Source: a phage
Direction: 5' to 3' (one strand)
Sequence record: PZ166176.1
Length of the DNA stretch: 64,000 nucleotides
Notes under the pieces: model-generated
Database searches by the model: none
Seen by the model: the letters and a program-made list of their open reading frames with translations, nothing else
What the model was told of the DNA's origin: nothing
Made by a program: the position numbers and the translations under genes
Shown: piece after piece, positions 1 through 64,000 of the stretch
Numbering within the stretch: the first letter of the stretch is position 1
How the letters are laid out: the number at the start of each line of letters is the position of its first letter

Positions 1-189
1 ACCGACCACTGGAAGATCTGGAGATGTTCTAACACGATAACCTGCCTGGAAAGCTCCAATATCGCAGACCTCTTCTAAATCATATTCTTCCCATAAGGCA
101 CGACCACTATCGGTGTCTGTTCGGAATGTTCTAATCCCACTATCTGCACTTAAACCTGCACCGCTTACAAAAATCACTCGTCTTGGCAT
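1..189 (-). CDS. Sir2-family (sirtuin-like) NAD-dependent protein, N-terminal part only; gene runs off the window start
   Basis: Minus-strand frame from ATG at 189..187 translates MPRRVIFVSGAGLSADSGIRTFR...GRALWEEYD, resembling the sirtuin GAGIS..SGIPTFR / GLW motif; absent from ORF track because truncated. Confidence 0.45.
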   Translation of the reverse strand, partial: MPRRVIFVSGAGLSADSGIRTFRTDTDSGRALWEEYDLEEVCDIGAFQAGYRVRTSPDLPVVG

Positions 190-677
190 TCTTCCTCCTC
201 ATAATCATCATAATCTTCGTCATCCAAATCGTACACTTCGTCTTGAGAATAACTCACTTCAAAGTAAATATCAAACTCCGCAAACAAACGTAGAATGTTG
301 GACATGCTATAATAATTATCGTAGGCAGATTCAGCTTCATAGTAAACATAAAGCAAATGGTTAGCCTTATCATCTTCCAAATATTTCCCGTCTGCATACG
401 CATAGTCTGCATATGCTTTACCTGCATCTTCCACAAGAGAACGATCAAGCAGAGTAGGAAATGGTTTCTCTTTTTCTTTTAGTTTGCTCACCAACCAGTG
501 TGCAATATTATGCCAATCTGCATCCTCTCCGCTGAAGCAGCTTGCGACTTCGCCAAACTTGGCATCTCCTAAGTCCCCGCTGATAGTGATCATGGTTGAA
601 CTATTGTAACCACAAGTTTCGCAATTTGAACAACTGTTGTGCACATGAATTTCTACTTGAAACATATTTCCTCCCAT
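174..677 (-). CDS. hypothetical protein (CxxC-containing N-terminus, strongly acidic C-terminus)
   Basis: Track ORF, 167 aa, co-oriented with neighbours; no motif recognised. Confidence 0.45.
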   Translation of the reverse strand: MGGNMFQVEIHVHNSCSNCETCGYNSSTMITISGDLGDAKFGEVASCFSGEDADWHNIAHWLVSKLKEKEKPFPTLLDRSLVEDAGKAYADYAYADGKYLEDDKANHLLYVYYEAESAYDNYYSMSNILRLFAEFDIYFEVSYSQDEVYDLDDEDYDDYEEEECQDE

Positions 678-723
678 AAAAGAAAAGCCCCCTGAAACAG
701 GAGGCTTTGTTCAGATGCTGGCA

Positions 724-1377
724 CTATACCAGACTTTGTAGGTATTTGTCAAGGGCTTCTTGATCGCCTTGACAAACATAGCAACGGAAGTCTTGAGCCG
801 AAGGTTGTTTATTTTCATCCCAGTCCCAATAAACATTACCCTTATAACGTGAACCAGGAAACTCAAAAGAGGCTGTATGTGTAATGTATCCTGGGCCACC
901 AGTGAAATCACAGAATGAGAATTGGGGGTATGCCGCCTTTACTGCCTCAATAAACCAAGCTTTACGATCTAAAGCTTCATTGATGCTATACGCATGTCTC
1001 TCCATTTCTTCCCACGTTTTCCAGACACTTCTCTCATCAGGAGAAAAGACAAGCCATTCTGGAAGGTATAGAGTGTCATAGTAATCATCATATTCGATCT
1101 CGGAGGCGCACGAAGCTGACTCCTCCAGTTTTGAGTAATCAAAAGCAGAATATACCCACCAACCATCTTCCAGTAACGCTTTGATAGGGACGAAGCCTTT
1201 ATCAGCATATTGATCGAATTGTTTGACACGGTGGCTTGTGCAGTCTTCAAACTCACATTCTAAACGATATGCACCTTTTCGACGAGCCTCAAGACCGTGT
1301 GTACTGAAAATAACAACACTTCCTTCACCATCATTACGATCTACTTGATAAGCAACCACTGGTTTTGAATTTGACAT
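724..1377 (-). CDS. hypothetical protein
   Basis: Track ORF, 217 aa; stop/start abuts next gene. Confidence 0.5.
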   Translation of the reverse strand: MSNSKPVVAYQVDRNDGEGSVVIFSTHGLEARRKGAYRLECEFEDCTSHRVKQFDQYADKGFVPIKALLEDGWWVYSAFDYSKLEESASCASEIEYDDYYDTLYLPEWLVFSPDERSVWKTWEEMERHAYSINEALDRKAWFIEAVKAAYPQFSFCDFTGGPGYITHTASFEFPGSRYKGNVYWDWDENKQPSAQDFRCYVCQGDQEALDKYLQSLV

Positions 1378-2060
1378 TATTTCTCCTTATCTAGAAGATT
1401 GTTAGACAAAAACACTGCACGAGCAAAACCACGTGCGGTTAGTGATCTAAGTTGTTTTGTTTTTGCACTAGCTCCACCTAAGCTTTTCCAACCCCAGAAG
1501 CAGCCTATATGATCTACTGGTTTCTTCACTGGTTGAACAAAACCATTGCCGTGCCAAATACAAGTTTTCTTTGTATACCCATCACGGGTAGGCATTTTAG
1601 GATGAAAGCTTCCTTCCTCTTCAAACAAATACCCACCATACTCATAAGGATCAAAGTAAAAATCGGGTTTACGCCATAAGGTTGAAAGTTTACCTACTGG
1701 GTTCTCAATCATCCAAGGAACATTATATTTGTTACCCAAAGCTTCCACTACACGAATATTAGCTAAAGCTTCATCCAATTCCTCTGTGCTGCGTTCGTGT
1801 TTGCTACCACTACCTGCTAACATAGTGCAAGGTGGAAATCCAAAAATAATATCGGGTTTAGGTATCCCATGATCTTCAGGGTTGAATGTAGAATCTATCC
1901 AGGCATTCACATAGGTTATGTTTGGGTGCTCCATCCTAACCTCGTATTTACCGTGATCCCCTTCATCAGCGTTTACACAAAAACACTTGTGACCTGCTTC
2001 GGCATAACGTAACACCATGATCCCAGATCCGTCAAACATAGACAAAACTGTTTTACTCAT
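1377..2060 (-). CDS. putative SAM-dependent DNA cytosine-C5 methyltransferase-like protein
   Basis: FDGSG (motif I-like), GFPPCT (PC motif IV-like), ENPVG (motif VI-like); start moved to internal ATG (MSKTV) preceded by GGAGGGG; catalytic Gln of PCQ replaced by Thr so function uncertain. Confidence 0.35.
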   Translation of the reverse strand: MSKTVLSMFDGSGIMVLRYAEAGHKCFCVNADEGDHGKYEVRMEHPNITYVNAWIDSTFNPEDHGIPKPDIIFGFPPCTMLAGSGSKHERSTEELDEALANIRVVEALGNKYNVPWMIENPVGKLSTLWRKPDFYFDPYEYGGYLFEEEGSFHPKMPTRDGYTKKTCIWHGNGFVQPVKKPVDHIGCFWGWKSLGGASAKTKQLRSLTARGFARAVFLSNNLLDKEK

Positions 2061-2466
2061 TACCCCTCCATTCAAGACAAGCCATAACTTTACGCCAATC
2101 ACTTTCTGTAAGAAAAATCTCGTTTGCTTTCTTCCACAAATCTAAATCGTGAAGGGTTGGAATACGATATGTTAGTTCACAGAATCTATGCTCTTCTTCT
2201 GTAATATAACCAAAATGCAGAGCCACATCGTGAAACCAACACCAACCATGCATCTCTCGAACAACATGGTCATGTTGAGACATTATTTTATGCCGTAAAC
2301 CTAACCAACAAGGAACAGATACTTTAGTAGTCTTTAATCTGTGATCAACAGTATTAGAGTATTCAATAATAGCTGTCAGTTTCAATCGTGCTTTTTCTAA
2401 ATCCTCATGCGTCACTTTGAAATAACTTTCTGAAAGATATCCACACATATTAATAACCTCCTTCAA
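2053..2466 (-). CDS. hypothetical protein
   Basis: Track ORF, 137 aa. Confidence 0.45.
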   Translation of the reverse strand: MKEVINMCGYLSESYFKVTHEDLEKARLKLTAIIEYSNTVDHRLKTTKVSVPCWLGLRHKIMSQHDHVVREMHGWCWFHDVALHFGYITEEEHRFCELTYRIPTLHDLDLWKKANEIFLTESDWRKVMACLEWRGNE

Positions 2467-3391
2467 AAGGCTTTACTACATGTTGATTAGCTTTAAAACG
2501 TTCAACATAGTCGTTTTCGCCCATGTTTTCATATAGCTTAATAACAACATAAAAGTTTTCCCAAGCATATTCCCTAAACCAACCACTAGTGATGGACGTG
2601 CAGACTTTAGATAAAGCCATTATAAAACTTTGCTTAGGGGTTGGACCTCCGATCTCTCCACCGAAAGGAATTTGTGAACGTTCCAAAGCCAAAACACACG
2701 CTTCTTCATAAACACCTAACAGGCGCACATGTTTTGGTTGAGCAAAAAACTTTTCTTTGCTGGTCATAACTTCACTTCCATCTTTCATATAAGATTTATA
2801 TGCCGGAGCATCCATTACCGCGATTGCTTCATGGATAGAATCATGATCATAAACATACGGAACCTCATCACCTTTAAAAAAGTCTTTACTTTTTACGTTT
2901 AAGTTCGGATGAGAGTAAGTGTATGTTTCTTTCTCACGCAACTCATAAATACTCTTAAGATTTTCTGGGATCTTTGCGCCCAGTGACCGCATGAAATGAA
3001 TATCTTTCATAGTTTTAAAGAAGTGAGGACTATCCTTTTTAAAACGATGACTCATTTTAAGAAGGTAGAGCACATCTAAAGGAGCAACAACATGTCCAGC
3101 GTAAGTTCGACGAACATCATCAGAATCTTCACAATAACTAATCAAAGCTTCTGTGCTATCTCCTTGAGAAGCAATATCGTATTCCAAATGTGCACCAGCT
3201 ATCATTTTGACATGGCCTTTGTTTCCTTTACGTTCTACAAGTTCAACAAACTCATCTTGAGAGAACATTTTTGATAATTCTTCCCACTCTTGTTCTGTAC
3301 ACAGGTAATCTAAATCTACACAAGGGCGATACAAGTCTTTTCCCATATCCATAGCATGAATTTGTAATGCACGGCTACCAATTAACACCAT
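2450..3391 (-). CDS. hypothetical protein (weak nucleotidyltransferase-like GS...DxD pattern)
   Basis: Track ORF 313 aa; N-terminal LIGSRAL...VDLDYL vaguely resembles a pol-beta-type NTase motif but spacing is atypical. Confidence 0.45.
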   Translation of the reverse strand: MVLIGSRALQIHAMDMGKDLYRPCVDLDYLCTEQEWEELSKMFSQDEFVELVERKGNKGHVKMIAGAHLEYDIASQGDSTEALISYCEDSDDVRRTYAGHVVAPLDVLYLLKMSHRFKKDSPHFFKTMKDIHFMRSLGAKIPENLKSIYELREKETYTYSHPNLNVKSKDFFKGDEVPYVYDHDSIHEAIAVMDAPAYKSYMKDGSEVMTSKEKFFAQPKHVRLLGVYEEACVLALERSQIPFGGEIGGPTPKQSFIMALSKVCTSITSGWFREYAWENFYVVIKLYENMGENDYVERFKANQHVVKPFEGGY

Positions 3392-3421
3392 AATATTTCT
3401 CCTCTATTGGTTGATAGGTTA

Positions 3422-3450
3422 AGTTTATCAAGCTTCCAGATTCCTGTCAA
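3422..3450 (-). promoter_or_regulatory. sigma70-like promoter (TTGACA-17-TAAACT) for gene 2450..3391
   Basis: Reverse complement reads TTGACAggaatctggaagcttgaTAAACT immediately after terminator hairpin. Confidence 0.45.
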
Positions 3451-3473
3451 TAAAAAACCCGCCGAAGCGGGTT
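3451..3473 (-). terminator. rho-independent terminator
   Basis: Minus strand: AACCCGCTTCGGCGGGTT hairpin followed by TTTTT. Confidence 0.55.
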
Positions 3474-3481
3474 ATTATTTA

Positions 3482-3754
3482 CTAACACATTGAGGAAGAA
3501 GAGATCCAAACACCTCTTGTGGTTAAACCATTTTCATCCAACTCTACACCATAATCTTCACAAATGAAATCAATATAGTGATCTGCGGCTGGCGTTCCTG
3601 TAGGGTAATAAGTTTCTCCGTTACCGTAGTCACCTATCCAAGCTTGTTCCTGAAACTGTTCACAAAGTTCTTCAATCTCCTTACGAAACTTTCTTTGTGC
3701 TTGTTCCATCTCTTTAACTTTCTTTTTTATCAGCAGTTCGCCTTCAGACTCCAC
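3482..3754 (-). CDS. small protein, member of W-x-SSS-C C-terminal tail paralog family
   Basis: GTG start after AAGGAGAG; C-terminus ...GVWISSSSMC. Confidence 0.5.
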   Translation of the reverse strand: MESEGELLIKKKVKEMEQAQRKFRKEIEELCEQFQEQAWIGDYGNGETYYPTGTPAADHYIDFICEDYGVELDENGLTTRGVWISSSSMC

Positions 3755-3763
3755 AATCTCTCC

Positions 3764-3982
3764 TTAACAGCTACTACTGTGCCAAACGCCTTGAGAATTA
3801 ACGACGAAACCATCATCACCTTCACCATAACAAGAAGAGGATTGCCAATCTTCAAAACAGATTGCGTCATTTTCTAAACTAAGACCAAAACCAGCATCTT
3901 CAGCTTCTTTTGTAAGTTCGTCCACTAAAGCCATAATAGCTTGGGCTTTTTCAGTTAATTCTTCAACATTACGATCACTCAT
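3764..3982 (-). CDS. small protein, W-x-SSS-C tail paralog
   Basis: Start set at internal ATG (MSDRN) overlapping stop of upstream gene; C-terminus ...GVWHSSSC. Confidence 0.5.
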   Translation of the reverse strand: MSDRNVEELTEKAQAIMALVDELTKEAEDAGFGLSLENDAICFEDWQSSSCYGEGDDGFVVNSQGVWHSSSC

Positions 3983-4296
3983 TAGTATTTCTCCTCTGGT
4001 TGGAAAACTGAACGACAAGCCCACATACTAGCTTCTTTTAAATGTTTAATAGCACAACGGATTTGATCAATACGTTCGTATGTAAGATCTAATTCTTTTT
4101 CTGTGCCGTCAAAAGACCCATGATATGCTTCACAATACTCTTCCTCTAAAGCTTTGAAGATTAAACCTAAACGCTCTTCTGCATCTTTAATAGCGTTAAC
4201 CTTGCCAATCTTATCGTCAGTATGCGCCTTATAACCTTTGATATCTTCGATTCCCACTTTACCTCCTATTAACAACTTAAAGAAGATGGATGCCAA
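3982..4296 (-). CDS. hypothetical protein
   Basis: Track ORF 104 aa. Confidence 0.45.
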   Translation of the reverse strand: MASIFFKLLIGGKVGIEDIKGYKAHTDDKIGKVNAIKDAEERLGLIFKALEEEYCEAYHGSFDGTEKELDLTYERIDQIRCAIKHLKEASMWACRSVFQPEEKY

Positions 4297-4466
4297 TTTG
4301 TTCCAGTATTCTCATTTTCATCTTCTGGATCATAATAGCCACCCATCCCATATTCAGGGGAGAAACGGAAACCTTTACCAGTCTCATCTGCTAACTGCTC
4401 TGCTTCCGCTAAAGCCTCATAAGCTGCTTTTACGGCTTCTTCTACTGTTTTAAACTTGGTCGTCAT
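4269..4466 (-). CDS. small protein, W-x-SS-x-SC tail paralog
   Basis: C-terminus ...NWHPSSLSC. Confidence 0.45.
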   Translation of the reverse strand: MTTKFKTVEEAVKAAYEALAEAEQLADETGKGFRFSPEYGMGGYYDPEDENENTGTNWHPSSLSC

Positions 4467-4740
4467 AAAATTTCTCCTCTCCTAAAGACATGTTGACATG
4501 AAATGCACGATATGTAAATTCGTTGTCCGTTGTGTTTGAATAAAACTCAAATTGAACAACACCGTCTTGAGAAGACAGATACATGCCAATTTGAACTGTT
4601 CCTTCTGGTACCAGGTAAGCATACTCTGGACGTAGTGTTACATTGTAAAAATAAAGTTCCCCAACACCCATTTCATCCCAAGCTTCCCAAGCGGTAACGA
4701 AGTTACTTTCAAAACTTGTTACTGATCCGAACTCTGCCAT
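4450..4740 (-). CDS. hypothetical protein
   Basis: Track ORF 96 aa. Confidence 0.45.
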   Translation of the reverse strand: MAEFGSVTSFESNFVTAWEAWDEMGVGELYFYNVTLRPEYAYLVPEGTVQIGMYLSSQDGVVQFEFYSNTTDNEFTYRAFHVNMSLGEEKFYDDQV

Positions 4741-5231
4741 AAAACCTCCTCAATCTTGTAGTTTGACTCCATCTCCAACACATTTCCACGAACGTCTCTC
4801 CGAAGAAAGGCATAAGCTTTATTAGGTATTGTAGACTCATATTTAACCATATCTGGTACAGCAAAAGATACTACTACTCCTGCTGGGCTTCTGTCAAGAG
4901 CCTTATTAATATTTCTAAGGATATCGTTAGCCAAGATTTCTGCCAATTCTCCAAGAACGGTTTCGGTTATATCTTTATATCCCATTAAGTATTTGTTGAT
5001 ATCTTTCATCTCTGTATTGTTCAGAGTATAATCCAAAGGATAGAAATTCAAAGCGGAGTCACTTTTATGTGTCCACATGAAATGCACCCGATCCGAGCAG
5101 AATCGTAACCCTCTTTGAAGAATATCTTCTACAACAGGCAGAATTTCTTTTGTCACATCATTAACCATGTTGTAATCTAAGATTTCTGCCAAGTTTGTTC
5201 TTTGTTCACCACGTTTACGTTTAGGAATCAC
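4719..5231 (-). CDS. hypothetical protein
   Basis: Track ORF 170 aa. Confidence 0.45.
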   Translation of the reverse strand: MIPKRKRGEQRTNLAEILDYNMVNDVTKEILPVVEDILQRGLRFCSDRVHFMWTHKSDSALNFYPLDYTLNNTEMKDINKYLMGYKDITETVLGELAEILANDILRNINKALDRSPAGVVVSFAVPDMVKYESTIPNKAYAFLRRDVRGNVLEMESNYKIEEVLWQSSDQ

Positions 5232-5826
5232 TTGTTATTGCCCTCATTACCAAAGGTCGTAGAAAATCGTAAATCTCTTGTTTTGTTTTCCCACGAATGT
5301 TTAAACAAGGAACATTATTGGCTTTAGCTATCTTCCAAGCCGTAGCTGTTCCACCTTTTGCATCTCCATGTTTATCAGTATTAGCACAAGCCAACAAGAA
5401 ACATGATGGAGCAGGATTCTCCAAATCTCTACCTAACACTTGATGCACATTACGTTGGTGCAATTTTCTAGCACCCTGCTTAAGCTTTTCATAGGCTGGG
5501 TGAACATCTTTGATCCATTGCACAGAAATAGCATAGTTCATTGTATCTGGTTTTGCAAGAACAATAACATCCCCTGGAATCTGATTACCTTTGAAATTTT
5601 CCCAAGGAACATAAATCTCCTTGTTAGTAGGATTTTCAGACTCTTGGACACCTGTTTCAAAAGCAGAATCACTACCCTCTGCCTTCCCAGACCTTAATTT
5701 AAACCCAAGGTTTGAAAGCCATTTCCCTATGCCTACCATCAAAGCCCACTCTTCTTCGGATATGTCTCTACTTCCAACTCCCGTATAGAACAGTTCTGCC
5801 ATAATCACCTCAACAAGTAATTTCAA
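5221..5826 (-). CDS. DprA/Smf-like SLOG-domain (Rossmann-fold nucleotide-binding) protein
   Basis: TGVGSRD...RSGKAEGSDSAFETG matches the GSR...SGxAxGxDxxA signature of DprA/LOG-type SLOG domains. Confidence 0.45.
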   Translation of the reverse strand: MKLLVEVIMAELFYTGVGSRDISEEEWALMVGIGKWLSNLGFKLRSGKAEGSDSAFETGVQESENPTNKEIYVPWENFKGNQIPGDVIVLAKPDTMNYAISVQWIKDVHPAYEKLKQGARKLHQRNVHQVLGRDLENPAPSCFLLACANTDKHGDAKGGTATAWKIAKANNVPCLNIRGKTKQEIYDFLRPLVMRAITSDS

Positions 5827-6118
5827 AAGGTGTATAGGGTTCCGTATTTCTCATGATCCAAGGACTGCTAGGATTGCTCGGATCATAAGGGCCAAAAGGT
5901 TTTATGGTAGGTTGTGTTTCTTTCTTCTGAATCTCTTCAAAAATACGACGAAGTTCAGAATATTCTTGATCCACCATAAGATTCGGTGCATCTGATTCTA
6001 CAGCTTGCAGGTTATCTTCCTTAAGAACAATCTCACGAACAAGATTAACATCTTCTGTTTCTAAGATAACTTCTTTACGGATATTGCCTACACTTTGAAT
6101 AATTGTAATCTTATACAT
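5810..6118 (-). CDS. hypothetical protein
   Basis: Track ORF 102 aa. Confidence 0.45.
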   Translation of the reverse strand: MYKITIIQSVGNIRKEVILETEDVNLVREIVLKEDNLQAVESDAPNLMVDQEYSELRRIFEEIQKKETQPTIKPFGPYDPSNPSSPWIMRNTEPYTPFEITC

Positions 6119-6861
6119 TAATCCTCCTCAAGAGTTGAATAAAATTGAAGACCACCGTCCATATCGAAATAAGCAAATGTTAAGTTATTATTGAACACAG
6201 ATCCAGTATCCATATAAACACGATTCGCATTGATAATAGGTGTTTTTACATAAGAGTGTCCATGAAACACATAATCCACACCCATCACAACAGGAAGTTT
6301 CATTCCCTCTTTAGCACAATCCACCATATCTCTGTCCCACATAAGTGCTTCAGCAAAACGGTTTTCCTGTGTTTTTGTCATCTTCGAAGTGTATTCTGGA
6401 ATATCTGTTACAGGGAGATATTCCAAAGAAGACGGATACCCACCATGAATAAACGCAAGTTTCATGCCTCTGTAGTTAACAATGAGAACAACAGGTAAAT
6501 CTTCTGTCATCATTGCTAAGGCTGTAGCTCCTTCTTCACCACATTCTTCAAGGACCGTATATCCTCCATTTTGATACCAACACTCGAAGTAGCTACGATC
6601 TCCTTCCAGCATACCTTTAATCATCATGTCTTCATGATTTCCACGAATAGCGTAGCGATTGTGTTTACGAGTAAATTCTAAAACACAACGAAAGTTTTGC
6701 TTTCCACGGTCAGTAAGATCTCCTAGAGATACAACCACATCTGTATCTCGGATACCTAACTTTGCCTTTCCTTTTTCATACAAATTATAACAACCGTGTA
6801 GATCTCCAATTATAAAAAGATCTTGATCGCTTTTAACAGTAATTTCTCTGTGTATGATCAC
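6118..6861 (-). CDS. Ser/Thr protein phosphatase (calcineurin-like metallophosphoesterase)
   Basis: GDLHG, GDLTDRG, GNHE and HGH metal-binding motifs in canonical order. Confidence 0.75.
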   Translation of the reverse strand: MIIHREITVKSDQDLFIIGDLHGCYNLYEKGKAKLGIRDTDVVVSLGDLTDRGKQNFRCVLEFTRKHNRYAIRGNHEDMMIKGMLEGDRSYFECWYQNGGYTVLEECGEEGATALAMMTEDLPVVLIVNYRGMKLAFIHGGYPSSLEYLPVTDIPEYTSKMTKTQENRFAEALMWDRDMVDCAKEGMKLPVVMGVDYVFHGHSYVKTPIINANRVYMDTGSVFNNNLTFAYFDMDGGLQFYSTLEED

Positions 6862-7187
6862 TTATCCTCCTCAAAATCTAAGAAAATAAAAATATTCACC
6901 TTTCCTTCAATCTCTTGTTCTAAAACAAGATCGGCAAATTCTGCATAAGCTTTCTCTTCAACTTTTTCAATATGTTCTGCGGCATCTTTAAAAGGCGTAT
7001 CCCCATCCACCTTTACTAATAAGAAAAGAGATCGCATTTCGACGCTTTTACTGTTACGAGGAAGGAAATCTACAGCTTCAACAATTCTCCAACCCAAATA
7101 GCCAGGGGTTTTATGAATCTCCCCTAAATACTTTTCTAAGATTTTACGACCCTCGTCGATAAGGGCTTGTTCTGTAGTAATTTCCAT
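6858..7187 (-). CDS. hypothetical protein
   Basis: Track ORF 109 aa. Confidence 0.45.
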   Translation of the reverse strand: MEITTEQALIDEGRKILEKYLGEIHKTPGYLGWRIVEAVDFLPRNSKSVEMRSLFLLVKVDGDTPFKDAAEHIEKVEEKAYAEFADLVLEQEIEGKVNIFIFLDFEEDK

Positions 7188-7197
7188 TCCTTCCTCC

Positions 7198-7788
7198 TCA
7201 AATTATTAACGAAACCGCATGACTAAATCTTGGTTCAGATATAACCTCTGCTACAGTCACATATGTATCGTGCAGCCAAAAAGATTCTACTCTACAAACA
7301 CAAATACCGTTGATAATGAAATCTATACAGGCTTTATTATTTTCGCACACTTGTTGACTATAAACAACTCCTAAAGAGTCATAAAGTGATCTCACTGTTG
7401 CTACCATTTCATCTGTTTCGTCTTCCTGTGAAACAAAGAAAACGAATACAGACAAGTTATTAGCGAAAGTATTGCTATTCTCTACTTCAACCGACTTACA
7501 AGGTAAAAAGGAGTAATATTTACCGTTAGGTATCAATTTCGCCTCAACCTGGTTAAGTACGCTTTGAGATGGTTTTGTTACATAAAAAAGATTTTCTGTT
7601 GGGTTTTCAACATTACTCCTTACTATGCAACGAGTGGGGTTCGAAGGATCAAAAACATGATCGAAATCGACACACACAGGTAAGTTAACAACTTTAAACT
7701 TTTTGCTAAGAATGCTTACTGCTGTAAAAATCAAACCAGCATTTATTTTGCCAGTGAAAGTTGAACGCATAACTACTCCTCGGATCAT
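7198..7788 (-). CDS. hypothetical protein
   Basis: Track ORF 196 aa. Confidence 0.45.
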   Translation of the reverse strand: MIRGVVMRSTFTGKINAGLIFTAVSILSKKFKVVNLPVCVDFDHVFDPSNPTRCIVRSNVENPTENLFYVTKPSQSVLNQVEAKLIPNGKYYSFLPCKSVEVENSNTFANNLSVFVFFVSQEDETDEMVATVRSLYDSLGVVYSQQVCENNKACIDFIINGICVCRVESFWLHDTYVTVAEVISEPRFSHAVSLII

Positions 7789-7979
7789 TCTACCAAAGAG
7801 AATTCCGCCTCTTCCAGGTAGATTACAGACCTTGTTGCATGATATTTAACGCTCCAGAAATTACCTTCGCGCCGTAAAAGTATCTCATTCACATCAAGAT
7901 TGCTTAGAAAAACCATATAACTTAAAGCTTGTTGACGCGTTGAGAATTGTTTCTCTAAAAGTTCTTCTCCGCTCTGCAT
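7785..7979 (-). CDS. hypothetical small protein
   Basis: Track ORF 64 aa, 4-nt overlap with downstream gene. Confidence 0.4.
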   Translation of the reverse strand: MQSGEELLEKQFSTRQQALSYMVFLSNLDVNEILLRREGNFWSVKYHATRSVIYLEEAEFSLVE

Positions 7980-8024
7980 AATCCCTCCTTAAAATACTCC
8001 CTCCGAAAAGGGAGTATAAGTATA

Positions 8025-8228
8025 TCACGTAGTTGTTATGTTGTCTTCTTGGATACTAGAATCCACTTCTGCAAACATATCTTCTGCACTGTAATTATTT
8101 CCAGTCCAGCGTGATAAAAGGATAGCACCAATCTCTTTTGCATGAGATTCGGACTCTGCATAAACGTTAGTCCCAGTGTCACCTTTTTTCTTTTCATGTG
8201 CATAAATGCAGTAATAATTGTAAGCCAT
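8025..8228 (-). CDS. hypothetical small protein
   Basis: Track ORF 67 aa. Confidence 0.4.
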   Translation of the reverse strand: MAYNYYCIYAHEKKKGDTGTNVYAESESHAKEIGAILLSRWTGNNYSAEDMFAEVDSSIQEDNITTT

Positions 8229-8464
8229 TAATCTTCCCAGTCATTGCCCTCGGTAGAGTGAACTAAAGCTCGCACGATACCACCGTAATCTACTGCCTGA
8301 TTTGCAGCATGTTCGGCATAAACTTCAATGGCTTTTTTGAAGAAAAGAGCAGTAGCTGCTTCAATATTATCCATTTCGCCATCTACGTCAGTAGAAAGTG
8401 AAAGGTTGAGGCTTTCATCTACTTCATCAAAATCAATAGCCACTGTCATAATTAGTTTACCCAT
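8228..8464 (-). CDS. hypothetical small acidic protein
   Basis: Track ORF 78 aa. Confidence 0.4.
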   Translation of the reverse strand: MGKLIMTVAIDFDEVDESLNLSLSTDVDGEMDNIEAATALFFKKAIEVYAEHAANQAVDYGGIVRALVHSTEGNDWED

Positions 8465-8476
8465 AGTTCACACTCC

Positions 8477-8986
8477 TTAAACAAAATAAAATGGTTGAGA
8501 GAGGCCCAAACGATTCTTTGGGTCGTATACATACCAAGCGTATGCTGTCTTATCTGTTCCACCTGCAACAAACGAAGGCCGTTCTGAAAGGACTATAAGG
8601 TTTGTTGGTGGATTCTTTTGATGGAACTCTCGTCGTTTCTTTGACTCCAAGAAGCCCAACCGAAGAAGATAAATACAAACATCCGCCTCTTTTAAGCTCT
8701 TTTCCAAGAACTCCATTGCTAACTTAAATGGAGGATTTGTGATTATAATGTCGGGACGATTTTCCCATTCATGACTAAAATAATCTTTACCTTCTTCAAG
8801 TTCGCAATATTCTGAACCTTCAGGAAAATGGCGATAAATCGCTTCAGCTTCACCTCTGCAAGGTTCTGCAAAAACCCAACCTTCTTCCTTTAGATTTTTG
8901 AAATCTATAACACTAAACAAACTATTGATTGCTTTTTGCGGTGTCGGATAATAATCGCTCGTTGGGCGATCATAATCTAATGCCAT
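8477..8986 (-). CDS. DNA N6-adenine methyltransferase (small phage Dam-like type)
   Basis: YYPTPQ near N-terminus and NPPF catalytic motif (DPPY-family motif IV). Confidence 0.7.
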   Translation of the reverse strand: MALDYDRPTSDYYPTPQKAINSLFSVIDFKNLKEEGWVFAEPCRGEAEAIYRHFPEGSEYCELEEGKDYFSHEWENRPDIIITNPPFKLAMEFLEKSLKEADVCIYLLRLGFLESKKRREFHQKNPPTNLIVLSERPSFVAGGTDKTAYAWYVYDPKNRLGLSQPFYFV

Positions 8987-9404
8987 CTAAAATCTCCTCT
9001 TTTGTAATATTATCCAACTCTTTAAAGGATGAAATCTCGTTTAATAATCCTATTTGATCAGCTTCTAGAGGATAAGTGTTTTTATCTGTTTTTCTAGACA
9101 GAATATCTTCAACAAACTTATCAATAGCCAAAGAAGAATCATAAAATTTTAAAAGTTGGTAATCCATAGGAGATATTTTGTCATCTCTTAGAAATATTTC
9201 TAACATGTTTTCAGGAGTGTCATGGTTTAGTTTATGTTCACCAAAAATATTAACTTCATAAACATCTTTGCCAAACCAACGTTTCTTCTTTTCAACAGTA
9301 TAGGTTTTTGCCACCAGACCATCTAAACAGTTTCTTGCCCTCTTACATGTTTGACGGTAAGAGTGGATAGCGCCTTCAACAAACTTAGCAGGAACTTGTA
9401 ACAT
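8970..9404 (-). CDS. hypothetical protein
   Basis: Track ORF 144 aa. Confidence 0.45.
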   Translation of the reverse strand: MLQVPAKFVEGAIHSYRQTCKRARNCLDGLVAKTYTVEKKKRWFGKDVYEVNIFGEHKLNHDTPENMLEIFLRDDKISPMDYQLLKFYDSSLAIDKFVEDILSRKTDKNTYPLEADQIGLLNEISSFKELDNITKEEILDGIRL

Positions 9405-9449
9405 TATTAATCTCCTATGTTTAAGAAATGCCCCCGAAGGGGCAGTTTG

Positions 9450-10142
9450 TTAAATAGCGGTTCCTTCGAAATCCGCCACATTTACGAGATTAATATTTTC
9501 AGATTTAGAAGTCAAGTTGTTTTCTGCAACAGATTTTTCTTCAGTATCCGCCTCGTTACCTGCCACGTTACGAGGTTCTTCTTCACCGTAGGGATTACCG
9601 AATTTCAAAAGATTGATCAATTCTTCTTTGGAGAAGTTTTCTAAATCATCATCTGTTAATTCAATAATCTCGTCTTGTTCTTCAATAAATGTTTCACCAC
9701 CAGAAAAAGCATCTCGCTTTTTAGCTACTTCCATAGCCTGTTCTGGTGTTGCCCCTGCATCAAGAGCAGCTAAAGCAAAATCTGACCCACTCCCTACTGC
9801 ATAATATTCTTCATCAATCGGGTATGCACGTGTTGGGTTGTTACCTTCGTGCAGGAAAATACGTCCGTCTGGATGAACAACAAGTGCAATAAACTCTTCA
9901 TCTTCTTTATCTGGATCAGAGTGAATCATCAAACCAGGGACAGCATCACGTGCTGCTTCGCACTGTAGATTTTGTTCAAACCATTGAAAGAAAGAAAGCA
10001 CGGAGGTCAGACGACCAGCACCACCTACAAGGTAATCTCCAATTTTTCGGACCTTTTTGAAATTAATAGAATCTACACGCCCACCAAAAGTTACCTTACC
10101 GTCACTCAAAATCTTATTTTTGGTTGCAATAATTGTCGTCAC
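9450..10142 (-). CDS. hslV: HslV (ClpQ)-like N-terminal-nucleophile peptidase with acidic C-terminal extension
   Basis: MTTIIA N-terminus (Thr nucleophile after Met), KKVRK, GGAG, AVGSGSDFALAALDAG align with E. coli HslV landmarks. Confidence 0.6.
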   Translation of the reverse strand: MTTIIATKNKILSDGKVTFGGRVDSINFKKVRKIGDYLVGGAGRLTSVLSFFQWFEQNLQCEAARDAVPGLMIHSDPDKEDEEFIALVVHPDGRIFLHEGNNPTRAYPIDEEYYAVGSGSDFALAALDAGATPEQAMEVAKKRDAFSGGETFIEEQDEIIELTDDDLENFSKEELINLLKFGNPYGEEEPRNVAGNEADTEEKSVAENNLTSKSENINLVNVADFEGTAI

Positions 10143-10645
10143 TATTCTTCCTCCTCTGTTAATGTTTTAAGAACCGCTTTCCCGCCATTCACATATTTGC
10201 AGATGTATTCTATCGCACGTAGTGTCTCTTTGTCAACAAAAATTTGATCAGACGTTGCGAGCGGGTTATTAAGAAGATCACTGCAATCACGAACAAGCAG
10301 TGCTTTCTTATTAAACAAATTACTTAAGAACAGTAACTTCGCCTCTTCTTCTGTTATGTGCAGAAGGCTAGGATCGGAGCCAGCTATTCCTATTATACAA
10401 TCAAACAAGCTTTCTTTACTATCAGAAAGTTCTTGAAAATGGTTTAAAAGCCAATCTTCTCCTAGACACCAACATTTAAACATTTCCAGTTTATCTCGGA
10501 GGGTCATATTCTCTAAAGTAAGAGCAATCTCTTTTTCAATATGGTTTACACAAATTTGACGAAATTCGTTAGGTTTTACGAGTCCCGTTTGATAGCACTC
10601 ATCTATACCGCTTCTTCCGATAGCTATTGTTGCTACACCCATCAA
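10142..10645 (-). CDS. hypothetical protein
   Basis: Track ORF 167 aa. Confidence 0.45.
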   Translation of the reverse strand: MMGVATIAIGRSGIDECYQTGLVKPNEFRQICVNHIEKEIALTLENMTLRDKLEMFKCWCLGEDWLLNHFQELSDSKESLFDCIIGIAGSDPSLLHITEEEAKLLFLSNLFNKKALLVRDCSDLLNNPLATSDQIFVDKETLRAIEYICKYVNGGKAVLKTLTEEEE

Positions 10646-10677
10646 TCCTCCTTATAAATGGCTTCCCTGCCACATTA

Positions 10678-11436
10678 TTAAATAAACACTTCAGTAATCA
10701 GTTTAGACAAACGTCCACGTTTATTATCGTCCGTTGTCAGTTCAACATATCCAATAAAATCTACAATTGGCTCACGAACACCTTCTTCATTCTCTGGATA
10801 TAAAAGTTCCAAAATTTGATGCAGACCATTGCTACGTTTTTTAATTGCATATGTCTGGCGAACATCGCCTAATACAATAACATGCGTATTAATACCTGCA
10901 CGTTCAATAAGAAGTTTAAGTGTTTCTGTTGACATAAGTTGTGCTTCGTCAATAATGACGATTGTATTATCCAGGGTGGCCCCCAACAAATAGTTAGGAA
11001 TATTCAATTCGATCTTACCTGATCCAATATCGTTTTCCAATTTGTTGGCTGTCATGAATTGCTGGAAAATACGTTTTGTAGATTCATAGTGTGCTGCTAG
11101 TTTATCTGTTTTATCCCCAGACAAGAAACCAATCTGGTCATCTCCGACTTCAGTAGGGTTCTTGATAAAAAGTAGTTTACGGAAGTCTCCTGAACGAAGC
11201 ATCTGCAAAGCTTTCCATAAAGCAACAGAGGTTTTACCAGTCCCTGCCGGAGCATTTACAACAGTCAGATCATTCCAAATCATGCTTTGAACAATCTTAT
11301 TTTGGTCCCCTTCAGGCATAAATTCATCTAAACGGTAATCGTCATTACCTACCGCTTTTGCTGCATAACGGCTTTCAATCTTTGCTGAATTAGCCAGTTT
11401 CTGCCGTTGTGTTTTAGCTGCGGTTTTATTTCCCAT
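10678..11436 (-). CDS. phoH: PhoH-like ATPase
   Basis: Walker A GTGKTSVAL and PhoH-like downstream blocks; start moved to internal ATG (MGNKT) preceded by AAGGAG. Confidence 0.75.
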   Translation of the reverse strand: MGNKTAAKTQRQKLANSAKIESRYAAKAVGNDDYRLDEFMPEGDQNKIVQSMIWNDLTVVNAPAGTGKTSVALWKALQMLRSGDFRKLLFIKNPTEVGDDQIGFLSGDKTDKLAAHYESTKRIFQQFMTANKLENDIGSGKIELNIPNYLLGATLDNTIVIIDEAQLMSTETLKLLIERAGINTHVIVLGDVRQTYAIKKRSNGLHQILELLYPENEEGVREPIVDFIGYVELTTDDNKRGRLSKLITEVFI

Positions 11437-11473
11437 AGTAGCACTCCTTTTAGAAGGGGCCGAAGCCCCTTTA

Positions 11474-11974
11474 TTAGTTGTAAGCATCTAAAGTTCCAGA
11501 AGTCAGAACTTTAATTACTCGTTCAGCACGGTTTGGCGTCTGGCTATACCATCGGCTTTTACGCATGTTTTTACCTGCTTGAGTATAATATGCATTGCTG
11601 ATTAAAGTCAAGCTATTTTGAAACCCTTCAGCACCTTTTAACCCCAACTGGAAAACCATGTTAATTATTCCCAATTTACGAGTATCACTAACCTTATCAT
11701 AGATTGGTGATAAGATAGTACTGTTTTTTATGTCTCTCTTCACTTTTGCAACATCGTCAGCAAAGATTTGACGGGCTTCTTTTTCCGTGATAACTCCATT
11801 AGTCTTACGACCAAGAAGATTATCTAAGATTTGAATAGCCTTTGCTTTATCTTTTATTTTAGTCAGAAGGTGTCCTATGCCGACTGTCCAATAACCAAGA
11901 TGGTCTTGATAAACAGTAAGCTTCAGTCCTTCATCGACTCGTAGCATATCAAACTCATCTACTACTTTAGCCAT
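11474..11974 (-). CDS. T4-type lysozyme (endolysin)
   Basis: FDMLRVDEGLKLTVYQDHLGYWTVGIGHLL ... RWYSQTPNRAERVIKVLTSGTLDAY closely parallels T4 lysozyme. Confidence 0.85.
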   Translation of the reverse strand: MAKVVDEFDMLRVDEGLKLTVYQDHLGYWTVGIGHLLTKIKDKAKAIQILDNLLGRKTNGVITEKEARQIFADDVAKVKRDIKNSTILSPIYDKVSDTRKLGIINMVFQLGLKGAEGFQNSLTLISNAYYTQAGKNMRKSRWYSQTPNRAERVIKVLTSGTLDAYN

Positions 11975-11981
11975 TTACTTC

Positions 11982-12131
11982 CTATTCGTCGTCTCCTACT
12001 CCGTGATCCAACTCGTTAAACAACAGATGTTCTGGAGAAGTTTCACGTTTTGGTTTCGTTTTCTTTATGTTGGACTTCAGCTCATTTGCCAAAGCACGAG
12101 AAAAGATCTTACGTTTCTGTTTACTTTTCAT
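11982..12131 (-). CDS. small basic hypothetical protein (49 aa)
   Basis: ATG 5 nt after glutaredoxin stop; MKSKQKRKIFSR...; below track size cutoff. Confidence 0.3.
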   Translation of the reverse strand: MKSKQKRKIFSRALANELKSNIKKTKPKRETSPEHLLFNELDHGVGDDE

Positions 12132-12136
12132 AATTG

Positions 12137-12397
12137 TTACTCCGCAATTTGAGCCATGAGATCACGCAGTTCGGTAAAACCGCCTACGTATGTTACCTCC
12201 CCGTTCACTTCGGACAGAATTTGTGGAAATGTGCGTGGAGGAACTCCGGTAAGATCAACAACTGTTTTAGTCATTGATTCTAAATCATAGTCTTGATCAA
12301 GACTTAAATATTCAAACTGTTTATTGCGCATGGTTAATAGTTGTTTTGACATTTCACAAAATTGACAGTTAGGTTTACCAAAAATTACAAATTCCAT
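12137..12397 (-). CDS. glutaredoxin / NrdH-like redoxin
   Basis: CQFC active-site motif near N-terminus, 86 aa, next to RNR genes. Confidence 0.65.
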   Translation of the reverse strand: MEFVIFGKPNCQFCEMSKQLLTMRNKQFEYLSLDQDYDLESMTKTVVDLTGVPPRTFPQILSEVNGEVTYVGGFTELRDLMAQIAE

Positions 12398-13239
12398 TAC
12401 CTCTCCTTATTAAGTAATACTGCTAAAGACTGTTCAATACCTTTATTTAAATCTGATTTTGTAAGATAGTGACTGGTTACTAGTTGTGACTTCACCGGAC
12501 GTGCTGCTGGAGCATTATAGGTTGAAGCTGATACCGCCGATATCTTAACAGGTTCTGGCATCTGTGTCAAGATCTTTTCCGCAAACTCCGCCCAAGAAAT
12601 AAGATGGCTTCCTGCAAAATGGTAAGTCTTAACAGACCTTGACCAACCTGTTTTTAATACTTCAAAAATAGCTTCTGCTAAATCTGGAGCATATGTTGGA
12701 CAAGAGAACTGATCAGCAACAATAATAAAATCACGTTGTCCATCATTATAGCGAGACAACATGGTTTTTAGAAAGTTATTTCCAAATTCGCTATATACCG
12801 AGGCTGTTCGAATAATATATGCATTTGGGTTAACTCCTCGCACCATTTTTTCACCAAGTTCTTTCGTATACCCATAATTGTTTATTGGGTTAGGTGTAGT
12901 ATCTTCAAAAATAGGATGAGAATAATTAAAAATATAGTCTGTGGAAATATGCACAAAATCGATTTTAAGTTTGCTGCACACTGCCGCAATATTTGCAGGT
13001 CCATACGCATTAACAGCCAAAGCAGTAGCAAAATCATGTTCTGCTTTATCTACAGCCGTATAAGCGGCGCAATTAATAACCCCATCTACATAATCTTCAA
13101 CAATAGCGTTTCGCACAGCTTCAAAATTTGTAATATCTACACGTTCTTTAGGATAAATTAAAGATACATTTGAAGGAACCACTTTACGTAAAGCTTGTCC
13201 CAGTTGTCCATTACCACCCAATACCAGATATGTTAGCAT
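12397..13239 (-). CDS. rmlD: dTDP-4-dehydrorhamnose reductase-like (RmlD)
   Basis: N-terminal Rossmann LVLGGNGQLGQAL and YGYTKELGEK (YxxxK) as in RmlD. Confidence 0.65.
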   Translation of the reverse strand: MLTYLVLGGNGQLGQALRKVVPSNVSLIYPKERVDITNFEAVRNAIVEDYVDGVINCAAYTAVDKAEHDFATALAVNAYGPANIAAVCSKLKIDFVHISTDYIFNYSHPIFEDTTPNPINNYGYTKELGEKMVRGVNPNAYIIRTASVYSEFGNNFLKTMLSRYNDGQRDFIIVADQFSCPTYAPDLAEAIFEVLKTGWSRSVKTYHFAGSHLISWAEFAEKILTQMPEPVKISAVSASTYNAPAARPVKSQLVTSHYLTKSDLNKGIEQSLAVLLNKER

Positions 13240-13799
13240 ACACCCTCGCTACGTAACTGTTGAAAAGATTTAGCCATTGCATCTTTTGTTGATAAAATAG
13301 GTTTAAAACCTTCGTCAAAAATCATATCGAAGCCCCAATCAATCCCTATATCAGGATCATCCCAACGTAAACTTTGTTCACTAGAAGGGTCGTATGGAGT
13401 TGTGCATTTGTATTCAAAGATCGCATCCATACTCAAAACTATGAAACCATGTGCCAAACCAGGAGGAAGCCAAAACTGCGTATGGTGTCGTGCACGAAGA
13501 ACAACACCGTCCCAAGCACCGTAAGTTGGGCTATCTTTACGTAAATCTACAGCGAAATCCAATACTTCCCCACTTACACAACGAACAAGCTTACCTTGCG
13601 GATTATTTGTTTGAAAATGCATTCCTCGCAAAACACCGAAGTTTGATTTAGACATATTATCTTGAACGAAAGTTTGTTTACCAATGATATCTTCGTATTT
13701 TTGTTCATTGTATGTTTCTAAAAAGAAACCACGATCATCTTTATAAACGTCTGGTTTGATAATTACCGCACCTTCAATTTTTGTTTTTTCTACTTTCAT
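13233..13799 (-). CDS. rmlC: dTDP-4-dehydrorhamnose 3,5-epimerase (RmlC)
   Basis: DDRGFFLETYNEQ, VLRGMHFQ, GKLVRCVSGEV, PPGLAHGF, YDPSSEQSLRWDDPDIGIDW closely match RmlC. Confidence 0.8.
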   Translation of the reverse strand: MKVEKTKIEGAVIIKPDVYKDDRGFFLETYNEQKYEDIIGKQTFVQDNMSKSNFGVLRGMHFQTNNPQGKLVRCVSGEVLDFAVDLRKDSPTYGAWDGVVLRARHHTQFWLPPGLAHGFIVLSMDAIFEYKCTTPYDPSSEQSLRWDDPDIGIDWGFDMIFDEGFKPILSTKDAMAKSFQQLRSEGVC

Positions 13800-13808
13800 T
13801 TTCTCTCC

Positions 13809-14135
13809 TTACCAGACGTGTTGAGAAATAATAGTTTCCGTTTTAATATTATATTTTTCAAGTAGCTCTGCATAGGCTTCTTTTGCATTCTCATTCAATT
13901 GCTCAAGATCTACAGCTATGCTTCCTTCTCCGCCTTCTAAATCAAGGCCGTATATGCAATAAGACTCATCCGCATCGTAGAAAGGAGAGATGCGGCTTAA
14001 GTCCAGACCTTCTTGTAAGAACCAGTTAAAATCTCCATCAAATTCTTCTTCAATTCTAGGATCTTCTCCTACAGCCTCTTCCCACTTATTAAAAGGTGCA
14101 CCCTGTAACATACGCCATTCGATATCAATACCCAT
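13809..14135 (-). CDS. hypothetical acidic protein
   Basis: Track ORF 108 aa. Confidence 0.45.
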   Translation of the reverse strand: MGIDIEWRMLQGAPFNKWEEAVGEDPRIEEEFDGDFNWFLQEGLDLSRISPFYDADESYCIYGLDLEGGEGSIAVDLEQLNENAKEAYAELLEKYNIKTETIISQHVW

Positions 14136-14289
14136 TTTTCATCTCCTCCTCTTCTTGAGCAGCTTTAATAATTGCTTCATAAATATCGTAAGCAATGCCT
14201 CCACAACATCTAGCTTCGAAAGCTATTGCTTCTGCAATGTGATCTGTTAATTCTCGTGGAATGCGGACATACTCTTTTTCACTCTCCAT
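14125..14289 (-). CDS. small hypothetical protein (54 aa)
   Basis: ATG-initiated ORF overlapping neighbours by a few nt; below track cutoff. Confidence 0.3.
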   Translation of the reverse strand: MESEKEYVRIPRELTDHIAEAIAFEARCCGGIAYDIYEAIIKAAQEEEEMKNGY

Positions 14290-14431
14290 CTTCTACCTCC
14301 AACCCTTCTTTTTCAAAGACTACTACTCGTCCCTCACCATGACAATTCAGGCAAGGAAATGTTACCATAATTTCCACTTCCATCTGTCCAGTCCCACCGC
14401 ACACAGGACAAAAAATAAGTTTTTCAGCCAT
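14279..14431 (-). CDS. small zinc-ribbon protein (50 aa)
   Basis: MAEKLIFCPVCGGTGQ...FPCLNCHGEG: two CxxC pairs; start overlaps upstream stop (TAATG). Confidence 0.35.
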   Translation of the reverse strand: MAEKLIFCPVCGGTGQMEVEIMVTFPCLNCHGEGRVVVFEKEGLEVEDGE

Positions 14432-14640
14432 TATTCCTCCTTAATTATTTCAAACTTGGCAACACCATTTACAATAATATGACCACAAGACATAACTCCT
14501 AGCCAAGGATCGCCGTTTTTCTTCCGGCGTTTACCGAATACATCACAAAAACCATTCTTCATTTCGGAGGCTTCATAAGAAGCCCCTTTGTCAAAAACGT
14601 CTTTGAATGTGTCGATTATACCAACACATCTCAAAATCAT
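14431..14640 (-). CDS. hypothetical small protein
   Basis: Track ORF 69 aa directly downstream of nrdB. Confidence 0.4.
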   Translation of the reverse strand: MILRCVGIIDTFKDVFDKGASYEASEMKNGFCDVFGKRRKKNGDPWLGVMSCGHIIVNGVAKFEIIKEE

Positions 14641-15725
14641 TAGAAGTCAAGCTCCTCATCATCAGAGAGATCTTTGTTAGCTGAATTCAATTTGTAATTA
14701 GTTAACTGAATCTCTTGGGCTGCTGACTGAATCAAATCAGGATTCAACCATTTTTCCATCCAAGCTAAAGGACTATGTTTAGGTGCTTTAAACTTGGCTT
14801 TCATTTTCAATCGACGATAAATAGGAGCAGCATTGAAATAAACCCACTGTTTAGACAATTCGGCGTTAAGACCTACAATAAAACGACCTTCACTAAACAG
14901 GTAGTCACACCACTGTTCCTCTTGTTCAACAACAGTGTCGAGGATCAAAGTCAACTCTTCAATATTGTCTTCGTAAATTTTACGCCAAATTGGGTCATGC
15001 ATCAATGCATCAATTACAGCATAATCCATCTTAACATGCAAGATTTCATCTAGCATAATTTTCTGGATCAGTTTACAAGCCCCAACAAACAGTTGTTGTT
15101 CTGCCATAGCAAAAGTAGCAGAGAAGGAAGATATAAACTGAATACCTTCTAATCCAATCAGGGCTACCATCCCTTTAAGAATCAGCAATCGAAGTTCATC
15201 GTTAGCTTCAATCAATCCTAGAGCATACTTATGACCAGCTTCTTCCAACTGACCCATGATATCAGCAATGATACCCATACGATTGAAAATTTTATCATTA
15301 ATCATAATCTGATTGATGACTTCAATTGGATCTGGAGTACATTGACGGATTATTTCAGAATACGTTAACGCATGGAGAACTTCCATTTCACTCTGCTTCA
15401 TCATCATAGCACAGGCTTCATTGTTACTCAAGAATGGAGAGAACAAAGTGATGATTGATTTTGCAAGAGAATCATTTTCCCATTGGAACGATAAGTTTTT
15501 AATCATAACATCGTAGTTGTTTTTAGAACAAGCTACGAAATCTTTACGTGTCTGATCCAGATTAACTTCGTTTTCATCCCAATCTTGTGCTTTTTGAAGC
15601 TTGTAGAGTTTGTGCATTTCTGGGTAAGTTACGTTAACAGAATCAAAGATCCCTAATTGCTCCCCCAAAAATACTGGATATTTTCCTGTTTTGTAAACTT
15701 CATTGTGTAAATTAATTGCTGCCAT
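14640..15725 (-). CDS. nrdB: ribonucleotide reductase class Ia small subunit (R2)
   Basis: 361 aa, ferritin-like, adjacent to nrdA; C-terminal acidic tail DDEELDF. Confidence 0.8.
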   Translation of the reverse strand: MAAINLHNEVYKTGKYPVFLGEQLGIFDSVNVTYPEMHKLYKLQKAQDWDENEVNLDQTRKDFVACSKNNYDVMIKNLSFQWENDSLAKSIITLFSPFLSNNEACAMMMKQSEMEVLHALTYSEIIRQCTPDPIEVINQIMINDKIFNRMGIIADIMGQLEEAGHKYALGLIEANDELRLLILKGMVALIGLEGIQFISSFSATFAMAEQQLFVGACKLIQKIMLDEILHVKMDYAVIDALMHDPIWRKIYEDNIEELTLILDTVVEQEEQWCDYLFSEGRFIVGLNAELSKQWVYFNAAPIYRRLKMKAKFKAPKHSPLAWMEKWLNPDLIQSAAQEIQLTNYKLNSANKDLSDDEELDF

Positions 15726-16050
15726 TTAAATCCTCCACTATTTCACAAAAACCTCTTAAGCTTAAAATATCTTCTTCCTCAAAATCATTGCTCCGGTAGA
15801 AAGCTTCCAGTGCTTCCCATACGCTTCTACCAAGTATAACAGTCACTGTTTCTTCACTTCTTGCCCTTGTTATTGCGTAAGCCGTGGCTTCTGGATAAAA
15901 AGATTCCCAAATCTGCATGTTAGCTATTTCAAGACCGCCAAGATAATGGTGGCACCAAGTAGGGGTAAAATCTTCAGGGCGAATCAACAGAGGCTTAAAC
16001 CCAGGTCGGTAGATTGGGGTTACTCCAGGTAAAACTATAAGTGTGCTCAT
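15712..16050 (-). CDS. hypothetical protein
   Basis: Start moved to internal ATG (MSTLIV) preceded by GAGGAGG and downstream of the nrdA terminator. Confidence 0.45.
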   Translation of the reverse strand: MSTLIVLPGVTPIYRPGFKPLLIRPEDFTPTWCHHYLGGLEIANMQIWESFYPEATAYAITRARSEETVTVILGRSVWEALEAFYRSNDFEEEDILSLRGFCEIVEDLNGSN

Positions 16051-16063
16051 AATCCTCCTCAAT

Positions 16064-16082
16064 AAAAAGGGGCTGAAGCCCC
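16064..16082 (-). terminator. rho-independent terminator after nrdA
   Basis: Minus strand GGGGCTTCAGCCCC hairpin followed by TTTTT. Confidence 0.5.
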
Positions 16083-16090
16083 TAGTTTCA

Positions 16091-18331
16091 TCACATTTTG
16101 CAAGCTTCACAACCACCATCAGAATCTTCTTGTGCTAAAGAGTCTGCTGATTTTGTTCTACTATTAAGGTAATACAATGACTTGCCACCCAGTCTGGCAA
16201 AATTCAGAATAAACTGCATCTCAGCTTTCACTGATAAACGTCCACCTACCAATTTAGAATAATCTAGCCAAGAATCACAAGAAATTCCTTGGTCCGTGAA
16301 TTTGGTAAAGATACCATACATTTCTGCAAGATCTTTAGCCGGAGTATCCCAGGCGGATTGGTAGAACATTTTCAGTTTTTCGTAGTCTGGAACAATAAAT
16401 AATACACTACCTTTCTGACTTTGTTTATACATGATAGTATCACGAACAGGATACAGAGAGTTAGTAGTATTGCTTACCAAACTGCTGGACTCATTAGGTG
16501 CAATAGCAGCCAAGACACTGTTACGGATACCACCTTGTTCAATGATTTCAGCACGTAAGCCTTCCCAGTCCATTTTAAGATCAAAATTACCGATACTATC
16601 TACTGTTTTAGCATAAGTGTCAATTGGTAGCCAACCTTGAGGCCATTTGGTCTTATCGATCCACTCTGCATTACCTTTTTCCTTAGCCAGACGCAGAGAG
16701 GCTTTTGCCAACCAAAAGTAATGACGTTCTGCAAGTTCATGCATTAATTTTTTAGCATAAGCATCTGAATAATTTACAAAATTACTTGCCAAGTAATGCG
16801 CTAAGTTTGTAATGCCTACACCAATAGATCTACGTGCTTTAGCAGTTATTTCGTTATGTTTAAATGGATAATCCATTGTTTCAATAACGTTGTCAATTGT
16901 CAATACAGTGTAGTATGCAACATCCTCATATTCTTCAGGTAAGACACGACCAGCCACAATAGAAGATAAGAAGCATAAAGCCAATTCTTGATCTTCTGTA
17001 TTCTCACCAGTAAAGAGATCCGGCATACTGTGGAAAGCTTTAGTTGGTAAGAAGATCTCTTGACACAGGTTTGATTGATACACCGTATCCAGGAAAGGTG
17101 TATGGTTGTTAACGTTGTCAGCAAAGAACATGTAAATACGTCCTGTTTCTGCACGTTGAACAATAATCTCTGTCAGAAGATCACGAGCCTTAACAAATTT
17201 TTTCTTAATGCGACGACGGCTTACTTTGTCATAAACTGCATCAAACTCTTCTTCACTTTTATACAAAGCTTCATAAAGTTCAGGAGCATCATCACAACTA
17301 ACTAACATCCAATCTTCGTTTTTTGCTGCTCGACGCAAGAACGAACGGTTAACAACAATAGAATAATCCAGTTTGTCTACTCGTTTATCTATAGGTGTTG
17401 TTGGATTCTTCAGTCGAATCAGATCGTCGAAGTCTGGTTCAAGTATGGTAAAGGTAACTGTAGCACTACCTCCACGACTTGCTTGCTTCGAAGCTCCAAC
17501 ACTATCTTCCATCCATTTCAGATACGGAAGAAGACCACCATGAATAATACGATTATTCTTAACACCTTGACCTGTGGCACGAGTTTGAAGATTAACACCA
17601 ATACCTGCGTTATTCAACGTATACTCATGAGCTAAGTAATTAGCAATGGCTAAAGACTCTGCCGTATCGTCTGCACGGAATAAACAACAAGACGCACTTC
17701 CTTTGATTGGAGTTCGTAGAGTTGTCAGATACGGCGATGGCAGATTAATCTTAAGATCGCTAACATAAGTATAAAGTTTTTTAATATCTTCTATACGGCG
17801 TTCTTTTGGTTGGATCTCCATAACCTTCATTGCGATACCAATGAAAAGAAACTGTGGAGACTCATGCACCACATCGTTTACTGCATCTCGAATAAGATAT
17901 TTATCTACCATCTGGCGTAAAACAGAATAACCATAAGTTAGATTTTTATTATGCTTTACAATCTTACCGATTTCTTTGATCTCTTCATCAGTATAATCCA
18001 TTTTAGCCCAATGTCCACGTTCTACCATATCATGATAAAAGGTATTCAGTGAAGGGATACTGTGGTATCCCCCATGAGCCTGTTTGTAAATCATACCCAG
18101 AAGAAGTCTTCCTGCCATATCACTGTAAGCTTGTGTTTTCTTGTCAATACACGCTGCAATCATTGCTTTATGCAGATCACGTGTAGACACACCGTCATAA
18201 CACCGCTTCACAGCTTCTAATTCAATTTCAGACCAGTTTAGTTTACCTGCTGCAAATTCAGACCACTTGCGAAGTTTTTCTGGATTAAACTCCTCTGTCT
18301 TACCATTAGATTTAGTTACAAAACGAATCAA
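16091..18331 (-). CDS. nrdA: ribonucleotide reductase class Ia large subunit (R1)
   Basis: 746 aa; ATP-cone-like N-terminus, catalytic-core blocks, C-terminal redox cysteines ...GGCEACKM. Confidence 0.85.
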   Translation of the reverse strand: MIRFVTKSNGKTEEFNPEKLRKWSEFAAGKLNWSEIELEAVKRCYDGVSTRDLHKAMIAACIDKKTQAYSDMAGRLLLGMIYKQAHGGYHSIPSLNTFYHDMVERGHWAKMDYTDEEIKEIGKIVKHNKNLTYGYSVLRQMVDKYLIRDAVNDVVHESPQFLFIGIAMKVMEIQPKERRIEDIKKLYTYVSDLKINLPSPYLTTLRTPIKGSASCCLFRADDTAESLAIANYLAHEYTLNNAGIGVNLQTRATGQGVKNNRIIHGGLLPYLKWMEDSVGASKQASRGGSATVTFTILEPDFDDLIRLKNPTTPIDKRVDKLDYSIVVNRSFLRRAAKNEDWMLVSCDDAPELYEALYKSEEEFDAVYDKVSRRRIKKKFVKARDLLTEIIVQRAETGRIYMFFADNVNNHTPFLDTVYQSNLCQEIFLPTKAFHSMPDLFTGENTEDQELALCFLSSIVAGRVLPEEYEDVAYYTVLTIDNVIETMDYPFKHNEITAKARRSIGVGITNLAHYLASNFVNYSDAYAKKLMHELAERHYFWLAKASLRLAKEKGNAEWIDKTKWPQGWLPIDTYAKTVDSIGNFDLKMDWEGLRAEIIEQGGIRNSVLAAIAPNESSSLVSNTTNSLYPVRDTIMYKQSQKGSVLFIVPDYEKLKMFYQSAWDTPAKDLAEMYGIFTKFTDQGISCDSWLDYSKLVGGRLSVKAEMQFILNFARLGGKSLYYLNSRTKSADSLAQEDSDGGCEACKM

Positions 18332-18347
18332 CTTCTCCTCCCTATTA

Positions 18348-18602
18348 TTAATGCATATTCAAAACATCTACATCATAACCGAACTTCATTTCATTAAAAA
18401 GTCCATTAGCATATAGAAAACCTTCAAAATGAGTTATGTCATCAAACCCTTTTGCTTTTGCTCGACGGTCTGCTTCTTGTCTTTTAGGAGATAAACGTTT
18501 TGAAGTGTCTAGAATTACAGTTACATTACAACCAACAGTTTCATCAAAATAGACTTCGATTTCACAGCCTTCATATTTATTATCAGTCATTGTCCCTCTC
18601 AT
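18348..18602 (-). CDS. hypothetical small protein
   Basis: Track ORF 84 aa. Confidence 0.4.
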   Translation of the reverse strand: MRGTMTDNKYEGCEIEVYFDETVGCNVTVILDTSKRLSPKRQEADRRAKAKGFDDITHFEGFLYANGLFNEMKFGYDVDVLNMH

Positions 18603-19009
18603 TGATTAGTATCATCTGCTTTCGCAGGATCATAAGAGTTACCGAAATCATCCATCTTAATATGTGACGCACCCCAACCTGTAAATTCTTCATCACCAAA
18701 ATGAAAAATATCATTTTCTTGATAGATTCGTTTAAAACCACAATTAGGTGAAACAGGGAAAGTGAAAAGTGTTGTATTTGCAAACACTACTCGCTTACCG
18801 TTATTGCTTCGGATATTCACATTACGCTCAACAGAATAGTGTGAATCTTCAGCCATACCCAGCATTACAAGCGACGCTCTAATAACAGCACTTTGTTTCT
18901 CGTGTGGGATATTGCCATTGTGTTTATTTGATTCTAGTTTCCAGATAGGGGTAGACATTACAGTAGACATGCTTACGGTAGCCCAAGTTGTAGTATTTAC
19001 TAATGACAT
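18599..19009 (-). CDS. hypothetical protein
   Basis: Start moved to ATG (MSLVN) 5 nt after AAGGAG. Confidence 0.45.
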   Translation of the reverse strand: MSLVNTTTWATVSMSTVMSTPIWKLESNKHNGNIPHEKQSAVIRASLVMLGMAEDSHYSVERNVNIRSNNGKRVVFANTTLFTFPVSPNCGFKRIYQENDIFHFGDEEFTGWGASHIKMDDFGNSYDPAKADDTNQ

Positions 19010-19063
19010 ATTTTCTCCTTCATTTTGAATGGGAGGACTCACCTCCTCCCAGTATTGTGCTAT

Positions 19064-19091
19064 ATTATACTAAAACTAATACTAAAGTCAA
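19064..19091 (-). promoter_or_regulatory. sigma70-like promoter (TTGACT-16-TATAAT)
   Basis: Reverse complement reads TTGACTttagtattagttttagTATAAT upstream of gene 18599..19009. Confidence 0.5.
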
Positions 19092-19107
19092 TAACTATTT
19101 AAACAGA

Positions 19108-20106
19108 TCACCATTTAGTATGATTTGTTAAAAGTTGACGATGTTGAATCCAGCCTTTGAAATTGCCAGACCAAAACTTACCATTACGATCTACATGGGT
19201 AATACCTGGTTCCCAAGAGTTAAAATCCCAAGGAGCATTGATAAACAAATCTTCAAAACAGTTCTCTCCATATTGTTCGTATGTTTCTTGAATTGGAGTG
19301 GCCTGATGTTCAAACGGAGAAGCATGAACCTTGCGCCCAGTCAGCAAGCGACCATAAATATCTAAAGCTTTATCTTTAGTTGCATTTAAACGACGATAGC
19401 TAACCTGTGCACAACATGAAGCTGAAATAGCTTTGGCTTCTTCCAAAGTAAGCACAACAACTTCTCCAGATTCATCTTGAACGTAGTATCCACCAAAAAC
19501 AAAATGATCGTCACCTTCTGTGCCAATATTATCGTAGAAATGGTCTACATAAGGTGTGTGCCATTGCCCTGGTTTCAGCACTTCTGGTGTAGATCCTTCA
19601 TACTCTTTGTGCATCTCTTTAGCCAAAGCTTCGATAGTAGGATCGGCTTCTTTGTCATCACGTAGCCACCAGAAATTTTCATATTCTGTTGCTGTCAGAA
19701 CTGTTTTAATTCGTTGGAAAGGTTCCAGAAGACGGTTTGCAACTTGTTTGTGGTACCCTGCCAAAGAGAATTCTTCTGCAAAACGTGCTGCACTAAGCGC
19801 GGCAAGATCCCACCACTCTTGAGCAGTATAACCTGCATCAATAAGAGCGTCATGATCAACACCTTTATCCTGCATACCAGGTTGGTTAGCCCCAAAACGA
19901 TAAGGACGAGCAGGTTGATTTCGCACCATTTCAATCAGTGTTTTAACAGGTATAGCACGGCTAGAAGCAGCATTACGACTAAACAGGCGGTGAGTCATCA
20001 ATTCTGAATGAATAATACGTGGATATTCTAGTTCAAAAGTTACAATCTCTTTTCCGTCTTCAGTGATGGAATGCGCAATAATACTAGCCGAAATCTGTTT
20101 TGTCAT
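19108..20106 (-). CDS. thyX: ThyX-family (flavin-dependent thymidylate synthase-like) protein with C-terminal extension
   Basis: ELMTHRLFSRNAASSRA parallels the ThyX LMRHRxFSxxxxSQRY signature, but first Arg of RHR is Thr. Confidence 0.55.
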   Translation of the reverse strand: MTKQISASIIAHSITEDGKEIVTFELEYPRIIHSELMTHRLFSRNAASSRAIPVKTLIEMVRNQPARPYRFGANQPGMQDKGVDHDALIDAGYTAQEWWDLAALSAARFAEEFSLAGYHKQVANRLLEPFQRIKTVLTATEYENFWWLRDDKEADPTIEALAKEMHKEYEGSTPEVLKPGQWHTPYVDHFYDNIGTEGDDHFVFGGYYVQDESGEVVVLTLEEAKAISASCCAQVSYRRLNATKDKALDIYGRLLTGRKVHASPFEHQATPIQETYEQYGENCFEDLFINAPWDFNSWEPGITHVDRNGKFWSGNFKGWIQHRQLLTNHTKW

Positions 20107-20115
20107 TTTTTCTCC

Positions 20116-20724
20116 TTAGTTTTTAAAATTGTTCAAAGTGTTAAAAACATCCAAACATGTTAGCCACTGATCTTCTAAACCTGTGATCACAACATTTGGT
20201 TTTTTCTTTAGTTCTTCTAGATGGTTATCTTTATAAGGCGTATTAAAATATATTTTAACCACTTCATCTGGAAAATATAGTAGGTTATCAGCCCTGTCAT
20301 CTATTGCTATATCACAAGGCAATAAGTATTTTTCTTTCGTAGCAAAAAAGCCGTTACCAGATCCTTTGCTAAAATCAATCGTATCTAACGTTCTTAAAAC
20401 ATGCTTATGTTTAGAACTTAAGTGACCACCTTTTGTCACACTTGCGATCAAAAGATTGCTACCTTTCCTTGAAACATACTTTAAGAAATCTGGCATACCT
20501 GGAACAAAACCCATTGTATCATAGAGATGAGGATTATCCAGAAATCCGTAAGGATCTATATTGAACTCCTCCCTGAAACCAGGAAAGTAGTTGGTAAGAT
20601 CATAGTCTGCATTTTTTGTGAATGTGTCTATCTTAACACCAAGTCCACTAATCTTATTCAACCATTCTAACCAAGCAACATCTAATGGAGCCACAACTAA
20701 ATCCCAATCACATACTATCTGCAT
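20116..20724 (-). CDS. 5'(3')-deoxyribonucleotidase-like HAD-family hydrolase
   Basis: N-terminal DWD HAD motif I (MQIVCDWDLVV) and overall size/pattern of NT5C-type phage nucleotidases. Confidence 0.55.
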   Translation of the reverse strand: MQIVCDWDLVVAPLDVAWLEWLNKISGLGVKIDTFTKNADYDLTNYFPGFREEFNIDPYGFLDNPHLYDTMGFVPGMPDFLKYVSRKGSNLLIASVTKGGHLSSKHKHVLRTLDTIDFSKGSGNGFFATKEKYLLPCDIAIDDRADNLLYFPDEVVKIYFNTPYKDNHLEELKKKPNVVITGLEDQWLTCLDVFNTLNNFKN

Positions 20725-20760
20725 AAAACCTCCTCTCTCTTTTAGTATAGTTATCTTATA

Positions 20761-21315
20761 CTAACTTTCAATTTCCTGCAATAGGATTTTGACTATTTGT
20801 TTACGGCGTTTTGCTACTGTGCTTTCAGGTTCTATTTTACGCTTCTTCAGCCACGCTTTATCTTTCTTAGCTCTACACAAAGCTATCGCTTCTTTTTCAG
20901 CTTTTGCTTCTTCAAAAGATATGCCTTGCTTGTCTGCATAAGCAAGAATAGAGTTGCACAATTTACAAACCATTCGCAAATCTTCTTCTTTCACATAGAT
21001 CAAACGGAAAACAAAAAGGGGAATATCCTCAAAACATTGAAGTTGTTTTGCTGCGTGAATATGATCCACTTGGAAGTCTTTCATTCCTCCTCTGTGTCCA
21101 CATATTTCGCACTCACAATTCCAAACTTGTTTTGGTTTTCCAGTTTTCTTGTCTATCATTACATTGCCGTCTTTATCTACACGATCAACTTTAAAACGCC
21201 TTGCATTGATAACCTTAATTTTATTAGGGTGTCTCATCCATGCTTTTCTAAAACATCCCCTAAGATAAGTATAAAATTCAGCTTGTGTTTTCCAGGGTGT
21301 TCCTTCACCCCACAT
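20761..21315 (-). CDS. HNH endonuclease-like zinc-binding protein
   Basis: CECEICGH ... DHIH ... CKLCN arrangement typical of HNH nucleases; start set at internal ATG (MWGEG). Confidence 0.4.
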   Translation of the reverse strand: MWGEGTPWKTQAEFYTYLRGCFRKAWMRHPNKIKVINARRFKVDRVDKDGNVMIDKKTGKPKQVWNCECEICGHRGGMKDFQVDHIHAAKQLQCFEDIPLFVFRLIYVKEEDLRMVCKLCNSILAYADKQGISFEEAKAEKEAIALCRAKKDKAWLKKRKIEPESTVAKRRKQIVKILLQEIES

Positions 21316-21384
21316 TATTTTTGGTTCACCTGCCAATATTGCTCACCTTTTTAGCTGTATATTCCCCTGGTGGGATATTATGTT

Positions 21385-21415
21385 TAAAAAACAAAAGGCG
21401 GTCTAACCCCGCCTT
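21385..21415 (-). terminator. rho-independent terminator
   Basis: Minus strand AAGGCGGGGTTAGACCGCCTT hairpin followed by TTGTTTTTT. Confidence 0.55.
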
Positions 21416-21503
21416 GCACATTGTTTCTGGAATAGTCAAAGTTAGTAAAAGTTTATCACCTTTTCGGTTGAATATTTTATAAACTTCTCCTGCTCCATAT
21501 TGT

Positions 21504-21905
21504 TTAGTATTGCTCGCCACTAATACGTTCCTTAAGTTGTTTAATAGCTTCGATTGCATCTACATAAGAAGAGTTATACATGTGTTTCAGTGCTACTCGT
21601 ATTAAAGGATCTTTTGTGAAGAAATCAATAAGAAGCATAGCTTGATCATGTTTAGCTGCATTTGTCATAGATGGATAATTTTCACGAACCATATACGTGT
21701 TATTTTGCATAAGGGTTCTTTCTAGTTCAATACAATGAATAGCTTTATCTAGGTTAATCTGACGTTCACCTTTAATACGTGTTGCGTATTTTGCCAATTT
21801 GCAAAAACAAGGTGTGCCACCAACCAAATAAGCTAGTTCAATAGGTTGCATTGCCATTTTTGTGTAGTGATCACCGTCAACCTGATTATCAAAAGCATTA
21901 GACAT
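21504..21905 (-). CDS. conserved phage protein (possibly DUF3310-like, GDHY motif)
   Basis: VDGDHYTKMAMQPIE pattern recalled from a widespread phage family; assignment tentative. Confidence 0.3.
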   Translation of the reverse strand: MSNAFDNQVDGDHYTKMAMQPIELAYLVGGTPCFCKLAKYATRIKGERQINLDKAIHCIELERTLMQNNTYMVRENYPSMTNAAKHDQAMLLIDFFTKDPLIRVALKHMYNSSYVDAIEAIKQLKERISGEQY

Positions 21906-22170
21906 AATTTTCCTCCTGAATTCCTACTGCACCTTCTTCTGGGTAGTCTGCATAATAAGCTACCCTACCTTGATAGATAATATCACCATCGTCATTATAA
22001 ATTGCTGTATCTTCTTGGATTGTTATTTCAACGTCAAGAAGATCTGGATCTTTATTGATGGTATAGTTCAAACCTAACATTTCAAACAGTTCGAAAATTT
22101 CGTTACCTGTTAATGTAATGCTCATATTTCCTCCTTTTATTGTGGTTAGCAGAGTATACACTAATATCAA
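21898..22170 (-). CDS. hypothetical protein
   Basis: Track ORF 90 aa downstream of promoter at 22153..22182. Confidence 0.45.
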   Translation of the reverse strand: MILVYTLLTTIKGGNMSITLTGNEIFELFEMLGLNYTINKDPDLLDVEITIQEDTAIYNDDGDIIYQGRVAYYADYPEEGAVGIQEENYV

Positions 22171-22182
22171 ATTTTTGTCAAT
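22153..22182 (-). promoter_or_regulatory. sigma70-like promoter (TTGACA-18-TATACT)
   Basis: Reverse complement TTGACAaaaatttgatattagtgTATACT. Confidence 0.5.
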
Positions 22183-22205
22183 AAAAAAGGGAGCAATAAG
22201 CTCCC
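22183..22205 (-). terminator. rho-independent terminator
   Basis: Minus strand GGGAGCttattGCTCCC hairpin followed by TTTTTT. Confidence 0.6.
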
Positions 22206-22211
22206 TGATTA

Positions 22212-23171
22212 TTAGATTCCAATGATAGTTGCTGCTCGTTTATCCTTGGATCTGGTGTTTGCTCTACTACGTGACAAACCTCCGCAAGATTCACAACGAA
22301 TGATATCGAAAGAACTTACCGCAGTGTGGTATTGTTTACCAGTAACAACGTGAACGTGATCACTGCCACAACGAGAACAACGGACCTTCTCATCTGGGTA
22401 ATAAGCGGATAAGTTAGGATGCTGTGGAATCCACGGAAGGATTTTCATATATAAATCACGGAGTGAAACAACATCACCATCATTGTAAATCTGCATACGT
22501 TCAAAAGCATCACGATCACCTTCACAACATGCTTTCCATAAAGGGAACCCCTCGTTATCCAGTTTTTCACTTTCTGTTTCGAAATATGCTCCCATTTCTT
22601 TAAGGGAGTTGGAAGGAAGTGCAAATTGTTTCTTAGCTGCCTTCAATGTATCAACAACTACATAATTAGAAGGAGGAGCCATATCGTGATATGCAAATCG
22701 TTGGTTAATGTATGCACGGTCAAACTTATATCCGTTGTGTGCCACAACTACATCTGCCTCATTCAGAAGGTTCCAAAGATCTTGGCAAAGCTCCCAATCA
22801 TCTGTATGATCAATATCAAAAAGAGGATAAGAAGACAAGTTCTTACCTTCCACTTCACCAGTATACAGGTCAGCAGAAGAGTAAGATAACAAATAACCCC
22901 TACGAATTACTTGATCTGGAGAAATGAAGGCTTTGAATCGACGGAAAGTATATGCAATCTCTGGTGCAGTTTCAACATCAATAATTTTAATAACTGGTTG
23001 TTTCTTTTTAACTGGCTCTTGTTTACTTGCTCCAAATCGTGCAAGGAAATCGTTCACTGTGCTTTTTCTTGTTGGACTACCTAAAACAATTGCTGCAATA
23101 TTACGAGAAGACATACCCTCTGCACTCATACTAAGGATATCTGCTTTCTGCTCTTCTGTTAATCTGCTCAC
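22212..23171 (-). CDS. DnaQ-like 3'-5' exonuclease with N-terminal HTH and C-terminal zinc ribbon
   Basis: Exo motifs IIDVET, AHNGYKFD, YNDGDVVSLRDLY; C-terminal CSRCG...CESCGG. Confidence 0.5.
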   Translation of the reverse strand: MSRLTEEQKADILSMSAEGMSSRNIAAIVLGSPTRKSTVNDFLARFGASKQEPVKKKQPVIKIIDVETAPEIAYTFRRFKAFISPDQVIRRGYLLSYSSADLYTGEVEGKNLSSYPLFDIDHTDDWELCQDLWNLLNEADVVVAHNGYKFDRAYINQRFAYHDMAPPSNYVVVDTLKAAKKQFALPSNSLKEMGAYFETESEKLDNEGFPLWKACCEGDRDAFERMQIYNDGDVVSLRDLYMKILPWIPQHPNLSAYYPDEKVRCSRCGSDHVHVVTGKQYHTAVSSFDIIRCESCGGLSRSRANTRSKDKRAATIIGI

Positions 23172-24286
23172 TCTGCCTCCTGTTGTGAGATGTATGATTG
23201 AAGCATACTCTCAAATGTTGTATCGTCATTATCCCAGCGTTTCATGTATACCAACTGGAAAATTGTTTCTATCCATTCATCTGTTGTCATATGGACTTCT
23301 TCTCCATCCCAAGAAGTAAAATTAACACCATCTGGGAACCACGAGTAGTAAGTATCTTTAACTGTTTGGAAAAGTTCTGCTTGAGTTTTACAAGCTGAAA
23401 GAAGATTAAAACAAGTAATATCTCCGAACTTAATATCAAAATCTTGATAAGGTCGGATACTATCTGTTTTATCTCCCATTAGCATCTGATATGCTAACCA
23501 GTAACTGCCCCAACCTTTAACTTCTTTCTTTTTACCTTTATCTACAATCCATATATCGCCAATAGACTCGTCAATAAGAATTATATCTGGATTTTTAAAT
23601 ACTCCATCCTCTTTGTAGAAATTAAAAAGGATACTAGGAGTATGTAAACTATCTTTATCTATAGACACTACGATATAAGAAAATTTACCCGTCCTTTTAT
23701 AATCTTTATAACCTTGGAAACCATACTTCTCTAACTCATCGTCAGCCTCTATTACAGTAACAACATCACCATTGTGGAACTCCACAAGATAATCTTTGGT
23801 TTCTGAAAGCTGAAGTGGTTTGATATCTAATCGTTCAGATTTATATTCTACAGGCATTTTGAAGGCGTGTCTGAAAGTTTTTCCTACGCCAATAACTCCG
23901 CAATATTTTTCTAAACGTAGATGTTTTAGAATACCTAAGACTTTTGTTTTAGCTGCTTGGAAGGTGTGTCCGATATCTTCTGGCGGGTATTGCTTATCAA
24001 TGATTTCGAACTCTTCCTTTGTGAAGGGACGTTTGTTTTTGGAGGCTCTTTCTGCATTTGTATCTCCTAGCCAACCTCCAATTTTAGTCTTGCTTTTACC
24101 CCAAAACTCTGTCTTATTTTTAAATTCCTTTTGAGCACCTGAAGGGATGTGCTTCGCAATGATTGTTCTTTTCTCTAATGCAGACGCTGCTTGGAAAGCG
24201 ATCTGATCATAATCAATTGCAGCTATTGTTTCTTCGTTGACATATAAATGAAGATCTTCAGGTTTAATTAAAATATAACCGCTAAT
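23168..24286 (-). CDS. T4 RNase H-like 5'-3' exonuclease / flap endonuclease; start non-canonical and uncertain
   Basis: IAAIDYDQIAFQAASAL (cf. T4 RNase H ICLIDFSQIALSTAL) lies upstream of the first ATG (23857) in a stop-free frame; LMGDKTDSIRP matches the FEN GDxSDNIPG block. Confidence 0.55.
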   Translation of the reverse strand: MSGYILIKPEDLHLYVNEETIAAIDYDQIAFQAASALEKRTIIAKHIPSGAQKEFKNKTEFWGKSKTKIGGWLGDTNAERASKNKRPFTKEEFEIIDKQYPPEDIGHTFQAAKTKVLGILKHLRLEKYCGVIGVGKTFRHAFKMPVEYKSERLDIKPLQLSETKDYLVEFHNGDVVTVIEADDELEKYGFQGYKDYKRTGKFSYIVVSIDKDSLHTPSILFNFYKEDGVFKNPDIILIDESIGDIWIVDKGKKKEVKGWGSYWLAYQMLMGDKTDSIRPYQDFDIKFGDITCFNLLSACKTQAELFQTVKDTYYSWFPDGVNFTSWDGEEVHMTTDEWIETIFQLVYMKRWDNDDTTFESMLQSYISQQEAE

Positions 24287-24298
24287 ATTTCCCCCTAA

Positions 24299-24508
24299 TT
24301 ATTCATCGTCATCCTCTGTTGAGAATGTTTTAGTATACGGACATTGACGACTTTTCGGGATTGCTATAACTTCATCTTGGTTAGCGTTAGAATAGTAGCA
24401 ATATTTTGTGTTGCCATTAACTTCAGAATCAGACAAGATTAAAGTAATTTGACCTGCTGCTACTGTGAAACTAAAAGCTAAAAGAACGACTGTCAGAATC
24501 TTTTTCAT
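24299..24508 (-). CDS. small secreted protein (signal peptide)
   Basis: MKKILTVVLLAFSFTVAAG hydrophobic leader followed by a Cys-containing mature region. Confidence 0.5.
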   Translation of the reverse strand: MKKILTVVLLAFSFTVAAGQITLILSDSEVNGNTKYCYYSNANQDEVIAIPKSRQCPYTKTFSTEDDDE

Positions 24509-24580
24509 AACGCCTCCTAAAAAGCCTACCTCATTAAGTAGGTAGGCATAATATCATAACTAATCCCGCAAGTCAAGAAC

Positions 24581-25459
24581 TTATTTAAGGATTGTTGCTT
24601 TGGTTAAATCTTCCATCAGACCTCGAATCTCATTGAAGCACAGAAGGACTGAAGCTTCAATACTACCTTCTTCGTCTGCAAAATATTTCGGAAAACGTAG
24701 TTTAGAAAGTTTAAACTCTTTATCCACTACAAAATCTACAACACCATCATATTCAAGACCGATTGCAACCACATCTTTACCATCTTCTTTTAGTTCGACA
24801 GCTTTAGACTCGTATAGGGATTCTTTACTCCAAACAACAACGCCCTCGCTATCCTCCATTTTGATATAATTTCCGAGAGTAATACGATCTGCTTCGTGAT
24901 TCTCCAGCAATTCACCAAAACCTTTTACAATAGCTTCTTCGTGCACACTAAAACCTACCGAAGGGAAAGTCCCCAGAACGGAACGGAGGAAAGAAGTAAT
25001 CTCTTCTGCAACCTTTTTACTTCCATTAAGAACATAAAGAAGATTCGTAGTTTTATCTAAGACAACATAGTTAAAGAAATCTTCAGGTTCTGTTTCAGGC
25101 AATAGTGCAAATTCAATATCTTCCTTCATTGCTTTGACTACTTCTTTATCGACATAAAACTCTTTACCTTCGCTCTCCATGTCCTGACGCATTTCTTCTA
25201 GACGTTCATTCAGAATACGTTTAACTTTCTTTTTATCTACCTTCTTCACAGATTGACCTACATTAAGTAGTTCAAGATCTGAAAACTCTTTTACAAATTT
25301 AGAGTCATCTTCGAAACGAACAAGACCGATAGTATGTGACTGGGAGCCTTCTGCTGTTACAAATTCCAGAGGAATATCTGTAATGCTGTTAAGGGATGCT
25401 ACAGAAGCATTGTCACCAACAACCATAGGCAGAGCGGATTTAAAAGATTTTACAAACAT
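24581..25459 (-). CDS. RdgC-like recombination-associated protein
   Basis: NLLYVLNGSKKVAEEITSFLRSVLGTFPSV parallels RdgC [31 protein letters not shown]; similar length. Confidence 0.45.
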   Translation of the reverse strand: MFVKSFKSALPMVVGDNASVASLNSITDIPLEFVTAEGSQSHTIGLVRFEDDSKFVKEFSDLELLNVGQSVKKVDKKKVKRILNERLEEMRQDMESEGKEFYVDKEVVKAMKEDIEFALLPETEPEDFFNYVVLDKTTNLLYVLNGSKKVAEEITSFLRSVLGTFPSVGFSVHEEAIVKGFGELLENHEADRITLGNYIKMEDSEGVVVWSKESLYESKAVELKEDGKDVVAIGLEYDGVVDFVVDKEFKLSKLRFPKYFADEEGSIEASVLLCFNEIRGLMEDLTKATILK

Positions 25460-25515
25460 GTTTCCTCCTATTTAATACATCTCACATTACCGCCCGTAAA
25501 GGGCGGCTTACAACA

Positions 25516-26241
25516 TTACTTATTAATAATACCTGCAATATTAGGTTTGACAAAGGTCGATGGTTTCATGATCTTACCTTTATCATCAAAGAACACATAC
25601 ACTTTCTGTTTTTCATTATAAACAGCATGAACACCAGTGTATGCCCCTTCTGGACGATTGGCATTTCGTTCTTCAATTGCAGCGCATTCTTGTGCAATGG
25701 CTGAATCGATATCTGAAGTTTTCCAAGTTTTCAGCAACTGTTGTTTAGTTGGATACTTGGAATCATTACTTTTCAATACCTCTTTAATAACTTTCTTTTC
25801 TGGATATTTTGAACGGATTAGAGTGTCACGAGACATACGCATAATACCAGCAGCCATTAGTGCCATTTGAACTGGCTCTGTAAATGTTTGTTCCAAAGCA
25901 TCAAAATCAGTATATACAGTTGGAGTAAAAACATCGCCTACAGCATAGTCCAAGAAATTCATCGTATGTTCTTCACCAAAGAACATGTAAGTAAGATAAC
26001 TGGATACTACAAAAATATCCGCTGCTGCATCCAAGAGTTCTACATGATCGTTTACTTTCGCGGCTGTTTCATACTCTTTAAGCTCTTCACGAACGAACCC
26101 GATTTGGGACATAAATAGCTCTTGAGTGAATTCAGGTTGTTCACCACCTCGTGCTTTGGCATTCCAATCAATCACGTGCTTTGCTGCATTTTTGAAAAAT
26201 TCAGTATCGAATTTAATATCTTTAAAAAAATTCTCGATCAT
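25516..26241 (-). CDS. MazG-like nucleotide pyrophosphohydrolase (tentative)
   Basis: EQPEFTQELFMSQIGFVREELKEYE...DHVELLDAAADIFVV resembles the all-alpha NTP-PPase EExxE...D metal-binding pattern. Confidence 0.4.
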   Translation of the reverse strand: MIENFFKDIKFDTEFFKNAAKHVIDWNAKARGGEQPEFTQELFMSQIGFVREELKEYETAAKVNDHVELLDAAADIFVVSSYLTYMFFGEEHTMNFLDYAVGDVFTPTVYTDFDALEQTFTEPVQMALMAAGIMRMSRDTLIRSKYPEKKVIKEVLKSNDSKYPTKQQLLKTWKTSDIDSAIAQECAAIEERNANRPEGAYTGVHAVYNEKQKVYVFFDDKGKIMKPSTFVKPNIAGIINK

Positions 26242-26250
26242 TATAACTCC

Positions 26251-26433
26251 TTATTTAAAATAGCTTTCTAGAAAGTTGCTAATATTTACTACAGTCTCAC
26301 CCATGTAAATTCCTGCGAAACCGAAAACAAGCATACGTGGAATATTGAAATACCATTTATCCGCCGGAAAAGATGCCAGAATTACAATAGCAATGGCTAT
26401 CAACATCATAAGAATTGTTGCTAAAATTATCAT
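26251..26433 (-). CDS. small membrane protein (2 predicted TM helices)
   Basis: Start at internal ATG (MIILATIL) after GGAGG; hydrophobic stretches IILATILMMLIAIAIVILA and MLVFGFAGIYMG. Confidence 0.4.
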   Translation of the reverse strand: MIILATILMMLIAIAIVILASFPADKWYFNIPRMLVFGFAGIYMGETVVNISNFLESYFK

Positions 26434-26624
26434 AAAAATGCCTCCAGGTATTTTGCACAATGATAAGCTAAGAAACAAGAAACTACCGCATACCCAACTC
26501 CAGACATACATGAATCAATCGCAATACATACGGTTCTTTTCTTTGAATTCTTAGGAAAGCTTTCCGAAGCATTCATACAATAAAAAGAAAGCACACTGAA
26601 AACGATTAAAATGGCTAAGAACAT
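26430..26624 (-). CDS. small membrane protein (2 predicted TM helices)
   Basis: FLAILIVFSVLSFY and VGYAVVSCFLAY hydrophobic segments; stop overlaps next start. Confidence 0.4.
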   Translation of the reverse strand: MFLAILIVFSVLSFYCMNASESFPKNSKKRTVCIAIDSCMSGVGYAVVSCFLAYHCAKYLEAFL

Positions 26625-26633
26625 TTTTCCTCC

Positions 26634-27761
26634 TTATTCTGCTGGTTCCCAAGTGCCTGGGATCATTTCTCGAATACGAACACCAACAGGTTTTGTTGGA
26701 ATACCTTCATCTGAAAATTCTTCATACTCTATTTCAACAAACTGGTTAATCAAGGTAGAAGCATTCTCTGCTTTACGATAATTGATAGTCTCATGAGCAT
26801 CTTTACGCATTAAGAATTCGACTACTTTACCATTTTCCATCTCACCTGTCAACACTCCATCGCCATTTTTATCACTTTTTGAATTTGTTACTTTAACTTC
26901 AAGGGTATGGCGAGGCTTACGTTTAATAACGTCATAAGAACGTTTATCAAATTCGTAAACTCCGTGAGCATTACGATATACTACACCTTCAGCTTTCTCA
27001 AGTAAAGCTTTTTCATAGAAAGCATCAAACTGTTCTTGGTTTTCAATAAACTCTGTATGAACTACACAAATAAGCTCGTCAAGACCATAATCTTCAACTA
27101 CTGCCTTAAGAGCAGCAAGAACATCAACACGTTTTTCAAACGGTAGATCTGGAACTGGAATATCGTATACGTAATAGTTCAGCAAAGGTGTATTTGCATT
27201 ATGCTTCTTCCAGGCACTGTTAATTTGTTGTAGACTAAGGACACCTAACCCAGCAAACACTTCACCATCAAGAGGATGACCAACAACTTCACTAATAAAG
27301 TTTGGAATACCTTTCCAATGAGGTGGCAGGTTGTACACTTCCCCAGCTTTTGATAAACACTCCCCTTTCATGTTAATCATAGAACGCAACCCGTTCAGTT
27401 TGTACTGTGCATAACCAGGGAACACAACCCTTTCAGGATAATCTTTATAATCCTGGCATTTCATTGGTGTGGAAGGAACATGGTTTTCAGCTTCTTCTTT
27501 TGTTTTATAATAGCCATTCTTTAACTGTTTTGTCCATTTGGCAAAAGCTTCAAGTTCAGCTTGTTCTTCCGGTGTTGTTTCATTGGAACGACCAATGTTT
27601 TTTGCTTCTGCTGTATAAGATTTTTCTGTGATTTTTCCACCTACTCTTCCATGAGCTACAGTAACAACTGCACCATCTGTATACACTGTCCACTGTTTAA
27701 GTTTTCCTTTTGAATCTTTACCATACAGCGTTTGATTTGTTTGTTGCATTAGTCCTCCCAT
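26634..27761 (-). CDS. ATP-dependent polynucleotide ligase (DNA ligase-like)
   Basis: Motif I KLNGLR (KxDGxR-like with Asn), motif IV EGVVYR, motif V DVIKRK; size similar to T7-type ligases. Confidence 0.55.
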   Translation of the reverse strand: MGGLMQQTNQTLYGKDSKGKLKQWTVYTDGAVVTVAHGRVGGKITEKSYTAEAKNIGRSNETTPEEQAELEAFAKWTKQLKNGYYKTKEEAENHVPSTPMKCQDYKDYPERVVFPGYAQYKLNGLRSMINMKGECLSKAGEVYNLPPHWKGIPNFISEVVGHPLDGEVFAGLGVLSLQQINSAWKKHNANTPLLNYYVYDIPVPDLPFEKRVDVLAALKAVVEDYGLDELICVVHTEFIENQEQFDAFYEKALLEKAEGVVYRNAHGVYEFDKRSYDVIKRKPRHTLEVKVTNSKSDKNGDGVLTGEMENGKVVEFLMRKDAHETINYRKAENASTLINQFVEIEYEEFSDEGIPTKPVGVRIREMIPGTWEPAE

Positions 27762-27970
27762 TTAAAAACTGAAATTTTCAATCTGTTACACACTTCATCC
27801 AAATCTGCGTCGAGTAACGTTGTAGATGTTGCCAACATGTAATCAATGCTTGTGAAACCTTGCCCTTTGGCATAGTCAAACATATCTTCATACATATCTT
27901 CAAGATCACCGTCATCAAAAGTAGCTAGAAAATCCTCGTCTCCGCTACGAACATAAAATGCAGTACTCAT
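27749..27970 (-). CDS. hypothetical acidic protein
   Basis: Track ORF 73 aa. Confidence 0.4.
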   Translation of the reverse strand: MSTAFYVRSGDEDFLATFDDGDLEDMYEDMFDYAKGQGFTSIDYMLATSTTLLDADLDEVCNRLKISVFKWED

Positions 27971-28155
27971 TCTTCTTCATCCCAAGATTCAAAAGCACAA
28001 CAATCATCGGTTTCTATAATACCAACACGTCCGCAGGTATTGCAAGTGATTTTATCCCCGTAGAATAAATAATTTTTATCACCCTCTGTGTTTACAGTTA
28101 TGTCATTACTACCACAAGGGCAAGTCAGCCAACCAACAACGATATCTTTTTTCAT
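27967..28155 (-). CDS. small zinc-ribbon protein
   Basis: CPCG ... CNTCG cysteine pairs. Confidence 0.4.
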   Translation of the reverse strand: MKKDIVVGWLTCPCGSNDITVNTEGDKNYLFYGDKITCNTCGRVGIIETDDCCAFESWDEEE

Positions 28156-28164
28156 AATCCCTCC

Positions 28165-28491
28165 TTAAGCGTTAAGTTCGTTGTTGAGTTCGTAAATCTC
28201 TTCTTGAAGAGCATCAATCTCTTCCTCCAAACGGGAGATCTCTTCTTTTAGATATACCATTTCGGATTCTTTCTCTTCTAATTCATTTTCAAATTTTACT
28301 TTATTAGCCTCATTTTCATAATTCAGTTCAGCGTAATCATCACGCATTTGTTCAATAAGATGAATCAGAGACAAGATGTAATTGTCTCCCGTTTCATCAC
28401 GCCACTCTTCACCGTGACGGAGAACGGTAATTCGTCCAGTATCTTCATCTAAAATTGTCTCATATTTACGATCATCTGTATAAATCTGCAT
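28165..28491 (-). CDS. hypothetical coiled-coil protein
   Basis: Glu/Leu-rich heptad-like C-terminal half. Confidence 0.4.
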   Translation of the reverse strand: MQIYTDDRKYETILDEDTGRITVLRHGEEWRDETGDNYILSLIHLIEQMRDDYAELNYENEANKVKFENELEEKESEMVYLKEEISRLEEEIDALQEEIYELNNELNA

Positions 28492-28500
28492 TATTTCTCC

Positions 28501-28905
28501 TTATTGAAGTTTAAGTGAACCACGAAGACGTTTCTCTTGCTGATCACGGATATATTGTGGAACCTCGTGAATTGAATCATTACCGTGCCTATTTTCAACA
28601 ACTAAAGAGATAACTTGATAACCAAACTCTTCAGCAAGAGCTAAATAAGGTTTAAGTTCTTTCTCTGTGGTTGAAGTATTAGAAACAATAATCTTGTTAA
28701 GATTAGATGCCATAGCATCACGAACAATACCCTGACACCATGCGTGTGCTTTACCTACATTTTCTGGCTTCCAATCGTAAACACCACTCTCTGTGTAATG
28801 ATATTGATCTGCCTCACAGATAGGCCAATAACCTTCAGAAATAATTTCTGCTACTGTAGATTTACCAGCACCTGAAACGCCACGTAAAATGATAAGTTGT
28901 TTCAT
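28501..28905 (-). CDS. P-loop polynucleotide 5'-kinase (T4 Pnk kinase-domain-like)
   Basis: Walker A GVSGAGKST; overall pattern parallels the T4 Pnk kinase domain (P-loop, then IIVSNTS.. block). Confidence 0.55.
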   Translation of the reverse strand: MKQLIILRGVSGAGKSTVAEIISEGYWPICEADQYHYTESGVYDWKPENVGKAHAWCQGIVRDAMASNLNKIIVSNTSTTEKELKPYLALAEEFGYQVISLVVENRHGNDSIHEVPQYIRDQQEKRLRGSLKLQ

Positions 28906-29838
28906 TTATCCTCCAAAAAAGTTTTCGATTTTTTCACGTCGTTCTTGCTGATTTAAAGCAGCCCATTGAATCTTCGTAAAATTATTTTGAATCCATTCTA
29001 ACAAAGCGTAATATTCTTCGTCAACCATTTGTTTGGCATTTTTTGGATTATCCCAAATCAGATCCCACTTTTTATCTCCACCGCGCATAAGAAACTTCTT
29101 AGTAAGATAGTGTGGTGATTTAATTTTTAAAAGTAAGTTGAACGGATAGTTTGTTTCACGAACTACAAACCCTTCGTGTTTACAATGTTTAGACATTTCA
29201 ACAACATCTGAAAACTTAACCATTGGATGAACTTCAGGACGCTTAAATTTGGTGACAGAAGCAATTCCATCAAGAGCACCTTCAGGTAACATAAAACTTG
29301 TCCCATCAGGATTTTGAATTCTGGCACCAATTAAGTATGCACCTGGTTCTTCTTCGACAATATGCGGATCAGAAGGATCACAGATTTCAAAAAGGAAAGT
29401 TGCTTTTGCACTCTCTGTCCATTTGATGAAATGTTCTATGTCATCACACTCTGAAACAATATGATTCTTTGCAATACTTGCAAAATCTGATTCAAGGCTT
29501 CCTGTTGTCGATACAATAAGTTGACCTTTATATACACCTACAGAGGCCATAAAACCATTTATTTTACGAACCACATCTACAAGTTCATCCGCTGGTAGAT
29601 CTGTGCCATTCTCAAAACGATTAAAAATCTTAGTGAAAGGCCAAATAACAACATTGTCATCAGCATCAACAACGATTCCGCGACATTCTAGAAGACGAGA
29701 ATCAATGCTCCATAAGTTATCCCAGAAAACTTTGTTCTTATACTTAAGAACAGATAGACCAGAATACTCTCCTTCTTTATATGTTTTCTTATGAACTAAA
29801 CCTTTTTCAACCAAATCGTCGCAATTAAATTTAGCCAC
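28906..29838 (-). CDS. RNA ligase-like nucleotidyltransferase
   Basis: Motif I KINGFMAS (KxNG as in Rnl1/tRNA-ligase type), motif IV EGFVVRE, motif V LLLKIK; abuts the kinase and phosphoesterase genes. Confidence 0.5.
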   Translation of the reverse strand: MAKFNCDDLVEKGLVHKKTYKEGEYSGLSVLKYKNKVFWDNLWSIDSRLLECRGIVVDADDNVVIWPFTKIFNRFENGTDLPADELVDVVRKINGFMASVGVYKGQLIVSTTGSLESDFASIAKNHIVSECDDIEHFIKWTESAKATFLFEICDPSDPHIVEEEPGAYLIGARIQNPDGTSFMLPEGALDGIASVTKFKRPEVHPMVKFSDVVEMSKHCKHEGFVVRETNYPFNLLLKIKSPHYLTKKFLMRGGDKKWDLIWDNPKNAKQMVDEEYYALLEWIQNNFTKIQWAALNQQERREKIENFFGG

Positions 29839-29839
29839 A

Positions 29840-30391
29840 TTATTCTCCTTTGATTATTTTGTGATGGTCTACAGTCACGATATCTCGTTTACTCATCATA
29901 GAAATTATCTCATCAAAATGCAAGATTTTTCCGTGTGCATCCCAACCCACATCTAACATTTTACCATAAGCTTCATCAGGGAAAGATCCGTGGGAATGCC
30001 CGTGTAGCATGATTGATCCACGACCTTGTTTATTCCAGGAGGCCATAGGGTAATGGCTTAAGACGAAGAACAGCTTCTGATATTTCACTTCGTCATAATA
30101 CACCACTTCTCCATACTCTGCAAGCACTTCTCGGTGTTTGCTGTAGTCATGGTTCCCAACACAGTAGGTGATATCTCCTTGAAGACGGGAAGCAATTTTA
30201 CGGGTATCTTCTTCAGTTCCGAAACAGAAGTCGCCCAAATGCCACATCTTAACACCAGGAGTAGTAGCACATTTGTTCCATGCTTCGATCAAGGCTTCTG
30301 TCATGTGGTCCATATCTTCCCACGGACGATATTCAGGAGCAAACTCTCGAATACGTTTATGCATAAAATGCAAATCGCTTGTAATAAACAT
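29840..30391 (-). CDS. calcineurin-like metallophosphoesterase (RNA-end-healing phosphatase candidate)
   Basis: DLHF, GDFCFG, GNHD, HGHSH metal-binding motifs. Confidence 0.6.
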   Translation of the reverse strand: MFITSDLHFMHKRIREFAPEYRPWEDMDHMTEALIEAWNKCATTPGVKMWHLGDFCFGTEEDTRKIASRLQGDITYCVGNHDYSKHREVLAEYGEVVYYDEVKYQKLFFVLSHYPMASWNKQGRGSIMLHGHSHGSFPDEAYGKMLDVGWDAHGKILHFDEIISMMSKRDIVTVDHHKIIKGE

Positions 30392-30747
30392 TAGTATAAT
30401 CCCTCGCTAAATAATTCATGGTCGTGACCATTACGCTCATGGTCGATCTGGTCAGCATTTTCCGCGATGATGTAAGCATCCGCACGACTCCACCAATTGT
30501 AATACTGATCGATAAAGCCTTGATTATCTGGTGTGCACAAAGTTTTGTTGATTACACCTGCTTCTTTCAACACGTTTAACTGTGCATATAGTACAGGATT
30601 TGCATGTCGAACACAAGGAATAATTAATTCTTCACCATTATTCAAAATATACTTATTTGCAGCACAGACGATAACACGTTGCGCATAATGACCCTCACCC
30701 ATCCAGGTAAGAGGTTGGTAACAAATGTTGTTTTCAATACCACTCAT
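30391..30747 (-). CDS. hypothetical protein
   Basis: Track ORF 118 aa; start overlaps upstream stop. Confidence 0.45.
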   Translation of the reverse strand: MSGIENNICYQPLTWMGEGHYAQRVIVCAANKYILNNGEELIIPCVRHANPVLYAQLNVLKEAGVINKTLCTPDNQGFIDQYYNWWSRADAYIIAENADQIDHERNGHDHELFSEGLY

Positions 30748-30906
30748 TGTTTCCTAATCCTCCTCTCTTAAATTATCCTCGAAAAAACTAGTATCTGGAA
30801 GTAAAAGATCATTGCTTGTGTCGGGCCAATCCTCTTCTTCTCTGTAGATAAAGTAACCTTCGTCCTCTTCTTGTTCCGACCAAACCGAATGATGCATGTT
30901 CTCTCC

Positions 30907-31251
30907 TTAGTAGTGCACACGAATCATTTTAATACCATAACGCTGCATGAATTCTTTTGCAAGCATGAATTTATCCCCAGCGGCGGGATTAGAAGTATGC
31001 ACGAAAATGGTAGGTGAACCAAAGCAAGGTTTACCAAACGCCAGAAGTTCTTCCAGGTGCAGGAAAACATCATACCCATCTTGGTCTGACTCCATACCTA
31101 AATCATTGTCAAAAGACCACTCGGTTACTCTTCGATACAGTTTAGCAGGATCATTGAGAAAGGCCATAGCTTCTTGTGACGTTTTAAACCAAATTGCATC
31201 TTCCTGTCCATAGTCGGCTGGGTTCCGCATATCATCTATCCAAACTTTCAT
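30907..31251 (-). CDS. hypothetical protein
   Basis: Track ORF 114 aa. Confidence 0.45.
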   Translation of the reverse strand: MKVWIDDMRNPADYGQEDAIWFKTSQEAMAFLNDPAKLYRRVTEWSFDNDLGMESDQDGYDVFLHLEELLAFGKPCFGSPTIFVHTSNPAAGDKFMLAKEFMQRYGIKMIRVHY

Positions 31252-31261
31252 ATAACCTCCT

Positions 31262-31732
31262 TTAAGCTGGCATGATCAAAAAAGAACTTTCCACTTCAAA
31301 ATGCCAATCATCAACAAGTCCTGATTCCCAATCCTTCTCTTCATGGAAAGAGCAAATCCAACGGTACATACCTGGCGGTGTATTCTCAACATCTTCTGGC
31401 AACCCATAATCCAAAGCTGTCTTACCGTTCTCTGTAAAACCAGGGTGGAGATTAGGAGCTTTCAGTACAGAAACCATACCTCCAACATCCACAGCTACGA
31501 TCCACTCTGTCATGTATGGACTGTCATATTGAGGCTCATCATAACCTACCTCAACAGCCTCTGTGCGTAAGATGATAATAGGCTGCTCTGTGATTGGGGC
31601 TTTGACAATATACCCGTGGTCCTCAAAAAGATCGATAACCTCGAACTCATCACCGTTTTCGATACCATAGCTCTTATTCAAAGAGATAAACTTCGGGTTA
31701 TCATCGTAAGCTTTAGTTACTTTAATTTTCAT
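31262..31732 (-). CDS. hypothetical protein
   Basis: Track ORF 156 aa. Confidence 0.45.
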   Translation of the reverse strand: MKIKVTKAYDDNPKFISLNKSYGIENGDEFEVIDLFEDHGYIVKAPITEQPIIILRTEAVEVGYDEPQYDSPYMTEWIVAVDVGGMVSVLKAPNLHPGFTENGKTALDYGLPEDVENTPPGMYRWICSFHEEKDWESGLVDDWHFEVESSFLIMPA

Positions 31733-31953
31733 TTTTCCTCCTTCACTTTAACCTCAAATTCTACAGGCTTGCCCTCAATGTAAAAACACTGATACTCTGA
31801 CTTATCATCCTCATCACGAGGCCAAGTTACCAAGGAGTTATAGCAATCTTCTGGTGCTTTGAAGATGGTTTTAGTCTCCACAGTAACATTCCCATTAAGT
31901 GTTGCCAATACCACCCACCCAGCTATAGGGATCATAGTGCCTCCACTTTCCAC
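31729..31953 (-). CDS. hypothetical small protein
   Basis: Track ORF 74 aa. Confidence 0.4.
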   Translation of the reverse strand: MESGGTMIPIAGWVVLATLNGNVTVETKTIFKAPEDCYNSLVTWPRDEDDKSEYQCFYIEGKPVEFEVKVKEEK

Positions 31954-32114
31954 GTTTTACCCTTATCAACCAAGGTCTTTGCTACAGCATACTCCTTCCC
32001 ATTAACAAGGAAATAATAAACGATAAAAGATTTCCCGATTGTTACTGTCTTAGTAACCTCTACACGTTTAACACCTTGCATGTATTTTGCCTTACCGGAA
32101 TAGAGTAAAATCAT
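31932..32114 (-). CDS. hypothetical small protein
   Basis: Track ORF 60 aa. Confidence 0.35.
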   Translation of the reverse strand: MILLYSGKAKYMQGVKRVEVTKTVTIGKSFIVYYFLVNGKEYAVAKTLVDKGKTWKVEAL

Positions 32115-32392
32115 TTTGCATTCCTCTTGTTGTTGATAACATCCATAGCAGTATATGGTTTATTAGTGCCATGATACTCCAGAATCATTGGAGAGCCTTC
32201 TTGCACTACTTCAAAGATACCATAAACAGAACTTTCAGCAAATACCATTTGCTTCGTGCCTTCATCGTTTACAACGAGAGAAAACTTCTTGCCTGTCCCG
32301 TTGAGGATCTCGTATTTCTTGCCAGCAGTGAATAATCCAGAGTACCACTCATTATCTGTTGCTTTTACACACTTCAGAAAAGTCTTTATCAT
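32111..32392 (-). CDS. hypothetical protein
   Basis: Track ORF 93 aa. Confidence 0.4.
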   Translation of the reverse strand: MIKTFLKCVKATDNEWYSGLFTAGKKYEILNGTGKKFSLVVNDEGTKQMVFAESSVYGIFEVVQEGSPMILEYHGTNKPYTAMDVINNKRNAK

Positions 32393-32742
32393 TTCTTTTT
32401 GCTCCTCTTTTTAGATTTCTCATACAAACCTAACACAGCCGCTTCTTTTGCACAAGTAGGAACTGAAGTCATTCCTCTTCTTTTTGCTTCTGGAAGATTG
32501 AGTGTCCACCATCCGAACCAATAAATTTGGTCTGCCGTGAGTGGTTCAGCCATTGGATCTGCCTCCTGCTCCTCAAGACGTTGCAACGCTTCTTCAATCT
32601 TCTCGATTGGTGTGTCAAAGACGAATGCCTCCGTATCAAATTTATCTTTCTTAGGAACTGATTTAGCTACTTTGAGAACCTCGTTTTTCGGTTTCTTAGT
32701 AACGTTCTTTGGCTTTGATAACTTCTTCGGTGTTTTCGCCAC
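32389..32742 (-). CDS. lysine-rich basic protein (possible nucleic-acid binding)
   Basis: N- and C-terminal K-rich tails (MAKTPKKLSKPKNVTKKPK ... KSKKRSKKK). Confidence 0.4.
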   Translation of the reverse strand: MAKTPKKLSKPKNVTKKPKNEVLKVAKSVPKKDKFDTEAFVFDTPIEKIEEALQRLEEQEADPMAEPLTADQIYWFGWWTLNLPEAKRRGMTSVPTCAKEAAVLGLYEKSKKRSKKK

Positions 32743-32935
32743 TTACTACCTCCATACGATCTAAAAAGTCATTCACAAATCTCCAGTAACGTTGACCTGT
32801 TCTAAGATCTTCATAGATAACCACAGGATCAAACACTTTAGATATTCCGGCAGGTTTTGGAAATTCCACTACCGTATATAAACCACCTTTTGCTACACAA
32901 GAATAGGTTACGCCTGTAATTGGATAGTTGCTCAT
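32696..32935 (-). CDS. hypothetical small protein
   Basis: Track ORF 79 aa. Confidence 0.4.
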   Translation of the reverse strand: MSNYPITGVTYSCVAKGGLYTVVEFPKPAGISKVFDPVVIYEDLRTGQRYWRFVNDFLDRMEVVSGENTEEVIKAKERY

Positions 32936-33126
32936 TTCTTTACGTACTCCATGATTGGGGTGTGGTCGCCAGTAAGCGTAACACGGCTGTAGGACACATC
33001 TTGTGTCTTCAGTGTATCAATCCACTCTAAGAAGTGTTCTTTCGCTTCTGTGTAGTTCTGTGTGCCTTTAACAACGTGTATACCATCTAGAGTTACACGG
33101 AATACCATTTGAATAACGTCTTTCAT
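32932..33126 (-). CDS. hypothetical small protein
   Basis: Track ORF 64 aa. Confidence 0.4.
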   Translation of the reverse strand: MKDVIQMVFRVTLDGIHVVKGTQNYTEAKEHFLEWIDTLKTQDVSYSRVTLTGDHTPIMEYVKK

Positions 33127-33222
33127 TTCTTACCTCCTTTATTGTCAAAATAGCTTACCAGAATATCGTGAACCACACATAAGGCAAAAATCAGAACAAT
33201 TGTTGCCAGGACTGGATTCTCA

Positions 33223-33546
33223 CTAATCAGTGCTATCATCTTTAACCACCTCCAATTGTCTTTCGAGTTTGACCTTGTTTGAGAACTGATAATGACACAA
33301 CTTACATTGCATGTCAACAATCTGATAGTGATTTAACCCTACAATTTTAACTTCCTTTGCACCATCCCACTCCAAATACTCAAAGCCATCCAAATGATTA
33401 CTCTTGTCCAACAGGAATGCTATCTGCTGCCATTCAATCTGAATGTCATTTAAATGATATGCTGCACAGAAGATATCCTCATAGTAAAAGACGATCATTG
33501 TCATTGCTTCGTCCAGCACAACTACCTCTTGTCTTGTAAATCTCAT
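33223..33546 (-). CDS. hypothetical protein (first leftward gene after the divergent control region)
   Basis: Track ORF 107 aa. Confidence 0.45.
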   Translation of the reverse strand: MRFTRQEVVVLDEAMTMIVFYYEDIFCAAYHLNDIQIEWQQIAFLLDKSNHLDGFEYLEWDGAKEVKIVGLNHYQIVDMQCKLCHYQFSNKVKLERQLEVVKDDSTD

Positions 33547-33599
33547 TCTAGCCTCCTAAACGCGTCTCTGATGCACTTTTTATATATAAGATGATAAAT

Positions 33600-34027
33600 C
33601 ACCTTACCTAGTAAGTAAACTTGCTCTACGAGCCTCTTATGAAGCTTATGTTATAGGCTATACTATTGCTACCTGTTTAAGCAAGGTTTTTGCACACAGA
33701 AAATAATTTTTAATAAAACTCTTGACTTTTGTGTTCGAAGTATGCTACCCTAGAAATCTATTAACGAGCGCAGCGAGTTAAGGTTTTAGGTTGTTGATGT
33801 AGTACTCTGTACTCAAGTACTGTACTCCGTACTAGATTAATAATTATTAAATATTAATAATAAATAATTATTAGATCTAACAAACAGGTACAGTGTATCA
33901 GAACTGGTACGTACAGATCAACTTCTATCAATTAAAAATAAAATAATAAATTATTATAAATAATACTTGATCTATAGATCAGTATGAAGTACAGTACGGA
34001 ACATCTTAACAAGAATGGAGGTGTGCA
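33600..34027. promoter_or_regulatory. divergent intergenic control region / candidate replication origin
   Basis: No ORF; five GTACT repeats at about 33802..33833, AT-rich near-palindrome about 33838..33873, further GTAC motifs and four GATC sites (about 33874, 33916, 33969, 33977), AT-rich tract 33932..33966. Confidence 0.45.
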
Positions 34028-34213
34028 ATGATTAGCGAGAATCCGTGCAAATGGCATCATGTGCCTATTAAAGATTGTATGTCTTGTAATCCACGTTCTA
34101 TTTATAACATTGCATCTTATGATGATGACAATGTGTTAGACGATGATGAAGGCTGGGAGGATTTAGATTGGACTGGTTATGAAACCAAAAAGGATAAAAT
34201 TATTCCTAGTTGA
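34028..34213 (+). CDS. hypothetical small protein
   Basis: Track ORF 61 aa, first rightward gene. Confidence 0.4.
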   Translation: MISENPCKWHHVPIKDCMSCNPRSIYNIASYDDDNVLDDDEGWEDLDWTGYETKKDKIIPS

Positions 34214-34250
34214 CTTAAGATATCCTTCGTGCTAAACTAGAAGTGAGGAG

Positions 34251-34502
34251 ATGCCGATCACTCCCCATTTGGGGTTCGAAGGATATATGCAAAATAGCTT
34301 TTATTTTAGGTGCCGTGCTTGTAATAGGCATTTGACAAACCACTCCAGACGTGATAAAAATGGAGTCATCAAGGAATCAGACCTCTGTTCTATTTGCACA
34401 GGTTTGGCTTTTGATGATAGTCCCGAAAGGGTTTATCAGCATCAATGTATAACAGACGTTCTCGTGTCAAACTTGGTAGAGGACGAACAACTAACAGATT
34501 AG
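34251..34502 (+). CDS. small zinc-finger protein
   Basis: CRACNRH ... CSICTG cysteine pairs. Confidence 0.4.
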   Translation: MPITPHLGFEGYMQNSFYFRCRACNRHLTNHSRRDKNGVIKESDLCSICTGLAFDDSPERVYQHQCITDVLVSNLVEDEQLTD

Positions 34503-34510
34503 GAGGAACA

Positions 34511-34759
34511 ATGTCTCTATTAGAAAAACACGTGTTTGAAGATGGTAACGGCAATGCAGTTTTTCTTTTCCATCCAGAAAAATACACATCTGAAAACAAT
34601 GGTACAACTTCTATTGTAATCACTAAAGATGTTAAAGTTATTGATTTCTTGGCTCTGATGCGAGAGATGGATCTTGAAATTAATACTTTTAACGCAGAAG
34701 CTTTGGTTGTTGCTCTTCTGGAAAAGAAAGATAGTGAAGAAGTAGCAGAATATGCTTAA
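34511..34759 (+). CDS. hypothetical small protein
   Basis: Start at internal ATG (MSLLEK) after TTAGGAGGAACA. Confidence 0.4.
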   Translation: MSLLEKHVFEDGNGNAVFLFHPEKYTSENNGTTSIVITKDVKVIDFLALMREMDLEINTFNAEALVVALLEKKDSEEVAEYA

Positions 34760-34766
34760 ATAACTA

Positions 34767-34797
34767 TTGACAAACGTATCCTTCATATGTTAGGATA
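34767..34797 (+). promoter_or_regulatory. sigma70-like promoter (ctaTTGACAa ... TGtTAGGAT)
   Basis: TTGACA then extended -10-like TGtTAGGAT; same motif recurs at 35354 and 36103. Confidence 0.45.
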
Positions 34798-34807
34798 CGT
34801 TCATCAA

Positions 34808-35001
34808 GTGTGGTAACAGGGTCGTTGACTTTTGTTAAGAGGGGCTTGCACTGCGGTAGTGTTAGAGACTACTTCTTCAGAGGTTAGCTACCAAAGAGGA
34901 AAAGGAATAGTCTCGGCTCAAGAACTTTTACGCTGAAAGTTGGGCTTGGTCTTAGAGAATGTAGCGGTTCTCTACAATCGTCAGCGTCTCTGTTACCACA
35001 T
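34808..35001 (+). ncRNA. structured RNA of about 190 nt preceding the first tRNA
   Basis: 5' GTGGTAACAG (34810..34819) pairs perfectly with 3' CTGTTACCAC (34990..34999); no ORF; sits between promoter and tRNA. Confidence 0.35.
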
Positions 35002-35005
35002 TTAT

Positions 35006-35080
35006 GGCCCTGTAGCTCAATGGGAGAGCTGTCGGCTCATAACCGATAGGTAGCTGGATCGAAACCAGCCAGGGCCACCA
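35006..35080 (+). tRNA. tRNA with CAT anticodon (resembles tRNA-Ile2 / elongator Met)
   Basis: Hand-folded cloverleaf: acceptor GGCCCTG/CAGGGCC, anticodon loop CTCATAA, T-loop ATCGAAA, encoded CCA. Confidence 0.7.
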
Positions 35081-35082
35081 AC

Positions 35083-35157
35083 GTCTTTATGGTGTAATGG
35101 ATAGCACAGGAGTCTTCTAAACTCTTAGTCAAGGTTCGATTCCTTGTAAAGACACCA
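35083..35157 (+). tRNA. tRNA-Arg (TCT)
   Basis: Acceptor GTCTTTA/TAAAGAC, anticodon loop CTTCTAA, T-arm CAAGG-TTCGATT-CCTTG, CCA. Confidence 0.7.
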
Positions 35158-35158
35158 G

Positions 35159-35342
35159 AACATTTTAACATGAATTAGCTCAAGTGATTTGAACCCACTA
35201 CTGATCATGGTGGCAGAGAATGAGGCAAGTATGTCAGACATTATAAACAAAGGCCACGGTTATATTAGAAGACATAAATGCTCGAAGAGCACCGTTCGTT
35301 GAGAACGGGGGTTGGTGGAGTCACCATTCATGGTAAAATGTT
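35159..35342 (+). ncRNA. structured RNA of about 185 nt following tRNA-Arg
   Basis: 5' AACATTTTAACATGAAT pairs with 3' ATTCATGGTAAAATGTT (one mismatch); no ORF. Confidence 0.35.
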
Positions 35343-35353
35343 TTAAAAAACTA

Positions 35354-35384
35354 TTGACAACTAACATTATTTTATGTTAGATTA
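35354..35384 (+). promoter_or_regulatory. sigma70-like promoter (ctaTTGACAa ... TGtTAGATT)
   Basis: TTGACA and extended -10-like element upstream of tRNA-Ser. Confidence 0.45.
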
Positions 35385-35391
35385 TAAGTAT

Positions 35392-35482
35392 GGAAGGGCA
35401 AATCGACGTGGCGACGAAAACGGTCTTGAAAACCGCCGAGCTTGAAAGAGCCTTGGGAGTTCGACTCTCCCTCCTTCCGCCA
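35392..35482 (+). tRNA. tRNA-Ser (TGA), long variable arm
   Basis: Acceptor GGAAGGG/TCCTTCC, anticodon loop CTTGAAA, long variable arm, T-arm GGGAG-TTCGACT-CTCCC, G73-CCA; D-arm atypical. Confidence 0.55.
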
Positions 35483-35486
35483 GATT

Positions 35487-35572
35487 GGTAGATTGGTGAA
35501 ATGGTAGCCACGACAGTTTGCTAAACTGTAGTCGGAAACGGCGTGTAGGTTCGAGTCCTACATCTACCGCCA
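35487..35572 (+). tRNA. tRNA-Ser (GCT), long variable arm
   Basis: Acceptor GGTAGAT/ATCTACC, anticodon stem ACAGT/ACTGT loop TTGCTAA, variable arm AGTCGGAAACGGCGT, G73-CCA. Confidence 0.7.
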
Positions 35573-35578
35573 AATTAA

Positions 35579-35664
35579 GATGAGTTGGCTGAATGGTTTA
35601 AGCGGCGGACTGTTAATCCGTGTTCGAAAGAACGATATAGGTTCAAATCCTATACTCATCGCCA
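35579..35664 (+). tRNA. class II (long variable arm) tRNA with GTT (Asn) anticodon; identity ambiguous
   Basis: Acceptor GATGAGT/ACTCATC (7 bp), anticodon stem GCGGA/TCCGT loop CTGTTAA, variable arm GTTCGAAAGAACGAT with GTTC/GAAC stem, T-arm ATAGG-TTCAAAT-CCTAT, G73-CCA. Confidence 0.55.
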
Positions 35665-35671
35665 GAATTAT

Positions 35672-44085: not shown

Positions 44086-45087
44086 ATGCCAGCAGTAATT
44101 TTAGATCAGGTTGTAGATTTCAGCCCTATGATCGAACTTCAGGATTCCCCTGATACACTGATTGCCAGCCTGAATCTGTTCAGTGTTGACTATCATTCAA
44201 CTACCGCTATTGAAATCGGTAAAGAAAAAGCTGAAGATGCTCTGATCTCCGCTCGTGAGCGTGGTGGTGAGCGTAACTTCCTGAGCATGAAAAATCCAGA
44301 ACTGAAAGCGTTCCGCATTCCGTTCTTCCCTCTGGATAAAAACATCAAAGCTCAAGATATCCAATCTTTCCGTAGCTTTGCAATGGCAGGAATCAATGAC
44401 TCTCTGCGCACAGACGCTGAAGTTGTTAACCGCTATATGTCCCAGATTCTACGTGACGTAGCAAAAACCAAAGAGAAAATCTTTGCAGAAGCAGTTATGG
44501 GTCGTGCCTATAACGGCGTAGGTGGTGCAGCTAACTCTGCATACAACTGGTATACCGAATGGGGTGCTACCCAGAAATCTGTTGCTGTAGACTTTGCTTC
44601 TACCACTATTTCTCCAGCAGCCACTATCGAGAAAGAAGCTCGTGCTTACATCATCGATACTAAACAAGATGGCTCTACCGCTACTCGTATCGTAGCTCTG
44701 TGTTCTCGTGAATTTTTCGCATCTCTGGTTAACTCTCCATTTGTTCGCCAGGCGTATCAGTATTTCCAGGGAACTCCTAACCTTCTGCGTGACCGCCTTA
44801 GCGGTAACATGGATGTTCAGGTGTTCGAATGGAACGGTGTAACTTACATTGAAGATATCCACGGTAACATCCCTGCTGGTGAAGCATATGTTCTGCCTAT
44901 GGGTATCGAAGGTATGTTCCAGGCGCACTACGCTCCTGCGGATACTCCAGAACTGGCTAACACCCAGGCTCGTGAACTGTATACCTTCATGATCAGCCAG
45001 CACCGCACTATTCAGCTTCAGTCTGAATTCTCGCTGCTCGCAGTTAACACCCGTCCAGAACTGGTAGTTAAACTGACTACGGCTTAA
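44086..45087 (+). CDS. major capsid protein (lambda gpE-like family)
   Basis: 333 aa; C-terminal LANTQARELYTF parallels lambda gpE LGNTQARGLRTY; followed by strong terminator. Confidence 0.75.
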   Translation: MPAVILDQVVDFSPMIELQDSPDTLIASLNLFSVDYHSTTAIEIGKEKAEDALISARERGGERNFLSMKNPELKAFRIPFFPLDKNIKAQDIQSFRSFAMAGINDSLRTDAEVVNRYMSQILRDVAKTKEKIFAEAVMGRAYNGVGGAANSAYNWYTEWGATQKSVAVDFASTTISPAATIEKEARAYIIDTKQDGSTATRIVALCSREFFASLVNSPFVRQAYQYFQGTPNLLRDRLSGNMDVQVFEWNGVTYIEDIHGNIPAGEAYVLPMGIEGMFQAHYAPADTPELANTQARELYTFMISQHRTIQLQSEFSLLAVNTRPELVVKLTTA

Positions 45088-45108
45088 TAGAACTCTGTTA
45101 AGATTAGA

Positions 45109-45140
45109 GGCTCGTCCGTGATGGGCGAGCCTTTTCTGTT
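45109..45140 (+). terminator. rho-independent terminator after major capsid gene
   Basis: GGCTCGTCC-gtgat-GGGCGAGCC hairpin followed by TTTTCTGTTT. Confidence 0.65.
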
Positions 45141-45171
45141 TACAATAAGAGTTTACAACGAGGAGATTGAT

Positions 45172-45516
45172 ATGTCAAACCCAGAATTGAAACGTTACTT
45201 TAGTTATCACGAAATGATTCGTGATTTCGAATCGCTTTCACCACTGATCGATGCTGATAAAACATTAGTATCTGCGCCACCAATGTCTTTCTATCTGAAA
45301 GATGGTCGTATTGCATTAGGTGGAAACTTCATCCACTTCCTCACACGTTTGAGAGAAGAAACAGGTATTCTTGTGCATCCTTTTGCAAGTGAAGAACACA
45401 TGGGTTACTATCTTGTAAGTTACGAAGACTATGCACCTGTAAAAATCAAAGAAGAAGTTTTAAAAGTAGAAGCGGTAGACACTCCAGCTAAAAAACGTTC
45501 CCTTCGTAAAAAATAA
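45172..45516 (+). CDS. hypothetical head-associated protein
   Basis: ATG (MSNPEL) after GAGGAG, downstream of terminator. Confidence 0.45.
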   Translation: MSNPELKRYFSYHEMIRDFESLSPLIDADKTLVSAPPMSFYLKDGRIALGGNFIHFLTRLREETGILVHPFASEEHMGYYLVSYEDYAPVKIKEEVLKVEAVDTPAKKRSLRKK

Positions 45517-45525
45517 GGTGGGCTT

Positions 45526-46074
45526 ATGCTGAATGCGGTAGAGTTGGCACCACTGATCCGAATTCTTGTTTATAACCCTTCTCAAGAAGTATTGCCAGAT
45601 GCAATGCTGATTCAGATCATCCAAACTTGGATTGATATTATAGGGAATGAAGATAAGGATAAGTGTGCAGTATTGTGGAACAGCTTGATTTCTGTTTTAG
45701 AGTATCTATGGAACAACGATGTTCTTAACAACAGTACTCAAACAGGAGGAGCTATGTCCCGCAGAGAAAAGATGGGTGAAGTCGAAGTTGAAGTTAAATT
45801 TAACAACGGTCAAGTAACTTATAAGTCTCCGTGGGAAGATATCTATCATAACTATTTAAACGGTCTTATGGTCATTCCTGGGTGCACGGCAGGACGAGGA
45901 GCAACCAGTAAAGTTCTTATTGGCGGTGTGGATGCTCGTGAGATTGATCGAGTAAACAGCGATCCTAACTCTGTGAATGGTCTTGGTAATGTTGCAAGTG
46001 TTGATCGTAATACACGTAACGTTAATTATTTGCGAAATTACGGACCTGTTTCTTTTTATCGTAGGGACAAATAA
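45526..46074 (+). CDS. putative head-tail connector / neck protein
   Basis: Position between capsid and tail genes. Confidence 0.35.
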   Translation: MLNAVELAPLIRILVYNPSQEVLPDAMLIQIIQTWIDIIGNEDKDKCAVLWNSLISVLEYLWNNDVLNNSTQTGGAMSRREKMGEVEVEVKFNNGQVTYKSPWEDIYHNYLNGLMVIPGCTAGRGATSKVLIGGVDAREIDRVNSDPNSVNGLGNVASVDRNTRNVNYLRNYGPVSFYRRDK

Positions 46075-46562
46075 TGGAAAGTGAGATCTTACCAGGTGAC
46101 GATACAGATTGGGAAACCATTATCAAAAAGATGATGGATCTTGAACAAGTTCAAATCGAAGCTGGTTTTTTAACAAACAAAAGGCATCCTGAATCAGATC
46201 TCACTATTCCTGCAATAGCAGCTATTCAACAATATGGTAATGAAACAAACAACATACCTGCTCGCCCTTTTATAACAGATGGTGCTGTTATCTCACAGAA
46301 CAATATCGCTAAAAAGATGAAGCAGGTGTTTGCAAATTACTTACTGAATAATGTCGGGTTAGCTGTTTTTGAGCCTATAGCGAGAGCCTCTAGAGAAGGA
46401 ATAGCTCAAGCGATTGCAATGCAACGTTATCGTCCTTTATCTCCTGTGACAATTAAGATACGACAAGATAAAGGCAACTATTCTAATCATATCTTAATAG
46501 ATACGGCACACATGATAAATGCAATCGAAACAAAAATCACAAAAAGCAAGTCTAAAAAATAA
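46074..46562 (+). CDS. putative neck / head completion protein
   Basis: Track ORF 162 aa, start overlaps upstream stop. Confidence 0.35.
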   Translation: MESEILPGDDTDWETIIKKMMDLEQVQIEAGFLTNKRHPESDLTIPAIAAIQQYGNETNNIPARPFITDGAVISQNNIAKKMKQVFANYLLNNVGLAVFEPIARASREGIAQAIAMQRYRPLSPVTIKIRQDKGNYSNHILIDTAHMINAIETKITKSKSKK

Positions 46563-46563
46563 C

Positions 46564-46592
46564 TTGCATAAACTTTGTTTTTGATGTATACT
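46564..46592 (+). promoter_or_regulatory. sigma70-like promoter (TTGCAT-17-TATACT)
   Basis: TTGCATaaactttgtttttgatgTATACT. Confidence 0.45.
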
Positions 46593-46607
46593 AAAAAGGA
46601 GATACAA

Positions 46608-47024
46608 GTGTTACTAGATCAATTTACTCTCCTTGATCTAACTGAATACCAAGGTCGTAGACGAGTCTACAAAGAGGCCGTTGGTTCAGTTATTGCTAAC
46701 TTAGAAAGTAGTGTAGAATATGAACAATTTACTATTGAAGCGGCAAGCTTACAACCGATATCTGGTAAAACACTGAATGCACTACCTGAAGGTTACAGAT
46801 CTAAGGCTCAATATAGTTTCTGGACTAAAACAGAAATGAAGGGGTTACAACAAGGAACAGAACAGTTATCAGATCAGATATTGATAGATGGTAAATGGTA
46901 TTCTGTTTATTCCCTTAAAGATTGGACCAGAACATCTTTCTTAGTCCATCATCACTGTGTTGCGATATTAGACGATCAAAACAACTCCTGGTCTTATGGA
47001 ACAGAAGGAGGAAACTTTGGCTAA
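46608..47024 (+). CDS. putative tail completion / neck protein
   Basis: GTG start after AAAGGAG; track start 46575 lies inside the promoter. Confidence 0.4.
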   Translation: MLLDQFTLLDLTEYQGRRRVYKEAVGSVIANLESSVEYEQFTIEAASLQPISGKTLNALPEGYRSKAQYSFWTKTEMKGLQQGTEQLSDQILIDGKWYSVYSLKDWTRTSFLVHHHCVAILDDQNNSWSYGTEGGNFG

Positions 47025-47655
47025 TATTTACCAACAAATAGAAGCATACGAAAATGCCATCTACTTAAATATAGGTGGCTTCCTTCAAGAATTAGTGGGG
47101 TTGCCAGTCTATGTTATGGATAAGCCATTCATTAAACCGGATACTCCTTACCTAGCACTACGTATTATCACTTCCAGCGATTCTGGAGGTTGGTCTTACC
47201 GAAGCTCTATTCAAAATGATATGTATTCCTACGAGATGGATAATACCTACGAGATTGAACTTGTAGCCTATCGTGGAAGACCTACCACTTTGATGAGCTA
47301 TGTTCTGGCTGCTCTCCGTGGTGCAGAGGAATTAAAATACAAACATCTCTATTCTAAAGGTCTTGGTTTTTTAGGAGCCTCCAATATAGCTCAAGCCAAT
47401 ACAATTGTAGACGGAGATAAGACTGAATTAAGAGCGCGTATGGTTATGACGTTCAACACTCGTATGAGTATTGAAGATATTGCTACTACACCAATAGAAG
47501 CAATCAACATGCACATCCGTTCATTCAGAGATAGTTACAATGATCCTATCCCTTTAGATTTAATTCTAAACAGGATTTATGCAATTACTTTGGTTCCAGG
47601 CGAATACTCGTCAGTCAATCAAAATGGATCATTATTTAACAACCCTACCGAATAA
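46996..47655 (+). CDS. putative tail sheath stabiliser / tail terminator
   Basis: 219 aa immediately upstream of sheath gene. Confidence 0.35.
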   Translation: MEQKEETLANIYQQIEAYENAIYLNIGGFLQELVGLPVYVMDKPFIKPDTPYLALRIITSSDSGGWSYRSSIQNDMYSYEMDNTYEIELVAYRGRPTTLMSYVLAALRGAEELKYKHLYSKGLGFLGASNIAQANTIVDGDKTELRARMVMTFNTRMSIEDIATTPIEAINMHIRSFRDSYNDPIPLDLILNRIYAITLVPGEYSSVNQNGSLFNNPTE

Positions 47656-47689
47656 ACTCATTGGAATTAAGTTTCTAACAGGAGCATAA

Positions 47690-49063
47690 ATGGCAACTTT
47701 TCGTGAAAAGGTAGCAACCGTAACTTTACTGTATGGTGCTACATCAATTCGTGAAACCCAGTTCGATATTCCCCTGATCCTTACAGGTCAGAACGTAACT
47801 GGCGAAGCGATTCAATATTACTCTTCTTCCGATGCACTTTTGGAAGCAGGTTATGGATTAAATGATCCAGCGTATATTATGGCAGTCAAACTGTTTAACG
47901 GTTTGTTCCCACCAGATCAAGTTATGGTTGGTAAGCGTGAAGTTACAAACTTTACTCTAACTCCAATCGTAGAAGATAGTGCAACTTACACAATTACCAT
48001 CAAAAATGGTACCAAGAAAAAAGAATTTAAATTCATTGCTGATGACACTGCAACTGCACAAGAGATTGTAGTTGGTCTGACTGAAATGATCAATGCAGAT
48101 CTCGTTTATGGCCCACTGTTTACAGTAGCTAACAACGGCGCCGCAATGACTTTCACTCCAGTAGAAGGTAAGTTTGGTTCTATTGACAGCACAGGTTTCA
48201 CTCAAGAAACTGTCTATGCTAATGCTATTACGGAAGATATTGCTGCTCTGCATGATATTGATAGTAGCTGGTTCTGGACCCTTTCAGATTCCCATGAAAC
48301 AGAAGATGTTCTAGCTTTGGCTGCATGGGTAGAAGAGAATGATAAAGTTTACTTCTTCTCTAGCTCTGAACCTGGAATTAAAACGAAAGCAGAAGATAAC
48401 GTTCTGGAACGACTGAATGACCTCGGTTATAATAACACTTGCTTTGCTTTGTGGATGACCGATGCAGATTCTGTATTCCCAGAAGCAGCAGTTGTTGGTG
48501 CAATCTGTTCTCGTCAACCTGGTTTAACTACTCTTCACGGTAAAACACTGGTAGGCGTAGAGATCGAGAAACTGGATCAGACTTCGGAAAATAATATTGT
48601 TCAACAGAACGGTAACATCTATCGTAAAGAGCATGGAACTCTGTTCTATCGTGATGGATTGATGGTTAGCGGTTTCTTTGTTGATTATGTTGTTCATGCT
48701 TTGTGGTTTAAAGCTCGCACAGAAGAATCACTGTTTACACTGTTTAAACAACAGTCTATGCTGGGTGGCGGTGTTCGTGCTACTTCAAACGGTCTGGCTT
48801 TGATTCGACAAGCTGTTCTGGCTAACCCGATCCAAGTAGGTATCCTCAACGGTTCCATCGCTAATGAAGTTGTTACTTCTGAAGAGACTGGTTTGCGTGT
48901 CGATCTGAAACCTATTGTTTATATTCCTTCTCGTGCCGATATGACTGATGCGCAAATCAATGCTCGTCTGGTCGATGGGATGAAGATTGAATATGTTTAC
49001 GCTGGCTTCTTCCATTACGTTAAAGTTCAGGTCAACGTCCTGACTAACCGTACTGCAAACTAA
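47690..49063 (+). CDS. tail sheath protein
   Basis: 457 aa, immediately upstream of tube gene; sheath-tube-chaperone-tape-measure order. Confidence 0.6.
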   Translation: MATFREKVATVTLLYGATSIRETQFDIPLILTGQNVTGEAIQYYSSSDALLEAGYGLNDPAYIMAVKLFNGLFPPDQVMVGKREVTNFTLTPIVEDSATYTITIKNGTKKKEFKFIADDTATAQEIVVGLTEMINADLVYGPLFTVANNGAAMTFTPVEGKFGSIDSTGFTQETVYANAITEDIAALHDIDSSWFWTLSDSHETEDVLALAAWVEENDKVYFFSSSEPGIKTKAEDNVLERLNDLGYNNTCFALWMTDADSVFPEAAVVGAICSRQPGLTTLHGKTLVGVEIEKLDQTSENNIVQQNGNIYRKEHGTLFYRDGLMVSGFFVDYVVHALWFKARTEESLFTLFKQQSMLGGGVRATSNGLALIRQAVLANPIQVGILNGSIANEVVTSEETGLRVDLKPIVYIPSRADMTDAQINARLVDGMKIEYVYAGFFHYVKVQVNVLTNRTAN

Positions 49064-49068
49064 TACGG

Positions 49069-49095
49069 CGGGGGTTAAGCCCCCGTTATCAAAAT
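49069..49095 (+). terminator. terminator-like hairpin after sheath gene
   Basis: CGGGGG-ttaag-CCCCCG hairpin followed by TTATC; weak U tract. Confidence 0.4.
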
Positions 49096-49109
49096 AAAGA
49101 GGATCTATA

Positions 49110-49589
49110 ATGGATAAAATGCTTACTGGCGTAATGGCCTACGACCCATCTCAAGTTATCCTTTCATTAGGTGGTTGGGAACCGTGGGGTTTTGCGGCTG
49201 ATACTAAAATCGTTATTGCTAAATCTAACGATATTATCAACCCTTATTCAGGGACTGATGGCGACGTTTCTCTAGCTTTGAGTCGTAACCGTTTGGGAAC
49301 ACTCACAATGTCTTTGCAACGCACATCTCCAGCTAACGAAGTACTTGCAACATATGCACAAACAATGTATTCTACTCGTCAAGTAGCGTTCAGTGTTTAC
49401 TTGGAAGACCCACGTGGCTATTACATTAGCACGATTGGATGGATTCAAAGTCAGCCTGAAGATACTATTGGTGAAATGATTACAGAGAACCAATGGGTTA
49501 TTGGTCTTAAAGATGCAAGCCTTCTGCGTAATGAAGTTGGTGTAGGTTTGAGCACCCTTAACTCAATCTCTGCTCTGACAATTCAATAA
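49110..49589 (+). CDS. tail tube protein
   Basis: 159 aa between sheath and chaperone genes. Confidence 0.6.
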   Translation: MDKMLTGVMAYDPSQVILSLGGWEPWGFAADTKIVIAKSNDIINPYSGTDGDVSLALSRNRLGTLTMSLQRTSPANEVLATYAQTMYSTRQVAFSVYLEDPRGYYISTIGWIQSQPEDTIGEMITENQWVIGLKDASLLRNEVGVGLSTLNSISALTIQ

Positions 49590-49595
49590 TAAATA

Positions 49596-49618
49596 AAGGG
49601 CAGAAATGCCCTTTTTAT
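49596..49618 (+). terminator. rho-independent terminator after tube gene
   Basis: GGGCA-gaaa-TGCCC hairpin followed by TTTTT. Confidence 0.6.
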
Positions 49619-49634
49619 CATTAGAGAGGAAAAT

Positions 49635-50117
49635 ATGTCACAAGAACAAGATAACACAATTCAAAAATATGCTCGACCAGAAGAAGTAGTTGAGATTCCG
49701 TTAGATGGAAACAGATCTGTTACTTTCCGTATTATGAAGTGGAGTCCATCTAAAGTGTTTGACAGGATTCCAGAATTGGGTAGTGTTCTGGTTGTTCCTA
49801 TGACTATGTATAGCACAGCAACAATGTCCGCAGACGAAGACCTTGAGTCACGTATTGCTATGGCACTGATCCAACTTTTTTCAGGTTTGGAAGAAAAGAA
49901 TTTAACTGTCTTTTTGCGTAAAATTTTAGATGAGGTTTATACCCAAGACGGTTATAACGTTGCAGAAAATTTTGATGAATTATTTATGGCTCACCCAGAA
50001 CTAGTGTTAGATCTTACTGCTAAAGTTCTGGAGGTAAACTACGGCCCTTTTTTCAAACGAGGTTTCGGAAAACTGTTCACACAGCTTCAGGCGATGACGA
50101 GTTTAGCAGCAAATTAA
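49635..50117 (+). CDS. tail assembly chaperone (G-like, zero-frame product)
   Basis: 160 aa directly upstream of tape measure gene; contains slippery site. Confidence 0.6.
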   Translation: MSQEQDNTIQKYARPEEVVEIPLDGNRSVTFRIMKWSPSKVFDRIPELGSVLVVPMTMYSTATMSADEDLESRIAMALIQLFSGLEEKNLTVFLRKILDEVYTQDGYNVAENFDELFMAHPELVLDLTAKVLEVNYGPFFKRGFGKLFTQLQAMTSLAAN

Positions 50118-50383
50118 CACCTGCGATTGAACATGCTATCGACACAGCAACGAAAACCCTTACTTTGAAGTGGTATGAGGTTATTCTTTGCAAAGTCGTT
50201 AAAGATACCTCGGAAACACTGAAAACATTAGATAACTACGGTGTAGATTATCTTTTAAAACTATATGAGTATTTAACATACGAAGAGTATGTTGAAGCCA
50301 TGTATGTTAAAGACACTTCAATAAAGAGAAAACATCAAAACCAGACAAATAAAATGTCAGATTTGTTTAAGAAACTTGTTTAA
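49635..50383 (+). CDS. tail assembly chaperone -1 frameshift fusion product (GT-like)
   Basis: Slippery heptamer T_TTT_TTC at 50048..50054; -1 frame open from 50024 to 50383. Confidence 0.55.
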
Positions 50384-50403
50384 TCCAACACGAGGAACAT
50401 ACT

Positions 50404-52392
50404 TTGTTAGAAATTAACGCCTCCAAAATTAGTAACGTGGTTACGTTTAAGGTGGACAAGAACAGTCTCAAGGAAGCAAAAGATGCCGTGTTGAGTGTTC
50501 AGAAGTTTGCAAATAAAATGCAACCCACTATGAACATGACCAAGTTTAGACAACAAATGAAAGAGATTGAGCGTGAACTTAAGAAAGCTCAAACTCAAAG
50601 TCAAAAGCCTATGCGAGCACCTACTCCCGCTGGAGCGGGTGCTCCTGTAGGTGGTTCTGGTAGACCTAGAACTCCTAAAACGCCGCAAGGAAGAGAAGAA
50701 GAAAAAGCTCGTAAAGCTGCTGAACGCGAAGCTAAAGCAGCAGCACGTAGGGAAGACTTAGGTAATCTTCGTTTGCAGAACTTTAACTACCGAGCAAGAG
50801 CATTTAGTAAAGCAAGCCCTGGTGCTATGCAAGAAGCTAGAGACGTTATGGGTAAAGCCGTAGAGCAATACAAAAAGGGTGAAATAACTCTTCAACGTAT
50901 GAACCAAGCTCTTGCTCACCAGTTAGATGCTTTACGCAGATCTCATCGTGAAAAGAATGCTGAAATAGAAGACGAGGTTCGAGGTCGTCGCCGTATTCGT
51001 AGAGAGCTAGAAGCAGAAGCTAAAATGCGTATACGTATGCGAAATCGTGAACTTAGAGATATAGAACGCAACCGTAAGCGTGAATTAGCTCAACAGAAAC
51101 GTGATCGTGATCGTCGATATGGACAATTAAAAGAAGGTGCAGCAGGTCTTAATCCACGCATGATTGCATCCTCTTTGATTGGTGCTGGGCTGTTTGCAGG
51201 TGGTTCTGTAGTTGGTAACACGTTGATGAATACTAACGAAAGAATTAAACTTGTAAGCCGTGGTGCTGAAAACGTTCAGACAAACGCCAACGCTATTTTG
51301 GCAATGACAGCTTGGGGTGAACAGAACGGTGTAGACTCTGCAAATATTATTAAATCAATAGATAATATTAAAGACGTTCGTGAACGTCTTGGTAATACAG
51401 TTTTAGCTGCAAAGTGGAATGAGAAAGAAGGGAAGTGGAAAGGCGGTGATAATGGCATAACTGACATTATGAACTTGTTTGGATGGAATCCAGAACAGCT
51501 TAAACCTTTACAGAACGATCCTTTAGCTTTTATTCAGGCTACTGTTAATGAAGGTGAGCGTCGAGGTATGAACTCTGCTCAAATCGGGCGACTTCTTGAA
51601 AACCTTGGTGATGACCTTATGCACTACCAACGTATGTTTAGTAAAAACGGCGAAGGGTATAATGAAGTATTGAAGATGCTTCAAAGAACAGGTGCAACAT
51701 TAACTCAAGAACAAATAGATGCTTCTAAAGAGTTTACTCGTTTTGCTGCAACAGTTCAGCTTGTAGGTCAAGGTATGCAGAACCATTTCTTAGAAGGTTT
51801 TGTAAAAGCTTTACCTAAAGATGATTCTTGGTTGGATAACGTTAAAGTGCTAGATCAGTTCGCCAAAGATTTAGGTGAAGAACTCGGTAAGACAACAGTT
51901 CAATTAGGAGGTTTTGCTAAAGAATTGGGAGATGGTTTCGGATCTTTTACCAATTGGCTTAAAGAAACATTCCCAGATACATTCGGAGACAACACAGATC
52001 CTAATAAATCTATAGCACAAAAAGCATACGAGGCAACGCAAAGTGGAGACAGCAATCCTGTAGCAGATTGGTTGTACAATTTAACAGGTATTGATACACA
52101 AGATATTGGTCGTATGTGGAGAGGAGAACAAACAAGAACACGTGCTTTTGGATTTGGTAATCCTCTTGAAGATTTACGTGAATCAGCCTATACACCTAAC
52201 GTAAGTTTGGCTCGTAATCAACCTGTTGTTGAGAATACGGTAGCAATACCAAGTGATCTTATCAAAGTTACGATCAGCCCTTCTTCAGAGTTTGGAAATA
52301 TTCTTGATGCAAGAATTCAAAATAGCGGAAATAGCATTTTCCAACGTTTGTCTCTTTCAACTCTAAGTGGACAATCTAACACTGGTGGTTAA
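50404..52392 (+). CDS. tail tape measure protein
   Basis: 662 aa, coiled-coil Arg/Glu-rich centre, directly after the frameshifted chaperone pair; start codon uncertain (track uses TTG). Confidence 0.65.
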   Translation: MLEINASKISNVVTFKVDKNSLKEAKDAVLSVQKFANKMQPTMNMTKFRQQMKEIERELKKAQTQSQKPMRAPTPAGAGAPVGGSGRPRTPKTPQGREEEKARKAAEREAKAAARREDLGNLRLQNFNYRARAFSKASPGAMQEARDVMGKAVEQYKKGEITLQRMNQALAHQLDALRRSHREKNAEIEDEVRGRRRIRRELEAEAKMRIRMRNRELRDIERNRKRELAQQKRDRDRRYGQLKEGAAGLNPRMIASSLIGAGLFAGGSVVGNTLMNTNERIKLVSRGAENVQTNANAILAMTAWGEQNGVDSANIIKSIDNIKDVRERLGNTVLAAKWNEKEGKWKGGDNGITDIMNLFGWNPEQLKPLQNDPLAFIQATVNEGERRGMNSAQIGRLLENLGDDLMHYQRMFSKNGEGYNEVLKMLQRTGATLTQEQIDASKEFTRFAATVQLVGQGMQNHFLEGFVKALPKDDSWLDNVKVLDQFAKDLGEELGKTTVQLGGFAKELGDGFGSFTNWLKETFPDTFGDNTDPNKSIAQKAYEATQSGDSNPVADWLYNLTGIDTQDIGRMWRGEQTRTRAFGFGNPLEDLRESAYTPNVSLARNQPVVENTVAIPSDLIKVTISPSSEFGNILDARIQNSGNSIFQRLSLSTLSGQSNTGG

Positions 52393-52399
52393 TAAAATA

Positions 52400-52426
52400 C
52401 CTCGCTTCGGCGGGGTTTTTTCGTTT
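52400..52426 (+). terminator. rho-independent terminator after tape measure gene
   Basis: CCTCGC-ttcg-GCGGGG hairpin followed by TTTTTT. Confidence 0.6.
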
Positions 52427-52429
52427 CCC

Positions 52430-52459
52430 TTGACACGAAGTTTCTATATGTGTTACAAT
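52430..52459 (+). promoter_or_regulatory. sigma70-like promoter (TTGACA-18-TACAAT)
   Basis: cccTTGACAcgaagtttctatatgtgtTACAAT. Confidence 0.5.
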
Positions 52460-52518
52460 AATCAATATGGGAAGATCTTGCATCTTCCTTTTGGCATTAT
52501 CATTACTACGAGGTTATC

Positions 52519-53220
52519 ATGGCAGCAATGACTCCACAACAGTCGGTGAGAGCCGTCTATAAGGCAGAACAGGAAATCAACTCTACCGAGAATAAAAATA
52601 CCTCGGCATCTACTGTAAAAGGTGATAATGGTTTCTGCATTTTAGCAAGTGTTTATAATAGTTCAAGTGATCAATACATTCAAAACTTTAAAGCAATTAC
52701 TTTCGATTCAGTCCCTGAAATAGGTGTAACTCGTGAGGCAGATGTTACAAGTTTTCCAGTAGAATCAGGATCAGATGTAAGTGACCACGTTCAAATAAAA
52801 AACAACAGATTTAAACTTTCAGGTATAATTACCGAAACACCAATTCGGCTTATGCGAGATCAATTATACAGTGCAGGTGTAAATGGAGCAAGGATTTCTC
52901 AAGCAATAGAATACCTAGATCAAATATTTGAGTCAAGACAACCAATAGTTCTTTTGACAGAACATAGAACTTTTGAAAATGTTATTCTCAAAGGTTATTC
53001 CTATGATTATAAATCTGAATTTGCTATGCAATTTGATTTAGAGTTTGAACAAATCCGTCTTGTTTCTAAGGCCACTACTAACGCTATTGCTGTAAAAACA
53101 GCACCAAATAAGTCAACTGGTGGTGATGTGAAAGGTCAAGTTGCTTCGAATGGTCCTAAGTCAGATATTACAGTAAGAACTGCTGAAGCTACTAATACCC
53201 CAACAAACAACGGAGGTTAA
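52519..53220 (+). CDS. baseplate / tail assembly protein
   Basis: 233 aa, first gene after tape measure. Confidence 0.35.
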   Translation: MAAMTPQQSVRAVYKAEQEINSTENKNTSASTVKGDNGFCILASVYNSSSDQYIQNFKAITFDSVPEIGVTREADVTSFPVESGSDVSDHVQIKNNRFKLSGIITETPIRLMRDQLYSAGVNGARISQAIEYLDQIFESRQPIVLLTEHRTFENVILKGYSYDYKSEFAMQFDLEFEQIRLVSKATTNAIAVKTAPNKSTGGDVKGQVASNGPKSDITVRTAEATNTPTNNGG

Positions 53221-53222
53221 TA

Positions 53223-53636
53223 GTGACAACTTATTCTAAAACAACAAGGTCTACAAGTAATACAGGCTACAGTGCAGTTTATCTGGAGGACCATTCTACT
53301 TATTTTGCATGGTATCTGAAAACTGAAGAGTACCCTGATCAAACATATACAGTTACATTGGATGGAGTTGATTATGACATTCGTTTAAGGTGGAACACTA
53401 GGGACGAGTCTTGGCAATGTCAGATGGGATTATCTGGAGATGATCCAAGTATAAGTTTCAAAGTTACAAATGGTTTAGATCTTCTTAAACCTTATAAATA
53501 TCTTGAAAGTGTTCCAGATGGTCAATTGTATATAGTAGATACAGTTAAGATTAATGGTCGTCCTGGGTATACAACTACAGGTCGAGATAAACGTTTTGTA
53601 TTGGTTTATATTGATAACAAACCTAATCAGGCGTAA
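53223..53636 (+). CDS. baseplate assembly protein
   Basis: 137 aa, GTG start. Confidence 0.35.
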   Translation: MTTYSKTTRSTSNTGYSAVYLEDHSTYFAWYLKTEEYPDQTYTVTLDGVDYDIRLRWNTRDESWQCQMGLSGDDPSISFKVTNGLDLLKPYKYLESVPDGQLYIVDTVKINGRPGYTTTGRDKRFVLVYIDNKPNQA

Positions 53637-53645
53637 GGAGATAAT

Positions 53646-54656
53646 ATGGCAGAAAGAGAGTATACAAAAGCTCCTGCCCCTAATTTAAACAGGGCATACA
53701 AATTATTAATTGGTTCTGCCACAAACACAATACAGAAGAGAACTAAGAACTCGGCATTTAAATCTACAGTAGATTTGGATACCAAGTTAGGGACAACAGA
53801 AAAATCCTCTTCTAATTTGTATTTGTTGCAAGACCATCAAATAACCTTCAGCATTAAGAAAGATAATAACAAAGATCCTAACCAAGCAGAGATTGTAGTT
53901 TATAACCTTTCGGATGATACTGTTAATTATATAAACCGTGGTATCCGAAATAACTTGGCTGTTGCTTTAGCGGTAGGATACGAAGGTGAAGAGTTGGTTA
54001 TGATCTTCAAAGGAACTATCCAATGGGTTAGTGATACTTTTGACTCGGTAGACAGGAAAACCACTTTACACTGTTTGGATGGCGGTATTAACATTGCAGA
54101 AGCAAGAACAAGCCGCAGTTATCCAAAAGGAACTAAAATCAAACGTGTTGTGACAGATTTGGTAAAGGATTTAGGAACTACAGAAGGTAATATACACGTA
54201 GATAATGATCAAACCTTATCTTCAGCAACAGCTATGTGTGGAAACACTTCACATTACCTAGAACATATTTGTAAAAGTATTGATCACAATGTGTCAATAC
54301 AAGATGGATCTGTTTATGTTACTCCTCGTTCACAAATGTCTAGTGCACGTAGCGCCTATATTAGCCCTGAAACTGGTCTGATAGGAAGTCCAGAACCATT
54401 CCACAACGATATAAAACCTACTAAAAAAGTTACCAAGTCCTCTAAGAAGGCAAAGAAACCTACAGATGGTGTTAAATTCAAATGCCAAATGAATGGTGCA
54501 ATATTACCAGAAAAAACAATCTGGTTAAAAAGCCGAGATTATGACGGTCCATTTAAAGTTGTTTCTGTTTCTCACAATGGTGATAAAGAGGGTAAAGAGT
54601 GGGTTACTGAAGTGGAGTGTGTATCCGTGTCTGAAATAATGACTAAGGAGAAATAA
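53646..54656 (+). CDS. baseplate hub-like protein
   Basis: 336 aa directly upstream of spike gene. Confidence 0.4.
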   Translation: MAEREYTKAPAPNLNRAYKLLIGSATNTIQKRTKNSAFKSTVDLDTKLGTTEKSSSNLYLLQDHQITFSIKKDNNKDPNQAEIVVYNLSDDTVNYINRGIRNNLAVALAVGYEGEELVMIFKGTIQWVSDTFDSVDRKTTLHCLDGGINIAEARTSRSYPKGTKIKRVVTDLVKDLGTTEGNIHVDNDQTLSSATAMCGNTSHYLEHICKSIDHNVSIQDGSVYVTPRSQMSSARSAYISPETGLIGSPEPFHNDIKPTKKVTKSSKKAKKPTDGVKFKCQMNGAILPEKTIWLKSRDYDGPFKVVSVSHNGDKEGKEWVTEVECVSVSEIMTKEK

Positions 54657-55390
54657 TGGATGCATTGAATTTTGTCACAGCAATGCGTGGCTTAATGACA
54701 GAACAATTAGCAGAAGTCCATACAGCCTTGCCAGTCCGTGTGACTGGTGTTAATTATGGTGCTAAAACTGTCACTTTAGAATCTATTGTTAAAAACACAC
54801 GATCTAGTGAAGATGAAATAGATTATCCAACTTTCGAAGATGTTCCTTTCATGGTTAATGGTGGTGGGACAGGAAGAATCTCATTCCCTATTAAAGCTGG
54901 CGATTTAGGAACTGTTATATTTTCTGAAAGAGATCCTTCTAATGCACTGCAAACTAGTGGGGAAACCTCTTCATCATCCACTTTTATGCAGCCTTGTGGA
55001 TTATACCCTATTTGTTTTATTCCCAAAATAGCTACAGGAACAGATTCAACAGAAGCTGTAGATTCTGAAAAGGTAGTTATTTCTAATAACAAAAACACGT
55101 ACGCTTCTTTCGACCCTACAGGTAATATTTCAATATGGAATAGTCAAGGGATGAAAATAGATATTACTACCTCCGGTATTACTATTACAGATGGCACAGG
55201 AACTTTGGATCTAAAAGGTGGTAATTTAACTTTCAAAGGCGGCGTGGCAGATATCAATGGTCTTAAAATAGACCAGAACGGTTTGATGACAGATGGTAAT
55301 GGCATCGGATTCCATACTCACACGCACACGGTTCGTAACATTCAGAGCGGTAACTCAAGTGCCGAGTCCTTAAAACCAACAGGAGCCTAA
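54656..55390 (+). CDS. baseplate central spike protein (gpV-like)
   Basis: Gly/Thr-rich beta-helical C-terminus ending in His-rich apex GFHTHTHTV. Confidence 0.5.
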   Translation: MDALNFVTAMRGLMTEQLAEVHTALPVRVTGVNYGAKTVTLESIVKNTRSSEDEIDYPTFEDVPFMVNGGGTGRISFPIKAGDLGTVIFSERDPSNALQTSGETSSSSTFMQPCGLYPICFIPKIATGTDSTEAVDSEKVVISNNKNTYASFDPTGNISIWNSQGMKIDITTSGITITDGTGTLDLKGGNLTFKGGVADINGLKIDQNGLMTDGNGIGFHTHTHTVRNIQSGNSSAESLKPTGA

Positions 55391-55391
55391 C

Positions 55392-56015
55392 ATGGGAATC
55401 CCTTTTGACTTAAAGCTTGGACCAAACAACGACCTCATCATGGACGATGGGGATTTGGTCCTCACCACAACCAGAACAGAAATTGCAGCACAAACTCTTG
55501 GGATAACTCTGAACACGTATCGTGGAGAGTGGTTTTTAAATACTAACTTCGGTGTTCCTTACTTACAAGAGATTATTGGTGTTGCTAGAAAGAAAGATAT
55601 TGTAGACAGAATATTTTTAGCGGAGATTGCCAAAAACGTTTACATAGATACAATAAACAGTTATAAATCTGCTTACGACATGGACCAACGTTATTACTCA
55701 ATGACAGTTATGGTGACAGTTGGAGCAGATACAGTAACATCCATATTCAATACTCAACCTTCTGAAGAGTTTATTTACCCTGAAGCTGGTGAAGACAATG
55801 CAGCGATCATTTGTGAAGCTTACAGTATTGTTGAGAATTCGAATAGACTTTATCGCTTTATCAACTTTGTTGGTTTGCCACGTGATACCTACTCTACTTG
55901 GTGGAATGAATGGTCTACAGAGTCAGCAGGGGAAAGAATCATGGTTAACGAAAAAGGTGATGCATTAGCTACAAACAATAATTTCGGTATAACAGCTATG
56001 ACAGGAGTAGAATAA
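55392..56015 (+). CDS. baseplate wedge protein (gp25 / GPW-like)
   Basis: N-terminal DLKLGPNNDLIMDDGDLVL...TYRGEWF pattern of the GPW/gp25 family. Confidence 0.5.
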   Translation: MGIPFDLKLGPNNDLIMDDGDLVLTTTRTEIAAQTLGITLNTYRGEWFLNTNFGVPYLQEIIGVARKKDIVDRIFLAEIAKNVYIDTINSYKSAYDMDQRYYSMTVMVTVGADTVTSIFNTQPSEEFIYPEAGEDNAAIICEAYSIVENSNRLYRFINFVGLPRDTYSTWWNEWSTESAGERIMVNEKGDALATNNNFGITAMTGVE

Positions 56016-56488
56016 TGGCAGATTTAACTACGATCAAAGTTTCTGATCTTACACAAACAACCTCTGTATCTGATACAGATTTCTTTGTAACAGATCAGGC
56101 TGGAATAACAAAGAAGACTTCTTTGAAAGTGCTGTTGAGTGGTGCAGGGGTAACTAGAAACCGTTTAAATGCACGTGGAACAGTAACTAGCACCTTGGCA
56201 TTAGATATTAGTTCAGCAGAATATTTTTCGGCAACTTTATCTTCTGCAACATGCACAATTAGTTTTACTAATATTCCAGTAGCAACGAATGCAGTTTTAA
56301 ACTTTACTTTAGCTTTGCGTCAAGGAAGTGGCGCAAATAAAGTCGTATGGCCTTCTTCTGTAAAATGGAGTTTTGGTCGTTCCCCAGTTTTGAGTTATCG
56401 TCAAGGTGCAACAGACACTTTTGAGTTTATCAGTTATGATAATGGTGCAACTTGGACAGGTAGCTTAGTTTTAGCAGGAGTTATTTAA
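56015..56488 (+). CDS. baseplate / tail fibre associated protein
   Basis: 157 aa, overlaps neighbours by 1 nt. Confidence 0.35.
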   Translation: MADLTTIKVSDLTQTTSVSDTDFFVTDQAGITKKTSLKVLLSGAGVTRNRLNARGTVTSTLALDISSAEYFSATLSSATCTISFTNIPVATNAVLNFTLALRQGSGANKVVWPSSVKWSFGRSPVLSYRQGATDTFEFISYDNGATWTGSLVLAGVI

Positions 56489-59364
56489 TGTCAAGAGTTA
56501 AGCACAATATTGACAACACGTTTCAGTTGATTGAAGGGTTGGTTCAGTTTTTGGAAAGAAATACTGGGCTTACCATAGATCCTACGGTTCAGCATTACAT
56601 TATCAACCCACAAAACGTATTGGCGAACAACAGACACTTTATTAACTGGACAGCGCAGGAAGGGCAACCAAACGGTGACGCTACTACCGAAGGTCAATCT
56701 GTGCTTATCACTGGTTTTGCTTATGCATATTTGGCTACAGGGGATAAAAAATATCTTGAATCTGCCGAGAAGTATTGGCAAGCCTATATAGATCACTTCT
56801 TCGGGGGCCAACCTATTCCTGATCCTCCGGCTAAGTATCGTCCCAACTGGATCATCAATGGTAAAGAACCACGTTTAGCACATTACCCTCTCACAGATGA
56901 TGGGTATCCTACGCACGGTGGGTTCAAAGGTAGCATGATGACTTGGATTAACGGAAGGACTGTTATTCCTAAAGGTGCACCGCATTGGGGGGAATACTTA
57001 GATAAAGCTTGGTTTGCTTTCAATGGCAATCTTGGTTGGAACTCCGTTAACGCAACAGTTTATGCAACTAATCCAGATGGTTCAACCAACTGGAAAGAAT
57101 ATGGAGATCAGTGGGACGTTGAATGGATTATAGATCGTCTAGGACGTAAAGTTGATTGGGATGGTAACATTTTATCTACAGATCACAGCTTCGCAGAATA
57201 TGGAACAGTGCAACTTAAAAATGCTTCTGTGAACGGTGATTATAAATTCAACTACGCTACATGCAACCCTGTAGAACACGGTGGATATCTGCTTAAGCGT
57301 AATGAGATGTGGCATAACCGTCCTGTAAACGTTCCGGTAGAGTTAGGTTATCAAGATAATGCTTCCGATGCTGAAACGTGGTGGTGTGATGCAAACTACT
57401 TGATGTATCAGATCACAGGAGAGAGAAAATACTGGCTTTGCTGGCAATCTTCTTTATTGTTGTGTCAAGACTACTCAAACATCGATATGTTTGATAAATT
57501 CTTCCGTAGATCTACGACAGCAATAATTCCTTTTACAGATGGTATCTCGTATGATTACTCATACCCATCTACAGCAATACCTAAATATTCTCGTGACGAA
57601 TTAGGATACACAGTAATTCGCCAAGATGTTTCAGCACAAACAACTCTAGAACAACAGGCAGTTTGGTTCAGAGTAGATCAGAATTCAAAACTGCGTATTG
57701 AGTTTCAAGGTGTAGATGATGCAGGGGAAGGTGTTCTTTTCCGTCCAGAGCTAGAATTAAGCAAAACTAAGAGTGAAACAGACACAGTGACATATCGTTG
57801 TGGCTTACCTCTTGGTGCAGCTAATATGACTAAGATGGATATACCTTTATCTAGTTTTATGCGCACCGAACCTCCTGGAGGTGGTGTATATATTATTGCT
57901 GAACCCAGAATTATTGTTGACTGGGGAAGCAATACTGTGATACAATATAAATATGCAACTGGTATTGCTGGGACAAATAGTGATCAGATAGTTTCTGCTA
58001 ATATGGATTCAGATGGTGGTTTTACTGTTGGGTTTTGGTTAACACCAACTAAAACAGCCAATTTAAAATCTATTACATATCGTTCATACGCAGATGATTT
58101 TAACATCACTATTACGGATTCCGCAGGTTGGAGATGGTGGGCCATGTTAGAAAAAACAAATTCTGCATGGGTTACTAAAGCTTTAAGTCCTGCTGATTTC
58201 AAATTAAGCACTTGGCAACCCAATCATAACGACACAGAGACAAAACCTTCGTCAATAAACCTGACTGCTGTTGATCAGATCAACATTGCATTGGATTCTG
58301 AACCTGCAAATGGCTTGACAGGGGCAATCGATTTTTATTGTGTTAACGATATCCCATCTTTGTATTCTTCAGCCGCTGGTGATGATTACACAATGTATTT
58401 CAGGGTTACAGTTTCATCTGAAAATCCTTATACAGCAAAACTTGGAGATTGTACAATACTGGACTATAAACTTGACAGTTTGAATTATACTCCAGGAATC
58501 ATTCCATTTTCCAATATTAGTGATCCTAACACAGCATTATATGACGGTTGGCGTGGTATTCCTTACCCAGGTTATCAATACCCATCCTTATATTGTTTTA
58601 AAGGGAGAGATATTGACTGGGTTCGTATGAACAACAGTATAGACTTTTTATATGATTCACAAATGTGGTTTTATAATAAGTTTGCCCCTGTAATGCCTGG
58701 GCCAATGGCACAAGCTTATGTTTGGGATCGTTGGGATGCTCATAAATATGGAAACAAAAATGAGTTCACAATGTATCATTGGAACGATAAAGCTTGGGAT
58801 GGTTATGAAGCACGAGCATTCTTCTGTGCGTGTCATACGGTATACGAACTAAAGCGACGAGGAGCCGAAGTTCCTGAAAAACTTTTAACAGTTTGTAAAA
58901 ACTGGATCAACTACCTGAAGTGGTTCCAAGATAACAACGAAGGAAGAACACCAACAATATTTTATCCCAACGGAGAAGTGGCTGCGCCTGTAGATGACTT
59001 TACAAGTCACATGTCTGCGCTCTTTATGGCGGGATGTGCTATAATGGGGATGGCTGGATATGATTCAGAAATTCCTAACATTAAAATAGTAGCAGACCGC
59101 TGTTTTGAACTTATTCAGGAAAACTATATTGTTCTTGGTCCTAATCACGTTATGAATGGTTGTTGGAGTGCTGCTCCTAGACCAGACAGTGATAACGGAG
59201 TCTTCTTTGGCTTCCACGCTGGAGAGTTGTTACGTGGTTTTGGGTTGTATGCTTTATACAAAAAACTTAATCCCCAAAATGCATTACCTGTTTTGGATTC
59301 GAGCAATATTCCTGCACTTACTGTTTTGACAATGGCAAACATTAGTGTGGACGTTACCGAGTAA
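56488..59364 (+). CDS. large baseplate / tail fibre structural protein
   Basis: 958 aa in the distal tail block. Confidence 0.4.
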   Translation: MSRVKHNIDNTFQLIEGLVQFLERNTGLTIDPTVQHYIINPQNVLANNRHFINWTAQEGQPNGDATTEGQSVLITGFAYAYLATGDKKYLESAEKYWQAYIDHFFGGQPIPDPPAKYRPNWIINGKEPRLAHYPLTDDGYPTHGGFKGSMMTWINGRTVIPKGAPHWGEYLDKAWFAFNGNLGWNSVNATVYATNPDGSTNWKEYGDQWDVEWIIDRLGRKVDWDGNILSTDHSFAEYGTVQLKNASVNGDYKFNYATCNPVEHGGYLLKRNEMWHNRPVNVPVELGYQDNASDAETWWCDANYLMYQITGERKYWLCWQSSLLLCQDYSNIDMFDKFFRRSTTAIIPFTDGISYDYSYPSTAIPKYSRDELGYTVIRQDVSAQTTLEQQAVWFRVDQNSKLRIEFQGVDDAGEGVLFRPELELSKTKSETDTVTYRCGLPLGAANMTKMDIPLSSFMRTEPPGGGVYIIAEPRIIVDWGSNTVIQYKYATGIAGTNSDQIVSANMDSDGGFTVGFWLTPTKTANLKSITYRSYADDFNITITDSAGWRWWAMLEKTNSAWVTKALSPADFKLSTWQPNHNDTETKPSSINLTAVDQINIALDSEPANGLTGAIDFYCVNDIPSLYSSAAGDDYTMYFRVTVSSENPYTAKLGDCTILDYKLDSLNYTPGIIPFSNISDPNTALYDGWRGIPYPGYQYPSLYCFKGRDIDWVRMNNSIDFLYDSQMWFYNKFAPVMPGPMAQAYVWDRWDAHKYGNKNEFTMYHWNDKAWDGYEARAFFCACHTVYELKRRGAEVPEKLLTVCKNWINYLKWFQDNNEGRTPTIFYPNGEVAAPVDDFTSHMSALFMAGCAIMGMAGYDSEIPNIKIVADRCFELIQENYIVLGPNHVMNGCWSAAPRPDSDNGVFFGFHAGELLRGFGLYALYKKLNPQNALPVLDSSNIPALTVLTMANISVDVTE

Positions 59365-59372
59365 GGGGTAAA

Positions 59373-61526
59373 ATGAAACAAGCTATATTTACTGTCACGC
59401 GAGACAAGAGAGTAAATGCGAGTTCATTTAACTACACGACTGTTGACGGAACAGCAGTCGCTGGTAGAGATTATATTGCAAAATCGGGAACACTTGTGTT
59501 CCCTGATGATGCGGATTCTGCTACTATTGTGGTTGAAGTATTTGAACGACCAAAGAACTCAATAGATCTTAACTTCTCCCTCCAAGTTTCAGGGATTAGT
59601 CAAAATAACATGATGGTTGAAACGACCATTAATTGTATTATAACTACTATCCAAGAAAATACTACTCCAATAACTTGGACTACAAAAGACGTTAAAATGT
59701 TCTCTCCTATGTATTGGACAATAGATTCTCAAGCAACGGAAAGTTGTTCTATTGTATCTCATGGAGACTCTTTTACTGCAAGATTTGTAAACAGAACAAC
59801 AGCAGGTTTGGCAGGGGTTATCTGGAGCACAGTTGACAAATATGACCATAAAGGTGTTGGGTATTTGCCTCACACAGATTTAAGTTCAGAGAAACTTTGG
59901 TTTAAAATGGAAATTAGTCAAAACATGCCAGGTTTTAAAGAAGAACCTTTGGTGCCGACTTTGACTGTAACTCTCCTGGATAAAAGTGTTCATTATGTCA
60001 GTTTAGGATTCTACGCTTCAGATATTTCAGAAGATGGTAAAACAGCCACAATAAAGTTAGATTTTGGTAATATCTTTTCTGGCCCTAATAATGATATTCC
60101 TTTGGATATGAGTGCTGTAGATAATATTTTCTTCTCTTTGATTACAGCAAGGTATGAAGAAATAGAAGAGATTATACCTATTGCCAGTCAAGAGGCTTGG
60201 TTTACTTTCACTCTTCTTGAACCTACTTCTGGTTACAGTATGATGAAAGTCAGCAACCTTGTCCAGCCTGAACATGATATTCGCATGTGCACATCTTATG
60301 ATGATATGTATAACCTGACTCCAGAGAGAGTTATTTATAATACATATGCACTAGGTTATCGTGGAATGATTAACCATTACAACGGAATGTCTCACTATTA
60401 TGAGTTCTCATGGAACGGAACATCTTGGGCTTTAAATAGATCTGTTTTCCTGAATCCGGCTACAGAAGCTTGGCTTAACAGTTTCCATTCTATAGCTAAT
60501 GAAAATGGCTACACAATAATGAACTCTTTGAGTTTTGAGTTGATGAGCACAGTTTGTCCTGTTGAATGGGTCCAGCATGATTGGAACGATGCTCTTGCAG
60601 CAACAGGGTATAAGCCTCCTAGTTACGTGTTGTCTCCAACTATTGACGAAGGCATGGAATATTTGCAAAATGTTATTAACAAAATAGCATCTATTTCTCA
60701 AGCTAATAACATTCCAGTCGTAATTCAAATTGGTGAACCTTGGTGGTGGTATAATACAGCAAGTAAAATGCCTTGTATATATGATTACACTACCAAACTG
60801 GCATTCAATACAGAAACAGGCTTATTTGCACAAGACGCAGGAACAATAGATAATTATAAAACAGGAACACCATTTGACGAATACTATGCATTTTTGTCTC
60901 GTAAACTAGGGTTAAGAGTTACAAAGTTTGCAACAGACACCAGAGCAACTTATCCTGGAGCTAAAGTAACATTGCTTCCGTTCTTACCGTCAATTATTGG
61001 CAACGGTTTGATGGAGAAAGTTAACTTCCCGTCTGATTACTACATTCCTGAAGCTTTTGATTTTTACTGTTCAGAGTGTTACGACTGGCTTCTGGAAGGT
61101 AAAATGATGAAAGCATTCGATGCAATTACCATACCACATGAAAAATTAGGTTTTGAATATTCTGATATTCACTATCTTTCGGGTTTTGTTCCAGATGCTA
61201 CTCTTGCACCTTTGTATGGCTTCGATCCTGAATCAAACTACCGCACGTATCTTTGGAAAATGATTATAGGTAATATAGTGTTGAACGCCAATAAGTTCAA
61301 TGGGCTTACACAATATATATGGGCCTATCCTCAAATAATGCATGATTCCATCACGGTAGTTAATTCTCAATCCCAAGTTTTCTATATGGGTAATGTGCCT
61401 TTGAATTGTTATTTGCAAGATATCACTCTTAAACAAGCAAATGTTGAGATTGCTACCATAAGTGGAATTACATTAGCTACTAAATCTGGAGAAGATTTAG
61501 TAACAACACAAAAATTTTATATATAG
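59373..61526 (+). CDS. tail fibre / baseplate protein with N-terminal Calx-beta-like domain
   Basis: N-terminus ...TTVDGTAVAGRDYIAKSGTLVFPDDADSATIVVEVFE resembles the Calx-beta motif. Confidence 0.45.
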   Translation: MKQAIFTVTRDKRVNASSFNYTTVDGTAVAGRDYIAKSGTLVFPDDADSATIVVEVFERPKNSIDLNFSLQVSGISQNNMMVETTINCIITTIQENTTPITWTTKDVKMFSPMYWTIDSQATESCSIVSHGDSFTARFVNRTTAGLAGVIWSTVDKYDHKGVGYLPHTDLSSEKLWFKMEISQNMPGFKEEPLVPTLTVTLLDKSVHYVSLGFYASDISEDGKTATIKLDFGNIFSGPNNDIPLDMSAVDNIFFSLITARYEEIEEIIPIASQEAWFTFTLLEPTSGYSMMKVSNLVQPEHDIRMCTSYDDMYNLTPERVIYNTYALGYRGMINHYNGMSHYYEFSWNGTSWALNRSVFLNPATEAWLNSFHSIANENGYTIMNSLSFELMSTVCPVEWVQHDWNDALAATGYKPPSYVLSPTIDEGMEYLQNVINKIASISQANNIPVVIQIGEPWWWYNTASKMPCIYDYTTKLAFNTETGLFAQDAGTIDNYKTGTPFDEYYAFLSRKLGLRVTKFATDTRATYPGAKVTLLPFLPSIIGNGLMEKVNFPSDYYIPEAFDFYCSECYDWLLEGKMMKAFDAITIPHEKLGFEYSDIHYLSGFVPDATLAPLYGFDPESNYRTYLWKMIIGNIVLNANKFNGLTQYIWAYPQIMHDSITVVNSQSQVFYMGNVPLNCYLQDITLKQANVEIATISGITLATKSGEDLVTTQKFYI

Positions 61527-61534
61527 GAGTAAAA

Positions 61535-63481
61535 ATGTCAACTACAATTACTAATTTACCCGAAACATCAAAAGTTAATGGTTCTGATTACCTAGTTTTA
61601 GACCAATCTGATAAGACCGTTAAAAGCACAGTTTCTAACTTTCTTGCTGACACTGGGGTGGTTTTAGCCACCCAGTTGAAAGATACAAATGGAGCAGATT
61701 TAATACAATCCTCAAATGGTAATACTGTTCAGGAAGAGTTGAATAACAATCTTCTTAATGATCGTGAACAGTGGTGTCGTAGTCTTGCTGAGGCAGGGTT
61801 AACCCTTGTCAACGGTAGCTTTGAAGAAGGCGCTACATTAAATAATAAGACCGATGCTGTTTGGTATATTGCAGGCGGTCAGTGTTATTCATGGGATGGT
61901 GCACTACCTAAAGAAGTTCCAAATGGCTCAACTCCAGAAACATCTGGTGGTGTTGGTCTGGGTGCGTGGGTTAGTGTTGGTGATGCATCGTTGCGCACTG
62001 AACTTTCCTCTTTATCAGGGGCTAATCTTGTTGGGTATAGCGTTTCCATGAGATATAATGAAGAGACTGTTGGGTGGATGTTAGAAAATCTCACCGACAG
62101 AGCTTTATCATCAAGTGATTTCCCTGGAGACGATGCCGGAGAACAAATAAATAACGGTCTTGATTTTTTACGCTCCCAGAATGAGAAATATAGACAAGGG
62201 GGAACATTAAACCTACCCAGAGAAACACTGAATGTATCGACACCGATTACACTCGACAGAACTCCAAGCGGTGCGCCAGATGAAAATGATGAATATACAA
62301 TATCTGGCTCTGGAAAAGGAGGGACAGTACTGATAGCGGGTAATAGCTTCCCACCAGATAAAGCGGTTTTAACAACTAACTCTGCTAATGGTAATGCGGT
62401 TCAAGGTTTTAAATTAAAAGACTTTTCCATCAGGGGTGGCAAAAACGGACTTCGTATTGAAACCGCATCAAGAAGTATAATAGACAGCATCAAAGTTTCG
62501 GGATCAGGTTCGGACGGTATTTATGTAGGTAATAGCTGGGTCAATCTTTATAGTCAGGTGCTTGTAGATTCAAGCGGTGGTAATGGAATTACGTTCGATA
62601 ATAGTCTACAAAAAACAAGCACAACAGTACTTTCAGGATACCAGTTAAAAAACAAGGGGTCAGGTTGGGATTTTGGTTTTATGAACTATTCAGTGGCAAT
62701 TGCCACTGCTTCAGATCAGAACTCACAACATGGCTATAAAATATCAAGGTCGGAAGGATTTGTTCTTATATCTCCGGGAGCGGAAAGCAACGGGGGTGCT
62801 GGTATATTAGCTGAGGCATCAACATCTTTAGGGGAAAACAAGAGCGTCCTAATTCAAGGAGCTTTTTGCCACAATAATAATAAGATAGGTACTTACGCGA
62901 ATCTTTTATATGCGGTGAGTACTGCTAACACAATAAACCGTGTAAAAATAACAGATAGCACAGCACATTCCAGCCCTGTAGGTTCTCCAGATGTTGTTGC
63001 TGATGGGAACGAATGCGTTGTCACAATAGATAACTGCGTACTACCTAACGGCTGGGAATCCAGAAATGGTGGATATATTGACTGGGTTCATCATACCCTA
63101 TATGTACAGAAACCAGGAATCACAGGGGCAACAGCCATATGCAACTTAAGAGGAACTCAGGGGCACGGTAGAAATGAAGCTTCTGCTTCTGATAGTTTTG
63201 CTGGGGAAGTAACCATAGTAGCAAGTCCATTAGCGCCTTCAACAGCGACAAGACGACTTGCTATCTATAAACTTTTTATTTGCGTAGCAGCGGATACCGG
63301 CGTTCAATGCGAAGTGATAAAACAATTGGGTTACGTATCTGGAAATGTTCCAGGTTCGCCAAGTTTCACATGGAGCATCGGTTCATCTCATGAATTGATA
63401 GCAACCCCAATAGGGTCTACAGCCGGAACGTTCTATTTTGAAATCACAACGGATTCGCAAGTTGTAGCCCTCAAAAGATAA
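61535..63481 (+). CDS. tail fibre / tailspike with parallel beta-helix-like repeats
   Basis: Repetitive Gly/Ser/Asn-rich rungs (GSGSDGIYVGNS, GGNGITFDNS). Confidence 0.45.
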   Translation: MSTTITNLPETSKVNGSDYLVLDQSDKTVKSTVSNFLADTGVVLATQLKDTNGADLIQSSNGNTVQEELNNNLLNDREQWCRSLAEAGLTLVNGSFEEGATLNNKTDAVWYIAGGQCYSWDGALPKEVPNGSTPETSGGVGLGAWVSVGDASLRTELSSLSGANLVGYSVSMRYNEETVGWMLENLTDRALSSSDFPGDDAGEQINNGLDFLRSQNEKYRQGGTLNLPRETLNVSTPITLDRTPSGAPDENDEYTISGSGKGGTVLIAGNSFPPDKAVLTTNSANGNAVQGFKLKDFSIRGGKNGLRIETASRSIIDSIKVSGSGSDGIYVGNSWVNLYSQVLVDSSGGNGITFDNSLQKTSTTVLSGYQLKNKGSGWDFGFMNYSVAIATASDQNSQHGYKISRSEGFVLISPGAESNGGAGILAEASTSLGENKSVLIQGAFCHNNNKIGTYANLLYAVSTANTINRVKITDSTAHSSPVGSPDVVADGNECVVTIDNCVLPNGWESRNGGYIDWVHHTLYVQKPGITGATAICNLRGTQGHGRNEASASDSFAGEVTIVASPLAPSTATRRLAIYKLFICVAADTGVQCEVIKQLGYVSGNVPGSPSFTWSIGSSHELIATPIGSTAGTFYFEITTDSQVVALKR

Positions 63482-63487
63482 AAACAA

Positions 63488-63510
63488 CCCCGCTTCGGCG
63501 GGGGGTTCTT
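63488..63510 (+). terminator. terminator-like hairpin after tail fibre gene
   Basis: CCCCGC-ttcg-GCGGGG hairpin followed by GGTTCTT. Confidence 0.45.
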
Positions 63511-63530
63511 AGAAAAACAAAGAGGTACTT

Positions 63531-63842
63531 ATGAACGAGATGTTCTCACAAGGTGGTAAAGGTTCAACTGGAATCTTAACCAATAAACAAGCAGTAGCCC
63601 GTCACTTTGGAGTTAAACAATCTGAGGTTGTTTACTTCTCAGTTGGTGCACTGCTTGATGGGTACAAAGTTATCTATGATAAGGAGACGCAAAGGGCGTA
63701 TTCCCTACCTGCTGATATTGCCCCAGGTACTATTGCCATTAGTCTTAGTGCTGCCGGAGTATTAGTTCACTCTGCGGGTAATGTGGACCTTGGGGAATTA
63801 GCTGTATCTCGTGATTTAAAAAGTAATGAGAACGCACTATGA
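63531..63842 (+). CDS. hypothetical protein
   Basis: Track ORF 103 aa. Confidence 0.4.
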   Translation: MNEMFSQGGKGSTGILTNKQAVARHFGVKQSEVVYFSVGALLDGYKVIYDKETQRAYSLPADIAPGTIAISLSAAGVLVHSAGNVDLGELAVSRDLKSNENAL

Positions 63843-64000
63843 GAAAATTTTTAATAGGTATGTTCTGTACATATCCTGATAATAAAGTCAGTTCTACGAA
63901 AGTCTGGAACGCTGTAGGCATGTCGGTTATGACAGGCATGTTTATCTTTTTAGGAATAGAAAAAGAAATTCCTGAATGGATGGGTTGGGCTTTTGTTTTC
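63839..64000 (+). CDS. small membrane protein, 5' part (runs off window end)
   Basis: ATG overlapping upstream stop (ATGA); MRKFLIGMFC...VGMSVMTGMFIFLGI hydrophobic segment. Confidence 0.3.
   Translation, partial: MRKFLIGMFCTYPDNKVSSTKVWNAVGMSVMTGMFIFLGIEKEIPEWMGWAFVF

Follow-up and report, generated by a model that had tools for sequence, protein, structure and literature searches.

At positions 35579 to 35664 on the plus strand of the window (the whole 64,000-nucleotide [nt] stretch of phage DNA that was analyzed) lies an 86-nt gene, encoded CCA included, for a long-arm tRNA-Asn with the anticodon GUU. It is one of the 10 tRNAs that ARAGORN calls within the window and the only one with an Asn anticodon, and ARAGORN names it tRNA-Asn (gtt) at exactly the coordinates given in an earlier note made from this sequence. 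Rfam model RF00005 aligns with positions 35579 to 35661 over its full length (model positions 1 to 71) with 62.0 bits (gathering score, 29; E value, 4.8e-11). The alignment keeps the loop CUGUUAA in register, and with it GUU rather than a different anticodon, and places a 12-nt insertion at the variable region. In related public Phapecoctavirus records, the gene is already labelled tRNA-Asn.

The acceptor stem consists of 7 bp between GAUGAGU (35579 to 35585) and ACUCAUC (35654 to 35660) and begins with the pairs G1-C72, A2-U71, and U3-A70. The D arm (35588 to 35603) has the Watson-Crick pairs G10-C25, C11-G24, and U12-A23, then G13.A22, and the loop AAUGGUUU, as seen in the Rfam alignment and the ARAGORN brackets. 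G26 and the anticodon arm GCGGA-CUGUUAA-UCCGU together form 18 nt (35604 to 35621) that are identical to positions 26 to 43 of Escherichia coli asnT; the anticodon stem (GCGGA/UCCGU) comprises 5 bp, including G27.U43, and the anticodon itself (35612 to 35614, assigned by both ARAGORN and Rfam) reads AAC and AAU. The variable arm that follows is 15 nt long (35622 to 35636). It is composed of a 4-bp stem (GUUC at 35622 to 35625 and GAAC at 35630 to 35633), a GAAA loop (35626 to 35629), and three unpaired nucleotides at the 3′ end (GAU, 35634 to 35636); the MFE fold and the ARAGORN brackets agree on these parts, and the arm is further supported by covariation in 26 sequences and by hairpin enrichment over shuffled sequences (see below). 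The T arm AUAGG-UUCAAAU-CCUAU (35637 to 35653; Rfam and ARAGORN brackets) and, directly in the sequence, the discriminator G73 (35661) with the encoded CCA (together 35661 to 35664) complete the molecule. All of these elements are on the plus strand.

The sequence, the MFE fold, and the ARAGORN bracket string give the same anatomy, and together with Rfam they bear out the hand folding in the earlier note, which had described the acceptor stem, the anticodon stem and loop, a 15-nt arm with a 4-bp stem, the T arm, G73, and CCA. The variable region is of the class II type (≥10 nt with its own stem-loop). In textbooks and recent reviews, a long variable arm is a feature of Ser, Leu, Tyr, and Sec tRNAs only (PMC7609411), and the point that such an arm is unexpected for Asn stands. 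The folding energy of the tRNA is unremarkable (z = −1.71; 13 of 200 shuffles were equally good). Since the folding energy alone is not significant, the case for a real gene comes from the covariance-model score together with conservation and covariation across many phages, and on this evidence 35579 to 35664 is a real tRNA gene with a long variable arm.

The tRNA cluster and its surroundings

The gene is part of a tRNA cluster on the plus strand (35006 to 36710) that ARAGORN and Rfam resolve as Met-Arg(UCU)-Ser(UGA)-Ser(GCU)-Asn-Thr(UGU)-Gly-Gln-Pro-Ile-Met and that is 98 to 99.4% identical to the corresponding cluster of phAPEC8-like coliphages of the genus Phapecoctavirus. The spacers on either side of tRNA-Asn measure 4 to 6 nt; at a relaxed threshold, a degenerate tRNA-like stretch appears between Asn and Thr(UGU). 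A promoter-like sequence, TTGACA-18-TAGATT with an upstream TG (35354 to 35383, plus strand), is located 10 nt upstream from Ser(UGA), the first gene of the Ser-Ser-Asn-Thr run; it is a consensus match, and such sites are no more numerous in the region than expected from shuffling. The last tRNA of the cluster is followed by a terminator-like hairpin, likewise recognized by consensus match only. The G+C content of the window is 38.7%, and Asn codons account for 55 per 1,000 codons (5.5%).

About 5 kb from the cluster, on the opposite strand, are putative RNA-repair genes encoding a P-loop kinase (AAA_33) and a T4 Rnl1-type RNA ligase, and the same candidate module also contains a metallophosphoesterase and a cyclic-phosphate-processing cREC domain. 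This set of kinase, ligase, phosphoesterase, and cREC looks like a phage RNA-repair module directed against anticodon nucleases.

Long-arm tRNA-Asn genes in other viruses

Used as a query, the 86-nt gene has matches in 716 phage records. When representatives were refolded, long-arm tRNA-Asn(GUU) genes of 83 to 86 nt were found in Justusliebigvirus, Seunavirus, Tequintavirus AKFV33, Epseptimavirus, Novosibvirus, and the T4-like Jiaodavirus, so that the form spans Phapecoctavirus (the window), T5-like, rV5-like, and some T4-like phages. The tRNA-Asn of Kuttervirus has the normal length of 75 nt, with a D arm and an anticodon arm very similar to those of the window tRNA.

Two scans of IMG/VR extended the family, with counts that depend on the search patterns and on the ARAGORN folds. 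The first, which required an anticodon arm of the enterobacterial type followed by a long gap, yielded 94 loci with 62 distinct long-arm Asn sequences on contigs of 5 to 405 kb. The second left the anticodon stem free and added at least 84 distinct long-arm Asn genes, whose anticodon stems vary widely. This brings the viral total from both scans to at least about 146 distinct sequences. In a scan that accepted both classes, about 9 of 105 viral Asn genes among the matches listed were long-armed (∼8 to 13% overall), all of them in loci with at least six tRNAs. Long and short Asn genes occur together in seven loci.

In 185,579 species genomes, 26 places matched the pattern of the enterobacterial type. 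The genuine cellular long-arm Asn genes are mostly located in multi-tRNA arrays (Micromonospora and Verrucosispora, with >30 tRNAs) and on phage-like contigs of metagenome-assembled genomes. Tandem matches in Saprospiraceae proved to be pattern artifacts around normal 75-nt Asn genes, and a match in Azoarcus is an internal duplication, not a long-arm tRNA-Asn. When the tRNA was compared by BLAST with 5,426 E. coli genomes, nothing but a spurious match of 35 nt in yobD was obtained. The confinement of the form to phages and tRNA arrays, like the candidate repair module near the cluster, fits an anti-defense reading of the extra arm. The window tRNA-Asn, which the earlier note had treated as a singular oddity, belongs to a viral family that is large and conserved.

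Selection on the variable arm

A hairpin of at least 3 bp that starts no more than 1 nt from the anticodon stem is present in 53 of the 62 sequences from the first scan, compared with 20.2 ± 3.4 after shuffling (500 shuffles; highest value, 33 of 62). Among these hairpins, 28 different stem strands occur, and 28 hairpins have GAAA as their loop. In a gap-free alignment of 26 sequences, the four arm pairs are paired in 92.3% of cases, against 53.8% when shuffled, and the covariation score of the arm is 0.922, against 0.189 for shuffled sequences; none of 500 shuffles reached 0.922, controls with slid positions scored ≤0.185, and changes on both sides were seen in all four arm pairs. A relative with 97.7% identity to the window tRNA differs by two substitutions, both at unpaired positions. 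The extra arm is under selection, and its recurrence across unrelated phage families with constant geometry suggests a specific benefit.

Identity elements

In bacteria, Asn identity is given by the three anticodon bases and G73, a set that can be transplanted to another tRNA (PMC9976931), and it is complete in the window tRNA (GUU and G73). G73 is also found in all 62 family members from the first scan and, among the matches listed, in 78 of 84 from the second. The pair U1-A72, which marks bacterial tRNA-Asn for the amidotransferase route and is not among the listed determinants for asparaginyl-tRNA synthetase (AsnRS) (PMC9976931), is present in 40 of 62 and, among the matches listed, 59 of 84 family members, respectively; the window tRNA has G1-C72 instead.

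G73 is an antideterminant against TyrRS and LeuRS (PMC9976931). On the same viral contigs, A73 is carried by 38 of 38 Tyr and 81 of 83 Leu tRNAs, and A73 in these co-resident tRNAs versus G73 here excludes Tyr and Leu identities. Charging by TyrRS had been considered on account of the Tyr-like arm; Tyr identity involves A73 and the anticodon GUA, with U35 as the major determinant, and the idea was rejected in view of the G73 and U36 of the window tRNA.

The identity of bacterial tRNA-Ser lies mainly in the variable arm and the tertiary shape and does not depend on the anticodon, so that Ser tRNAs with altered anticodons stay serylated; E. coli SerRS reads the tertiary shape and G73, and G1-C72 and G2-C71 are described as “absolutely conserved” (PMC9976931). 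Since G73 is common to Asn and Ser identity, it does not discriminate between them. The co-resident phage Ser tRNAs have G1-C72 in 61, G2-C71 in 67, and A3-U70 in 59 of 69 cases (their discriminator calls were left out of the counts because the parser seemed unreliable for them, possibly owing to the 8/4 Ser tRNAs known in phages). The window tRNA shares G1-C72 but has A2-U71 and U3-A70 in the next two positions, and A3-U70 occurs in 3 of 62 long-arm Asn tRNAs; in the members from T5-like phages and Jiaodavirus, both G1-C72 and G2-C71 are present. The arms of the phage Ser tRNAs mostly have 5 to 7 bp, with one unpaired nucleotide on the 5′ side and one on the 3′ side. The long-arm Asn tRNAs have 3 to 4 bp and three unpaired 3′ nucleotides, like the co-resident Tyr tRNAs, and the window arm (4 bp, none unpaired on the 5′ side, three on the 3′ side) departs from the Ser type in the same way.

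Over its whole length, the window tRNA is 70 to 77% identical to other long-arm Asn tRNAs and 70% identical to the class I tRNA-Asn of Kuttervirus, compared with 66% for the neighboring Ser(GCU), 61% for the Tyr(GUA) of a close relative, a tRNA that adjoins tRNA-Asn in relatives, and 59 to 62% for host tRNAs (E. coli tRNAs taken by genome coordinates). The earlier note had likened the scaffold to the neighboring tRNA-Ser or to a Tyr tRNA with a changed anticodon; such an origin is supported neither by these identities nor by positions 26 to 43, shared with asnT, and the likeness to Tyr holds for the arm geometry. With the anticodon arm and the variable region left out, body similarities were 0.76 to 0.84 for long-arm Asn, 0.75 to 0.78 for phage Ser, and ∼0.75 for many isotypes, values that are not decisive as to ancestry. 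Judged by these marks, the long-arm tRNA-Asn most likely accepts asparagine.

Variable-loop hairpins in other isotypes

On the same contigs, variable-loop hairpins were also observed in tRNAs for Ile(UAU), Thr(UGU), Trp, Glu, Cys, Lys, His, Gly, Pro, and others. Twenty-nine of 33 non-Asn long-arm tRNAs carry the discriminator typical of the class I form of their own isotype; G73 was found in four of the 33, all of them Trp, for which it is cognate. Because the long-arm isotypes keep their own discriminators, the hairpin appears to be an add-on to cognate tRNAs rather than a sign of Ser tRNAs whose anticodons have mutated. Among genes sampled without regard to arm length, 7 of 91 Asn(GUU) genes (∼8%) and 4 of 13 Ile(UAU) genes (∼31%) had the hairpin, and most other class I anticodons had it in 0 to 9%, mostly in one to three genes each.

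A broader reading, which we offer tentatively, is that phages and mobile tRNA arrays have repeatedly turned class I tRNAs into class II-shaped ones by means of a selected hairpin while keeping their identity, as a general camouflage against immune nucleases; AsnRS and other synthetases would then tolerate the arm, and the restriction of class II architecture to a few isotypes would be a cellular rule only. Such conversions may, on the same tentative footing, have affected Asn(GUU) and Ile(UAU) most often and Thr, Trp, Glu, Cys, and others sporadically.

Possible roles of the long-arm tRNA-Asn

We consider that the gene probably encodes a functional phage tRNA-Asn that is charged by AsnRS and decodes AAC and AAU as Asn, with a selected hairpin that leaves the identity unchanged and likely serves defense evasion. 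Host AsnRS would charge the tRNA through G34-U35-U36 and G73, and the product would supply Asn at AAC and AAU codons to a phage rich in them. The hairpin (3 to 4 bp, usually capped by GAAA) would confer a class II outline without touching the identity elements, and the host-identical anticodon arm would still serve AsnRS and the enzymes that introduce the Q34 and t6A37 modifications. By altering the shape beside the anticodon stem, the hairpin may cause poorer binding or cutting by tRNA-targeting defense factors, for example, AriB of the PARIS system. The gene with its fold, the family to which it belongs, the covariation, the marks of Asn type, and the signatures that differ from Ser are shown by the sequences described above; charging by AsnRS and expression are inferred and so, with particular reserve, is the anti-defense role of the hairpin. 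AsnRS is a class II synthetase, and class II enzymes approach the tRNA from the variable-loop side, so that a long arm might hinder it.

AriB cuts host tRNA-Asn between positions 40 and 41, at the site UAAUC|C; the tRNA-Asn of phage T5 helps to rescue infection under PARIS, and T5 versions of the AriB-related tRNAs, when co-expressed, restore growth and phage infection (PMC12409363). AriB also requires contacts outside the anticodon loop (PMC12409363). In the window tRNA, the site U36-A-A-U-C|C41 is exactly as in E. coli tRNA-Asn, and the substitutions near positions 39 to 41 that characterize evasion of the T5 type are absent. Since three nucleotides separate the start of the arm from the AriB site, steric evasion is plausible. 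tRNA arrays have been regarded as putative anti-defense units (PMC12803027). Counting against an anti-defense role are the unchanged AriB site, the presence of hairpins in isotypes that are not known targets, and the case of Bas34, a T5 relative that has its own tRNA-Asn (which could be long-arm or class I) and for which that of T5 was still needed for rescue (PMC12409363). The co-occurrence of long and short Asn genes in seven loci counts against the main explanation. It had been assumed that the T5 tRNA-Asn tested against PARIS was itself long-armed; this was ruled out, as it is a 78-nt class I tRNA, and the PARIS experiments therefore do not cover the long-arm form. In the PrrC170 work, the tRNA-Asn of SP15 served as a negative control only.

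An alternative that we regard as possible but doubtful is that the tRNA is an ordinary tRNA-Asn whose hairpin has no role in defense and is instead a stabilizing or processing element, or an insertion once fixed and then kept paired against misfolding. Its origin by variable-loop insertion, which happens sporadically in phage tRNAs of many isotypes, is part of the same doubtful reading. The low-frequency insertions in Cys, Pro, Met, His, Gly, Trp, Glu, and other tRNAs would be expected in this case, as would the minimal stem with its very stable GAAA cap, the unchanged AriB site, and the insufficiency of the Bas34 tRNA-Asn against PARIS; moreover, the presence of hairpins in several isotypes without known nuclease targeting makes a more general role possible, be it in stability, processing, or folding. 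It fits less well that the arm is far more common in Asn (∼8%) and Ile-UAU (∼31%) than in most isotypes and that the form is hardly found outside phages and tRNA arrays.

It is unlikely that the tRNA has a dual identity, that is, that it is charged mostly with Asn and measurably with Ser, the resulting low-level ambiguous decoding being tolerated or exploited. The window tRNA combines the full Asn set with some of the Ser elements (G73, G1-C72, and a long arm). Since SerRS reads tertiary shape and G73, some serylation may occur, especially for the T5-like and Jiaodavirus members, in which G1-C72 is joined by G2-C71. The arm geometry and the acceptor signatures of the family are nevertheless of a non-Ser type, and the sequences give no sign of a benefit from ambiguity.

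Still less probable is an uncharged or poorly charged decoy that mimics the anticodon arm of host tRNA-Asn and soaks up or inhibits a defense nuclease without taking part in translation. An anticodon arm identical to that of the host, including the AriB site, is what such a decoy would need; overexpressed viral tRNAs possibly inhibit AriB by competition, as the authors of the PARIS study themselves suggested (PMC12409363), and the tRNA-repair module would indicate that the phage faces tRNA nucleases. Yet G73 (62 of 62 in the first scan), CCA, the intact acceptor and T arms, and the canonical T loop characterize a tRNA that takes part in translation and would be superfluous in a decoy, and the demand for Asn codons is high in a phage that has no second Asn tRNA.

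We give least credence to a missense tRNA, as the earlier note had proposed, which SerRS would charge by its long arm and G73 irrespective of the anticodon and which would insert Ser at AAC and AAU codons: it could draw on the class II outline with G73, G1-C72, and C11-G24, on the continued serylation of anticodon-altered Ser tRNAs (PMC9976931), and on the precedent of class II allo-tRNAs and nev-tRNAs that are charged against their anticodons, but it is disfavored by the acceptor signatures (A2-U71 in place of the G2-C71 conserved in 67 of 69 phage Ser tRNAs, A3-U70 in 3 of 62 and U1-A72 in 40 of 62 family members), by an arm of 3 to 4 bp with three unpaired 3′ nucleotides rather than the 5 to 7 bp and one of Ser, by the cognate discriminators, not G73, that the other long-arm isotypes retain, by an anticodon arm that is that of host tRNA-Asn, by the use of Asn for 5.5% of codons in a phage with this as its only Asn tRNA, and by more than 140 distinct conserved sequences, which are hard to square with proteome-wide mistranslation. 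Because G73 and the long arm belong to SerRS recognition, Ser insertion keeps this small probability.

As annotation of the gene as tRNA-Asn in GenBank already exists, its existence is not new. The long-arm tRNA-Asn family is apparently previously undescribed: we found no description of a class II tRNA-Asn in the searchable literature, which omits most papers in subscription journals, and reviews of unusual tRNAs, papers on phage tRNAs in defense, and a review of tRNA identity make no mention of one. The family means that a conserved, covarying long-arm tRNA-Asn breaks the class II rule in hundreds of sequenced phages, including therapeutic coliphages and relatives of T5, a model phage. Annotation pipelines assign the tRNA-Asn label without flagging the architecture. 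As a class II body that combines the Asn anticodon with G73, the long-arm tRNA-Asn constitutes a natural test of how AsnRS and SerRS discriminate among substrates, and it bears on how phage tRNAs escape tRNA-cleaving immunity (PARIS, retron-Eco7, and PrrC). For genetic-code engineers, the scaffold offers a possible, naturally tolerated insertion site.

Comparison with known tRNAs

With E. coli asnT, the window tRNA shares GUU, G73, and positions 26 to 43, and most members of the family share U1-A72 as well. asnT is a class I tRNA whose variable loop has 5 nt and whose D stem has 4 bp, whereas the window tRNA has a 15-nt arm with a helix, a 3-bp D stem followed by G13.A22, and G1-C72.

The long arm with its helix and the 3-bp D stem are shared with bacterial Ser, Leu, and Tyr tRNAs, and the arm geometry (3 to 4 bp and three unpaired 3′ nucleotides) is that of the co-resident phage tRNA-Tyr. 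The window tRNA differs from these three isotypes in having the anticodon of a class I amino acid, from Tyr and Leu in having G73 instead of A73, and from Ser in lacking the acceptor signature and the length and orientation of the arm.

Allo-tRNAs and the nev-tRNAs of nematodes likewise combine a long arm with an anticodon outside the Ser, Leu, and Tyr sets (PMC5389517, PMC3333845). Allo-tRNAs have an 8/4 or 9/3 arrangement of acceptor and T stems, and their body dictates charging with Ser or Ala whatever the anticodon (PMC5389517); nev-tRNAs are misacylated with Leu in vitro (PMC4300185). The window tRNA, in contrast, has the standard 7/5 layout, and its identity marks match its own anticodon.

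The tRNA-Asn(GUU) of T5 is also encoded by a phage in a tRNA cluster, and its locus, flanked by the Cys and Asp tRNAs, is occupied in many T5 relatives by the long-arm form. The T5-type tRNA-Asn is present in 152 phage records, and the functional data are those obtained with this type. This tRNA is of class I and 78 nt long, and its anticodon stem has non-Watson-Crick positions close to the AriB site, whereas the window tRNA has the host stem and an arm. The altered stem of T5 and the long arm on a host stem look, at the sequence level, like two designs for one problem, and since T5 alters the anticodon stem while many of its relatives retain that of the host and have an additional arm, the two can be compared directly.

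Organization of the tRNA cluster and a putative RNA-repair module

In close relatives of the phage, about 224 nucleotides (nt), including the tRNA-Tyr(GUA) gene, separate tRNA-Ser(GCU) from tRNA-Asn (positions 177 to 400 of L456, the cluster of one such relative), and the tRNA-Tyr(GUA) gene ends in the spacer AATTAA. The same AATTAA is found in the window at 35573 to 35578, where it directly follows tRNA-Ser(GCU) and is itself followed by the long-arm tRNA-Asn(GUU) gene (35579 to 35664). Because the window thus joins tRNA-Ser(GCU) straight to AATTAA and tRNA-Asn, the tRNA-Tyr gene appears, judging from this junction, to have been precisely deleted.

The cluster contains further tRNA and tRNA-like sequences. 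A class II tRNA-Ser(UGA) at 35393 to 35482 (plus strand) was called only at the relaxed ARAGORN setting; neither default ARAGORN nor the Rfam tRNA model at its gathering score detected it, and it scored 37 bits against the tRNA-Sec model, below that model's threshold. A degenerate tRNA-like stretch at 35672 to 35748 (plus strand), labeled “Leu(caa)” by relaxed ARAGORN, has an acceptor stem of 7 bp and an off-consensus T loop, TATCGAA. Weak tRNA-like calls were also obtained at 36025 to 36104 and 36549 to 36626, and the related record Mt1B1_P17 carries the annotations “tRNA-Pseudo-GTA” and “tRNA-Pseudo-CAT” (tRNA-OTHER) somewhere under its match to the cluster.

On the minus strand, positions 28501 to 31251 hold one contiguous putative RNA-repair module consisting of an AAA_33 P-loop kinase (28501 to 28905), a T4 Rnl1-type RNA ligase (28906 to 29838), a metallophosphoesterase (29840 to 30391), and a cREC_REC cyclic-phosphate-processing domain (30907 to 31251), suggesting that the phage mends cleaved tRNAs.

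Long-arm and short tRNA-Asn genes in other genomes

At the locus flanked by tRNA-Cys and tRNA-Asp, T5-like phages have one or the other of two markedly dissimilar Asn tRNAs. The first, found in 152 records, is a class I tRNA of 78 nt with a mismatched anticodon stem (L008, phage T5, 7953 to 8030, minus strand), and the second is a long-arm tRNA-Asn with a host-like anticodon stem (L004, phage AKFV33, 1479 to 1561). On some viral contigs (L246, L048, L111, L114, L151, L159, L190, and L211), tRNA-Asn(GUU) is encoded in both the long-arm and the ordinary short form; L246 gave four pattern matches and appears to hold two genes of each.

Chromosomes of Micromonospora and Verrucosispora contain tRNA gene arrays with over 30 members, among them 90-nt tRNA-Asn genes (L216, 1207 to 1296; L217, 1920 to 2009; L221, 7704 to 7793). 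These have a U1-A72 pair and a variable-arm stem of 6 bp followed by 1 unpaired nucleotide, an arm geometry more Ser-like than that of the phage long-arm tRNA-Asn family.

Variable-arm hairpins in other isotypes

Some phages, T5-like ones among them, encode a tRNA-Thr(UGU), a further target of PARIS AriB, with a variable-arm hairpin and A73 (T5-like contigs L066, 4406 to 4492, and L169, 8998 to 9084; also L111, L150, L157, and L208). Sporadic long-arm tRNAs for Trp, Glu, Cys, Lys, His, Gly, and Pro were found in viral loci. The annotated “tRNA-Lys” of Salmonella phage SalP219 (L457, 254 to 340; 87 nt, anticodon loop CUUUUAA) received no ARAGORN call, and its surplus nucleotides seem to be in the D region, not in the variable region.

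Viral loci also encode UAU-anticodon tRNAs (Ile, AUA) with A73 and variable arms of 20 to 27 nt; a CAGAT(T/A)A-like motif is common to the loops of these arms (for example, L022, 7547 to 7637; L088, 9324 to 9417; L224, 5454 to 5546; L423; L437). The long-arm form accounted for 13 of the 18 Ile(UAU) tRNAs in one set and for 4 of 13 in a sample drawn without selection for arm length. These tRNAs, nominally Ile tRNAs by their anticodon, are reminiscent of nev-tRNA-Ile(UAU) from nematodes, a tRNA that undergoes misacylation with Leu in vitro (PMC4300185).

What the first reader, a model, noticed from the sequence alone, without database searches (positions are those of the whole stretch)
50024..50383. 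Programmed -1 ribosomal frameshift in the tail assembly chaperone gene
The 3' part of the chaperone gene (49635..50117) contains the slippery heptamer T_TTT_TTC (50048..50054), and the -1 frame is open from 50024 through 50383, ending just before the tape measure gene. This is the conserved G/GT-type arrangement of tailed phages; the fusion would be about 249 aa.
Basis: partly seen in the sequence, partly recalled or inferred. Interest (0 to 1): 0.4.

Follow-up and report, generated by a model that had tools for sequence, protein, structure and literature searches.

The report
Unannotated tail-chaperone −1 ribosomal frameshift
This phAPEC8-like E. coli phage almost certainly makes a short and a long version of its tail assembly chaperone by letting a few ribosomes slip back one base at T_TTT_TTC; this is the classic lambda G/GT or P2 E/E+E' trick, real and strongly conserved here, but missing from the public annotations checked.

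Summary
The 160-aa chaperone gene (49635-50117) lies between the tail tube and tape measure genes. It carries an in-phase T_TTT_TTC at 50048-50054. The -1 frame is open from 50024 to 50383 and stops 20 nt before the tape measure start, so the fusion would be 249 aa (28.8 kDa).

In all 60 related loci examined (down to about 30% identity), the -1 frame stays open for 108-149 codons across the chaperone stop. T_TTT_TTC is invariant in 58 of the 60 loci. Its three synonymous codon choices never vary, although the neighbouring codons do.

The two exceptions carry other canonical heptamers: A_AAT_TTT in a Vibrio phage and G_GGA_AAG, shifted 4 codons, in a Rheinheimera phage. That argues for ribosomal slippage rather than transcriptional slippage.

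The -1 frame evolves as coding sequence (dN/dS about 0.1) upstream of its only start codon. Half of the distinct relatives have no start codon there at all.

No downstream RNA structure was found, as in lambda and P2. A GGAGG lies 13 nt upstream and is a possible stimulator, but it is not universal.

Public records leave a gap or call a separate 72-aa ORF. This is a new member of a well-known kind and of modest interest. No expression data were available.

The parts
49635..50117 (+). Tail assembly chaperone gene, short product (G-like or TAC-N; 160 aa, 18.2 kDa)
50030..50035 (+). Shine-Dalgarno-like GGAGGT, 12-13 nt 5' of the heptamer; a possible dnaX-type stimulator (inferred only)
   Evidence: Sequence. 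GGAGG, GAGG or GGAG sits at the same 13-14 nt spacing in about 26 of 36 distinct relatives, but is absent (GAAG) in the Certrevirus and Mydovirus clades. It also encodes the conserved Leu-Glu-Val.
50048..50054 (+). Slippery heptamer T_TTT_TTC in X_XXY_YYZ phase (codons CCT TTT TTC)
   Evidence: It is invariant in 35 of 36 distinct contexts, and its synonymous positions never vary: TGT 23/23, CCT 12/12, TTT 35/35, TTC 35/35. It is also present in Aeromonas phage phiA019.
50054..50113 (+). -1 frame segment that overlaps the 3' end of the chaperone gene. It encodes the conserved xxRFR motif and then a variable Gly/Ser/Asp-rich linker.
   Evidence: Translation. Alignment of 36 extensions. Linker length varies from about 13 to about 35 residues between clades.
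50114..50383 (+). Conserved C-terminal (T-like or TAC-C) domain in the -1 frame, including the TAA stop at 50381-50383
   Evidence: Alignments. PHROG 16039 and 10409, function unknown. dN/dS is about 0.1 both before and after the TTG at 50165. tblastn finds it in 136 phage records.
49635..50383 (+). Span of the predicted trans-frame product (249 aa, 28.8 kDa). It reads 49635-50054 in frame 0, re-reads base 50054, then reads 50054-50380 in frame -1. The junction tryptic peptide is VLEVNYGPFFQTR.
   Evidence: sequence, mass, peptide.
50404..52392 (+). Tape measure protein gene, the expected client of the chaperone. It starts 20 nt after the -1 ORF stop.
   Evidence: PHROG 16051, full-length match. 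RefSeq annotation.

Best explanation
The site is a programmed -1 ribosomal frameshift in the tail assembly chaperone gene of a Phapecoctavirus, a phAPEC8-like contractile-tailed E. coli phage.

Most ribosomes translate 49635-50117 and release the 160-aa chaperone. A minority slip while Phe-tRNAs occupy TTT (P site) and TTC (A site) of T_TTT_TTC. Both tRNAs re-pair one base back on TTT TTT. Translation then continues in the -1 frame from CAA (50054) to TAA (50383).

The result is a 249-aa protein with the same 140 N-terminal residues, a short flexible linker and a conserved helix-rich domain of about 90 aa.

By analogy with lambda G/GT and P2 E/E+E' (inferred, not shown here), the shared N-domain coats the tape measure protein encoded immediately downstream. 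The extra domain of the rare long form recruits the tail tube protein. The fixed slip frequency then sets the short-to-long ratio needed for tail assembly, and neither protein stays in the virion.

The signal appears to be essentially the heptamer alone. There is no downstream structure, and the upstream GGAGG may contribute.
For: **Shown by sequence and comparison**
- The anatomy is exactly as described.
- The window is 99% identical to Phapecoctavirus genomes.
- The ORF is a tail assembly chaperone by Pfam and PHROG and by fold. It lies between the sheath and tube genes and the tape measure gene.
- In all 60 loci examined, the -1 frame is open for 108-149 codons across the chaperone stop (one of them runs off its contig end at 108). 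These loci cover Stephanstirmvirinae, Vequintavirinae, Plateaulakevirus, Barbavirus and a Vibrio phage, with chaperone identity down to about 30%. The +1 frame is never open in this way.
- T_TTT_TTC is invariant and in phase in 58 of the 60 loci. All three synonymous third positions are fixed, while 18 of the 19 upstream codons use two or more synonymous codons.
- The two exceptions have other canonical heptamers in phase. Vibrio phage S4-7 has A_AAT_TTT at the same codons. Rheinheimera phage Barba18A has lost the T run but has the lambda-type G_GGA_AAG 4 codons downstream.
- Between the chaperone stop and the first -1-frame start codon (TTG 50165), substitutions fall mainly on third positions (for example 2, 2, 11). 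dN/dS is about 0.1.
- 18 of 36 distinct relatives have no ATG, GTG or TTG in the -1 frame before the conserved Trp of the domain. The window's TTG has no Shine-Dalgarno sequence.
- No other in-phase heptamer in the window is followed by more than 39 open -1 codons.

**From the literature**
- U_UU.C is the second most shift-prone A-site motif in E. coli, and homogeneous pyrimidine heptamers are favoured (PMC4066793).
- P2 uses TTTTTTG without a hairpin (PMC3091744).
- The G/GT mechanism and its 30:1 ratio are described in PMC5009743.
- The same arrangement, with an invariant GTTTTT, has been proposed for the related Vandenendeviridae and Andersonviridae (PMC12846349).
Against: - There is no direct evidence of the 249-aa product, its abundance or its requirement. 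Everything about function rests on homology and analogy.
- No stimulatory RNA structure was found, either in the window (z -1.45 and +0.72) or as a consensus in either clade. Efficiency is therefore probably low and cannot be estimated.
- The upstream SD-like element is not universal, and it overlaps conserved Leu-Glu-Val codons.
- The relatives are phylogenetically related, so the 58 invariant heptamers are not 58 independent events.
- One of the two peptide patterns used to collect the IMG/VR loci contained the FF residues. This gives an amino-acid ascertainment bias but not a codon bias.
- The C-terminal domain has no detectable similarity to any characterised T domain.
Confidence: 0.88

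Rival explanations
1. Transcriptional slippage. RNA polymerase adds one extra U in the T6 run, and normal translation of those transcripts then gives the same 249-aa fusion.
For: - The site is a homopolymer (T6), and an insertion of one U would place the downstream -1 frame in register.
- A T run is what is conserved across most relatives.
[quoted passage not shown] That paper could not be read.
- Metagenomic protein P0045 looks like the product of a T5 variant, which shows that run length is labile at some level.
Against: - Six T is shorter than the runs of about 8-9 or more that I know to give efficient slippage by bacterial RNA polymerase (own knowledge).
- The run is never longer than 6 in any of the 58 loci that have it, although TTT for TTC would be synonymous in frame 0.
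- The two relatives that lack the run have A_AAT_TTT and G_GGA_AAG. These are classic ribosomal heptamers that cannot support polymerase slippage, and they keep the same two-ORF arrangement.
Confidence: 0.05
2. There are two separate genes. The downstream ORF is an independent small protein (72 aa from TTG 50165), as several GenBank records annotate it, and no frameshift occurs.
For: - Some records call a separate 'hypothetical protein' here.
- PHROG 16039 is built from such 72-aa calls.
- Gene callers in metagenomes produce ORFs of 55-107 aa.
Against: - No Shine-Dalgarno sequence precedes the TTG, and the TTG is simply a Leu codon inside a conserved helix.
- 15 conserved codons upstream of it evolve under purifying selection in that frame.
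- 18 of 36 distinct relatives have no start codon at all before the conserved Trp, and where starts exist their positions differ.
- PHROG 10409 already aligns from 10 residues upstream of the TTG.
- This reading does not explain the invariant in-phase heptamer or why the ORF always overlaps the chaperone gene in the -1 frame.
Confidence: 0.04
3. The shift is ribosomal but occurs at a different place in the 94-nt overlap. One candidate is the abutting C_CCT_TTT (50045-50051). Another is a single-tRNA slip on A_AAA (GGA AAA, 50070-50075).
For: - C_CCT_TTT is in phase in the window and in all Stephanstirmvirinae-like relatives.
- A shift anywhere between 50024 and 50117 would give a long product.
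- A_AA.A is weakly shift-prone in E. coli.
Against: - Vequintavirinae have TGT instead of CCT, so C_CCT_TTT is not conserved, whereas T_TTT_TTC is.
- GGA AAA is absent from Vequintavirinae.
- The peptide difference would be nil for the C_CCT_TTT site (P-F-F either way). This is therefore a refinement of the best explanation rather than a different biology.
Confidence: 0.05
4. The open -1 frame and the heptamer are chance features with no function, or the result of an assembly error in this genome.
For: The heptamer is short, and TTTTTTC occurs 17 times in the window.
Against: - The arrangement is reproduced in all 60 loci from independent isolates and metagenomes.
- The -1 ORF is under purifying selection.
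- A run of 109 open codons is far outside the window's distribution, where the next-longest is 39.
- The zero-frame stop and the C-terminal tail are conserved too.
Confidence: 0.01

Closest known systems
Bacteriophage P2 E / E+E' (contractile-tailed phage; -1 frameshift at TTTTTTG)
   Same: - The phage is a myovirus.
- The chaperone gene lies between the tube and tape measure genes.
- The heptamer is an almost identical U-rich one (T_TTT_TTG versus T_TTT_TTC).
[quoted passage not shown]
- There is no downstream hairpin (PMC3091744).
   Different: - There was no detectable sequence similarity. The window protein belongs to Pfam Phage_TAC_15 and gave no hit to a P2 family.
- The products are larger (160 and 249 aa against 91 and 142 aa).
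- The last base is C rather than G.
- P2 frameshifting has been demonstrated experimentally; here it has not.
Bacteriophage lambda G / GT (-1 frameshift at G_GGA_AAG, ratio about 30:1)
   Same: - One start codon yields two products that share an N-terminus.
- The extension is encoded in the -1 frame and ends just before the tape measure gene.
- No stimulatory structure is needed (PMC5009743).
- One relative of the window's chaperone (Rheinheimera phage Barba18A) uses the lambda heptamer G_GGA_AAG itself.
   Different: - Lambda is a siphovirus with a different heptamer and different slipping tRNAs (Gly/Lys against Phe/Phe).
- The chaperone belongs to a different sequence family.
- The functions of the lambda domains (G binds gpH, T binds gpV) are experimentally known. 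Here they are only inferred.
TAC-N / TAC-NC locus of Vandenendeviridae (Pakpunavirus, phage Adele) and Andersonviridae, with an invariant GTTTTT motif (PMC12846349, 2025)
   Same: - These clades are evolutionarily related, and the paper groups them with Vequintavirinae and Stephanstirmvirinae.
- The public mis-annotation is the same: a 'hypothetical protein' between the chaperone and the tape measure gene.
- Both have a poly-T slip motif near the 3' end of TAC-N.
- The kind of evidence is the same: an uninterrupted -1 frame across many alleles.
- The window's tube protein hits Pfam KPP10_Orf10, a Pakpunavirus family, just below its cutoff (24.4 against 25 bits).
   Different: - In the passages retrieved, that paper analysed Vandenendeviridae and Andersonviridae, not the phAPEC8-like or rV5-like groups.
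- The Stephanstirmvirinae motif is CC-TTTTTT-C, without the G.
- I did not test whether the sites are orthologous.
E. coli dnaX (-1 frameshift at A_AAA_AAG with an upstream SD-like element and a downstream hairpin)
   Same: - It is a -1 shift on a homogeneous heptamer in E. coli.
- An SD-like GGAGG lies 13 nt upstream of the heptamer. As I recall it, that is within the spacing that stimulates -1 shifting in dnaX (own knowledge).
   Different: - There is no downstream hairpin.
- The SD-like element is not conserved in all relatives and coincides with conserved codons.
- The efficiency is expected to be far lower than in dnaX.

Membership tests
Phage tail assembly chaperone with programmed -1 frameshift (lambda G/GT, P2 E/E+E' type) | The gene pair lies between the major tail or tube gene and the tape measure gene. 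| tested here: met
   Gene order is sheath 47690-49063, tube 49110-49589, chaperone 49635-50117, -1 ORF to 50383, tape measure 50404-52392.
Phage tail assembly chaperone with programmed -1 frameshift (lambda G/GT, P2 E/E+E' type) | The upstream ORF is a tail assembly chaperone homologue. | tested here: met
   [not shown]
Phage tail assembly chaperone with programmed -1 frameshift (lambda G/GT, P2 E/E+E' type) | The second ORF overlaps the 3' end of the first in the -1 frame and lacks its own initiation signals. | tested here: met
   The overlap is 94 nt. The only start codon before the conserved domain core is TTG 50165, which has no SD. 18 of 36 distinct relatives have no start codon.
Phage tail assembly chaperone with programmed -1 frameshift (lambda G/GT, P2 E/E+E' type) | A slippery heptamer X_XXY_YYZ lies in phase within the overlap. 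| tested here: met
   T_TTT_TTC at 50048-50054, codons CCT TTT TTC.
Phage tail assembly chaperone with programmed -1 frameshift (lambda G/GT, P2 E/E+E' type) | The arrangement and the slip site are conserved in diverged relatives, and the extension is under purifying selection. | tested here: met
   All 60 loci have the open -1 frame. 58 have T_TTT_TTC and 2 have other canonical heptamers. Synonymous positions are fixed. dN/dS is about 0.1.
Phage tail assembly chaperone with programmed -1 frameshift (lambda G/GT, P2 E/E+E' type) | Two proteins with a common N-terminus are produced at a fixed ratio. | not testable with these tools
   This needs a Western blot, mass spectrometry or a reporter assay. 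No proteomic report was found for this clade.
Phage tail assembly chaperone with programmed -1 frameshift (lambda G/GT, P2 E/E+E' type) | Both products are required for tail assembly, bind the tape measure and tube proteins, and are absent from virions. | not testable with these tools
   This is inferred by analogy only (PMC5009743).
-1 PRF signals with a 3' stimulatory hairpin or pseudoknot (IS3/IS911, dnaX, viral type) | A stable RNA structure lies 5-9 nt downstream of the heptamer. | tested here: not met
   The window fold is not better than shuffles (z -1.45 and +0.72). RNAalifold finds no consensus helix near the site in 11 Stephanstirmvirinae-like or 17 Vequintavirinae sequences.
dnaX-type upstream stimulator | An SD-like sequence lies about 10-14 nt 5' of the heptamer and is conserved. 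| tested here: inconclusive
   GGAGG lies 13 nt upstream in the window. A core of at least 4 nt is present in about 26 of 36 distinct relatives and absent in the Certrevirus and Mydovirus clades. It is confounded with conserved Leu-Glu-Val codons.
Transcriptional (RNA polymerase) slippage sites | A long homopolymer (about 8-9 nt or more), independent of reading phase. | tested here: not met
   The run is exactly 6 T in all 58 loci that have it. Two relatives have the non-homopolymeric heptamers A_AAT_TTT and G_GGA_AAG instead.

The most novel reading that the evidence does not exclude
The T_TTT_TTC site may be a single ancient, orthologous recoding signal. It would be held at the nucleotide level across a whole order-level assemblage of large lytic myoviruses: phAPEC8-like, rV5-like, Plateaulakevirus, and, through the published GTTTTT motif, Felix O1-like and PAK_P1-like phages. 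It would work without any 3' structure, and the upstream GGAGG would act as a dnaX-like tuner in some lineages. Rare lineages would have swapped in a different heptamer a few codons away (G_GGA_AAG in Barbavirus), which would be a natural experiment on slip-site turnover.
Probability: 0.4. Interest if true: 0.35.

Novelty: new member of a known kind. Interest (0 to 1): 0.25.

Why it matters
The main consequence is for annotation.

- **What is missing:** none of the roughly 20 annotated records I opened, RefSeq entries included, joins the two ORFs. They show either a 286-nt 'gap' or a spurious small hypothetical gene at this place. tblastn finds the T-like domain in 136 phage records. A search of 5.8 billion predicted proteins with the fusion found no protein that covers both parts.
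- **Who it affects:** the phAPEC8-like and rV5-like phages are widely used therapy and biocontrol candidates. Recognising the 249-aa product adds an essential morphogenetic protein to their gene lists.
- **What it offers for study:** the family is a clean comparative case. It has an invariant U_UUU_UUC with fixed synonymous sites, no 3' structure, and two natural heptamer replacements. That makes it useful for studying how a low-efficiency, structure-independent -1 frameshift is maintained.

It does not change the understanding of the mechanism.

Tried and rejected
- **Downstream stimulatory structure.** I folded 50048-50170 and 50055-50120 and ran RNAalifold on two clades. Nothing was significant. 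The only consensus helix is 5 bp and lies about 90 nt downstream, too far away to matter.
- **Known-domain identity of the C-terminal extension.** Pfam gave only sub-threshold noise. The PDB sequence profile gave only de novo TIM barrels, at E about 0.07. PHROG families 16039, 10409 and 8811 have no assigned function.
- **Rosetta-stone in-frame fusions or already annotated fusion proteins.** None was found among 5.8 billion proteins; all 43 hits are about 160 aa. None was found among 1.84 billion representatives; the hits are 55-107 aa. The one long hit, P0047 (3956 aa), is an acidic tandem-repeat protein, and I rejected it as a compositional match.
- **Literature on this frameshift in phAPEC8-like or rV5-like phages.** I found no paper that states it. 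The search for '5IR0' returned only chemistry papers. The T4-like chaperone paper (PMID 34826709) is not held.
- **Structure of the fusion or the T domain.** I did not predict either.
- **The second TTTTTTC inside the chaperone gene (49876-49882).** It is out of phase, and I dismissed it.

Full report
**Identity of the window and the locus**

Bases 47600-52500 are 99% identical over their full length to Escherichia phages SKA64, tuntematon, phAPEC8 and dozens of other members of the genus Phapecoctavirus. This genus belongs to the Stephanstirmvirinae, myoviruses of about 150 kb.

The local gene order on the + strand is as follows:
- neck/tail terminator, 46996-47655 (Pfam Phage_tail_terminator_9)
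- tail sheath, 47690-49063 (DUF3383; PHROG 205)
- tube, 49110-49589
- the 160-aa ORF, 49635-50117
- tape measure protein, 50404-52392 (PHROG 16051, full length)
- a Dit-like protein, 52519-53220

**Check of the observation**

- The zero-frame codons are ...AAC TAC GGC CCT TTT TTC AAA CGA... TTTTTTC at 50048-50054 is therefore in X_XXY_YYZ phase.
- The -1 frame has a stop at 50021-50023, is open from 50024, and ends at TAA 50381-50383.
- That stop lies 20 nt before the TTG start of the tape measure gene, which has a GAGGA at a 7-nt spacing.
- A tandem slip gives 140 + 109 = 249 aa (28.8 kDa against 18.2 kDa for the short form), with the junction ...NYGPFFQTRFRK....

The arrangement is not a chance feature of the window. 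There are 57 in-phase slippery heptamers in ORFs of at least 100 aa. After them the -1 frame continues for a median of 6 codons, and the runner-up reaches 39. This site reaches 109 codons and passes the zero-frame stop by 266 nt. TTTTTTC itself is depleted in the window, with 17 copies against 34.8 +/- 5.6 expected.

**Comparative evidence**

I collected 60 loci that encode a relative of the chaperone:
- the window itself
- 13 GenBank phages spanning Stephanstirmvirinae, six genera of Vequintavirinae and Vibrio phage S4-7
- 44 IMG/VR contigs
- Aeromonas phage phiA019 and Rheinheimera phage Barba18A

Chaperone identity to the window falls to about 30%.

In every locus the -1 frame is open for 108-149 codons across the chaperone stop, and in one of them it runs off the end of its contig at 108 codons. 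The +1 frame never behaves like this. In most annotated relatives the -1 ORF ends 9-80 nt before the tape measure gene. The exceptions are Certrevirus, which has extra ORFs or a gap of about 230 nt in between, and Barba18A, which has an inserted HNH endonuclease gene.

T_TTT_TTC is present in phase at the homologous N-Y-G-[P/C]-F-F position in 58 of the 60 loci. These give 35 of the 36 distinct 187-nt contexts, plus phiA019.

The three synonymous positions inside the heptamer never vary: TGT 23/23, CCT 12/12, TTT 35/35, TTC 35/35. In contrast, 18 of the 19 codons upstream use two or more synonymous codons.

The two loci without the T run are the most telling:
- Vibrio phage S4-7 has A_AAT_TTT at the same codons.
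- Barba18A reads TGT CTA ACT TCG GGA AAG, with the lambda-type heptamer G_GGA_AAG in phase four codons downstream. It keeps a 126-codon -1 ORF.

Replacing one canonical ribosomal slip site by another, while the two-ORF architecture is kept, is what selection for -1 ribosomal frameshifting predicts. Selection for a homopolymer would not predict it.

**The -1 ORF is translated, and from upstream**

The aligned extensions share three parts:
- an xxRFR motif immediately after the slip
- a Gly/Ser/Asp-rich linker of variable length
- a conserved domain of about 65-90 aa (...A[IL]..A.....SL.W[YF]..L..[KR].......E...SL...D..YL....EY[LI]...), followed by a basic tail

In the window the conserved domain begins at about 50114. 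That is 17 codons before TTG 50165, the only start codon in this frame. Those codons lie after the chaperone stop and so code in one frame only. Over them, substitutions fall mainly on third positions (window against phiWec181: 2, 2, 11), and dN/dS is about 0.1, the same as in the rest of the domain.

The TTG has no Shine-Dalgarno sequence and is a Leu codon within the conserved ...SL.W motif. 18 of the 36 distinct relatives have no ATG, GTG or TTG at all between the slip site and the conserved Trp. Independent initiation therefore cannot explain the conserved coding sequence.

In the overlap itself no single frame dominates. That is expected if the short form's C-terminal tail and the long form's linker are both read.

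**Signals**

- **Downstream structure.** There is none. The window folds are no better than shuffles (z -1.45 and +0.72). RNAalifold finds nothing near the site in either clade. This matches lambda and P2, where the heptamer suffices (PMC5009743; PMC3091744).
- **The heptamer.** It fits the E. coli rules. UUN A-site codons are shift-prone, U_UU.C ranks second among tetramers, and homogeneous pyrimidine heptamers are favoured (PMC4066793).
- **Upstream GGAGG (50030-50034).** It lies 13 nt upstream of the heptamer. As I recall it, this is the spacing at which an SD-like element stimulates -1 shifting in dnaX (own knowledge). A core of 4 nt or more is present in about 26 of 36 distinct relatives but absent in Certrevirus and Mydovirus, and it coincides with conserved Leu-Glu-Val codons. 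I treat it as a possible modulator, not shown.
- **GGTTTCG, 6-9 nt downstream.** This nearly invariant motif is adequately explained by dual coding: G-F in frame 0 and R-F-R in frame -1. In rV5 it changes to GGTTTAGG, which keeps R-F-R but not G-F.

**Mechanism and function**

Shown here:
- the anatomy
- conservation of the arrangement and the heptamer
- purifying selection on the -1 ORF
- the absence of initiation signals for it

Inferred:
- A minority of ribosomes slip -1 on T_TTT_TTC and make a 249-aa long form.
- By analogy with lambda G/GT and P2 E/E+E', the shared N-domain coats the tape measure protein and the extra domain recruits the tube protein.
- The slip frequency fixes the ratio between the two forms.
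- Neither protein remains in the virion (PMC5009743).

My confidence in the frameshift reading is about 0.88.

**Rivals**

- **Transcriptional slippage at T6 (about 0.05).** This is disfavoured. The run is short and never lengthens, and the two non-homopolymeric replacements argue against it.
- **A separate 72-aa gene (about 0.04).** This is contradicted by the coding signal upstream of the TTG and by the relatives that lack any start codon.
- **A shift at the abutting C_CCT_TTT or elsewhere in the overlap.** This would be a refinement rather than a different biology.
- **Chance or assembly error.** This is excluded by the 60 loci.

**Comparison with what is known, and novelty**

The kind is textbook: the conserved frameshift of tailed-phage tail assembly genes. 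The closest analogue is P2 E/E+E', also a myovirus, which uses TTTTTTG and has no hairpin.

A 2025 paper made the same argument for the related Vandenendeviridae and Andersonviridae, with an invariant GTTTTT near the end of TAC-N. It notes their relatedness to Vequintavirinae and Stephanstirmvirinae (PMC12846349).

I found no paper that states it for the phAPEC8-like or rV5-like groups. The roughly 20 annotated records I opened show either a gap or a separate small ORF and never a joined feature; these include RefSeq entries for tuntematon, alia, SSE121, Hena1, KpS8 and CR9. A search of 5.8 billion proteins with the fusion found only entries of about 160 aa. A search of 1.84 billion representatives with the extension found only ORF calls of 55-107 aa.

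This is therefore a new, unannotated member of a known kind. It is well supported but unsurprising, and I score interest at 0.25.

**Limits**

- There are no expression data of any sort.
- The relatives are not independent samples.
- One of the two peptide patterns used to fish the IMG/VR loci contained the FF residues. This biases the amino acids but not the codon choice.
- The C-terminal domain has no similarity to a characterised T domain, so its binding partner is an inference.

Noticed in passing
window 49595-49614, 52399-52416 and 52430-52459: Terminator-like hairpins bracket the chaperone and tape measure unit. One follows the tube gene (AAAGGGCAgaaaTGCCCTTT + T-rich tail). One follows the tape measure gene, and it is itself followed by a strong sigma-70-like promoter (TTGACA-18-TACAAT, 11/12, with TG) ahead of the Dit-like gene. 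This suggests that chaperone and tape measure expression is attenuated relative to the tube.
   Followed up: no
whole window: TTTTTTC is under-represented: 17 copies against 34.8 +/- 5.6 in dinucleotide shuffles, and all 100 shuffles had at least 17. This is consistent with avoidance of slippery runs outside the programmed site.
   Followed up: no
window 50061-50068 (GGTTTCGG) and the homologous positions in L004-L060: A nearly invariant GGTTTCG lies 6-9 nt 3' of the heptamer in both subfamilies. It encodes G-F in frame 0 and R-F-R in frame -1. rV5 changes it to GGTTTAGG, which keeps only R-F-R. So the conserved element is probably the peptide motif at the start of the long form's extension and not an RNA signal. 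Its role is unknown.
   Followed up: partly
L062 (Rheinheimera phage Barba18A) 1530-1536 and 1832-2470: The slip site has been replaced: the T run is lost and an in-phase G_GGA_AAG lies 4 codons downstream. An HNH endonuclease gene is inserted on the opposite strand between the -1 ORF and the tape measure gene.
   Followed up: partly
[not shown]
   Followed up: no
GenBank records MG0656xx ('Campylobacter phage' A145, C7, B15, C11 and others) and OP562383 ('Acinetobacter phage ABPW7'): These records are 99-100% identical at this locus to E. coli Phapecoctavirus, Justusliebigvirus or rV5-like phages. The host labels look doubtful, from contamination or mislabelling.
   Followed up: no
metagenomic protein P0045: Its N-terminus, 'MALFQTRFRK...', is what a T5 run instead of a T6 run at the slip site would encode. 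It points to a homopolymer-length variant or a sequencing error exactly at the slippery run in one contig.
   Followed up: no
L012 (Pectobacterium phage CB7) 2300-3370; L015 (Cronobacter phage CR9) 2192-2419: In Certrevirus the -1 ORF does not abut the annotated tape measure gene. CB7 has two extra annotated ORFs (39 and 316 aa) in between, and CR9 has a gap of about 230 nt. The tape measure start may be mis-annotated, or the gene may be split.
   Followed up: no
PV659873.1 (Escherichia phage WPEC1): The T-domain query matches six places in this 161-kb record, and the best match is split into two pieces. This may reflect a mis-assembly or a duplication.
   Followed up: no
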